From Ruminococcus albus 7 = DSM 20455 (GTDB lineage Bacteria > Bacillota > Clostridia > Oscillospirales > Ruminococcaceae), in contig NC_014833.1 in the NCBI RefSeq assembly GCF_000179635.2, positions 510,001-542,000 on the forward strand: a DNA stretch of 32,000 nucleotides, written 5' to 3'. Of this stretch, positions 1 through 32,000 are shown in pieces (position 1 is the first letter of the stretch; every line of letters starts with the position of its first letter). The position numbers were made by a program, and so were the translations under genes. Under the pieces are notes generated by a model. It saw nothing but the letters and a program-made list of their open reading frames with translations. It ran no database searches and had not been told where the DNA came from.

Positions 1-209
1 CGGTAAATGCCGAAAACTGTATATTCGATATACTGGGTGAAGGTGCAAGGGCTATGGGCTTAGGCGGTGCCGATCCTGAAACGGAAGTGAACCTGAAAAA
101 TTGCAGCGGCCATATCAAATTCAGCTCCAGCCATTGTGAGGTGTTTGAGGTTGCGGAGGATAAGCTGAAGCAGGAGGATTGTGATATCAAGATCAGTCTG
201 AATGAGTGA
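1..209 (+). CDS. 3' end of an unidentified protein-coding gene (partial; start lies outside the window)
   Basis: Frame 3 is open from base 3 to the TGA at 207-209 (68 codons). A strong intrinsic terminator follows about 14 nt later. No family was recognised from the 68 residues. Confidence 0.4.
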   Translation, partial: VNAENCIFDILGEGARAMGLGGADPETEVNLKNCSGHIKFSSSHCEVFEVAEDKLKQEDCDIKISLNE

Positions 210-222
210 TAATAAAAACATT

Positions 223-258
223 ATCGGCGGCGGAACGAAAGTTCTGCCGCCGATTTTT
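223..258 (+). terminator. Rho-independent terminator
   Basis: A 14-bp GC-rich stem (atcggcggcggaac / gttctgccgccgat) with a GAAA loop is followed by TTTTT. Confidence 0.75.
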
Positions 259-266
259 GTCCTATA

Positions 267-294
267 AAACGTTTGATTTCAGGAAACGTTTGCG
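267..294. promoter_or_regulatory. Two adjacent AAACGTTT-core palindromic motifs (LacI-family operator-like); the second is ggAAACGTTTGCG
   Basis: AAACGTTT occurs at 267-274 and 284-291. The extended 11-mer AAACGTTTGCG at 284-294 recurs exactly at 7599-7609 and 16140-16150. Confidence 0.4.
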
Positions 295-535
295 TAACTG
301 TACAAGTCAGTGTACAGCGAAAATCTTAGCGGGAAGATGATAGAAGAATTATTGCGGAGGAACAAAGGTTTTAATGAAAAAAATGATGCCGATCGGGATG
401 ACGGGTGTGAAATTTGCCTATAAAAAATCAAAATACTATATGTAGTATGAACAAAGATGTGTATCGGCAAAATAATGGTGGGTAAGTGAACCGGTAATTT
501 GCACAAAGAAAAATAATCAATACAAAAAAACACCC

Positions 536-547
536 GAAAACGTTTAA
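536..547. promoter_or_regulatory. AAACGTTT-core operator-like motif (cgAAAACGTTTaa)
   Basis: This is a CG-centred palindromic core in the 600-bp AT-rich non-coding region upstream of the LacI-family gene. Confidence 0.3.
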
Positions 548-804
548 AAATATGAACAGCCGGCATTTGATGTACGAAAAAATGTACGTTAGAGGGAATA
601 TCTATAAAAGTCGGTAACATTTTATGTAAATTTTGTACACTCATTATTGCGCCTGTTGCTGTTCTGGTAAAAAAATACAGCCCAAAAATTACAAATCAGT
701 TACAGAGCTAACACTTGAATTTACAAAGTGCACAAAAGCGCAAAGGCGTGTTTGTCTATTGCTACATAATTTATTACATCGGGCAGAAAAATTCCAAAAA
801 ACAC

Positions 805-833
805 TTGAAATTTGCACGAAAATATAGTATATT
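805..833 (+). promoter_or_regulatory. Putative sigma-A promoter of the LacI-family regulator and transporter operon
   Basis: TTGAAA (805-810), a 17-nt spacer, then TATATT (828-833). Confidence 0.4.
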
Positions 834-843
834 TCTTATTGGC

Positions 844-856
844 GGAAACGTTTGAG
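844..856. promoter_or_regulatory. AAACGTTT-core operator-like motif (ggAAACGTTTgag) just downstream of the putative -10
   Basis: The motif sits at about +5 to +17 of the predicted promoter, a position consistent with autorepression. A further perfect palindrome, TAAACGTTTA, lies at 877-886 inside the first codons of the gene. Confidence 0.4.
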
Positions 857-862
857 ATAATA

Positions 863-1921
863 ATGGTACGAACGCGTAAACGTTTAACCAACAGAAAGGC
901 GGAAACATCATTGGTTTCATTAAAAGATATTTCCGTGCGCTGCGGCGTTTCGGTCGCTACTGTCAGCAAGGCGCTGAACGGACATAAGGACGTCAGTGAG
1001 GCGACAAGAGAAAGGCTGCTTAAAGCTGCTAAGGAAATGGGATATTTCCCGAACTCCCAGGCAAGGGCACTGAAAACCAACAGAACACTGAACCTCGGTG
1101 TGATGTTCTCGGATGATGCGGGAAGAGGTCTTACTCACGAATTTTTTGCAAAGGTGCTCAACAGCTTCAAGACAGAGGCTGAATCGGCAGGATATGACAT
1201 CACATTCATAAATAAAAATGTGGGTCGTCAGAAAATGTCCACCTATGAGCATTGCAAGTACCGTAACGTTGACGGCGTGGTGATCGCCTGTACCGATTTC
1301 ACGACTCAGGATGTGTACGAGGTCATAAACGGTGATATACCTGTAGTGACTATCGACCACATATTTGACTGCCGCACAGCGATAATGTCAAATAATGAGA
1401 AAGGGATCGAGGAGCTTGTAAACTATGTGGCCGATATGGGTCACAAGCGTATAGCTTACATACAGGGCAACAGATCAGCCGTTGCGGACAGAAGACTTGC
1501 AGGCTTCTGCAAGGCTTGTATGAACAGAGGGATAGAAGTTGATTCTTCGCTGCTGCTTGCGGGGGATTACCACAATCCTGAAAAGACATACGAGATGACG
1601 AAGGAGCTTATTGCGATGAGCAACAGACCTACCTGTATATTTATGCCTGATGATTATTCATCAATGGGCGGGTTCAATGCCATCAATGATTCGGGGCTGT
1701 CGGTGCCTGAGGATATATCAGTAGTCGGATATGACGGGATCGCATATTCACAGCTGTTATCACCAAAGCTGACAACGTATCTTCAGGATACGGCTGCGAT
1801 CGGCACAGAGGCTGCAAAGCAGCTGATATCGCTGATCGAGAATCCACAGACGACCTTTACAGAGGTCATTACAGTAGACGGACGGCTCATTGAAGGTGCG
1901 TCGGTCAAAAAATTAAAATAG
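863..1921 (+). CDS. LacI-family transcriptional regulator (HTH plus periplasmic-binding-protein-like sugar-binding domain)
   Basis: The N-terminal HTH reads LKDISVRCGVSVATVSKALNG...EATRERLLKAAKEMGYFPNSQARALK, which is typical of LacI/GalR. The rest is a PBP type 1 fold. The ATG at 863 is preferred over the TTG at 812, which overlaps the predicted promoter. Confidence 0.9.
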   Translation: MVRTRKRLTNRKAETSLVSLKDISVRCGVSVATVSKALNGHKDVSEATRERLLKAAKEMGYFPNSQARALKTNRTLNLGVMFSDDAGRGLTHEFFAKVLNSFKTEAESAGYDITFINKNVGRQKMSTYEHCKYRNVDGVVIACTDFTTQDVYEVINGDIPVVTIDHIFDCRTAIMSNNEKGIEELVNYVADMGHKRIAYIQGNRSAVADRRLAGFCKACMNRGIEVDSSLLLAGDYHNPEKTYEMTKELIAMSNRPTCIFMPDDYSSMGGFNAINDSGLSVPEDISVVGYDGIAYSQLLSPKLTTYLQDTAAIGTEAAKQLISLIENPQTTFTEVITVDGRLIEGASVKKLK

Positions 1922-1988
1922 GCATTAATCGCGGCACAATGCTGCGAAAACAATAATATGATAATGCAAAATAAGGAGGAAATTTATC

Positions 1989-3371
1989 ATGGCAAATCTT
2001 AAGAAATTACTTGCTGGCGCTATGGCTCTGTGCATGACAGGCGCAATGTTCGCATCATGCAGCCCCGCTAAGGACGGCGAAAAGGAGCAGAAGAAGGGTT
2101 CTGACGCTTCCGCTAAGACAATCAGGATCTATACTTGGAACGACGAGTTCAAGAGCAGACTGAGAAATTACTATCCTGAGTATGACAAGGAAAAGTCCGG
2201 CTTCTCCGTAGATGCTGACGGCACCGAGAAGGTTGGCGAGCACGAGTACCTGAAGGATGGCAAGGAGATCGTTTGGGTTACAACTCCTTCTGCTGATAAC
2301 GCATATCAGAACAAGCTGGATACTGATCTTGAAGCTCAGAGCAAGAACGAAGATAAGATCGATATGTTCCTGGTAGAGGCTGACTACGCTCTGAAGTATG
2401 TTAACGGACAATATGCAATGCCTATCAGCGATCTGGGTATCACTGATGCAGATCTGGCTGACCAGTATCAGTACACCAAGGATATCGTTACAAGCTCTGA
2501 CGGCGTTCTGAAGGGTGTTTCCTGGCAGGCAACTCCCGGTCTGTTCGCATACAGAAGAGATATAGCTAAGGCAGTTCTTGGTACAGATGATCCTGCTGAA
2601 GTTCAGGCAGCTATTTCTGACTGGGATAAGTTCAACGCAGTAGCAGCTCAGATGAAGGAAAAAGGTTACTTCATGCTGTCCGGTTATGATGATTCTTACA
2701 GAACCTTCTCTAACAACGTTAGCCAGCCTTGGGTTGACGGCGACAAGAATATCGTTATAGATGACAACCTCATGAAGTGGGTTGACCAGACTAAGGAATA
2801 CACCGACAAGGGTTACAACAATGGTACATCTCTGTGGGCAGATCAGTGGAGTGCTGACCAGTCTGCTGACGGTAAGGTATTCGGCTTCTTCTACTCCACA
2901 TGGGGCATCAACTTCACACTGGCAGGCAATGCTAAGAGCAATGATCTGTACTACGTTTGCCCAGGTCCTCAGGCTTACTACTGGGGTGGTACTTGGATCT
3001 GTGCAGCTGAAGGCACCGACAACAAGGAAACTGTTGCTGACATCATGAAGAGCCTGACCTGCAATAAGGATATCATGCTCCAGATCACAAAGGATACTCA
3101 GGACTACACAAACAACAAGGCAGGCATGGAAGAACTCGCTGCTGACTTCAGCTCTGAATTCCTCGGTGGTCAGAACCACATCGCTATGTTCGTTGAGGCA
3201 GCTCCCAAGATAGATGCTTCTAAGATCGGTCCTTACGATCAGGGTCTGAACGAGGCATTCCAGGCTGCATTCAAGGATTACTTCACCGGCACTGTATCTA
3301 AGGATGAAGCTCTTGCTAACTTCTATACAAAGGCTAAGGAGAAGTATCCTGATCTTAACACTCCTGCATAA
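1989..3371 (+). CDS. Carbohydrate ABC transporter substrate-binding lipoprotein (CUT1 family)
   Basis: AAGGAGG RBS. Signal peptide with lipobox (MFASC). A 460-aa solute-binding-protein-like sequence lies immediately upstream of two MalF/MalG-type permeases. Confidence 0.88.
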   Translation: MANLKKLLAGAMALCMTGAMFASCSPAKDGEKEQKKGSDASAKTIRIYTWNDEFKSRLRNYYPEYDKEKSGFSVDADGTEKVGEHEYLKDGKEIVWVTTPSADNAYQNKLDTDLEAQSKNEDKIDMFLVEADYALKYVNGQYAMPISDLGITDADLADQYQYTKDIVTSSDGVLKGVSWQATPGLFAYRRDIAKAVLGTDDPAEVQAAISDWDKFNAVAAQMKEKGYFMLSGYDDSYRTFSNNVSQPWVDGDKNIVIDDNLMKWVDQTKEYTDKGYNNGTSLWADQWSADQSADGKVFGFFYSTWGINFTLAGNAKSNDLYYVCPGPQAYYWGGTWICAAEGTDNKETVADIMKSLTCNKDIMLQITKDTQDYTNNKAGMEELAADFSSEFLGGQNHIAMFVEAAPKIDASKIGPYDQGLNEAFQAAFKDYFTGTVSKDEALANFYTKAKEKYPDLNTPA

Positions 3372-3414
3372 TCAGGAAGAGTTAAGGACTAAATAGTCAA
3401 AAATCAAACAGCTG

Positions 3415-3448
3415 AAACGGGGACGGTAAAACCCGCCCCCGTTTTTCG
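3415..3448 (+). terminator. Intra-operon hairpin followed by a T-run (partial terminator or attenuator between the binding-protein and permease genes)
   Basis: aaacgggg...ccccgttt stem with TTTTT. This is a common arrangement that gives excess binding-protein transcript. Confidence 0.5.
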
Positions 3449-3501
3449 GCTTAAATAAAGATATCAGCAAAAATAAAAAGCAGTTTTAGAGGGTGCATTT
3501 A

Positions 3502-4425
3502 ATGAAACATAAGTCAATCAGCTATGCAAAATGGGGCTACATCTTTGTTATCCCTTTTTTTGCTGTGTTTATTGTTTTTAACCTTTTCCCCCTGCTGTCG
3601 ACATTCAATAATTCTTTGTATGAGTACTATAAATCCAACGGTGTAACTTTTGGACCGAAATGGATTGGACTCCAGAATTATACAAAACTGTTTTCGGCAG
3701 AGGTAAACGTTGGAAAGTATTTCATGAATACTTTCATTATCTGGCTCATGGGCTTTATCCCCCAGATATTCTTCTCTCTCCTGTTCGCTTCATGGTTCAC
3801 TGACCTTAGAATGAAGCTCAAGACAGGTGCATACAAGATCATATTCTATTTGCCTAACGTTATCATGGCAGCTGCAATGGGTATGCTTTTCTTCACAATG
3901 TTTGACCAGAGCGGTCCTATGACAATGCTGCTCAAGCCTTTCACAGGCGGCGTAGCTTATAAGTTCTTTGAGAATGTTTGGTCACAGAGAACTATCATCG
4001 CACTTATCAACTTCATGATGTGGTATGGTAATACTACTATCATGCTGATGGCTGCGATCAACGGTGTGGATCCTTCGCTGTATGAGTCTGCACAGATCGA
4101 CGGTGCTAATCCGTCTCAGACTTTCTGGAATATCACTATTCCTCTTATCAGACCTATCCTTGTTTATGTGCTTATCACATCTCTCATCGGTGGTCTCCAG
4201 ATGTACGACGTTCCTCAGATCATCACCAAAAACGGTGACGCTGTAAACAGAACATCTATGACTATGATCATGTATCTCCAGTATCAGATGAACATAGGTA
4301 AAAACTACGGCTATGCCGGTGCAATATCTGTTGTACTGTTTGTTGTTGCAGCAGCTCTCTCTATGTTGGTATTCTATATCAATTCTGATAAGGATGAGAA
4401 AAAACGTAAGAAGGGAGTGAAGTAA
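3502..4425 (+). CDS. Sugar ABC transporter permease (MalF/UgpA-like)
   Basis: Six predicted TM segments and an EAA-loop-like motif (YESAQIDGANPSQTFWNITIPLIRP). The ATG at 3502 is preferred; the ORF is open from the GTG at 3493. Confidence 0.9.
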   Translation: MKHKSISYAKWGYIFVIPFFAVFIVFNLFPLLSTFNNSLYEYYKSNGVTFGPKWIGLQNYTKLFSAEVNVGKYFMNTFIIWLMGFIPQIFFSLLFASWFTDLRMKLKTGAYKIIFYLPNVIMAAAMGMLFFTMFDQSGPMTMLLKPFTGGVAYKFFENVWSQRTIIALINFMMWYGNTTIMLMAAINGVDPSLYESAQIDGANPSQTFWNITIPLIRPILVYVLITSLIGGLQMYDVPQIITKNGDAVNRTSMTMIMYLQYQMNIGKNYGYAGAISVVLFVVAAALSMLVFYINSDKDEKKRKKGVK

Positions 4426-4427
4426 CA

Positions 4428-5303
4428 ATGGCAGCACCTATCGATGCAGTAGGACAGATGAGTAACTCTAGGGCATTGCTCATCAGAAGAGTAATTTCAT
4501 ACGTTGTATTGACAATATTTGCTATAATTTCACTGTTCCCGTTCTTCATTCTTCTTATCAACATGACTCGTGAATCAGCAGATATTCAGCAGGGATTTTC
4601 TCCTCTGCCAGGTAAATATTTAATAAAGAACTTCAGGGCTGTAATGAACAAGCCTGACTGGGCTATGCTCGCAGCTCTGAGAAACTCGTTTATCATATCC
4701 GCAAGCTGTGCATTCTTATCTTCATATTTTTCAGCACTCACAGCTTATGCGATCCATGTATATGATTTCAAGCTCAAGAAGTTCCTGTTTACATTTATCC
4801 TTATGATAATGATGGTACCTACACAGGTATCTGCACTTGGTTTTGTTCAGATGATGAACGACTGGGGTCTTACCAATAATTTCATACCTCTGATCATTCC
4901 TTCGATCGCTGCTCCTGCTACATTCTTCTTTATGAAGCAATACATGGACAGTGCACTGCCTCTTGAAATAGTTGAGGCAGCTCGAATAGACGGTTGTGGT
5001 GAGTTCAGAACATTCAACTCTCTGGTAACTCCTATTCTGAAGCCTGCATTCGCAGTACAGGGTATATTCATATTCGTATCCAGCTGGAACAACTTCTTTA
5101 TTCCTGCTCTGATACTCGATAAGCCCGAGCTGAGAACTCTGCCTCTGGTTATCAATCTCATCAGATCGGCTGACTATACCAAGTTTGATATGGGTGCGGT
5201 TTATATGGCAGTTGGTATTTCTATCATACCTGTTGCTATCGTATATCTCGTACTTTCCAAGTTCATTATCCGTGGTATCGCCCTCGGCGCTGTTAAGGGT
5301 TAA
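4428..5303 (+). CDS. Sugar ABC transporter permease (MalG/UgpE-like)
   Basis: EAA loop (EAARIDGCGEFRTFNSLVTPILKP) in a polytopic membrane protein. It starts 2 nt after the preceding permease. Confidence 0.9.
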   Translation: MAAPIDAVGQMSNSRALLIRRVISYVVLTIFAIISLFPFFILLINMTRESADIQQGFSPLPGKYLIKNFRAVMNKPDWAMLAALRNSFIISASCAFLSSYFSALTAYAIHVYDFKLKKFLFTFILMIMMVPTQVSALGFVQMMNDWGLTNNFIPLIIPSIAAPATFFFMKQYMDSALPLEIVEAARIDGCGEFRTFNSLVTPILKPAFAVQGIFIFVSSWNNFFIPALILDKPELRTLPLVINLIRSADYTKFDMGAVYMAVGISIIPVAIVYLVLSKFIIRGIALGAVKG

Positions 5304-5348
5304 TAAGATCGTAAGCTTATTAGTTGCTTATCATATTAATTTCGGGAG

Positions 5349-5385
5349 ACCGCTGTACTGCTTATTGGCAGTACGGCGGTTTTTC
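5349..5385 (+). terminator. Rho-independent terminator of the transporter operon
   Basis: A 13-bp stem (accgctgtactgc / gcagtacggcggt) followed by TTTTT. Confidence 0.75.
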
Positions 5386-5551
5386 GTTGCATTGTTACGG
5401 TATTATACTATTATCGTAGGCTGTAATAGTGCAGCCGCTATGATGGTATCGCACCATATTATTTAACCGAAGTTCTTTTTTTGAGGATCATATTTGGATG
5501 CATAAACAGGTATTTGAAGGTATTTTTGGGTAATACTTCGGCAAATTTCAC

Positions 5552-5580
5552 TTGATTATTATGTGGAAGTGTGATATAAT
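5552..5580 (+). promoter_or_regulatory. Putative extended -10 promoter
   Basis: TTGATT, a 17-nt spacer, then TGaTATAAT. Confidence 0.5.
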
Positions 5581-5625
5581 ATAAGCAGTTTAAACAAATT
5601 TTAACATAGAAATGAGGCTTGTATT

Positions 5626-7206
5626 ATGAAAATAACATTCATTGGTGCAAACCATGAGGTAACGGGAAGCTGTACCTACGTTGAAGTCGGTGACAAGAGA
5701 TTTCTTGTGGACTTTGGAATGGAACAGGGTACAGACCTTTATGAAAATGCAAAGATACCATGTTCGCCTTCTGCAATTGATTTTGTTCTGCTGACCCATG
5801 CACATATCGACCATTCGGGACTTCTGCCGCTGTTATATGCAGGCGGATTCTCGGGGAATATACACGCTACAAAGGCTACCTGCAATCTATGTTCCATAAT
5901 GCTGAGAGATTCGGCGCATATACAGGAATTTGAATCTGAGTGGCGAAGCCGTAAGGGCAGACGTAAGGGGCAGGAAGATGTTGAACCTCTGTATACTCTT
6001 GCAGATGCTGAGGGTGCAATATCAAAGCTGACACCTCATCCTTACGGTGAGATGATAGAGTTATGTGAAGGTGTCAAGGTGAGGTTCACTGATGCGGGAC
6101 ATCTTCTTGGTTCGGCAAGCATCGAGCTTTGGCTTACTGAGGGCAGTGAAACCAGAAAGATAGTATTCTCCGGAGATATAGGAAATCTTGACCAGCCGCT
6201 GATACGTGATCCTCAGTACATAGATGGTGCTGATTACGCAGTGATGGAATCGACCTACGGTAATCGCAAACATGAAAAGGTCACGAATTATGTTGAACAT
6301 CTGGCTGAACTGATACAGCGAACATTTGACCGCGGAGGAAATGTTGTGATACCCTCTTTTGCAGTTGGCAGAACACAGGAACTTCTTTATTTCATCAGGC
6401 AGATAAAGGAAAGGGAAATGGTGAAAAATCATGCAAATTTCCCTGTGTATGTGGATTCTCCCCTTGCAATAGAAGCAACAAGGGTATTCATGGAGAACAA
6501 GGAGAACTGCTTTGATGCTGAGGCACTTGAGTATGTTGAAAAGGGTATAAATCCTATTACTTTCCCCGATCTTCATATTGCTGTTACAAGTGACGAATCA
6601 AAGATGATAAACTTCGATAAAACCCCTAAGATAATTATATCCGCCAGCGGTATGTGCGAGGCGGGACGAATCAAGCATCATCTGAAACACAACTTGTGGC
6701 ATAAGGAGAGTCTGGTGCTTTTTGTGGGATATCAGGCTAACAATACTCTGGGCAGAAGCCTTGTTGAGGGTGCAAAGACTGTCAAGCTGTTCGGTGAAGA
6801 AATAAGTGTGGCAGCTGAGATCAGGGTGCTTCCCGGTATCAGCGGTCATGCGGATATCGACGGACTTGACAAGTGGATAGATTCAATGGAGCGCCCGAAA
6901 ACCGTGTTTATAAACCACGGCGAGGATGCTGTTATGGAGGAATACAAGCGTCATCTGGAGGAAAAGGGCTATAATGCCCAGACACCTTACAGCGGTGCGG
7001 AGTGCGACCTTATCACAGGCGTATTCACTCAGGCTGAACCAATAAAGGTGGTAAGAAAAACTGCACCCAGTACCGGATATCAGCGGCTTTGTGCATCGCT
7101 GGACAGACTTTCCGCACTGGTGGCTGCAAGCAAGGGTCTCAACAACAAGGATCTTGCAAAGCTTACGGATTGCATAAACAATCTGTGTGCGAAGTGGGAA
7201 GACTAA
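5626..7206 (+). CDS. MBL-fold metallo-hydrolase of the beta-CASP family (CPSF73-like RNA-metabolising nuclease, not RNase J-like at its N-terminus)
   Basis: HxHxDH motif (LTHAHIDHSG). A beta-CASP-like middle region and a C-terminal H motif (ISGHAD) are present. 526 aa. Confidence 0.8.
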   Translation: MKITFIGANHEVTGSCTYVEVGDKRFLVDFGMEQGTDLYENAKIPCSPSAIDFVLLTHAHIDHSGLLPLLYAGGFSGNIHATKATCNLCSIMLRDSAHIQEFESEWRSRKGRRKGQEDVEPLYTLADAEGAISKLTPHPYGEMIELCEGVKVRFTDAGHLLGSASIELWLTEGSETRKIVFSGDIGNLDQPLIRDPQYIDGADYAVMESTYGNRKHEKVTNYVEHLAELIQRTFDRGGNVVIPSFAVGRTQELLYFIRQIKEREMVKNHANFPVYVDSPLAIEATRVFMENKENCFDAEALEYVEKGINPITFPDLHIAVTSDESKMINFDKTPKIIISASGMCEAGRIKHHLKHNLWHKESLVLFVGYQANNTLGRSLVEGAKTVKLFGEEISVAAEIRVLPGISGHADIDGLDKWIDSMERPKTVFINHGEDAVMEEYKRHLEEKGYNAQTPYSGAECDLITGVFTQAEPIKVVRKTAPSTGYQRLCASLDRLSALVAASKGLNNKDLAKLTDCINNLCAKWED

Positions 7207-7230
7207 AGTATAAACAGGGAGGAACATATC

Positions 7231-7518
7231 ATGGATTTCAGACTTACAGTTAAGCAGAAGATAAGTAATGTTGAATTCGGTGAGGCGGATATCGTCAAGG
7301 CTGCAGGTGCTGACGGAAAATTCGAGGCGCAGGCGCTGCCTTTCGCAAAAACAGCTTCCAACGGATTTATCCGCAGCTGGGCTGAGGGCGTTGGCGTTAC
7401 CCTTGCTACTCAGAAAGACTGGGTAAAGAACATAAAGACAGGCGCTATGGAAAAGGTCGTTACCGTCCGTGACGGCGGCAAGCCACTGACTTACGTATTT
7501 GTACTGGAAACTTTGTGA
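7231..7518 (+). CDS. Hypothetical 95-aa protein
   Basis: A GGGAGGA RBS lies 8 nt upstream. The gene starts 24 nt downstream of the beta-CASP gene and has normal composition. No family was recognised. Confidence 0.55.
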   Translation: MDFRLTVKQKISNVEFGEADIVKAAGADGKFEAQALPFAKTASNGFIRSWAEGVGVTLATQKDWVKNIKTGAMEKVVTVRDGGKPLTYVFVLETL

Positions 7519-7596
7519 TATCCGACGATCGTAATACAATAAAACAATGAACCAAAGCCTTATTAGTTTTCGTACAATTCACCAAATTTTAATAAA

Positions 7597-7609
7597 TTAA
7601 ACGTTTGCG
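7597..7609. promoter_or_regulatory. LacI-type operator-like motif ttAAACGTTTGCG abutting the -35 of the phosphorylase promoter
   Basis: Exact recurrence of the 11-mer AAACGTTTGCG that is also found at 284-294 and 16140-16150. Confidence 0.5.
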
Positions 7610-7612
7610 TTG

Positions 7613-7641
7613 TTGCAATTATTGCAAAAGTATGTTATAAT
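7613..7641 (+). promoter_or_regulatory. Putative extended -10 promoter of the glucan phosphorylase gene
   Basis: TTGCAA (7613-7618), a 17-nt spacer, then TGtTATAAT (7633-7641). The -35 is embedded in a perfect 7-1-7 palindrome, TTGCAATtATTGCAA (7613-7627). Confidence 0.55.
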
Positions 7642-7726
7642 TAACAAGACGATTATTATATAGAGCATTACGGCGGGGTAGATTCATTGGTGTCGTGTGT
7701 TCCTATCATTTCAGGAGGAATGTAAA

Positions 7727-10132
7727 ATGGCTAAAAAAACCGAGAAGACCATATCAAAGGAGGAACTGAAAAAGCAGTTCATCGAGGTACTGCACAACGA
7801 TTTTCAGACCATACCCGATGAGGCGACCGATAAGCAGGTATACGAGGCACTGTCAAAGATAGTTGTCGGCATACTGAAGACCAAGAGAAGACACTTCACA
7901 ATGGCTACACAGTCTGCGGGCAAGAAGAAGGTGTACTACCTTTCTATGGAATTCCTGATGGGACGTTCTCTCAAGACCTCCCTCTACAATCTGGAAATGA
8001 ACAATCAGGCAAAAGAGATGCTCAAAGATCTGGGTATCTCCATAAATGGTATATACGAGCAGGAACCCGATGCAGGTCTGGGCAACGGTGGTCTTGGCAG
8101 ACTTGCTGCCTGCTATTTGGATGCACTGGCTGCTGACGGCTACCACGCAACAGGTTATTCCATATGCTATGAGTACGGTATCTTTAAGCAGAAGCTGGAA
8201 GACGGCTGGCAGACCGAGCTGCCCGATAACTGGCTCCCCGGTGGTTCAGTATGGCTTGTGCCTTCACCTACTAAGGCTATCGAGGTACGCTTTGACGGCG
8301 AGTTGAAGGAGTATTGGGATAATCAGTACCACTGTGTAACTCATGAGAACTATACTTCCGTTATGGCTGTGCCTTACGACCTGTATGTATCAGGCTACGG
8401 CAGCAAAGCTGTATCCAAGCTGAGATTGTGGAAGGCTGAAATGGCTTCTTTTGATATGCCTTTCTTCAACAAGGGCGACTACGCTAAGGCACTTAGCAAG
8501 AACATAATGTCACAGGCTATCACCAAGGTACTTTACCCAAATGATAACCACGCTGAGGGCAAGAGCCTCAGACTTCGTCAGCAGTACTTCCTTTGTGCAG
8601 CTTCCGTGGGCGATATAGTCCACCAGCATATGTCTGTATACGGTACGCTGGATAATCTGCACGAAAAAGTTGCTATACATATCAACGATACTCATCCTAC
8701 ACTTGCTATCCCCGAACTGATGAGGATACTTCTTGATGACTGCGGTTACAGCTGGGATAAAGCATGGCATATCGTTACAAATACATTCGCATACACCAAC
8801 CATACGGTTATGCCCGAGGCACTGGAGAAGTGGGACTGCAATCTGCTGAAGAGCGTTTGCCCCAGAATATTCTCTATAATCATCGAGATAAATGAGAGAT
8901 ACTGTCGTGATCTGTGGGAGAGATACCGCGACGAGGCGAAGTGCGGCCATATGTCCATAGTTGAGAACAACAAGGTAAAGATGGCTACTCTCTGTGTACA
9001 CGCATCACACAGCGTAAACGGTGTTGCAAAGATACACTCCGAGATAATCAAGAAGGAGACTTTCAAGGACGAATATCTTGATACTCCTACCAAGTTCAAG
9101 AACGTTACAAACGGTATCGCATACAGAAGATGGCTGTATCAGTCTAACGAGGGACTGACCGAACTTCTGAGAGAGAAGATCGGTGACGGTTTCCTTAAAA
9201 ATGCGTCCGAACTCAGCAAGCTGGCTGTATTCAAAAACGATGAAAATGTCCTGAACAGGCTGGCAGAAATAAAGAAAGAAAACAAGGAAAAATTTGCAAA
9301 GTACGTCAAAAACCAGTACGGCGCAGTTCTGAATACTGATTCCATATTCGATGTGCAGGTAAAGAGACTCCACGAATACAAGCGCCAGCAGCTGAATGCG
9401 CTGAACATCATCGCTCAGTACAACTATCTGAAAGCTAATCCCAATGCTGATTTCGTGCCCAAGACCTACATCTTTGCGGCTAAGGCAGCACCAGGATACT
9501 ACATGGCTAAGCAGATAATCAAGCTGATATGGAACATCTCTCAGGAACTGAAAAAGAACGATAAGCTGAGAGAAAAGCTGAATGTTATATTCCTGGAAGA
9601 CTACAACGTATCCCTTTCAGAGATACTGATGCCTGCAGCTGATATCTCCGAGCAGATATCCCTTGCAGGTACTGAGGCAAGCGGTACGGGTAACATGAAG
9701 CTGATGATAAACGGTGCTATCACTCTGGGTACCATGGACGGCGCAAATGTTGAGATACACGAGCAGGTAGGCGATGACAACATCATAATCTTCGGTATGA
9801 ACGTTGACGAGGTAAATTCCTGCAAGGCAGGTTACAGACCTATCGAGATCTATAACAAGAATCAGATAGTAAAGCAGGCTATTGACACTATACAGTACGG
9901 TGTGAACGGAGTACAGTTCCCCGAGATAGCCGATGCACTGAAGAATACAGATACCTACATGGCACTGAAGGATTTCGACAGCTATCAGCAGGCACAGAAG
10001 TACGCAAGCGAGTGCTACGCTGACAAGATGAAGTGGCAGAGAATGAGCCTTGCAAATATCGCAGGCGCAGGCATATTCTCCGCTGACCGTTCTGTTGAAG
10101 AGTACGCAAAGGACATCTGGGGACTGACATAA
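7727..10132 (+). CDS. glgP: Glycogen/starch/alpha-glucan (maltodextrin) phosphorylase, GT35
   Basis: Full-length similarity to GT35 phosphorylases, including EPDAGLGNGGLGRLAAC, INDTHP and the PLP-lysine region EASGTGNMKLMINGA. An AGGAGG RBS precedes the ATG at 7727. Confidence 0.95.
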   Translation: MAKKTEKTISKEELKKQFIEVLHNDFQTIPDEATDKQVYEALSKIVVGILKTKRRHFTMATQSAGKKKVYYLSMEFLMGRSLKTSLYNLEMNNQAKEMLKDLGISINGIYEQEPDAGLGNGGLGRLAACYLDALAADGYHATGYSICYEYGIFKQKLEDGWQTELPDNWLPGGSVWLVPSPTKAIEVRFDGELKEYWDNQYHCVTHENYTSVMAVPYDLYVSGYGSKAVSKLRLWKAEMASFDMPFFNKGDYAKALSKNIMSQAITKVLYPNDNHAEGKSLRLRQQYFLCAASVGDIVHQHMSVYGTLDNLHEKVAIHINDTHPTLAIPELMRILLDDCGYSWDKAWHIVTNTFAYTNHTVMPEALEKWDCNLLKSVCPRIFSIIIEINERYCRDLWERYRDEAKCGHMSIVENNKVKMATLCVHASHSVNGVAKIHSEIIKKETFKDEYLDTPTKFKNVTNGIAYRRWLYQSNEGLTELLREKIGDGFLKNASELSKLAVFKNDENVLNRLAEIKKENKEKFAKYVKNQYGAVLNTDSIFDVQVKRLHEYKRQQLNALNIIAQYNYLKANPNADFVPKTYIFAAKAAPGYYMAKQIIKLIWNISQELKKNDKLREKLNVIFLEDYNVSLSEILMPAADISEQISLAGTEASGTGNMKLMINGAITLGTMDGANVEIHEQVGDDNIIIFGMNVDEVNSCKAGYRPIEIYNKNQIVKQAIDTIQYGVNGVQFPEIADALKNTDTYMALKDFDSYQQAQKYASECYADKMKWQRMSLANIAGAGIFSADRSVEEYAKDIWGLT

Positions 10133-10249
10133 TAAAATTCATAATTGCCCTCGGGCGGGCAGCTCAATTCCGCCTATTATAAGTTTGCAGTGAACATGAG
10201 TTTTGTGTGACGGCGGGTCAGAGTATTGCTATAAAAATGAAAATATAAA

Positions 10250-10285
10250 ACGTGCGCTTATCGCAGTTCTGCGGTAAGCGCACGT
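10250..10285. terminator. Bidirectional intrinsic terminator between convergent genes
   Basis: A 16-bp stem (acgtgcgcttatcgca / tgcggtaagcgcacgt) is flanked by an A-rich tract on the left and a T-rich tract on the right. Confidence 0.7.
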
Positions 10286-10378
10286 TCTTATGTTCTCAAA
10301 TTGTAAGGGCAGGAAACTTATGCGTTATGCAATCTTTCAATAGTAAAACTTACCCGTGTCCCTGACACAAATTATGAA

Positions 10379-10840
10379 TTATGAATTGATACGAAGCCCC
10401 TGCATGAAACCGTCGGAGGCTGTGGAACTTACATCACCGCCGATGAGTTTACCGTCACTGACCATAAGGTGACAAAGTATGCAGTCATCTTTTTCATGTT
10501 CGGGGTAGTTGAGGACTTTGTAGGTATACACCTGAACCTGCATACCTTTATATGGTGTAAGGTCAAAGCCCTGCTGTTTCTGGAGCTCGTTGTAGTTTAT
10601 GTATACCTCGCTCCAATCCTCGGGGATAAGTATAGTCTTGACTTCGTCGAACTTTTCGGGGACTTCCCAGCCCATCTCGTGCAGGAAAGTCCTTCGTTTG
10701 CTCTCGCTGTCAAGTATATGGATATTGCTCCTGCCTTTCAGACCGAGTACCAGAAGTACAGCAAGTGCCGCGGCGATAACTGATATAAGTACCCCTGCCC
10801 AGACTTTTGGTCTTCTGACCTTGATAGTGTGTATGAACAT
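10379..10840 (-). CDS. DUF4830 domain-containing membrane-anchored protein
   Basis: N-terminal TM helix, then FLHEMGWEV...YNELQKQQGFDL...YKG...YTY...GGD, which is typical of DUF4830. GGAGGT RBS. Confidence 0.75.
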   Translation of the reverse strand: MFIHTIKVRRPKVWAGVLISVIAAALAVLLVLGLKGRSNIHILDSESKRRTFLHEMGWEVPEKFDEVKTILIPEDWSEVYINYNELQKQQGFDLTPYKGMQVQVYTYKVLNYPEHEKDDCILCHLMVSDGKLIGGDVSSTASDGFMQGLRINS

Positions 10841-11127
10841 CTTATTTTACCTCCATGAGATCATTTTTATCAATAATATGCCAGGTCAATATAAAATAGA
10901 ACTGCGAAAAAAGTTCAGATTTGGATATGATTTTCTGAACTTTTATTTGAGAGACTGAATATGTATATTAAATTTATAATACTATTACTACGCGATTCAA
11001 TTCACGATTAGTATATAAGGTCGGAATTTTAATATGAAAGACCAGCACGATGTTGTGCAAGATTACTAAAAATTTATAGGACAATTAAGGTGAAATCACG
11101 ATTTTAAGGTTTTTTATGCGAATTGTT

Positions 11128-11155
11128 TTGACAATTACAAAATATGTGGTAAAAT
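11128..11155 (+). promoter_or_regulatory. Putative extended -10 promoter
   Basis: TTGACA, a 16-nt spacer, then TGgTAAAAT. It would leave a leader of about 185 nt before the MinD-like gene. Confidence 0.4.
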
Positions 11156-11341
11156 ATATATTAGGTAACACCTACTTTGGTTACGTTTTTCTCAACTACT
11201 GTTTTGCAGGTCATGTGAATGCCGTAAACAAGAGTTTGATCAAATAATTTGACTAAAAGGTAAGTGTGGAGGATATGCGCGGACGGGACAGAGATCATTG
11301 ATACCGTCGTGAGTGCGCATTTGTGAAAGGAGTAGTAGACT

Positions 11342-12079
11342 ATGTCTAAAATCATTGCAGTTACATCAGGTAAGGGTGGAACGGGTAAGTCATCCATCAG
11401 TGCCTGCCTTGGTTATGCACTGGCGAAGCAGGGCAACAGGACTCTGATAATAGAGCTCGACTTCGGACTTAGGTGTATGGACATCATGCTGGGTATGCAG
11501 GGAAACATAACCTACGATCTCGGAGATGTGCTTGAGGGTACCTGCGACGTTTACAAGGCTACGACAACTGTAAAGCTGGCATCGAACCTCAGCGTGCTGT
11601 GTGCACCTTCCGATCCTTTTGTACAGCTCAAGGCAGAGGATATAGAGAAGATAACTCAGGAAATGAGAAAGTATTTTGAATACATCATCATAGATACCTC
11701 AGCAGGTATAAACGGTTCTGTATTCGATATAGTAACTAATTCAGACCTGATACTGATAGTTACAACACCTGACCCCGTATGTGTAAGAGATGCACAGATG
11801 ATGTCTGATGAGTTCTACAAGAGGGGCAATCAGAAGCAGAGACTTGTGATAAACAAGGCAAGCAAGAGGATATTCGAGTTTGATGACATGGACGATCTTG
11901 ATGCGATCATAGACACGGTAGGCGTACAGCTTCTGGGCGTTATACCCGAGGATTCAGCTATACCGCTTGCAACCGGCAAGGGCGCACCGCTTTCATCAAG
12001 TTCAATGGGCTTTGTAGCTTTCTCGGCAATATCGAGAAGGATAAAGGGCGAGCATATACCGATACAGATCAAGATGTAG
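11342..12079 (+). CDS. MinD/ParA-family P-loop ATPase
   Basis: Deviant Walker A (SGKGGTGKSS), Walker B (IIIDTSAG) and MinD-like length and order. No minC or minE lies adjacent. Confidence 0.8.
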   Translation: MSKIIAVTSGKGGTGKSSISACLGYALAKQGNRTLIIELDFGLRCMDIMLGMQGNITYDLGDVLEGTCDVYKATTTVKLASNLSVLCAPSDPFVQLKAEDIEKITQEMRKYFEYIIIDTSAGINGSVFDIVTNSDLILIVTTPDPVCVRDAQMMSDEFYKRGNQKQRLVINKASKRIFEFDDMDDLDAIIDTVGVQLLGVIPEDSAIPLATGKGAPLSSSSMGFVAFSAISRRIKGEHIPIQIKM

Positions 12080-12118
12080 GATCTGGACGAACGACTATTA
12101 TAACTGGGGGGATTCTTT

Positions 12119-12529
12119 TTGAATATAGCACTTATCGCACACGATACCAAGAAAGAACTTATGGTACAGTTCTGTATAGCATACTGCGGAATACTCAGCA
12201 AACACAGACTTTGTGCTACCGGCACTACCGGCAAGATAGTAGCAGAGGCTACCGGACTTTCGATACAGCGTTACATGGGCGGTTCTCAGGGCGGCGATCA
12301 GCAGATAGCAGCAAGGATATCCTGCAACGAGATAGATCTGCTGTTGTTTTTCCGCGATCCTATTTCTGCAAAGCCGCACGAGCCTAATGAGATGAATCTG
12401 TTAAGGCTGTGTGATGTACACAATATACCTGTAGCGACCAATATCGCCACAGCTGAGGCGCTGATACACTCGCTGGAGAGGGGCGACCTCGACTGGAGAG
12501 ATATCGTCAATCCGACTACAGCTAACTGA
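12119..12529 (+). CDS. mgsA: Methylglyoxal synthase
   Basis: [10 protein letters not shown]...ATGTTG...GGDQQI...FFRDP...HEPN...[15 protein letters not shown] is a near-canonical MgsA sequence. TTG start. Confidence 0.9.
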
Positions 12530-12543
12530 GGATAGATCACATT

Positions 12544-12574
12544 ATCGGCAAACACTCTGTTTGCCGATTTTTTG
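12544..12574 (+). terminator. Rho-independent terminator
   Basis: A 10-bp stem (atcggcaaac / gtttgccgat) followed by TTTTTT. Confidence 0.8.
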
Positions 12575-12594
12575 TGTGAATATAAGGAGAAATC

Positions 12595-13191
12595 ATGAAA
12601 CTTTCAGAAATGTTGAATGATAGTCCCTGTGACGAAAATATACACAAGCTGTTGTATGACGGTCTCGACTATGACGGGAGTTCTGCTGACCTTATAATGG
12701 TGCTTGGAAGCAGGAAAGCCTGCGATTACCGCGTACCCGAGGCTGTGAGGCTGTATAATGAGGGTAAAGCACCCCTGATACTTCTGAGCGGAGGTCAGGT
12801 GCAGGATACTTCTCTTGGAAATATGGCTGAATGGGAGAGCATGAAAAAGGCAGCACTTGCACTGGGTATATCAGAAAGTGATATCCTTGCTGAAAAGCTT
12901 TCAAAGAACACTGCCGAAAATTTCATGTATTCAGACGAACTGCTGATCGGATATCTTCCGCTTGGCAGCAAAATAATACTGGTCACCACCGCATATCATA
13001 TGAGACGGGCACTGTGTATGGCACATAAGTTCATGCCGGGGTATGATTTTATTCCCTGTCCTGTGCAAAAGGGGTCTGCTACAAAAGAAAATTGGTACAA
13101 AACTGACAAAGGCAGGCAAACAGCACTTGACGAATGGCGCAAATTAAGTTATTATATAAAGGACGGTATTTTTGAGGATACCAACATCTGA
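12595..13191 (+). CDS. YdcF/ElyC/SanA-family (DUF218) protein
   Basis: Pattern typical of DUF218: LIMVLGS...LILLSGG...NTAENF...ILVTTAYHMRRA. Confidence 0.75.
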   Translation: MKLSEMLNDSPCDENIHKLLYDGLDYDGSSADLIMVLGSRKACDYRVPEAVRLYNEGKAPLILLSGGQVQDTSLGNMAEWESMKKAALALGISESDILAEKLSKNTAENFMYSDELLIGYLPLGSKIILVTTAYHMRRALCMAHKFMPGYDFIPCPVQKGSATKENWYKTDKGRQTALDEWRKLSYYIKDGIFEDTNI

Positions 13192-13313
13192 CGGAGGTCA
13201 AGTATATGAGAGAGGTATTTATCGAGCCGTGGGGAAGTCAGCCGCGACATTGAAGCTGGTTTTATAATACTAACACACCATAACGGCTCATAAAATAATG
13301 GAGGTTAAAAATA

Positions 13314-14636
13314 ATGGCAATGATACAAAGACCAAAGGGCACTGCTGATATGCTGCCCTCACAGGCATATAAATGGCACACGATAGAGAAGCTGGCATCT
13401 GAAACTGCAGAGCAGTACGGATTCAGGGAGATAAGAGTTCCTGCTTTTGAGGAGACAGGACTTTTCCTGCGTTCTGTCGGTGAAACTACCGATGTGGTAC
13501 AGAAAGAGATGTACACCGTTACCGCAACGGGTGACAGCGAATTCACACTTCGTCCTGAGGGTACTGCAGGTGTAATGAGAGCGATGATAGAGAACGGTCT
13601 GCTGAACGAGGCATTTCCCCAGAAGGTGTTCTATCTCATCAACTGCTTCAGACACGAGAATGTTCAGAAGGGCAGACTGCGTGAGTTCCACCAGTTCGGC
13701 TGTGAGATGGTAGGTTCGGCTGATGCAAAGGCTGATGCTGATGTTATATCTATGGCTAAGAGTTTTATGGACAGGATAGGTCTGAGGGATATCGAGCTGA
13801 ATATCAACTCCATCGGCTGTCCTACCTGCCGCGCTAAGTATCAGCAGGCGCTGAGAGAGTATTTCGGCGCAAGACGTGAAGAATTATGCGATACCTGCAA
13901 GGAAAGACTTGAAAAGAACCCAATGCGCCTTCTCGACTGCAAGTCACCTATATGCAAGGAGATAGGCAAGAATGCTCCGCTGATAATAGACTATCTGTGT
14001 GAGGATTGTAACGACCACTTTGAAAAGCTGAAGAAGTACCTCGGTCTGATGGGTATAGATTTCGTTGTAAATCCCCGTATCGTAAGAGGTCTTGACTATT
14101 ACACAAGAACTGTTTTCGAGTTCATATCCAAGGATATCGGTGCACAGGGCACTGTATGCGGCGGCGGACGTTATGACGGTCTAATTGAAGAACTCAGCGG
14201 CAAGGCTGTTCCAGCGCTGGGCTTCGCTATGGGTATAGAAAGGCTCATACTTACTATGGAAGCACAGAACTGTGACTTCATGGAGGCAAAGACCTGCGAC
14301 CTGTATATAGCATCTATGGGTGATGACGCGGCAGACAAGGCTATGGAGCTGGCTATGAAACTGAGAGATGAGGGATACTTTGTTGAGTACGACCTCATGG
14401 GCAGGGGCATAAAGCCTCAGATGAAGTATGCGGGTAAGATCGGCGCGAAATTTGTGCTGGTAATAGGTTCCAGTGAACTGGAGACCGGCTGTGCAAAGCT
14501 GAAGAATATGGCAAGCGGCGAGCAGGCTGACATAAAGCTGGATGACAGCTTTATTGATGATTTCTCAAATGCTCTTATGGCTGAGATGTTCAAGGACATC
14601 GACGGCGAAATGGCAGCGCTGCTGGGAAAGGAGTAG
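13314..14636 (+). CDS. hisS: Histidine--tRNA ligase
   Basis: Class II aaRS motifs (FRHENVQKGRLREFHQ, GGGRYDGL) and a HisRS-type anticodon-binding C-terminal domain. Confidence 0.95.
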   Translation: MAMIQRPKGTADMLPSQAYKWHTIEKLASETAEQYGFREIRVPAFEETGLFLRSVGETTDVVQKEMYTVTATGDSEFTLRPEGTAGVMRAMIENGLLNEAFPQKVFYLINCFRHENVQKGRLREFHQFGCEMVGSADAKADADVISMAKSFMDRIGLRDIELNINSIGCPTCRAKYQQALREYFGARREELCDTCKERLEKNPMRLLDCKSPICKEIGKNAPLIIDYLCEDCNDHFEKLKKYLGLMGIDFVVNPRIVRGLDYYTRTVFEFISKDIGAQGTVCGGGRYDGLIEELSGKAVPALGFAMGIERLILTMEAQNCDFMEAKTCDLYIASMGDDAADKAMELAMKLRDEGYFVEYDLMGRGIKPQMKYAGKIGAKFVLVIGSSELETGCAKLKNMASGEQADIKLDDSFIDDFSNALMAEMFKDIDGEMAALLGKE

Positions 14637-14639
14637 ATC

Positions 14640-14960
14640 ATGGCTGGCAACAGATGTGAACAGTGTGAGAATATCATGGTCAGGGAAATTATAAGTCCGC
14701 AGGAATATCTTTTCTGTGCGAATTCTCTTGTGGGACTGCTTATAGCGGGCGATGTTGAGATGACATTCTCCAATTGTCCCCTCGGCAGGATAGTTGATGA
14801 TGATATGAAATTTACCAAGAACAGATATTTCCACCAGTTCAGATGTACGAAGTGCGGTACGATATACGGTATGCTCTTTAATACAAAAACAGGCGGAGAG
14901 ATAAGGATAAACGATAAGGTCTTCAATCCGGCAGATTATCCCGATAAGAAGGAAGAGTGA
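14640..14960 (+). CDS. Hypothetical Cys-rich (zinc-ribbon-like) protein, 106 aa
   Basis: CxxC at the N-terminus (CEQC) and a second CxxC (CTKC). An AAGGAG RBS is embedded in the end of hisS, and the gene starts 3 nt after the hisS stop. Confidence 0.55.
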   Translation: MAGNRCEQCENIMVREIISPQEYLFCANSLVGLLIAGDVEMTFSNCPLGRIVDDDMKFTKNRYFHQFRCTKCGTIYGMLFNTKTGGEIRINDKVFNPADYPDKKEE

Positions 14961-14964
14961 GCAG

Positions 14965-15447
14965 ATGGCTGAGAATTACAGCATCACTGTTCAGCTGAAT
15001 AAAAAGAAGCTGAAAAAGCACCTTAACTGCGACCTGGTAGAGTATAAGCCTTCGATGAACGTGCTGAGCATGGGCAGATTCATGAGAAATCACAAGATGG
15101 AGAGCATATACTACGGCAGAGTCAGTGGTGACAATGTGCAGATATTCTACCACAAGGCGAAAAAGAAAGATGGCGGTATGACCGGCTTTTTCGGTAAGAT
15201 GACCGAAAAGGACGATGTCTGTGAGCTTACGGGAAAATTCCGCAAGCCTCTGTATGCCTATATCTCGGCGGTGATACTTATACTGTTTTGCATCGCCTGT
15301 GCGATAGGTACTTTAGCTGCCGGCTCATGGCAGGGGGCTCTGGTGTTTCTTGGGATAGGTGCAGGCGGAGGATTTGTCATGCTTTACGATAACTACAAGA
15401 AATATCTGAAAAAATATCTTGACGGACTTGCTGATAAAAAACGATGA
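14965..15447 (+). CDS. Hypothetical membrane protein, 160 aa
   Basis: RBS present. Two C-terminal hydrophobic helices. Tightly packed behind the zinc-ribbon gene. Confidence 0.5.
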   Translation: MAENYSITVQLNKKKLKKHLNCDLVEYKPSMNVLSMGRFMRNHKMESIYYGRVSGDNVQIFYHKAKKKDGGMTGFFGKMTEKDDVCELTGKFRKPLYAYISAVILILFCIACAIGTLAAGSWQGALVFLGIGAGGGFVMLYDNYKKYLKKYLDGLADKKR

Positions 15448-15596
15448 GTCCGACTTTGGTATGCAGATGATATGATGTTTAGCCGCAGGGGCTGTTCGGG
15501 CTTTTGCGGCTATTTTTAGGGACAGCGATATGAGTTATAAAATGACTGGCAATAGCTGCAGCTCTGATTGAAAAATAATGAAAGGCTGTGTATATA

Positions 15597-16337
15597 ATGG
15601 GCGAGATAATGCGACTTGACAAGCTGGTGGCTTCCCAGTTTGCTGATATTTCAAGGGCGGATGTTAAAAAACTCTGCCTTAAAAAGAAGATAATGGTCAA
15701 CGGCAAGCTTATGGCAAGGTCTGATGCTAAGGTGGATACCGATGATGAGATCATAATAGACGGCAGGAAGCTGACATATAAGAAGCATATCTATATAATG
15801 CTGAATAAGCCTGCAGGAGTGGTTTGTTCGACGAAGGAAGGTGCCAGTACGACTGTACTTGACCTGGTGCCCGATGAACTTCGCAGGGACGGATTGTTTC
15901 CCGCAGGACGGCTGGATAAGGATACCGAGGGATTCGTACTGATAACCGATGACGGTGAGCTGAGCCACAGGGTGCTGTCACCGAAGACTCATGTTCCGAA
16001 AACCTATTTCGTAAGGCTCGAAAAGCCATGGGAAGACAGCTATAAGGATATTATGGCTGCGGGTATGACCATTGACGGTCTGCATGAGGGAGATTCCGAG
16101 GAAAAATGTCAGCCGGCGCAATTTTTGGCATCTGACGAAAACGTTTGCGAATGTACCCTCATTATTCATGAAGGAAAGTTCCATCAGGTGAAACGTATGT
16201 TTGAAAAGCTTGGCAACAAGGTGGTGTACCTGAAGCGTGTCGCGATAGGTGAAATGCCGTTGGATAGGGGCTTAGAGCTTGGTGAGTGTTTGGAAATAAT
16301 GCACAAAGATGTTGAAAAGTTATTGGCACGAAAATAG
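15597..16337 (+). CDS. Pseudouridine synthase, RsuA/RluB family (S4 domain plus PseudoU_synth_2)
   Basis: MRLDKLV S4-like N-terminus and the catalytic GRLDKDTEGFVLITDDG motif. The start is uncertain among 15588, 15597 and 15609. Confidence 0.85.
   Translation: MGEIMRLDKLVASQFADISRADVKKLCLKKKIMVNGKLMARSDAKVDTDDEIIIDGRKLTYKKHIYIMLNKPAGVVCSTKEGASTTVLDLVPDELRRDGLFPAGRLDKDTEGFVLITDDGELSHRVLSPKTHVPKTYFVRLEKPWEDSYKDIMAAGMTIDGLHEGDSEEKCQPAQFLASDENVCECTLIIHEGKFHQVKRMFEKLGNKVVYLKRVAIGEMPLDRGLELGECLEIMHKDVEKLLARK
16138..16150. promoter_or_regulatory. Third exact copy of AAACGTTTGCG (cgaaAACGTTTGCG), inside the pseudouridine synthase CDS and about 375 nt upstream of the msmK-like ATPase gene
   Basis: Exact 11-mer match to 284-294 and 7599-7609. 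The intragenic position makes function uncertain. Confidence 0.3.
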
Positions 16338-16421
16338 GCTAATTGGAAAATAATTCCAGTGCTTCATGCATTTTCGTTAATATACCTAAAGTAACTCGCT
16401 AAAGTTTAGTTAAAAAAACTC

Positions 16422-16450
16422 TTGCTACTTAGATTAAAATTTGATATGAT
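16422..16450 (+). promoter_or_regulatory. Putative extended -10 promoter of the ATPase gene
   Basis: TTGCTA, a 17-nt spacer, then TGaTATGAT. Confidence 0.4.
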
Positions 16451-16525
16451 ATATGTGTACTGATTCGGGTATAAGTGTGACCATGTCCGAGTTTGAAGAA
16501 ATATTCAATAGGGAGGTTCTTTTTA

Positions 16526-17668
16526 ATGGCAAGCGTATCATTAAGAGAAATTTATAAGAAGTATGCCGGCGGCGTTATCGCTGTTTCCGACTTCAACATT
16601 GAGATCAAGGATAAGGAATTCATAATCCTGGTAGGCCCTTCCGGCTGCGGTAAGTCTACAACACTGAGAATGATCGCAGGTCTGGAGGAGATCAGTGAAG
16701 GTGAGCTGTACATCGGTGACAGACTTGTAAACGATGTAGCACCTAAGGACAGAGATATCGCAATGGTTTTCCAGAACTACGCTCTGTATCCTCACATGAC
16801 CGTATTTGAGAACATGGCATTCGGTCTGAAGCTGAGAAAAGTCCCCAAGGACGAGATAGCAAGAAAGGTTGAAGAAGCTGGTAGAATCCTCGACATCTCT
16901 CACCTGCTGGACAGAAAGCCTAAGGCTCTTTCCGGTGGTCAGAGACAGCGTGTGGCTCTGGGTAGAGCTATCGTTCGTGAGCCTCAGGTATTCCTGCTTG
17001 ACGAGCCTCTTTCCAACCTGGATGCTAAGCTGAGAGCTCAGATGAGAACCGAGATCTCCAAGCTGCATAAGAAGCTGGGTACAACATTCATCTACGTAAC
17101 ACACGATCAGACCGAGGCTATGACCATGGGTGACAGAATCGTTGTTATGAAGGATGGTTACATCCAGCAGATCGATACACCTACAAACCTCTACAACAAT
17201 CCTGTTAACCAGTTCGTTGCAGGCTTCATCGGTTCACCTCAGATGAACTTCATCGATGCTAAGCTTCTGAAGCAGAACGGTAAGTATGTTGTTGAGTTCG
17301 GTTCTGAGGATACCAAGACCTCCAAGGGCGTTAAGTACCAGGTAGAGGTTCCTGAGTCCAAGGCTGATCCCGAGGCACTTGAGCCCCTGGTAGATCAGGA
17401 AGTTGTACTCGGTGTAAGACCTGAGTGCATCCACGATGAGGAGATGTTCATCTCTGCTGCTAAGACAGGTATCATCAATGCTACTGTTGAAGTAACAGAA
17501 ATGATGGGTGCTGAGACTTATCTGTATCTGACTTGCGAGGGTATCAACCTGACTGCAAGAGTATCGCCCAGATCTACTGCTAGACCTCAGGACGAGATCC
17601 AGGTAGCTCTTGATCCTAACAGAATCCACATCTTCGACAAGGAGACTGAGAAGGCTGTTGTAAACTAA
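16526..17668 (+). CDS. msmK: Sugar ABC transporter ATP-binding protein, MsmK/MsmX/MalK (UgpC) type, encoded as an orphan
   Basis: Walker [10 protein letters not shown], signature LSGGQRQR, Walker B FLLDEPLS, and a MalK-like regulatory (TOBE) C-terminal domain. A GGGAGG RBS precedes the ATG at 16526. Confidence 0.9.
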
Positions 17669-17691
17669 TAGCTTTTCAATAAGGATATTAT

Positions 17692-17724
17692 CCGCCCTTT
17701 CCATATGGAGAGGGCGGTCTTTGT
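17692..17724 (+). terminator. Rho-independent terminator
   Basis: An 11-bp stem (ccgccctttcc / ggagagggcgg) followed by a T-rich tail. Confidence 0.7.
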
Positions 17725-17831
17725 ATACTTGCATATATTTTTTGCGCGGATATTGTGCAGTGCTACAAATATTAAATATACCCCATAAAAAGGCGCAGGC
17801 TCATTCGTATATGAATACGGAGGGGATAACT

Positions 17832-18695
17832 ATGCGAAAATACAAATTATTGATAGTGGCTTTTGTACTTGTGGTGGTGGGTATGCTTTGCGGATGCAGC
17901 TACAACGAATCTATAGATATTGAATGTGATGGACTGGAAGAAGACGAAAGAGTATTTGTGCTGGTAAAACCAACAGATGATGATGAACTGAGAACGCCCG
18001 ATGATGCTGATATTACCGGTTCGGAGATATATACTGCGGGTAAAGACGGCTTTGTTTTGGCAGAACAGCTGCGTGAGCCTATTTCGGTAAAAATTAGCGA
18101 TGAACAGCCTCAGCTTAATTGCTCCCTAATTTTCAAAAATTCAGAATCAAGGAGAAATTTCTGCGAAAAACATAAGGTTATACGTCTGGCGGTGTGTGAC
18201 GACAGGTGGCGTATAAAGAAGATCAGCGATGATATCGATGTTTTCTTTCCCGAAGAATATGAGGTACTTGACGCAGGAAGATACTATGTTGGAACGGGTG
18301 CATTTGAAAATACAGATATAGTCAGCGCCATTGATACAAGCCGCGTGAGAGCGTCAGGTGCCGTCCTGTGTTTTGCGGCGTTCTTTTTGCTATGGCCGAT
18401 CAACGCAGTACAATTTATCGTTATGCTGGTGATGACTTCCAAAAAGCGACAATCAAAACCGAGGAATGTGTTTCTGTGGTTCGGGGTACTGAGTGTTCCA
18501 AACCTGTTTTTTTCAAAGCTCTATCTGAGCGCAGTGGACGTGTTCGATCTGATATTACATAATAGCCGTTCATTACCAGATGCTTTGAGCGGGTTATTGT
18601 TAATTGATTTTCCTTGGCTTGCGGAATTGCTGCTATTGCTTGTATGGTATATATTCCTCAGGCAGAAAGATGATGTGATGTATAAAGGATGTTGA
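17832..18695 (+). CDS. Hypothetical lipoprotein-like membrane protein
   Basis: The ATG at 17832 gives MRKYKLLIVAFVLVVVGMLCGC (signal peptide plus lipobox-like LCGC). The C-terminal third has about three hydrophobic helices. No family was recognised. Confidence 0.55.
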   Translation: MRKYKLLIVAFVLVVVGMLCGCSYNESIDIECDGLEEDERVFVLVKPTDDDELRTPDDADITGSEIYTAGKDGFVLAEQLREPISVKISDEQPQLNCSLIFKNSESRRNFCEKHKVIRLAVCDDRWRIKKISDDIDVFFPEEYEVLDAGRYYVGTGAFENTDIVSAIDTSRVRASGAVLCFAAFFLLWPINAVQFIVMLVMTSKKRQSKPRNVFLWFGVLSVPNLFFSKLYLSAVDVFDLILHNSRSLPDALSGLLLIDFPWLAELLLLLVWYIFLRQKDDVMYKGC

Positions 18696-18724
18696 AACGG
18701 AGATAATAAAACCGATATACTGTT

Positions 18725-18756
18725 TCGCCGCAGAACACTCTGCGGTGATTTTTTTT
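18725..18756 (+). terminator. Rho-independent terminator
   Basis: Stem tcgccgcaga / tctgcggtga followed by TTTTTTTT. Confidence 0.75.
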
Positions 18757-18902
18757 CGTGAGATACTACCTGTTGGGTCAGACTGATGACACAAAATGCT
18801 AAATATGCCGAATCTCAAAGAAAAGGGTTAGTCAATATGCTGTAAAAGAGGGGCGGGCTTTTGTGCAAAAGGGTAATTGTTCGTACACATTTTCATAAAA
18901 TA

Positions 18903-18932
18903 TTGACTTGATAAGCTCGGGTGTGATATAAT
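18903..18932 (+). promoter_or_regulatory. Putative strong extended -10 promoter of the dynamin operon
   Basis: TTGACT, an 18-nt spacer, then TGaTATAAT. Confidence 0.55.
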
Positions 18933-19026
18933 TTATAGTGATATAAAATTACTCGCTGCCACGATGTTCCGAACGGCTGCGGCAGTCTGAATGTGTATAA
19001 TATTTTTTGAAAACGGAGGTCAATCC

Positions 19027-21153
19027 ATGGAAAAGCAGATCAATTATGGAAGCTATGCAGGCTATAAGGAAACCGTAGGAAACCTTACTGCCGATCTGCA
19101 GGAGCTTCTGAAGCTCAGCGAAGAGATAGCTTTGGTCAATACCGCCGAATCTATAAAGGAGACGCTTGAAAAGGCTAAGGACGAGCATTTCGAGGTCGCT
19201 ATCGTCGGTGAGTTCAAGAGAGGTAAAAGTACGCTGATAAACGCACTCCTCGGTCAGGAAGTACTGCCTGCCGATGTTCTGCCTGCGACCGCTACCCTTA
19301 ACAGAGTTACTTACAGCACAGAGCCTTATGTTCAGGTCGAGTATAAGAATGGTGAATCCGAGCGTGTTGAGATAGACAGGCTTGAGGAGTATGTCACCAA
19401 GCTGACAAGTGAGTCTGAACGCAAGGCGGAAACTGTAAAGGAAGCAACGGTATACTACGATACCGAATTCTGCCGTAATAACGTGGATATAATCGACACT
19501 CCCGGTCTTAATGATGACGATCAGATGACAAATGTTACCATGTCTATCATACCCAAGATAGATGCGGCTGTTTTCGTTATAAGTGCGAATTCTCCGTTTT
19601 CACAGTTTGAGAAGGAGTTCCTCGAAAAGAAGATGCTTACCTCCGATGTGGGACGTATCATATTCGTTGTAAACTGTTTCGGTACCTTCACTCAGGACGA
19701 TGAGAACAAGATAGTTGAAACTGTACGTACCCGTATCGGTAAGTACGTTATGGAAAAGGCGAAGAAGGTCATGGGCGAGGACAGCCGTGAGTTCGCCGTA
19801 TATAAGAGAAAGATAGGCACACCGAGAGTTATCGGTGTGTATGCGAAGCGTGCCCTGACAGCTAAAACTTCGGGCGATCAGGCGCTGCTGGAGGAATCTA
19901 ATTTCCCTGAGTTTGAAAATGCACTTGAAACTCTGCTTACTCAGGAACGCGGTGTTATCACTCTCCAGATACTTGCAAACAAGATCACTAATTCGGGTAC
20001 CGAGATACTGCGTTCGATAGTAATGCAGGAGAATGCCCTGATGATGGCTAATGATGAATTCATGGAGAAGTACGATGCTGCCATCAAGGAGATCGATGAG
20101 ATCAGAAATATGAAGCGTTCTGAGTTCGTTAAGATCAATGACGCTGCTAATAAGGTGTTCGAGGATCTGCGTCCTGTACTTGATAATTACTGGAGCAATA
20201 TCGAGGAGGCAGCTATGGAAGTTATCGACAACTTCCAGATGTCTTCTGACGATTTCAAGAAGGACAGGCTCAAACTCGTAAGCTCCAAGCTCACCGAGAA
20301 GATCAAGGAGAGCATGGAAGTAAGAGCGCAGCTGATCTGCGAGCAGATACAGAACAGCATAAATCAGGCTGTAAGCGGTGAGACTGAGAGACTGCAGGAA
20401 TTCGAGGACGAGTTCTTCGAGAGCGTTGCAGCTATCCAGAGGATGTTTGCAGTATCCGACAGAGTATCTTCAAACGGCGGTACACTGGATAAGGTGATAG
20501 GTGCGGCTACCGGTGCTTACGGCGTAGGCGGTGTATATCTGGGATTCAGAGAATCAGGCATAAAGGGCGCACTGCTGGGCGGCGCTACGGGTCTTGCGGG
20601 CTTCTATGCTACCTACTACGCAGCTATGTTCTTTTCGGGCTTCTTCGGTCTGACAGGCGGTCTGCCGGTCATGCTGGTAATGATGGCATTTGCAGGTATC
20701 GCAGGTACCTTTACGTCTAACTTCGCAGTGGACAAGATACTCGTTCAGGAGAGGATAGATAAGTACAAGACCAACTTCAAGGCTAATGTCAAGAAGCAGT
20801 TCCACGAGATGAAGCTGAACAACGACTTCACTGAGACAGTAAGACGTCAGGTATTCTCCTCATTCGACAGCATCAAGAGCAAGATCGAGGAAGAGACCGA
20901 GATCATACTGAGGGATACACAGGAAACACTGGATAACCTCAATGATCTAAAGGCAGAGAAGTCCGAAGTATCCCAGAAGGAGATGGAAAGACTTCACGTT
21001 ATCGCAGAGACTGCCAGCAAGCTGGTTCAGGATGCTTATGCTGTAAGAAAGGTCCTCAACGACGAGATAAGCATAAACAATCCTCAGGCTGAAAAGACCG
21101 AGAAGACAGAACAGACCGAGCAGGAAGAAAAGGCAGAAAATACTGAAAAATAA
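19027..21153 (+). CDS. Bacterial dynamin-like GTPase with a C-proximal glycine-rich membrane-insertion region
   Basis: G1 GEFKRGKST (19207-19230), G3 DTPGLND (19495-19506) and a long helical stalk. A Gly/Ala-rich hydrophobic block of about 85 aa lies at roughly 20470-20735, followed by a coiled-coil and an acidic EKTEKTEQTEQEEK tail. A GGAGGT RBS precedes the ATG at 19027. Confidence 0.85.
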   Translation: MEKQINYGSYAGYKETVGNLTADLQELLKLSEEIALVNTAESIKETLEKAKDEHFEVAIVGEFKRGKSTLINALLGQEVLPADVLPATATLNRVTYSTEPYVQVEYKNGESERVEIDRLEEYVTKLTSESERKAETVKEATVYYDTEFCRNNVDIIDTPGLNDDDQMTNVTMSIIPKIDAAVFVISANSPFSQFEKEFLEKKMLTSDVGRIIFVVNCFGTFTQDDENKIVETVRTRIGKYVMEKAKKVMGEDSREFAVYKRKIGTPRVIGVYAKRALTAKTSGDQALLEESNFPEFENALETLLTQERGVITLQILANKITNSGTEILRSIVMQENALMMANDEFMEKYDAAIKEIDEIRNMKRSEFVKINDAANKVFEDLRPVLDNYWSNIEEAAMEVIDNFQMSSDDFKKDRLKLVSSKLTEKIKESMEVRAQLICEQIQNSINQAVSGETERLQEFEDEFFESVAAIQRMFAVSDRVSSNGGTLDKVIGAATGAYGVGGVYLGFRESGIKGALLGGATGLAGFYATYYAAMFFSGFFGLTGGLPVMLVMMAFAGIAGTFTSNFAVDKILVQERIDKYKTNFKANVKKQFHEMKLNNDFTETVRRQVFSSFDSIKSKIEEETEIILRDTQETLDNLNDLKAEKSEVSQKEMERLHVIAETASKLVQDAYAVRKVLNDEISINNPQAEKTEKTEQTEQEEKAENTEK

Positions 21154-21198
21154 TGAAGATGTGGATGCGCAGAACATTCCAATAAGGGAGGACACTCA

Positions 21199-22179
21199 AT
21201 GAGTGACATAAATGCGAAAGTCAATCCGCTTCTTCAGATCGACACGGGTTTTCGTTCTTACCTGAAAGCCTACACGAGGTCGTATCAAAGCCATATGGTA
21301 GACGGCAGTCTTGACTATGCCTTTGAGTCCGACTTTGCGGTAAGGCAGAAGATAATGAGTCTGGGGGGCAGCGCTAAGCTGTTCAAGGCGGTAAATACAC
21401 AGGATATATCGGCGGAAGCTAAGCATCTGTTCGTTAAGTGCGATCAGGTCGGACCGCTGAAGTATCCCGAGATATATGATAAGGTCAAAAAATGTGCTGA
21501 ACGTCTGGAACTTATCGTACCGATAGTATTCATTCGCGAGGACATGAACAGACCGCTGGCATATTCTATCACCAGCGATCTGATAGAGCCGTGTATAGTA
21601 CTGACGAAGCAGTTGGTAGAGCTATGCAGCGATGATGAGCTCATGCTGCTTATCGGCAGCGAATGCGGCAGGGTACAGAATAACCACTGTACCTTTAATA
21701 TGGCATATACTTACCTCAAAGTAAATAATGAGGTGTTCAGACCCGTTGAAAGGTTCTATACACAGACTATAGGCAGCCAGCTTTATTCTGCGCTGGTACA
21801 GTGGGTCAGATACGCAGATGTTACTGCGAACCGCGCAGGTATAATATGTCTGGATAAGCCCGGACAGTACCTTAAAATAATGTGCGGACTTTACCGTAAG
21901 GGATATGTGGATTTCTACGGCCGTTCCGGAGCAGGCATCAAATATGATGAACTGAGCTGGCTGAGTGAACAGATACACGGAAGTACTTCAAGAAATCTCA
22001 GCATCAGCAAGGATCTTACGGATATAGAGAGGAGCCTGCTGGCAAGTAATGAATTCTTATACTGCAAAACGCTTTATTCGTGGCGCGAGGACGTTGTGGA
22101 TATGGAGGGTCACGCTGAGAGCGGGCAGATATGTGACGTGCGCACAAGCGTTATCGTCGGGAACGGAGGTCAGCTATGA
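21199..22179 (+). CDS. Hypothetical protein resembling an M48 (HtpX/Ste24-type) metallopeptidase domain with a degenerate zinc site
   Basis: GGGAGGA RBS. DELMLLIGSECGRVQNNH (21658-21687 covers SECGR...H) aligns by eye with the M48 xxLxxVLAHExxHxxxxH region, with both His residues replaced (S and R). RYADVTANRAG (21808-21840) sits where the M48 SRxxExxADxxA motif lies. The stop overlaps the next start (ATGA). Confidence 0.6.
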   Translation: MSDINAKVNPLLQIDTGFRSYLKAYTRSYQSHMVDGSLDYAFESDFAVRQKIMSLGGSAKLFKAVNTQDISAEAKHLFVKCDQVGPLKYPEIYDKVKKCAERLELIVPIVFIREDMNRPLAYSITSDLIEPCIVLTKQLVELCSDDELMLLIGSECGRVQNNHCTFNMAYTYLKVNNEVFRPVERFYTQTIGSQLYSALVQWVRYADVTANRAGIICLDKPGQYLKIMCGLYRKGYVDFYGRSGAGIKYDELSWLSEQIHGSTSRNLSISKDLTDIERSLLASNEFLYCKTLYSWREDVVDMEGHAESGQICDVRTSVIVGNGGQL

Positions 22180-23948
22180 AAGATAATGAGAATGTAATGG
22201 CTGCCGACGAAAATATCAGTACTGTCAGAGAACAGCTCAGTGAGATAATCGAAGATGACAAGATAGCTGAGATACTTGGCAGGGAGTGCGTAGAGCAGCT
22301 GAAGGAGTTCAGGGCGCTGGTGGATAAAAGGCGCGAGGAGCCCTTCACGCTTGTAATACTGGGTGATTTCAAACGCGGCAAAAGCACGATAATCAATGCT
22401 CTGCTGGGCAAGAAGATCGCACCTATAAACGTTACACCCGAAACTTATACGATAAATGAGATCTCCTTTGGTCATACACAGACAGTTGAAGCTATACTTG
22501 AAAACGGTCAGAGAGTACCGCTGGTGCTTGAGGACATAACAAGAGAGAATCTTGAGAAGCGTATGAAGCTGTTCCCTGCGAAGATAAGCTGTGTACAGAT
22601 CAAGGATAATGCACCTATACTGAAAAATATAAGGATAGTTGATACTCCCGGTCTATCAGACCTGGAGAGCCTTGACAAGCAGGTGCAGGACTATATCGTG
22701 AATGCGGATGCAATAATGTATGCTGCAAGCTGTCTGCTGCCTTTTTCGGAATCTGAGCAGGTCTTTCTGGCAACACACGTATCGCCTCAGAGATTCGGTA
22801 TGCTGTATGTGCTGGTCAATATGATCGATGCGCTGAATACTATGGCAGACGTTAATAAAATAATGCGAAGATTCAGGGGCATCTCAGAGAGAATAGTGCC
22901 TAACGCTTTTGTGTACGGTATAAGCGGCGGTGATGAGCTGAAGCGTAAGCTTGGTGAAGAAAGACCCGCAGATAAAGGAACGAGAGAGTTCTATGAAACG
23001 CAGTTTTTCCAGTTTGAGCTTTCGCTGAACAGAGATATCATAATGCAGAAGGATGTTATACGCTCAAAGCGTGTACTGACTATGCTGGATCGTATGCACG
23101 CTGAGATAAGCTCGCGTCTAAGAATGATAAGTGATATGGCTGAGATGGACAAGCAGCTGCTTGAGGATAAGGCAAAGGAGTTCGAGCAGCAGTGCGATGA
23201 ACTTGCGGCTGAGCTTGAAAAGAGAAAGCCTGTGCTTCATCTTTCTATACTGGAGATGCAGCAGGAAGCGGAAACATGGATGTATGAGTTCTTTGCGAAG
23301 CTGAGGACGAGTATACTGGAATGCAGGGCTAAGGACGATATGGGCGAAGATATCTATTCGCCTGAGGATATAGAGAAGTATTTCTACTCATTCCTTATGG
23401 AAAAGGTAGGAGAAGCTTACCGTACCTGCATAGAGTGTCACAGAGATGCTATAACTGAGCTTACGGATAAGATGAGCCGTGAAATGGCAAGTGCACTTGG
23501 GATAACGAATGTAGCGGAAGTCAGCAAAGCACCGTCGGTAGACAGACTGATGATGTCAGCCAACAAGAACGTTACAAGAAGTGTTATGGGTGTCAAGCTT
23601 TTCGGTACAAGTGAGAATTTCTCACCTGCAGCGATGAGTACCTTCTCACTTATAATGAAGAAGAAAAAGCAGACGGATATCATAGATATCGCACTTGAGA
23701 ACTATGATGAGATAAGAATAAATATCGTCAAGGATATCAAGACCGTTTATCAGGATCTGGAAGTAAAGGCTATCTCCAGACTGGAAAGTCTTTACAAATA
23801 TCAGGTCGAGCTTAGCAGGAATGCTATAGATCAGGCTAAGGAAATGGTGGATAACGAGGACAAGAGCGAGCTTCTTGAAACCCTCGCAGATGCTTTGAAG
23901 CGTCTTGAAGCACCGAAGAAGATACTTGATGCTAACCTGCCTGCGTAA
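22176..23948 (+). CDS. Bacterial dynamin-like GTPase (soluble paralogue)
   Basis: G1 GDFKRGKST (22362-22385), G3 DTPGLSD (22641-22652), G4-like NMID, and a helical stalk. No long hydrophobic block. The ATG at 22176 overlaps the upstream TGA. Confidence 0.85.
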   Translation: MKDNENVMAADENISTVREQLSEIIEDDKIAEILGRECVEQLKEFRALVDKRREEPFTLVILGDFKRGKSTIINALLGKKIAPINVTPETYTINEISFGHTQTVEAILENGQRVPLVLEDITRENLEKRMKLFPAKISCVQIKDNAPILKNIRIVDTPGLSDLESLDKQVQDYIVNADAIMYAASCLLPFSESEQVFLATHVSPQRFGMLYVLVNMIDALNTMADVNKIMRRFRGISERIVPNAFVYGISGGDELKRKLGEERPADKGTREFYETQFFQFELSLNRDIIMQKDVIRSKRVLTMLDRMHAEISSRLRMISDMAEMDKQLLEDKAKEFEQQCDELAAELEKRKPVLHLSILEMQQEAETWMYEFFAKLRTSILECRAKDDMGEDIYSPEDIEKYFYSFLMEKVGEAYRTCIECHRDAITELTDKMSREMASALGITNVAEVSKAPSVDRLMMSANKNVTRSVMGVKLFGTSENFSPAAMSTFSLIMKKKKQTDIIDIALENYDEIRINIVKDIKTVYQDLEVKAISRLESLYKYQVELSRNAIDQAKEMVDNEDKSELLETLADALKRLEAPKKILDANLPA

Positions 23949-23954
23949 TAAAAT

Positions 23955-23988
23955 AAGCCCGCGGAAGAGATCCGTGGGCTTTCTTTTA
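23955..23988. terminator. Intrinsic terminator between convergent genes
   Basis: Stem aagcccgcgga / tccgtgggctt followed by TTCTTTTAT. Confidence 0.7.
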
Positions 23989-23998
23989 TGTTATAGTA

Positions 23999-25075
23999 TT
24001 ATGAGTTGCTAGTGATGATGTCAATGATTATCCTGCTTATTAGCACCAAAAGATATATTATGATAGCAGGTCTGGTAAAGACGGCTTTTGTCACGGCCTT
24101 TTTCTCGACGGATGACTGACCGTCATACGTCCCGAAATAGCTTGCTCTTGTCATTAGTACGTAGAATCCTATCATAGCAACAGCTATCTGCGCTGTGCTG
24201 TTTATGGTGTCGATATGAGGGATCTTCATTGCATTACCGATGGTATATATACTTACAACGGTATTGTTAAGTGCGTGTATTATCAGCGATGGCAGTATCG
24301 AGCCGCTGCCGACTGCGACACAGGCATACATAAGCCCTGTGCCAAATGCAGACACCGCCTGAGGGATATTGCCGTGCATCAGTCCGAAACACAGCGATGA
24401 CAGCAGTATAGCAGTAAATTCGCCGTATTTTGTAAGAGTTCCGAGTATCATTCCGCGGTATACGGTTTCCTCTATGAACGGTGCGATTATGCAGAGATAC
24501 AAAAATTCAAACAATATCGCTGCTGTCGATGGCGTTTTTATTGAGAAATCAGCTTCGGGGATGGTAACTCCTGCCGAATCCATGATATGGACAAAAGCGT
24601 TTATTGCCACTGACAGGAAAACATTTGCTACAAAGCAGGCAGGGAAGTAGTGAAGTCCTTTTTTTGCTCCGTCTGCCGATGGTTTCAGATATCCGTTAAA
24701 GCTGAAACCCAGGACGATGCAGCCGAAAAGCAGGGTGATGATAAGCGAAGTGATAGTTACGGACGAATTGAACACCATAGCGTATGTTGTGGATTGTATT
24801 ACATCCTTGTAATCGCTTTGCAGCAGCTCTGCCGCACTTGTGTACGAGAGCATCTTACCCGAAAGAAAACGGCAGCTAAGGATAATGAAGATCATGTTAA
24901 CGAAATAAGATGTCAGCAACCTGTATGTTATCAGCATGGCGCCAAGCTTCAGGCAATCGTTCTTCAATGCTGTCATATCAGTATTTTCTATGTTATGCTG
25001 AACATATGCTGTTCTGTTGAACAAAAAGCAATCAGCTCCTTTATTTATATAATATAACAGTATATCACATTTCAC
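23999..25075 (-). CDS. CPBP-family intramembrane glutamic endopeptidase (CAAX protease / Abi family)
   Basis: Motif 1 FIEETVYRG, motif 2 FGLMHGN, motif 3 IIHALNN, in a polytopic membrane protein. The start is uncertain: the GTG at 25075 opens the ORF, and the ATG at 24976 is an alternative. Confidence 0.85.
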   Translation of the reverse strand: MKCDILLYYINKGADCFLFNRTAYVQHNIENTDMTALKNDCLKLGAMLITYRLLTSYFVNMIFIILSCRFLSGKMLSYTSAAELLQSDYKDVIQSTTYAMVFNSSVTITSLIITLLFGCIVLGFSFNGYLKPSADGAKKGLHYFPACFVANVFLSVAINAFVHIMDSAGVTIPEADFSIKTPSTAAILFEFLYLCIIAPFIEETVYRGMILGTLTKYGEFTAILLSSLCFGLMHGNIPQAVSAFGTGLMYACVAVGSGSILPSLIIHALNNTVVSIYTIGNAMKIPHIDTINSTAQIAVAMIGFYVLMTRASYFGTYDGQSSVEKKAVTKAVFTRPAIIIYLLVLISRIIIDIITSNS

Positions 25076-25088
25076 TTCAAAAGTAAAG

Positions 25089-25338
25089 CCCTCGCGCGGG
25101 TACGCAGTACGTCATACGCATGGTAAGTTCGGGTAGTATGTTTCTCGGTGCCCATTGTAAGCTATAAAGAAGACCCGGTGACCCTCGCGCGGGTACGCAG
25201 TACGTCACGCCCATGGCAAGTTCGGGTAGTATGTTTCTCGGTGCCCATTTTAAGCTGTAAAGAAGACCCAGTGACCCTTGCGCGGGTACGCAGTACGTCA
25301 TGCCCATGGCAAGTTTGGAGAGTATGTTTCTCGGTGCT
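25089..25338. repeat. Tandem repeat with a 93-bp unit, 2.7 copies
   Basis: Units start at 25089, 25182 and 25275, each with ccct(c/t)gcgcgggtacgcagtacgtca. Copies 1 and 2 differ at about 7 of 93 positions. The third copy is truncated after ...tttctcggtgc. Confidence 0.9.
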
Positions 25339-25565
25339 GACAAATATAAATTAACGAACTGATTAAATATAGAACAACCGAAAAGTTCATAAAACTGATT
25401 TCTGAACCATTCAATGCTTTTCTTTTAATTGTCAGGCTTATAAATAAATGTAAAGGCGGATATATCAGGATCATACGTATTTAAGCTATTAATAGATATG
25501 GATAATACAGTACACTATCTTAATAAAAAATATCCATATTTTACGTCAAATGTGCACGATGTGAG

Positions 25566-25593
25566 TTGACCTGTGGATGATTTTTTGTATAAT
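25566..25593 (+). promoter_or_regulatory. Putative promoter of the xylanase gene
   Basis: TTGACC, a 16-nt spacer, then TATAAT. Confidence 0.45.
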
Positions 25594-25676
25594 GAAATAA
25601 CAAAATAAGGAACGTGCTAATTTTACTCAACAGAAAGTAAAAGTTTTTAGGCACGACGGAATAAGGAGGAATTAGT

Positions 25677-27856
25677 ATGAAAATCTCATCAAGCGTAAAA
25701 AAGCTATCTTCTGCGATGCTTGCGGGCGCAGTGCTTTTTCGCAGACCGCGTTTCTGTCAAACGTGACGATCGAGGCAGAAGCTGCAAGCCTTTGCACTGT
25801 AAACGTTAACAAAACTTATCAGAAGATCGACGGCTTCGGCGGTATCAATCACCCGGAGTGGTACGGTGATCTGACTGATTCAGATCGTGCTATTGCTTTT
25901 GAAAACGGCAATAACCAGCTGGGTTGTACGATCCTGAGAGTATTTGTAAACCCTGACAAAAACCAGTGGTACAAAGTTCTCCCGACAGCACAGTATGCTG
26001 CTAAGAGAGGCATCACCATTTTCGCTTCACCTTGGGAGCCGCCCGCAAGTCTGGCTGAAAACGGTTCTGCTTACGGCGGTAAGCTCCATCTTCCAAGAAA
26101 AAATTACGGAGCATACGCTCAGCACCTTAATGATTTCGGTAAATACATGAAGCAGAACGGCGTTAATCTGTATGCTATCTCTGTACAGAACGAGCCGGAC
26201 TACGCTAAGGACTGGACAGCTTGGACACCGGACGAGACTACTGACTTCATTGCTAACTATGGCGACCAGATAACCAGCACAAAGCTCATGTCGCCAGAAT
26301 CATTCCAGTATGGCGCATATAACAACGGTAAGGACTACTACTCAAAGATCCTTAATAACTCAAAGGCTTATGCAAACTGTGACATATTCGGAACTCACTT
26401 CTACGGCACACCCAGAAGTAAGATGGACTTCCCGGCACTTGAAAACTGCGGCAAACAGCTGTGGATGACTGAAGTATATGTTCCTGACAGCAATGTCGAT
26501 TCAAACATATGGCCTGATAACCTGAAGCAGGCTGTAAGCATTCATGATTCACTGGTTGTAGGCGGTATGCAGGCTTACGTTGTATGGCCGCTTCGCCGTA
26601 ATTACAGCATTCTCCGTGAAGATACACACAAGATATCAAAGCGTGGTTATGCTTTTGCACAGTACTCAAAGTTCGTTCGTCCCGGCGATGTTCGTGTAGA
26701 TGTCACTGAGCAGCCTTCATCTAACGTTTTTGTATCTGCATACAAGAACAATAAGAATCAGGTAACTATCGTTGCTATCAATAACAGCAGTTCAGGTTAT
26801 TCACAGCAGTTCTCACTGAACGGCAAGACCATAATCGATGTTGACAGATGGCGCACATCAGGCAGCGAGAACCTGGCTGAGACCGATAATCTCACTATCG
26901 ACAATGGTACAAGCTTCTGGGCACAGCTTCCCGCACAGAGCGTTTCTACTTTCGTATGCACACTTAGCGGCGGCAGCTCTTCCGGCAACAACGGTTCATC
27001 CAATACAGAGCTTGATTCTGACGGTTACTACTTCCACGATACATTTGAGGATGATTTAACATGGCAGGCACACGGCGGCACAGAACTGCTGAAGTCCGGC
27101 AGAACTCCCTATAAGGGCAGCGAAGCTGTTGTAGTTACTAACCGTACAAGTGCATGGATGGGTGCAGAGCGTACACTTCCTTCTTCTGTCGTTCCCGGCA
27201 AGACCTACAGCTTCTCTGTAAACGTAACAGAGCTTGATGGTGAGGATACCGAAACATTCTATCTCAAGCTCAACTATACCGATTCAAGCGGAACAGCACA
27301 CTATCCTACAATTGCAGAGGGTGTTTGCCCCAAGGGCAAGTATCTGCAGCTCAGCAATACTAATTATACCATCCCCTCTGATGCAGTTGACCCTGTTATC
27401 TATGTAGAAACCAAGGATACCACTTCTAACTTCTACATTGATGAAGCTATCTGTGCTCCTGCAGGCAAGAGTCTGCCCGGCGCAGGTATCCCTGAGATAC
27501 CCAGCAATAACAATAACAACAATAACAACAATAATAACAATAATAACAACAATAATAACAACAACCAGAACAACTCGGTATATCCGGTTGTATCATCTAT
27601 TGATTACAACGTGACATACCATCAGTTCAGAATAAGCTGGAATTCTGTTCCAAATGCTCAGGCATACGGTATCGCATACTATGCAGCAGGCAAGTGGAGA
27701 GTATATACTCAGAGTATCTCTGTGAATACTACTTCATGGATCTCTCCCAAGCTGACAGCAGGCAAGACCTATACCATGGTAATAGCAGCCAAGGTCGGCG
27801 GTAAGTGGGATACTTCTAATCTGTCTTCAAGAGCTATAAATGTTACTGTAAAGTAA
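25677..27856 (+). CDS. xynC: GH30 subfamily 8 glucuronoxylanase (XynC-like) with a CBM22/CBM_4_9-like module, a poly-Asn linker and a C-terminal ~90-aa module; the reading frame is interrupted between signal peptide and catalytic domain
   Basis: The catalytic domain is collinear with B. subtilis XynC: GFGG, SVQNEPDY (acid/base), LWMTEVY (nucleophile), WPLRRNY. An AAGGAGGA RBS and the ATG at 25677 encode MKISSSVKKLSSAMLAGAVLF in frame 0. The main ORF (GTG-opened at 25763) is in frame 2, and the frames join cleanly at the T5 run at 25735-25739. Confidence 0.85.
27506..27574 (+). repeat. AAY trinucleotide microsatellite encoding a 20-Asn run followed by QNN (inter-domain linker)
   Basis: 20 consecutive AAT/AAC codons at 27506-27565, then CAG AAC AAC. 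Confidence 0.9.
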
Positions 27857-27884
27857 TATTTACCAAAAGAATAACAGAGCATTC

Positions 27885-27925
27885 AGGACACCTTCGCGGT
27901 TCAGGCGGAGGTGTCCTTTGTATAT
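27885..27925 (+). terminator. Rho-independent terminator of the xylanase gene
   Basis: A 13-bp stem (aggacaccttcgc / gcggaggtgtcct) followed by a T-rich tail. Confidence 0.7.
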
Positions 27926-27940
27926 TGTAGTCATTATGCA

Positions 27941-27977
27941 AAAAAGGACAGCCCTCAGAGTCGGGACTGTCCTTTTT
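27941..27977 (-). terminator. Intrinsic terminator of the minus-strand regulator gene (potentially bidirectional)
   Basis: Stem ggacagccc / gggactgtcc flanked by AAAAA on the left and TTTTT on the right. Confidence 0.7.
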
Positions 27978-27987
27978 GTCATCATAT

Positions 27988-30147
27988 TTATTCTTCGGCT
28001 GAACGGCTGAACAGCAAGCGGTATCTGGGTACAGTATACCCTGTTATGCCGCTGAACTGCCGCATGAAATATTTAGGATCATTGTAGCCGCATTTTTCTG
28101 CTATCTCAGAGTTGGAAAGTTTTGACATAGTAATAAGATACCTTGCGGCGGATATCCTGGCATTGGTGCAATCATCATGCAGAGTGAACCCATAGCATTT
28201 GCGGAAGATAGTCCGTAAATAACCGTCACTGCCGTTGAAGTGAGAATATATCTCACGCTGATCAAATGTGATCTGCGGAGTGCTGTATATCATAGTTCTC
28301 AGGGCGTTTAGCTTTTTGTAGTGAGGATCGGTGCGTCTTGCGGAATATACATCTGTCATCTCTGTCATTCTTGCAAAGCACTTCTCCTTTGTTGTAAGAT
28401 AATCGTTATCCTCACAGGGAACAGCGGTGCATACAAATGAATCAAGTCCATATTTCTTTATGTAGGATGTATTGTGCTGCAGCAGTGCTGAAAGCTGTAC
28501 TGCAAGCAGATCCGTATTATCAGTCATGTCCCTTATCAGGCAGACAAATGTGTCCTCGTTTATCCTGCTGCATATCTGACCATCGCTGAATTGACGCACT
28601 GCTTCCGCAGCATCAAGCACAGCATCTATGTGTTCCTTGTGTCCGACACCGCAATTACAGATACCCGGGGCTATCCTTATGGCAACAAAGCTCAGACCGT
28701 CCTTTTCGGTGTTGCGGTACGCTTTTTTCAGCCCGTTTTCATTGAGCATACCTGTCAGTGTATCGCGTTCTTCGGATATATCCTGACACTGCAGATAAAA
28801 TCTTATATCGTTTTTCATTCGCAGGAATTCAAGACCGTTGGCTATTGTCTTGAGCCAGCAGCGGAAGATATGCCTGAAGGAATCATTACCTTTGAATCTC
28901 AGCACAATATATCCAAGCTCTCTGTCTGCAAAGAACAGCGGACAGAAATAATATGATGCAGCTTCGTTTCCGAATACCGCTGAGATATTGTATTTATTGA
29001 ACATAAATGGTTCGGTGTTGTCAATAAGGTCATAGCATACCATATTCGATGAATTTCCCGTACCTTCATACCAGTTCTCATAAAGGCACATATACAGCCT
29101 GTCAGCATTCTTGATCCTGAACTTTTCTTCACGGCAGGTCTCAACAAATTTGTCTACGCTCCTGCATTCTATCAGTTTATGCTCCAGCAGGCTGTAAAGA
29201 TCAAGCCGATCGTAAATGTCCTTTTTGCGGGCAGTTCTTATGTCATATCGTATATCCTCTGTCTTTGCGCCGCAGGGACAGGTATCACCGCTTATTATAT
29301 TGCCCTTAGGCGGTTCAAAATCATCGTGAGTTATATTATCAGCACCTTTGCAGAGCATCTCGACCGCTTTTATCCCCAATGCCTTTCTGTTTCGCTGATA
29401 AGTAGTCAGTATTGGTACATGGCAGTATCTTTCACGAATATATTCATAGCCTGTAACTGCCATTTTCTTGGTGATATCTATGTTATGCTCAAGGAAGCAA
29501 TCCAGCAGACCGTATGCCATATAGTCGTTGCCGCATATCAGTGCCTGCGGATAAGGCAGTTCTCCGCTGATGTAACGCATGGCATGGTCATATCCGGAAT
29601 TATTCCAGAAATTGCCATAAAATACTTTGTTTTCATCATACGGTATACCGTGTTCCTCAAGGGAGCGCCTGTATCCTTCCACACGCTTGTGAGATAGTTC
29701 AAGTTCGCTGTAGCCTGTAAGTATGTGTATATCAGTAAAGCCGTGGACATCTGTAAGGTGATCGCAGATATCCTTGAAATCGTTTACATCGTCAGTGTTG
29801 ATGCAGGTAAATGTCGGCAGAGAGAAACCCTCAGGCAGTGCACCTATGGTAATTACAGGCGCTGATTTGTTCTGAAGTTCTTCCAGCATCTTTTTCTGAA
29901 CATCGGGATATATCACAGATTCGGATATAAGGATAATGCCGTCGTATTCGTCCGAATGAACAAGATCGTATATAAGGTTCTCTGTTTTGAGCATTGAAGC
30001 CCATTCCATGGGATTATAGATATTTGAGATCACTGCTACATCAATATCCATTTCCCTTGTTTTTTCTATTATACCTTTTATGACCTCTCGCTGCTCGGTA
30101 TCTGCTGCTGCGGCAGCGATAACGCCAAAGAGTTTCCTTTTTTTCAT
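27988..30147 (-). CDS. Hybrid transcriptional regulator: N-terminal PBP1 (LacI-like) sugar-binding domain, central degenerate GGDEF-like domain, C-terminal AraC-type HTH
   Basis: AGGAGG RBS. The N-terminus resembles a periplasmic-binding-protein fold without an HTH. RDTLTGMLNENGL...SRINEDTF (RINEDTF at 28546-28566) resembles a GGDEF domain with GGDEF replaced by NEDTF. The C-terminal ...ISAARYLITMSKLSNSEIAEKCGYNDPKYFMRQFSGITGYTVPRYR is an AraC/XylS HTH. Confidence 0.8.
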   Translation of the reverse strand: MKKRKLFGVIAAAAADTEQREVIKGIIEKTREMDIDVAVISNIYNPMEWASMLKTENLIYDLVHSDEYDGIILISESVIYPDVQKKMLEELQNKSAPVITIGALPEGFSLPTFTCINTDDVNDFKDICDHLTDVHGFTDIHILTGYSELELSHKRVEGYRRSLEEHGIPYDENKVFYGNFWNNSGYDHAMRYISGELPYPQALICGNDYMAYGLLDCFLEHNIDITKKMAVTGYEYIRERYCHVPILTTYQRNRKALGIKAVEMLCKGADNITHDDFEPPKGNIISGDTCPCGAKTEDIRYDIRTARKKDIYDRLDLYSLLEHKLIECRSVDKFVETCREEKFRIKNADRLYMCLYENWYEGTGNSSNMVCYDLIDNTEPFMFNKYNISAVFGNEAASYYFCPLFFADRELGYIVLRFKGNDSFRHIFRCWLKTIANGLEFLRMKNDIRFYLQCQDISEERDTLTGMLNENGLKKAYRNTEKDGLSFVAIRIAPGICNCGVGHKEHIDAVLDAAEAVRQFSDGQICSRINEDTFVCLIRDMTDNTDLLAVQLSALLQHNTSYIKKYGLDSFVCTAVPCEDNDYLTTKEKCFARMTEMTDVYSARRTDPHYKKLNALRTMIYSTPQITFDQREIYSHFNGSDGYLRTIFRKCYGFTLHDDCTNARISAARYLITMSKLSNSEIAEKCGYNDPKYFMRQFSGITGYTVPRYRLLFSRSAEE

Positions 30148-30348
30148 GCTGCTGCACCTCCTGATCAGATATATCTGCTGCTTGTTTTTGATTAATATAT
30201 TATATCATACACTTCGGCGGCTTGCACTAGGTGTATGTAAATATATTGTAAATGGGCTTAAATTACCATTATGTTTTTGATATATTTCTTCGTTTTTTTT
30301 TATTTTCATTATATTGACATTTATACGGTCATCCAGCTGACAGACCAC

Positions 30349-30376
30349 ACTGGCAGGTTTTCTCAACAACTGGCAG
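30349..30376. promoter_or_regulatory. Direct repeat ACTGGCAG-N12-ACTGGCAG in the divergent intergenic region
   Basis: Exact 8-mers at 30349-30356 and 30369-30376, 20 bp apart. The layout is compatible with an AraC-type direct-repeat binding site. Confidence 0.3.
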
Positions 30377-30467
30377 AAAATAGTATAAACATACCGCTTT
30401 ATAACCGTGTGTGAAAATGTGAGCAAAGTGATAGACACATATTTTTTGTAAAAAACAGATTCGACTC

Positions 30468-30496
30468 TTGAAAATGTGAATCAAGTATGATATAAT
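30468..30496 (+). promoter_or_regulatory. Putative extended -10 promoter of the diguanylate cyclase gene
   Basis: TTGAAA, a 17-nt spacer, then TGaTATAAT. Confidence 0.5.
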
Positions 30497-30545
30497 ATAA
30501 TGGAAGTAACTATACGCTGGTAAATTTAATATCCGAGGTGAGCAG

Positions 30546-31585
30546 ATGAACAATGATAATGAGAATTTGAAAAATGCCATGATAATAAAGAATCTGACCT
30601 TGTTTTTCGGCGGCTTCCTGCTGTTTACCGATGTATTTTTTCTCGCGGTCGGGATAGTATACGATATGCCGCTTATACGTTATCTGATTTATGTTAAGCT
30701 CGTTATTAATACTACTAATATATATCTGATACTAAAAAAGCATTATCTTGTATCAACGGTGATAATTTACGTTGTAATAATGGCGATGATGGTAGTAGGC
30801 ATTATAAGTATGGGTACGCGGCCTGCTTTTCAGCTATATGCGCTGGGTATGCTTATATGTGTCAGCTACAACGGCTATCTGCATAACCGTATACTGAAAA
30901 AGGAACTCCCTTTCATGTTAATGATGGGGATCCACGTTTTGCTTTATACAGGTATGCTTCTGTATGCCAGGTTCAGAGAACCGCTGTACACTTATCCGCA
31001 GAGTGCAGTCGATATTCTTGTGATATTCAACTCAGTGGCAACGTTCAGTATTGTTATACTTTATGCTTTTCTTTTCCACAATGTTGCGATCCACTCTGAG
31101 GAAAAGCTGGAGAAAATGGCACTTATGGATAAACTGACAGGTCTTTACAACCGACATTATCTTTTAGCATTTCTTGATCACACAGGACCGAGAAACCCTG
31201 AAGACCGCTGGATAGCGATGCTTGATATTGATGATTTCAAAAAGATAAATGACTCCTATGGTCACAACTGCGGTGATTTTATCCTGCATGAGATCGCTGC
31301 GATGATACGTGATGTATGCAAGAATTGTATAGTATGCCGCTGGGGCGGTGAGGAATTCATTATACTTTCAAATATAAACGAGTGCAGCACCGAAGTACTT
31401 GAAACGCTGAGAAAGAATATTGAGAACAGGGAGTTTATATTTGAAGGCAATACCATACACGCTACGGTAACCATAGGCGAATGTCGGTATGAGACCGGGC
31501 AGTCCAATGATAAATATGGATATCCGTGGCTGACGAAAAGCTTTATGAAGGCAAACACAGCGGCAAGAACCGTGTAGTGAGATGA
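30546..31585 (+). CDS. Membrane-bound GGDEF-domain diguanylate cyclase (GGEEF active site); the C-terminal ~20 codons lie in a shifted frame
   Basis: About six N-terminal TM helices. LTGLYNRHYL, DIDDFKKINDSYGH and RWGGEEF (GGEEF at 31344-31358). The annotated frame ends at 31577 with a non-canonical tail. The canonical GGDEF ending ADEKLYEGKHSGKNRVVR-stop is read in the -1 frame at 31529-31585. Confidence 0.85.
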
Positions 31586-31590
31586 TAATA

Positions 31591-31629
31591 AAACATGGGG
31601 CTGTTGCTTGGTGCAACAGCCCCATGTTT
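31591..31629. terminator. Bidirectional intrinsic terminator
   Basis: A perfect 17-bp stem (aaacatggggctgttgc / gcaacagccccatgttt) with a 5-nt loop, flanked by A- and T-runs, between convergent genes. Confidence 0.8.
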
Positions 31630-31658
31630 ATGATATTGATATTCTTGCTTAATTGCTA

Positions 31659-32000
31659 TTACTTGATAGTAACCGTTACAGCATTCTTGATAGCATTAGT
31701 GGTATCCCACTTTCCGTTGATTCTTGCAGCAATAGCTACTTTGTAGGTCATGCCGGGAGTCAGGTTCTTGGGAGTTACATAGCTGTTTGTAGTAATGTTG
31801 GAAGTCTGTACTCTCCATTTACCGGCAAGATATACAGCTATGCCGTACTTGTCAGCACCCTTGACCTTATCCCAGACGAACTGTACCTGGTGATACTGCT
31901 GGCTGTAATTAGCCTTGATGTTTGTAGGATAGGTGATTTCCTGAGGAATGATGATATGATCGCTGCTGCCGCCGTTTGTGTAAAGATCAACAGGCAGTTC
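31659..32000 (-). CDS. 3' end of a gene for a (probably secreted) protein carrying the same C-terminal ~90-aa module as the GH30 xylanase (partial)
   Basis: The minus-strand frame is open from 32000 down to the TAA (complement of 31659-31661). My translation ends ...YPTNIKANYSQQYHQVQFVWDKVKGADKYGIAVYLAGKWRVQTSNITTNSYVTPKNLTPGMTYKVAIAARINGKWDTTNAIKNAVTVTIK. Confidence 0.7.
   Translation of the reverse strand, partial: ELPVDLYTNGGSSDHIIIPQEITYPTNIKANYSQQYHQVQFVWDKVKGADKYGIAVYLAGKWRVQTSNITTNSYVTPKNLTPGMTYKVAIAARINGKWDTTNAIKNAVTVTIK

Follow-up and report, generated by a model that had tools for sequence, protein, structure and literature searches.

Organization of the locus

The window, which is the whole 32,000-nt stretch of Ruminococcus albus 7 = DSM 20455 that was analyzed, contains three tightly packed genes within positions 18903–23988 that encode two dynamin-like GTPases with an M48-like protein between them (Table 1). 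A preliminary description of this DNA had proposed a self-contained, tightly coupled operon with its own promoter and with terminators on both sides, and all of these elements are present, as are the 45-nt interval between the gene 1 stop and gene 2, with the ribosome-binding site (RBS) GGGAGGA, and the ATGA overlap of the gene 2 stop with the gene 3 start. The one correction concerns the start of gene 1: the reading frame is open from 18991 to 21153, the actual start is not at 18991 but at the ATG at 19027 after GGAGG, and the string AACGGAGGTC..TCCATGGAAAAG at this start is invariant across species.

Table 1 Features of the three-gene locus, with positions counted from the first letter of the window
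Feature	Position	Strand	Basis
Intrinsic terminator of the upstream gene	18725–18756	+	10-bp stem, 6 GC pairs, then T-run
Conserved upstream element TTTTG-TG-CAAAA	18859–18871	+	Core TTTGTGCAAA, 18860–18869
Sigma-70-type promoter, extended -10	18903–18932	+	TTGACT, 18 nt, TG-n-TATAAT
Gene 1 RBS GGAGG	19015–19019	+	Direct sequence reading; invariant in 9 species
Gene 1, U-type dynamin-like GTPase, 708 aa	19027–21153	+	Pfam Dynamin_N 1.8e-33
Gene 2 RBS GGGAGGA	21186–21192	+	Direct sequence reading
Gene 2, predicted soluble M48-fold pseudo-protease, 326 aa	21199–22179	+	Pfam M48 24.9 bits
Coupling junction: gene 3 RBS GGAGG inside gene 2 and ATGA overlap	22165–22179	+	Direct sequence reading
Gene 3, D-type soluble dynamin-like GTPase, 590 aa	22176–23948	+	Pfam Dynamin_N 2.3e-21
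Operon-ending intrinsic terminator	23955–23988	+	11-bp stem, 7 GC pairs, T-rich tail

The promoter consists of TTGACT (18903–18908), an 18-nt spacer, TG (18924–18925) and TATAAT (18927–18932); with 11 of 12 consensus positions in agreement and the TG extension in addition, it is the best-scoring site of the region. The match is not due to chance, given that neither the -35 hexamer nor TGnTATAAT varies across nine aligned species, while the surrounding intergenic DNA has diverged. Upstream of gene 1, TGnTATAAT is found in approximately 66 of 73 related loci. The element TTTTG-TG-CAAAA is invariant in an alignment (A3) in which the flanking DNA diverges, and the exact 10-mer TTTGTGCAAA recurs in 45/73 related loci, 43–44 nt 5' of the -35 hexamer and 64–65 nt 5' of TGnTATAAT. 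With its centre approximately 75 nt 5' of the putative transcription start, the element is a candidate transcription-factor site, and its conservation suggests a dedicated regulator that would turn the operon on through it.

Terminator-like hairpins followed by T-runs lie at 18725–18748 and 23955–23981. The first, which an alignment also shows in two close relatives (L005 and L007), insulates the operon from the upstream gene. To judge from this layout and from the junction of genes 2 and 3, where GGAGG occupies 22165–22169 and the ATGA overlap 22176–22179, the three genes are probably co-transcribed and produced at a fixed stoichiometry.

Two dynamin-like GTPases

Genes 1 and 3 encode dynamin-like GTPases of the BDLP/mitofusin class that belong to separate orthologous groups across phyla, U-type and D-type, with 324–721 bits within U, 205–550 within D and approximately 90–125 between them. 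Against Pfam Dynamin_N (cut-off 27) they score 116 and 77 bits, respectively, and they carry the G1 motifs GEFKRGKS (gene 1) and GDFKRGKS (gene 3) together with the G3 motif DTPG; among 25 D-type sequences, no variation is seen in either the P-loop or DTPG. Gene 1 matches Nostoc BDLP (2j68) full-length (residues 38–662, E 4.8e-28) and has the full BDLP architecture, in which a helical neck and trunk stalk surround the GTPase domain. At the paddle position, residues ~487–568 form a hydrophobic Gly-rich region with a hydropathy peak of 1.86 (residues 532–568), and a hydrophobic region is seen at a similar position in all six U-type orthologues examined, being restricted to the U-type. In gene 3, the GTPase domain is followed by a long helical neck and trunk. 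Its AF2 model (pLDDT 72, with the tip, residues 442–500, at low confidence) aligns with BDLP 2j69 over 686 columns (E 3.5e-19), the next structural matches being Cj-DLP, IniA and mitofusins, and a hydropathy scan of the protein found no transmembrane segment. The earlier assignment of genes 1 and 3 as dynamin-like GTPases, the first putatively membrane-anchored and the second soluble, is supported. Gene 1 is 60–97% identical across 83 loci and has a dN/dS of ~0.03–0.05, and gene 3 is 44–95% identical across Ruminococcus-clade loci.

The middle gene

Gene 2 scores 24.9 bits against Pfam Peptidase_M48 (PF01435; gathering cut-off 20.3), and an NCBIfam search gave no model at its cut-off for this gene. 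The M48 core comprises residues ~85–230, and the N-terminal (1–80) and C-terminal (235–326) regions are family-specific. A sequence scan found neither a transmembrane segment nor a signal peptide, and the protein is predicted to be soluble and cytoplasmic. The structural model has a pLDDT of 70, and its top Foldseek matches are Ste24, ZMPSTE24, the HtpX domain and BlaR1, all of them weak (E > 0.01).

The label 'degenerate' that had been given to the protein is correct because the HExxH position reads SECGR, in which the first and second His are replaced and the catalytic Glu is kept. The motif region aligns with AHEIGHWQKNH of Ste24, and at the Glu that forms the third ligand in intact relatives (AEVT.DRAG) gene 2 has Asp (ADVTANRAG). 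Profile–profile alignment with hhalign of the gene 2 clade and intact relatives carrying PF01435 gave a probability of 100% over 310 columns, pairing HECGHIHNxH with [C/S]ECGRIQNNH and AEVT.DRAG with ADIT.DRAG. Across 77 clade loci no constraint is visible at the first His site (C, S, A, M, G, I, F or Y; pattern [C/S/A/M/G/I/F/Y]E.G[R/K]), Arg or Lys replaces the second His and Asp the third ligand with one exception each, and the catalytic Glu is retained. All three zinc ligands of gene 2 are replaced, and canonical zinc binding is predicted to be lost.

Gene 2 is under strong purifying selection (dN/dS 0.04–0.10). Among its ~326 columns, 80 are invariant in 17 sequences with identity down to 51%, and identity across Ruminococcus-clade loci is 38–92%. 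C99, C156 and C217 are invariant in both subfamilies, degenerate and intact, and the C-terminal HP...KRI motif of intact relatives is missing from gene 2. In principle, some chemistry might persist in the protein, drawing on the Asp, the frequent Cys and the catalytic Glu, which is retained. Residues 13–50 are the most conserved N-terminal segment; they are modelled at low confidence, and a role as a binding element is therefore a guess.

Conservation of the gene order

We define the family by a full-length, ~320-aa soluble M48-fold protein whose gene is flanked on the same strand by those of a U-type dynamin (~680 aa, hydrophobic tip) and a D-type dynamin (~590–620 aa), which is the arrangement found in the R. 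albus window and in all informative loci. The gene-neighbourhood survey that had been proposed as a check recovered the U/M48-like/D order in every informative locus, whether reached through gene 2 or through a dynamin: among 83 Ruminococcus/Oscillospiraceae loci sampled via gene 2 the order was kept in each informative one, and the middle gene was present in 3/3 divergent loci sampled via the D-type dynamin. Every informative locus among 80 metagenome loci has the same order and a middle gene with intact HECGH...E, where the peptide patterns used in the genome and metagenome scans pre-select the motif state and the neighbourhood result alone is unbiased. Six further loci with intact HECGH...E come from cyanobacteria, Clostridia and one myxobacterium; the full order is present in L084, L085, L087, L088 and L089, and the myxobacterial locus has M48 and one dynamin only. 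In 148 of 160 loci (79/83 clade loci and 69/77 intact-motif loci), the M48 and D-type genes overlap or lie no more than 30 nt apart. The Calothrix locus adjoins CHAT and caspase-WD40 genes.

The trio is not confined to Oscillospiraceae or Firmicutes: cyanobacteria, further Clostridia and numerous metagenome contigs have it too. Because the order is conserved and the motif is intact outside the Ruminococcus/Oscillospiraceae clade, dynamin/M48/dynamin is an old, widespread module, of which Ruminococcus carries a pseudo-protease variant. The degenerate motif state is derived, since the cyanobacterial, other clostridial and metagenome trios carry intact HECGH...E. A literature search found no paper tying M48 proteins to bacterial dynamin operons, which agrees with the earlier view that the third gene lies beyond the described dynamin pairs, and the arrangement is apparently undescribed.

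Proposed function

On balance, we favour a model in which the locus encodes a vertically inherited chromosomal three-protein membrane-remodelling module with a non-catalytic M48-like subunit. This subunit is most likely a regulatory or adaptor component of a heterotypic dynamin pair. The gene 1 protein would be anchored at the cytoplasmic membrane face by a hydrophobic hairpin at the stalk tip, with the gene 3 protein as its soluble heterotypic partner, and by analogy with characterized bacterial dynamin pairs the two would assemble GTP-dependently and tether, fuse or seal membrane. Through translational coupling, gene 2 and gene 3 would be made together, and the gene 2 protein would bind the dynamin pair as an M48-fold subunit. 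In most lineages this subunit has active zinc protease motifs; in Ruminococcus/Oscillospiraceae, where all three zinc ligands are lost, it would be a pseudo-protease regulator or adaptor that keeps hold of its former substrate or partner.

The preliminary description had also raised an anti-phage role, by which the trio would be an Eleos-type (LeoA/LeoBC, 'Dynamins') anti-phage or abortive-infection system and the M48-like protein an added sensor or effector. Both dynamins match the PADLOC LeoA and LeoBC models (3.6e-22 to 2.3e-9), Eleos is a known two-gene dynamin-like defence system (bioRxiv 10.1101/2022.12.12.520048), Bacillus subtilis DynA is reported to give phage protection (PMC8844932), and the neighbours of the Calothrix locus would fit such a role. 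However, PADLOC has no model for the M48 partner, the match to NCBIfam LeoA/HP0731 reaches 21.5 bits where 325 are required, and the module is present in 79 species-representative genomes of the Ruminococcus/Oscillospiraceae clade, with all three genes highly conserved and with gene 1 identities and dN/dS values unlike those of fast-evolving, patchy defence genes. The flanks are housekeeping genes (HisRS, pseudouridine synthase and an ABC ATPase) that are syntenic among R. albus relatives, other loci of the module are housekeeping-flanked too, and none of the neighbouring genes points to repair, division, vesicle formation or defence. Given these flanks, and given that database searches of IMG/VR viral contigs and PLSDB plasmids found no relatives, the anti-phage idea and a defence-island, mobile or variable genomic context gain no support, and we consider this role unlikely.

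Still less probable, in our judgement, is that gene 2 is a working protease with a non-canonical active site that processes a dynamin as OMA1 does OPA1. Such a role could draw on the OMA1/OPA1 precedent, the invariant catalytic Glu, the Asp at the third ligand, the three Cys shared by both subfamilies and the intact HECGH...E of most relatives at the same position, but the first His site varies freely, the Arg or Lys at the second is unable to ligate zinc, the HP...KRI motif is gone, and the dynamins do not differ in length between degenerate and intact operons, nor is there a lost segment that tells them apart. It is highly improbable that gene 2 is only a passenger unrelated to its neighbours, such as a general proteostasis factor: it does evolve faster than the two dynamin genes, but its position does not change in ~170 loci, which cover two phyla or more (cyanobacteria and Clostridia), its stop overlaps the start of the downstream dynamin, the full-length family with both terminal extensions was met solely in this gene context, and more distant M48 proteins with similarity to the core only showed no dynamin linkage.

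Comparison with known systems

Gene 2 resembles the M48 peptidases HtpX, Ste24, BepA and OMA1 in its above-cut-off Pfam score and its Ste24-aligned motif region, and differs from them in being predicted soluble, in the replacement of all zinc ligands and in its family-specific terminal regions. OMA1 is an integral-membrane mitochondrial M48 protease that controls the dynamin-like OPA1, a protein outside the BDLP/mitofusin class. Both cases tie an M48 protein to a dynamin-superfamily GTPase system with membrane-anchored and soluble forms, which is a functional analogy only and implies no common descent, and gene 2, unlike OMA1, is predicted to lack canonical zinc binding.

Eleos also combines a soluble and a membrane-associated dynamin-like GTPase, and both of its PADLOC models are matched by the R. 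albus dynamins. It has two genes, whereas the R. albus locus has three, with the dynamins separated by the third; the low LeoA/HP0731 score and the housekeeping context without a defence island set the two further apart. B. subtilis DynA, which has been proposed to act in membrane repair and phage tolerance, likewise has two BDLP-type modules acting together, but there they are fused in a ~1200-aa polypeptide, whereas those of R. albus are separate genes that score 57 and 53 bits (genes 1 and 3) against the NCBIfam DynA equivalog NF052648 (cut-off 1600). No M48 partner is reported among the DynA interactors in the title and abstract of PMC3460841, and the neighbour classes of cyanobacterial dynamin-like proteins (HSR1, DnaK and tandem) include no protease (PMC5827413). 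The two dynamins encoded at the Calothrix locus are not orthologues of Nostoc BDLP (~110 bits).

A similar layout is known from Campylobacter Cj-DLP1/2, Streptomyces DynA/DynB and Nostoc BDLP, where paralogous BDLP/mitofusin-class GTPases are encoded side by side in a single operon, and the best sequence and structure matches of the R. albus dynamins are BDLP (2j68/2j69), Cj-DLP (5owv) and IniA. The Campylobacter operon has an HcpA-like beta-lactamase after the pair instead, and the R. albus locus differs from these heterotypic bacterial pairs in having an M48-fold gene, apparently translationally coupled, between the two paralogues.

Results

The operon outlined in the preliminary description was recovered in full on re-reading, with its promoter and flanking terminators, a GGGAGGA ribosome-binding site ahead of gene 2, which begins 45 nt past the gene 1 stop, and, at the gene 2/gene 3 boundary, an ATGA stop/start overlap preceded by GGAGG. 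Only the start of gene 1 had to be corrected. It is almost certainly ATG 19027, given that GGAGG precedes it and that the surrounding AACGGAGGTC..TCCATGGAAAAG string is unchanged in an alignment of nine species, unlike ATG 18991, which falls in non-conserved sequence and was rejected. In the same alignment the -35 hexamer and TGnTATAAT are unchanged amid otherwise diverged intergenic DNA, so that, judged by conservation, the promoter is no random match; approximately 66 of 73 related loci carry TGnTATAAT ahead of gene 1.

Approximately 75 nt ahead of where transcription is inferred to start, the 10-mer TTTGTGCAAA sits inside an inverted repeat, TTTTG-TG-CAAAA (for which the form TTTTGTGCAAAA is also given), that is likewise unchanged in the nine species. 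The 10-mer is exact in 45 of the 73 loci (within L002-L080), where 43-44 nt separate it from the downstream -35 and 64-65 nt from the extended -10. The repeat is probably a transcription-factor binding site and, because its spacing to the promoter is fixed at a distance typical of activators, it can be read as an activator site. Over the whole window the 10-mer is not significantly enriched (7 matches versus 3.1 ± 1.8 expected), hence no regulon is proposed. The 10-mer and two near-copies also lie upstream of a LacI-family gene. No riboswitch or attenuator is proposed for the leader: the 92-nt leader fold has no extra stability over shuffles (z = 0.55), and the Rfam scan of the whole window returned no RNA family.

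Features of the window around the three-gene operon
Feature	Position	Strand	Basis or remark
TTTGTGCAAA and near-copies upstream of LacI-family gene	498-507, 727-738, 808-820
Terminator-like hairpin before promoter	18725-18748	+	Scan
Inverted repeat TTTTG-TG-CAAAA	18859-18871		Candidate binding site
Promoter TTGACT-18 nt-TATAAT with TG extension	18903-18932	+	Consensus scan, 11/12 positions, top site of region
Gene 1 (U-type dynamin)	18991-21153	+	ORF call; probable real start ATG 19027
Gene 2 (M48-like)	21199-22179	As genes 1 and 3	ORF call
Gene 2 C99, C156, C217	21493-21495, 21664-21666, 21847-21849		Invariant cysteines
Gene 3 (D-type dynamin)	22176-23948	As genes 1 and 2	ORF call
Terminator-like hairpin after gene 3	23955-23981	+	Scan
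CAAX/Rce1-like intramembrane protease gene	23999-25075	-	Convergent
Tandem repeat, 93 bp	25089-25337		2.7 copies, 92% matches
GH30-CBM gene	25763-27856

Genes 1 and 3 both encode dynamin-family GTPases, as had been proposed, with Pfam Dynamin_N matches at E = 1.8e-33 and 2.3e-21, respectively, and intact P-loop and DTPG motifs; the 33% identity between them is confined to the GTPase domain. Residues 38-662 of gene 1 align full length to Nostoc BDLP (2j68, E = 4.8e-28), with a Gly-rich hydrophobic stretch (residues ~487-568) in the paddle position, and a hydrophobic region lies at about the same position in 6/6 U-type orthologues examined. The gene 3 protein has no hydrophobic segment, and its AlphaFold2 model (pLDDT 72) matches BDLP over 686 columns (E = 3.5e-19), followed by Cj-DLP, IniA and mitofusins. 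The presence of this stretch in gene 1 only is consistent with the earlier distinction between a membrane-anchored (U-type) and a soluble (D-type) dynamin, and between loci U and D form two orthologous groups across phyla.

The trio's neighbours are housekeeping or carbohydrate-utilisation genes: histidyl-tRNA synthetase, pseudouridine synthase, a MalK-type ABC ATPase and a membrane protein without a family match, then a CAAX/Rce1-like protease, a GH30-CBM enzyme, an AraC regulator and a GGDEF protein. R. albus relatives keep the upstream genes in synteny with the trio. No relatives of the M48 family, degenerate or intact, were found in viral contigs (IMG/VR), and plasmids (PLSDB) yielded no U-type orthologue and only M48 proteins matching the core alone (Thermus, Rhodococcus, Tsukamurella), which do not adjoin dynamins. 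An Eleos-type defence system, to which only generic dynamin HMM matches would point, is disfavoured by this context and distribution and ranks below a three-subunit dynamin machine; the suggestion of an anti-phage module thus gains no support. Since nothing points to phage defence, the finding is less exotic in that one respect.

The CAAX/Rce1-like gene directly follows the trio, both in the window and in several R. albus relatives (L005, L006, L011, L029), and one lies nearby in a Huintestinicola locus (L174, 10931-12091), a link that may be coincidental. The tandem repeat between it and the GH30-CBM gene gives spurious repeated ORFs on both strands, and the GH30-CBM protein has ~20 consecutive Asn as an interdomain linker.

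Gene 2 has no TM segment and scores 24.9 bits against Pfam M48 (gathering threshold 20.3). The top Foldseek matches of its model (pLDDT 70), all weak, are Ste24, ZMPSTE24, an HtpX domain and BlaR1, and Ste24 AHEIGHWQKNH aligns to GSECGRVQNNH in gene 2. The preliminary description of a degenerate M48-like protein thus holds, and it extends to 77 loci of the Ruminococcus/Oscillospiraceae clade. In these, no constraint is seen at the position of the first His (C in 38, S in 27, followed by A, M, G, I, F, Y); with one exception each, the second His is replaced by Arg or Lys and the third ligand by Asp, whereas the catalytic Glu is retained. Because all three ligand positions are replaced, canonical zinc binding is, by the residues present, lost in this clade. 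A residual protease activity of gene 2 is harder to reconcile with an unconstrained first ligand and Arg/Lys at the second, and ranks below a non-catalytic subunit of the dynamin machine. Despite the ligand loss, gene 2 is under strong purifying selection (dN/dS 0.04-0.10, comparable to the 0.03-0.05 of the dynamins), with 80 invariant columns among 17 sequences down to 51% identity.

When the Ruminococcus clade was compared profile to profile (hhalign) with 34 relatives that carry the intact motif, the probability was 100% over 310 columns. Clade members have (C/S)ECGR where the intact family has HECGH, show Asp at the third ligand of AEVT.DRAG and have lost the C-terminal HP...KRI motif. Conservation of gene 2 peaks at N-terminal residues 10-63 (NPLL.IDT.F..YL..YTRS...H..G.LDYAF..DFA.RQK), a stretch common to degenerate and intact families and modelled at low confidence, which we infer to be a partner-binding element. 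The first zinc His is also replaced, mostly by Arg (RECGH/RECGR), in other branches of the family (P0124, P0125, P0133, P0150, P0217, P0221, P0235, P0247 and P0260), which suggests that catalysis was lost recurrently and is dispensable more than once. Three cysteines (C99, C156, C217), one of them inside HE-C-GH, are invariant in both subfamilies and may make up a site with a structural, metal or redox role.

A search with gene 2 returned 132 homologues, all from Ruminococcus or Oscillospiraceae, and a scan of species-representative genomes gave 79 loci. By tblastn with the three window proteins, the order gene 1, 2, 3 is found in every locus, incomplete only where the contig ends, at identities of 60-97%, 38-92% and 44-95%, respectively (91-92% for gene 2 in R. 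albus AR67 and KH2T6). From the dynamin side, a D-type profile search gave 822 clusters at E < 1e-30, and the three divergent loci examined, one each from an Oscillospiraceae MAG, from Huintestinicola and from a further contig (44-51% identity), all carry a 324-332-aa gene 2 homologue with the same degenerate motif, flanked by dynamins of 683-685 aa and 580-582 aa. As the order holds in all informative loci, whether picked by gene 2 or by the dynamins, the absence of conserved synteny raised earlier as a counter-argument is not what is observed, and this synteny excludes gene 2 as a passenger gene.

When 1.84 billion representative proteins were searched with a profile, 1,136 matched at E ≤ 0.001, 207 of them at E ≤ 1e-10; full-length relatives (~300-346 aa) mostly have an intact HECGHIHNxH. 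The M48-fold protein is present in no fewer than 1,193 protein clusters (90% identity) at E ≤ 1e-10. Named intact members are cyanobacterial (Calothrix PCC 7507, Romeria, Hyella, Microseira, Goleter) and clostridial (C. formicaceticum, Caproiciproducens, Syntrophomonadaceae). In 80 metagenome loci retrieved with the intact-family profile, the U/M48/D order is kept wherever the contig extends. Genomes were scanned with patterns characteristic of the degenerate clade and metagenomes with one containing GHECGHI, so the motif state of each sample was pre-selected, whereas the neighbourhood was not. The M48-to-D junction overlaps or spans ≤30 nt in 148 of 160 loci. Judged by these sequences, the M48-fold partner is present at minimum in Clostridia and cyanobacteria, that is, at least two phyla, which makes the finding broader than supposed.

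Gene order in loci of the wider family (DLP, dynamin-like protein; numbers are lengths in aa)
Locus	Source	Gene order
L084		DLP684 - M48 323 - DLP603
L085	Waterburya sp. MAG	DLP692 - M48 331 - DLP618
L086	Sandaracinaceae	M48 312 - DLP594 only
L087	Clostridiales	DLP688 - M48 - M48 - DLP589
L088	Calothrix	DLP680 - M48 322 - DLP605
L089	C. formicaceticum	DLP677 - M48 320 - DLP597

Farther upstream, the wider family often has a third, X-type dynamin (~570-600 aa; L084, L087, L088, L089 and about half of L090-L169), commonly with one to three small zinc-ribbon genes (DZR/Zn_Ribbon_1), and in Calothrix a U-like paralogue and an HSR1/DUF697 GTPase are present as well; none of these occurs in the R. 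albus window. A Clostridiales lineage carries two tandem 305-aa M48 copies between the dynamins (L087, 7001-8846; L152; L159). In the Sandaracinaceae MAG (L086, 7001-9720) the M48 gene (HEVGH) overlaps its single dynamin, which has its own hydrophobic segment and scores closer to U than D type; the association of M48 with a dynamin may predate the trio. The L085 trio lies near a Mob_Pre relaxase, with adjoining lasso-peptide-like genes (PqqD, transglutaminase-core, Asn synthase) and then a further dynamin (these neighbours at 1-1076 and 10409-14996). An IS200/RAYT-like ORF (149 aa) separates the M48 and D-type genes in L142 (7290-7739). The 0.5-1 kb M48-to-D spacers of 7 metagenome loci hold no extra conserved gene, and the other spacers (L149, L153, L156, L160, L163, L166) no conserved ORF. 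The Calothrix operon was checked for an orthologue of Nostoc BDLP, whose structure has been characterised, and holds none. NCBIfam has no curated family at cut-off for the window's three proteins or their cyanobacterial counterparts, and PADLOC/NCBIfam no curated model for the middle protein.

Discussion

The observations of the preliminary description are borne out apart from the gene 1 start, and its interpretation is supported in part. The evidence best fits a membrane-associated dynamin machine of three subunits: from its sequence, the trio would combine two dynamins with an obligatory third subunit of M48 fold, and the window carries the pseudo-enzyme form. The U-type protein would anchor in the membrane, with the D-type protein as its soluble heterotypic partner, by analogy with the Cj-DLP1/2 and DynA/B pairs (PMC6104087). 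The M48-fold protein, presumably made in step with the D-type dynamin, would join them in a complex as a regulatory or adaptor subunit; in most lineages it is probably a working protease, whereas R. albus has a pseudo-protease. Anatomy, family membership, ligand loss, selection, synteny and coupling are established here, while the complex, the adaptor role and the membrane process served are deduced. The current labels of the middle gene are 'M48 family metalloprotease', 'M48 family metallopeptidase' and 'hypothetical protein', and for the Ruminococcus clade the protease label is probably misleading.

In mitochondria, OMA1-OPA1 offers a functional analogy to the trio. It is conceivable, but in our view unlikely, that the M48 protease directly controls the heterotypic pair as a widespread, so far unrecognised prokaryotic counterpart, cleaving or clamping one partner under membrane stress, and that the Ruminococcus clade and several lineages with an independent loss of the first His have made it a permanent non-cleaving regulator. 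An obligatorily linked soluble M48-fold partner would give a testable handle on the control of heterotypic dynamin pairs, and the natural contrast between orthologous operons whose protease motif is intact and those in which it is dead could separate catalytic from scaffolding roles.

Paired bacterial dynamins are well known, and are usually treated as pairs or fusions. The proposal that a third gene between the paralogues is undescribed agrees with the openly accessible literature searched, in which we found no paper linking bacterial dynamins with an M48 protein and none on an R. albus dynamin. Among the neighbour classes described for DLPs of cyanobacteria are HSR1 GTPases and DnaK, but there is no protease (PMC5827413), and the Campylobacter operon includes a beta-lactamase-like gene (PMC6104087), whereas the trio has an M48-fold gene instead.

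Follow-up and report, generated by a model that had tools for sequence, protein, structure and literature searches.

A zinc-ligand-less M48-fold protein encoded between two dynamin-like GTPase genes of Ruminococcus albus 7

The gene lying between two dynamin-like protein (DLP) genes of Ruminococcus albus 7 encodes a relative of the M48 zinc proteases in which the three zinc ligands are all replaced. This gene, M48L (21199..22179, + strand, 326 aa, soluble product), was studied within the window, a stretch of 32,000 nucleotides of contig NC_014833.1. On balance, we lean toward M48L being a zinc-less cytosolic M48-fold protein kept to serve the heterotypic dynamin pair in a non-catalytic way, as subunit or regulator. 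Bacterial DLPs have been studied singly or in pairs, with putative roles in membrane repair, vesicle release, and phage tolerance. In at least six phyla, the gene of a soluble M48 peptidase was observed between or beside paired dynamin genes, sometimes fused to one, and the M48 protein is a candidate third subunit or regulator of bacterial dynamin pairs.

The M48L open reading frame was intact and preceded by a ribosome-binding site (AAGGGAGG). It shares its strand with both neighbors, with a gap of 46 nt to the upstream DLP gene and a 4-nt overlap with the downstream one, whose ATG at 22176 is overlapped by the M48L stop codon. The upstream gene, DLP-A (19027..21153, + strand), encodes a dynamin-like GTPase of 708 aa; its start was set at the ATG that follows GGAGG, and the mechanical ORF begins at 18991. 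DLP-B (22176..23948, + strand) encodes a dynamin-like GTPase of 590 aa, and its start forms an ATGA overlap with the M48L stop. Upstream of the three genes we located a promoter-like site (18903..18932, + strand) made of TTGACT, an 18 nt spacer, and TATAAT with a TG-extended −10. It showed 11 of 12 consensus matches, the best in the region, which is a consensus match only and not functional evidence. The terminator of the preceding gene lies at 18725-18748. A hairpin of 11 pairs, 7 being G-C, with a T-rich tail behind it (23955..23981, + strand) resembles an intrinsic terminator; it begins 7 nt past the DLP-B stop and closes the three-gene unit, which shows a single promoter-like site, the ATGA overlap, and a single terminator. 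Rfam gave no match within 18500-25800. The surroundings in the window were housekeeping and carbohydrate metabolism genes, without defence or mobile-element genes.

Both flanking proteins matched the Pfam Dynamin_N family (DLP-A 1.8e-33, DLP-B 2.3e-21). DLP-A aligned over residues 38-662, nearly its full length, with Nostoc BDLP1 (2j68) at E=4.8e-28, and DLP-B matched the same protein at E=4.9e-14. The GTPase motifs were present in DLP-A (G1 GEFKRGKS, G3 DTPG) and in DLP-B (G1 GDFKRGKS, G3 DTPG). Hydropathy analysis showed a hydrophobic paddle-like segment at about residues 533-564 of DLP-A and none in DLP-B, so that Dynamin_N with G1 and G3 in both proteins and a paddle-like segment in one of them mark the two as a bacterial dynamin pair.

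The sequence-only reading had proposed an M48 fold for the middle protein from its motif spacing, and Pfam, HHalign, and Foldseek all agreed with it. Peptidase_M48 (PF01435) matched M48L at 24.9 bits (E=2e-5), above the curated gathering cut-off of 20.3, with residues 90-227 placed on profile positions 5-160 of 186. Relatives with an intact HExxH reached 67-88 bits (E 1e-18 to 1e-24) against the same profile. HHalign joined the clade of the window to these intact relatives with a probability of 100% (E=1.2e-56, 310 columns, 30% identity), and M48L was full-length homologous to proteins of about 320-340 aa encoded beside DLP genes. The intact relatives in turn reached the HtpX domain at E=6.5e-9 and Ste24p at E=1.9e-6. 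In these matches HExxH lined up, as did the Glu of the third ligand, whose column fell on chain residue 390 of Ste24p. The family profile of M48L set liGsEcGriqnnH against Ste24p vlAHEiGHwqkNH. The degenerate-clade profile alone gave a weak match to Ste24p (E=0.21), and phmmer with the single M48L sequence against the PDB returned one irrelevant match only (E=1.6). Because both of these searches were too weak, the link from M48L to Ste24p was drawn through the intact relatives.

The AlphaFold model of M48L (pLDDT 85.3) placed strands at residues 109-113, 121-124, and 132-136 ahead of two helices, 145-160 and 193-217. The modelled chain has the zincin/gluzincin core, with its beta-sheet, active-site helix, and glutamate helix. 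A Foldseek search with the model, the check that had been suggested for the fold, ranked Ste24p, ZMPSTE24, and the HtpX domain first and BlaR1 and minigluzincins after them. The best PDB match was Ste24p (prob 1.00, E 2.4e-3), and the HtpX domain superposed with a TM of 0.71 and an rmsd of 2.4 A over 90 columns. Nothing was found by Foldseek at E<=1e-3, and the whole-chain TM-score to Ste24p was just 0.31. The lack of a Foldseek match at that level, together with the phmmer search of the PDB, is what a coincidental motif match by eye in a protein unrelated to M48 could appeal to. Such a coincidence is refuted by the Pfam score, the HHalign result, the motif-aligned HtpX and Ste24p matches, and the high-probability Foldseek matches, all of which were M48, M56, or minigluzincin proteins, and we consider it practically excluded. 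M48L is a genuine relative of the M48 zinc proteases, and this is confirmed.

The remnant of the active-site helix, DELMLLIGSECGRVQNNH, lies at 21634..21687 (+ strand, residues 146-163). In the place of HExxH the window reads S154-E155-C156-G157-R158, a register fixed by the Ste24p and HtpX alignments, with S154 in place of the first His and R158 in place of the second. RYADVTANRAG (21808..21840, + strand, residues 204-214) is what is left of the 'glutamate' helix that supplies the third ligand, and in it D207 stands in place of the zinc-binding Glu and N211 in place of an Asp conserved among intact relatives. D207 is 52 residues past E155, in keeping with the predicted distance of about 50 residues. 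The statement that every catalytic ligand is replaced holds for the three metal ligands but not for the catalytic-base Glu, since E155 is invariant (120/120). The changes proposed for the third-ligand helix differed likewise in reach: Asp for Glu at 207 extends over most of the clade, but D211N belongs only to the sub-lineage of the window.

Position by position, we compared the 120 closest cluster representatives (at least 51% identity to M48L) out of 132 homologous clusters in total. At position 154, His was found in 0/120 representatives and Cys in 67/120, and the residues seen there were C, S, A, G, V, M, I, and E. Position 158 held R or K in 119/120 and His in 1/120. Position 207 held D in 108/120 and E in 11/120, against Glu in 98% of intact relatives, and position 211 varied (D64, N26, G8, Y6, others), against an Asp that is at least 90% conserved in intact relatives. 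E155, Q160, N161, and H163 were each present in 120/120. The C-terminal HPxxxxR was lost as well: HHalign placed the intact HPl~~rRi on ~~~ErrilA of the window clade, which has no His-Pro, and the Pfam match ends at about profile position 160 in M48L compared with about 183 in intact relatives. The Ste24p equivalent of this motif is SHPTLAER, in an alignment stretch that is not significant alone. Conservation comparison with the intact clade showed that nearly all non-ligand active-site residues are kept in the clade of the window, and E155, N161, H163, T209, and R212 showed full or almost full conservation in each of the two clades. Judged from these residues, M48L is predicted to be unable to bind a catalytic zinc, and it has presumably lost proteolysis with it. 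NCBI labels some M48L homologues 'M48 family metalloprotease', and these automatic names are problematic because such proteins lack the three zinc ligands.

An alignment of homologues had been suggested to see whether the SECGR variant is conserved, and the loss is shared: the His pair was absent in all 120 representatives. Over 29 sequences spanning 51-87% identity, 65 columns were invariant. The 40 ligand-less sequences, from Ruminococcus and other Oscillospiraceae, formed one clade in 100/100 bootstraps, whose basal members still carry Glu at 207; the ligands were apparently lost in one ancient event. M48L showed dN/dS of 0.05-0.11 (pN 0.08-0.15, pS 0.58-0.72), similar to the 0.03-0.09 of the two flanking dynamins, although with dS of 1.1-2.9, near saturation, these values are rough. 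Purifying selection acts on M48L no less strongly than on the dynamins.

The sequence-only reading had also stated that homologues retaining HExxH would mark this copy as decayed, an allele or pseudogene that goes back to an active M48 peptidase. Homologues at about 30% identity or below do keep HExxH and the third-ligand Glu, but the copy itself is not decayed. A decayed allele is excluded because the whole clade lacks the His pair, is monophyletic, and is under purifying selection. The reading frames were intact in 132 clusters, M48L retains its ribosome-binding site and translational coupling, and neither relaxed selection, disruption, nor sporadic distribution was observed. We therefore give decay hardly any credence.

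An exhaustive profile search returned 1104 relatives at E<=1e-3, and those at about 30% identity or below keep IGHECGHIHNxH and AE(V/I)T(A/C)DRAG. In Bacillota, Cyanobacteria, Chloroflexota, Proteobacteria, and Acidobacteriota, intact M48 genes were closely flanked by dynamin-like genes on either side, and in Myxococcota an intact M48 gene was found upstream of one dynamin-like gene. The triad layout was observed in 10/10 degenerate loci and in most of 83 intact loci. Its gaps stayed at or below 50 nt in every degenerate locus and, across phyla, in the majority of intact ones. Eighty loci were gathered with an intact-only alignment, a set that is biased to intact motifs and uninformative on the frequency of degenerate copies. 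DLPs across the loci were detected with a single mixed DLP profile, and their A/B assignment is by gene position and length only. A third DLP gene lay upstream in 35/36 intact Bacillota loci, compared with 0/6 degenerate ones. Between intact and degenerate modules, the partner DLPs showed no gross difference in lengths, G1 position, or G1/G3 motifs. One intact locus inspected in detail (L005/L006) also carried zinc-ribbon genes. Four natural M48-dynamin fusion proteins were found, which are diverged (53-71% identical) and share a conserved in-frame junction; they come from a distant sub-family, probably of Myxococcota, with the peptidase motifs intact. A search of plasmids found only remoter M48 relatives without dynamin neighbors (Thermus, Tsukamurella), and the complete genomes of E. 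coli gave no match. Nostoc BDLP1 itself was considered as a member of the module and rejected: in the Nostoc locus L054 the DLPs matched 2j68 at E about 1e-31 to 1e-34 over the GTPase half only and are distant paralogues of it.

The intact dynamin-linked sub-family (e.g. P0132, L005-L086) resembles M48L in its length, in its flanks of about 690-aa and about 590-aa DLPs, and in stop and start codons that often overlap. The two have in common F18, Y40, D45, C99, E147, G153, E155, C156, G157, N161, H163, W202, T209, R212, A213, and C217. Unlike M48L, the intact sub-family keeps IGHECGHIHNxH, AE(V/I)T(A/C)DRAG, and HPxxxxR, and it often adjoins integrases. From this distribution, dynamin genes on both sides of an intact M48 peptidase, a layout that the sequence-only reading had missed, appear to be the ancestral and widespread state, and the window would hold an ancient dynamin-M48-dynamin module in a catalytically disabled form.

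Degenerate LytM factors such as EnvC and NlpD have a metallopeptidase fold, have lost the metal ligands, and act as regulators that bind protein partners. They are similar to M48L in that a ligand-less metallopeptidase fold is kept as the regulator of another machine; they differ in having the M23 fold, a periplasmic location, and amidases as partners. The M48 family (HtpX, Ste24/ZMPSTE24, Oma1, BepA) shares with M48L the fold and a recognisable sequence family, including the catalytic Glu, a His nine residues beyond the position of the first ligand, and the downstream third-ligand helix. M48L differs from it in its ligand positions (S/C, R, D), in the lost HPxxxxR, in being encoded between two dynamin genes, and in regions of its own at the N-terminus (about 90 aa) and the C-terminus (about 100 aa) with conserved Cys. 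It also lacks both a membrane anchor and a signal peptide, and its Kyte-Doolittle 19-residue mean peaks at 0.94, without a TM segment. OMA1, a mitochondrial M48 peptidase, cleaves the dynamin-like GTPase OPA1 (PMC2806285). There, too, an M48 peptidase is paired with a membrane-remodelling GTPase of the dynamin superfamily, which is a precedent for a functional link; however, OMA1 is active, membrane-embedded, and acts in trans, whereas M48L is soluble and ligand-less. Paired DLPs (Nostoc BDLP1, Campylobacter DLP1/DLP2, B. subtilis DynA, LeoABC/Eleos) share with the unit here two DLP genes in one operon and a membrane paddle in one partner but not in the other. The published pairs stand side by side, sometimes with HcpA-like, HSR1, or DnaK neighbors, but no description places an M48 gene between the two (PMC6104087, PMC5827413, PMC4159319). 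Among open-access papers and bioRxiv, where absence is not proof, neither bacterial dynamin operons that include an M48 gene nor a bacterial M48 pseudo-enzyme turned up.

The retention of E155 in 120/120 representatives is unexpected for a pure scaffold and makes residual or altered chemistry conceivable. M48L could then still be an enzyme, hydrolytic or other, either with E155 as the base and R158 as the electrophilic substitute for zinc, or with a metal site rebuilt from Cys154, Cys156, His163, and Asp207. The residues that are nearly invariant in both clades and the strong purifying selection on the active-site helix speak for it, and a metal might in principle still be bound by Asp207 and by the Cys that is common at position 154. 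However, the variation at position 154, where the window has Ser, leaves no obligate ligand there, and Arg or Lys at 158 is incapable of coordinating zinc. Position 211 is free to vary here, unlike in intact relatives, and the C-terminal motif has gone as well. We know of no report of a metal-independent M48 enzyme, and we consider a surviving activity quite improbable.

The triad might instead be an anti-phage or stress-defence module akin to Eleos (LeoA/LeoBC), with the dead peptidase as sensor or decoy: a phage- or damage-derived peptide held in the vestigial cleft would switch the dynamin pair on, which is a special case of an adaptor role. The two DLPs matched the PADLOC LeoA/LeoBC profiles at 3.6e-22 / 1.6e-20 and 9e-13 / 2.3e-9, for which there is no curated threshold, but these matches perhaps reflect just general dynamin similarity, and M48L itself had no PADLOC match. 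Intact modules were flanked by integrase, recombinase, and MobC genes, an integrase lay directly upstream in L002, and one degenerate triad was found on an 'unverified bacteriophage' scaffold beside an integrase and a MazF-like gene; on the other side, the genes around the triad in the window and in L001, L004, and L089 belong to housekeeping and carbohydrate metabolism, with no defence or mobile-element genes among them. A two-gene dynamin system protects against jumbo phages (10.1101/2022.05.11.491447) and offers a precedent, but published Eleos has two genes and no protease and usually lies in defence islands, compared with three genes in the unit here, outside any such island. We hold a defence function to be unlikely.

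The role we favor is that of a non-catalytic partner of the dynamin pair. The idea of an adaptor or sensor gains indirect support from the coupling of the genes, the conservation of the triad, the fusions, and the kept active-site residues, and we infer from these that M48L binds the DLPs and influences them. The ancestral module would have been dynamin, active M48 peptidase, and dynamin, with the peptidase physically coupled to the downstream dynamin. The Ruminococcus/Oscillospiraceae lineage may then have lost the third dynamin and the peptidase chemistry, whereas the protein stayed, with its cleft-lining residues and at its old position in the operon. Under this model the three genes would be co-transcribed, with M48L and DLP-B translationally coupled, and M48L would dock to the DLP pair, most likely to DLP-B. 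A peptide segment may be bound uncut in its vestigial cleft (E155, N161, H163, T209, R212, all conserved), and in this way M48L would modulate assembly, GTPase activity, or membrane engagement.

A broader and more doubtful proposal, to which we give only tentative weight, is that dynamin-M48-dynamin is an unrecognised widespread machine with the peptidase as a physical subunit, a prokaryotic counterpart of OMA1-OPA1, in which Ruminococcus shows binding or scaffolding to be the essential part. The ligand-less Ruminococcus lineage is a natural experiment on a structural versus a catalytic role. If the broader proposal is true, this clade would be a natural separation-of-function mutant, the essential contribution of the peptidase would be binding or scaffolding and not proteolysis, and the published BDLP-pair models for Cyanobacteria, Bacillota, and Proteobacteria would miss a component.

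The M48-like gene (M48L, 21199-22179, +, 326 aa ORF) is the middle gene of a triad with two dynamin-like protein (DLP) genes. Upstream of its ORF stands AAGGGAGG, and its stop codon shares bases with the start ATG of DLP-B, the downstream gene, at 22176 (ATGA). The upstream gene, DLP-A (19027-21153, 708 aa, starting at the ATG behind GGAGG), matched Pfam Dynamin_N at 1.8e-33 and aligned over nearly its full length with Nostoc BDLP1 (2j68, E=4.8e-28). DLP-A showed a paddle-like hydrophobic segment at residues 533-564; DLP-B (22176-23948, 590 aa, Dynamin_N 2.3e-21) had no such segment. GTPase-competent motifs were present in both DLPs, and the M48L protein is soluble. The best promoter-like site of the region (18903-18932, 11/12 matches, TG-extended -10) lies 3' of the terminator of the preceding gene (18725-18748), and a terminator with an 11-bp stem (23955-23981) follows 7 nt past the DLP-B stop codon, which gives the three genes the look of a single transcription unit.

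The triad stands in an ordinary chromosomal context. The other window content comprised a LacI-type regulator, sugar ABC permeases, beta-CASP RNase, glycogen phosphorylase, HisRS, a pseudouridine synthase, an ABC ATPase, a CPBP/Rce1-like protease, a GH30/CBM protein, an AraC-type hybrid regulator and a GGDEF protein. The nearest M48L homologues carry Ruminococcus names. Convergent to the triad lies the Rce1-like CPBP intramembrane protease gene (23999-25075, −, Pfam 1.9e-20), which was also found downstream in the closest related locus, L088, and was absent from L087 and L089. Ste24 (M48) and Rce1 are the two CAAX-processing proteases of eukaryotes; the placement of an Rce1-like gene beside the M48-like triad is probably a coincidence. 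Between this gene and the GH30-like gene (25763-27856, +), whose product has a CBM_4_9 domain and an inter-domain linker of more than 20 consecutive Asn, there is a 93-bp tandem repeat (25089-25337, 2.7 copies, 92% matches) that gave no Rfam match and gives rise to repetitive spurious ORFs.

The sequence-only reading had suspected an M48 fold in M48L by eye, and Pfam, HHalign and Foldseek all bore this out. M48L scored 24.9 bits against Pfam Peptidase_M48 (curated cut-off 20.3, E=2e-5), with weak matches to the NCBIfam HtpX models. A 29-homologue profile placed liGsEcGriqnnH on Ste24p vlAHEiGHwqkNH, with an E-value no better than 0.21. When 1.84 billion representative proteins were searched exhaustively by profile, 1104 relatives came up at E<=1e-3; in an alignment of the top 150, nearly all of those from about E=1e-54 on down showed IGHECGHIHNxH and (A/S)E(V/I)T(A/C)DRAG. 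These motifs are canonical: HExxH is intact, and so is the third-ligand Glu. HHalign joined the window clade to these intact relatives with 100% probability (E=1.2e-56, 310 columns, 30% identity), pairing HECGH with the window's SECGR and AAEVT with YADVT. The intact relatives themselves scored 1.7e-18 to 1.3e-24 against Pfam M48, and their profile matched the HtpX domain 3cqb (E=6.5e-9) and Ste24p 4il3 (E=1.9e-6) with HExxH aligned in both. In the match to Ste24p, the column of the third-ligand Glu ended on chain residue 390, and a further, individually non-significant stretch set sHPllakR opposite SHPTLAER.

The AlphaFold model of M48L (pLDDT 85.3, pTM 0.85) displayed three strands followed by helix 145-160, which bears the motif, and helix 193-217, which bears D207. 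Its best Foldseek PDB match was Ste24p (probability 1.00, E=2.4e-3), and other top matches were ZMPSTE24, the HtpX domain (TM 0.71, rmsd 2.4 Å, 90 columns), BlaR1 and minigluzincins; in the viral library, the best match was a phage 'Peptidase M48'. As the structural E-values were modest, the sequence chain bears most weight for the assignment. By sequence and modelled fold M48L is placed within M48, and a coincidental motif match is refuted by the chain of Pfam, profile, HHalign and fold evidence.

Ligand positions were assigned by homology through this chain of alignments. The first His corresponds to S154, the second His to R158 and the third-ligand Glu to D207, while the catalytic base Glu is kept as E155. 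The earlier claim that every catalytic ligand had been replaced thus held for the three metal ligands and failed for the general base. Among the 120 closest cluster representatives (>=51% identity), His never occurred at position 154 (C 67, S 36, A 9, G 4, others 4). Position 155 was Glu in 120/120, position 158 was R in 112, K in 7 and H in 1, and positions 160, 161 and 163 were Q, N and H in 120/120 each. At position 207, D (108) prevailed over E (11). Position 211 was variable (D 64, N 26, G 8, Y 6, and others), against Asp in >=90% of intact relatives, and the C-terminal His-Pro of the HPxxxxR motif was also lost in the window clade. Near the cleft, both clades kept E147, G153, E155, C156, G157, N161, H163, W202, T209, R212, A213 and C217. 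Since nearly all other cleft residues are conserved in both clades, the predicted metal site is selectively removed and the cleft preserved. Judged from these alignments, M48L fails the catalytic definition of M48 on three or four features.

C99, C156 and C217 were conserved at >=90% in intact and ligand-less clades alike, and C289 and C312 at >93% within the ligand-less clade (nt ~21493-22134 spans C99-C312). Together these cysteines might build a disulfide or a structural metal site, and a plain zinc-content test would then be confounded. Elsewhere in the family, the first His was independently replaced by Arg or Asn (e.g., RECGH, NELGH) in scattered members (P0148, P0197, P0202, P0210, P0212, P0214, P0220, P0231, P0236, P0240, P0269), which suggests that this sub-family is prone to yield ligand-deficient members.

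A neighbour-joining, not maximum-likelihood, tree of 165 family members put the 40 ligand-less sequences in a single clade, recovered in 100/100 bootstrap replicates of a 90-taxon subset. Basal members (P0125, L071, P0118) still showed Glu at 207, and the second His was still present in P0124 and P0111; therefore the site was lost stepwise, the first His earliest and Glu to Asp later. The M48L gene gave dN/dS of 0.05-0.11 (Nei-Gojobori, against three relatives at 77-87% identity) and the flanking DLP genes 0.03-0.09 for the same pairs, ratios that are approximate because dS is close to saturation. The gap between the raw proportions (pN 0.08-0.15, pS 0.58-0.72) is clear despite this. The sequence-only reading would have taken a retained HExxH in homologues as the mark of a decayed allele; distant homologues do retain it, yet a pseudogene or decayed allele is refuted by the single clade and the purifying selection.

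The intact relatives also reside beside dynamins. P0132 sits between DLPs of 698 aa and 587 aa with stop/start overlap, in an island that also carries integrases, a resolvase and MobC; upstream lie a further DLP and zinc-ribbon genes. Scanning species-representative genomes for intact-clade patterns yielded 552 confirmed stretches and 80 loci, a sampling biased towards intact motifs. Their sources were Oscillospiraceae, Lachnospiraceae and other Clostridia, as well as Cyanobacteria (Nostoc, Aetokthonos, Vasconcelosia), Chloroflexota, Acidobacteriota, Proteobacteria (including Klebsiella and Accumulibacter MAGs) and Myxococcota/Bradymonadales. By ORF and HMM analysis, most of L001-L071 had a DLP gene within ~50 nt upstream and ~30 nt downstream; the Myxococcota group had it downstream only. 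On a stricter count, DLPs flanked both sides in 6/6 informative degenerate loci and 42/62 informative intact loci. The DLP partners in degenerate modules kept G1 and G3 motifs and normal lengths.

Among Bacillota loci with >=5.5 kb of upstream sequence, an extra upstream DLP was present in 35/36 intact modules versus 0/6 degenerate modules, a contrast that amounts to one evolutionary event, given the monophyly of the degenerate clade: a single lineage lost both its catalytic ligands and its third DLP. This third DLP measured ~570-620 aa and lay 2-3 kb upstream of DLP-A; in L005 (2126-10210) and L006, the only pair viewed gene by gene, two zinc-ribbon (DZR) genes stood between the third DLP and DLP-A, and integrase, resolvase and MobC genes flanked the set. 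A complete degenerate triad (DLP 685 aa, GCECGRLQNRH protein 325 aa, DLP 579 aa) was also seen at 175-4984 of L092 (MT836781.1, 'UNVERIFIED: Bacteriophage sp.', human faeces), adjoining an integrase and a MazF/PemK-like toxin gene named by eye (5807-7228, −; 8199-8678, −). Either an integrative element or a mis-binned piece of bacterial DNA could account for this scaffold. Distant soluble M48 relatives on Thermus (L090) and Tsukamurella (L091) plasmids (27-34% identity over 66-80% of the query) had no dynamin neighbours, and therefore the dynamin link is specific to one M48 sub-family; one adjoins an HNH endonuclease and toxin-antitoxin genes, and the other clusters with Hsp70 and GrpE.

P0222 (906 aa, a singleton cluster) joins an intact Peptidase_M48 (3.8e-24) to Dynamin_N (1.8e-28) and a bacterial DLP helical domain. 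Homology search gave three more full-length fusions of 888-901 aa (P0271, P0272, P0273). The four share 53-71% identity and a common gapless junction, ...IIKVVGL-x-M-x-LE-x-FHERR..., and HExGH, E..DRAG, HPWxPKR, G1 and G3 were present in 4/4; the fusion lineage is genuine. The junction still shows the former DLP start Met. All are metagenomic proteins, and the nearest unfused DLPs come from Sorangium and Polyangiaceae. The fusions argue for joint action of the M48 domain and its downstream DLP as one unit, which we infer also for the window's distant clade, and the M48L/DLP-B overlap is consistent with stoichiometric co-production.

We are highly confident that M48L is a ligand-less M48 homologue kept by selection within a dynamin module, and in substance the interpretation offered by the sequence-only reading is supported. 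Its specific mechanism is less certain, and a non-catalytic adaptor or regulator is somewhat favoured. M48L would no longer hydrolyse peptides but would bind the DLP pair, most likely DLP-B, and by holding a peptide segment in its preserved cleft it could tune assembly, GTPase activity or membrane engagement. In the ancestral module, the active enzyme may cleave one of the module's own components, as OMA1 cleaves OPA1 (PMC2806285), or the DLPs may deliver it to a membrane site; of these roles the Ruminococcus lineage would keep binding alone. Altered catalysis, by E155 with R158 or by a re-built Cys/His/Asp metal site, would fit the invariant E155 but is quite unlikely given the variable positions 154 and 211, the Arg or Lys at 158 and the lost HP motif. 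Slightly less improbable, though still doubtful, is a defence system in which the dead peptidase would be the sensor: LeoA/LeoBC matches, though weak, and the integrase or phage-scaffold surroundings of occasional loci point that way, but the window and several relatives have a housekeeping context, and Eleos was published as a two-gene system.

Bacterial DLPs have been described as tandem pairs with HcpA-like, HSR1 or DnaK neighbours (PMC4159319, PMC6104087, PMC5827413, 10.1101/2025.05.27.656310), and these papers make no mention of a peptidase beside such pairs. Full-text searches of open-access papers and bioRxiv found neither an M48 gene described within a DLP operon nor a bacterial M48 pseudo-enzyme, and the dynamin-M48-dynamin module appears undescribed. 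NCBI names some M48L homologues 'M48 family metalloprotease'; therefore the family assignment is not new, and the pseudo-enzyme status is. The finding reaches beyond the M48L gene: dynamin-M48-dynamin modules are widespread, and the window carries one that appears to have been inactivated naturally.
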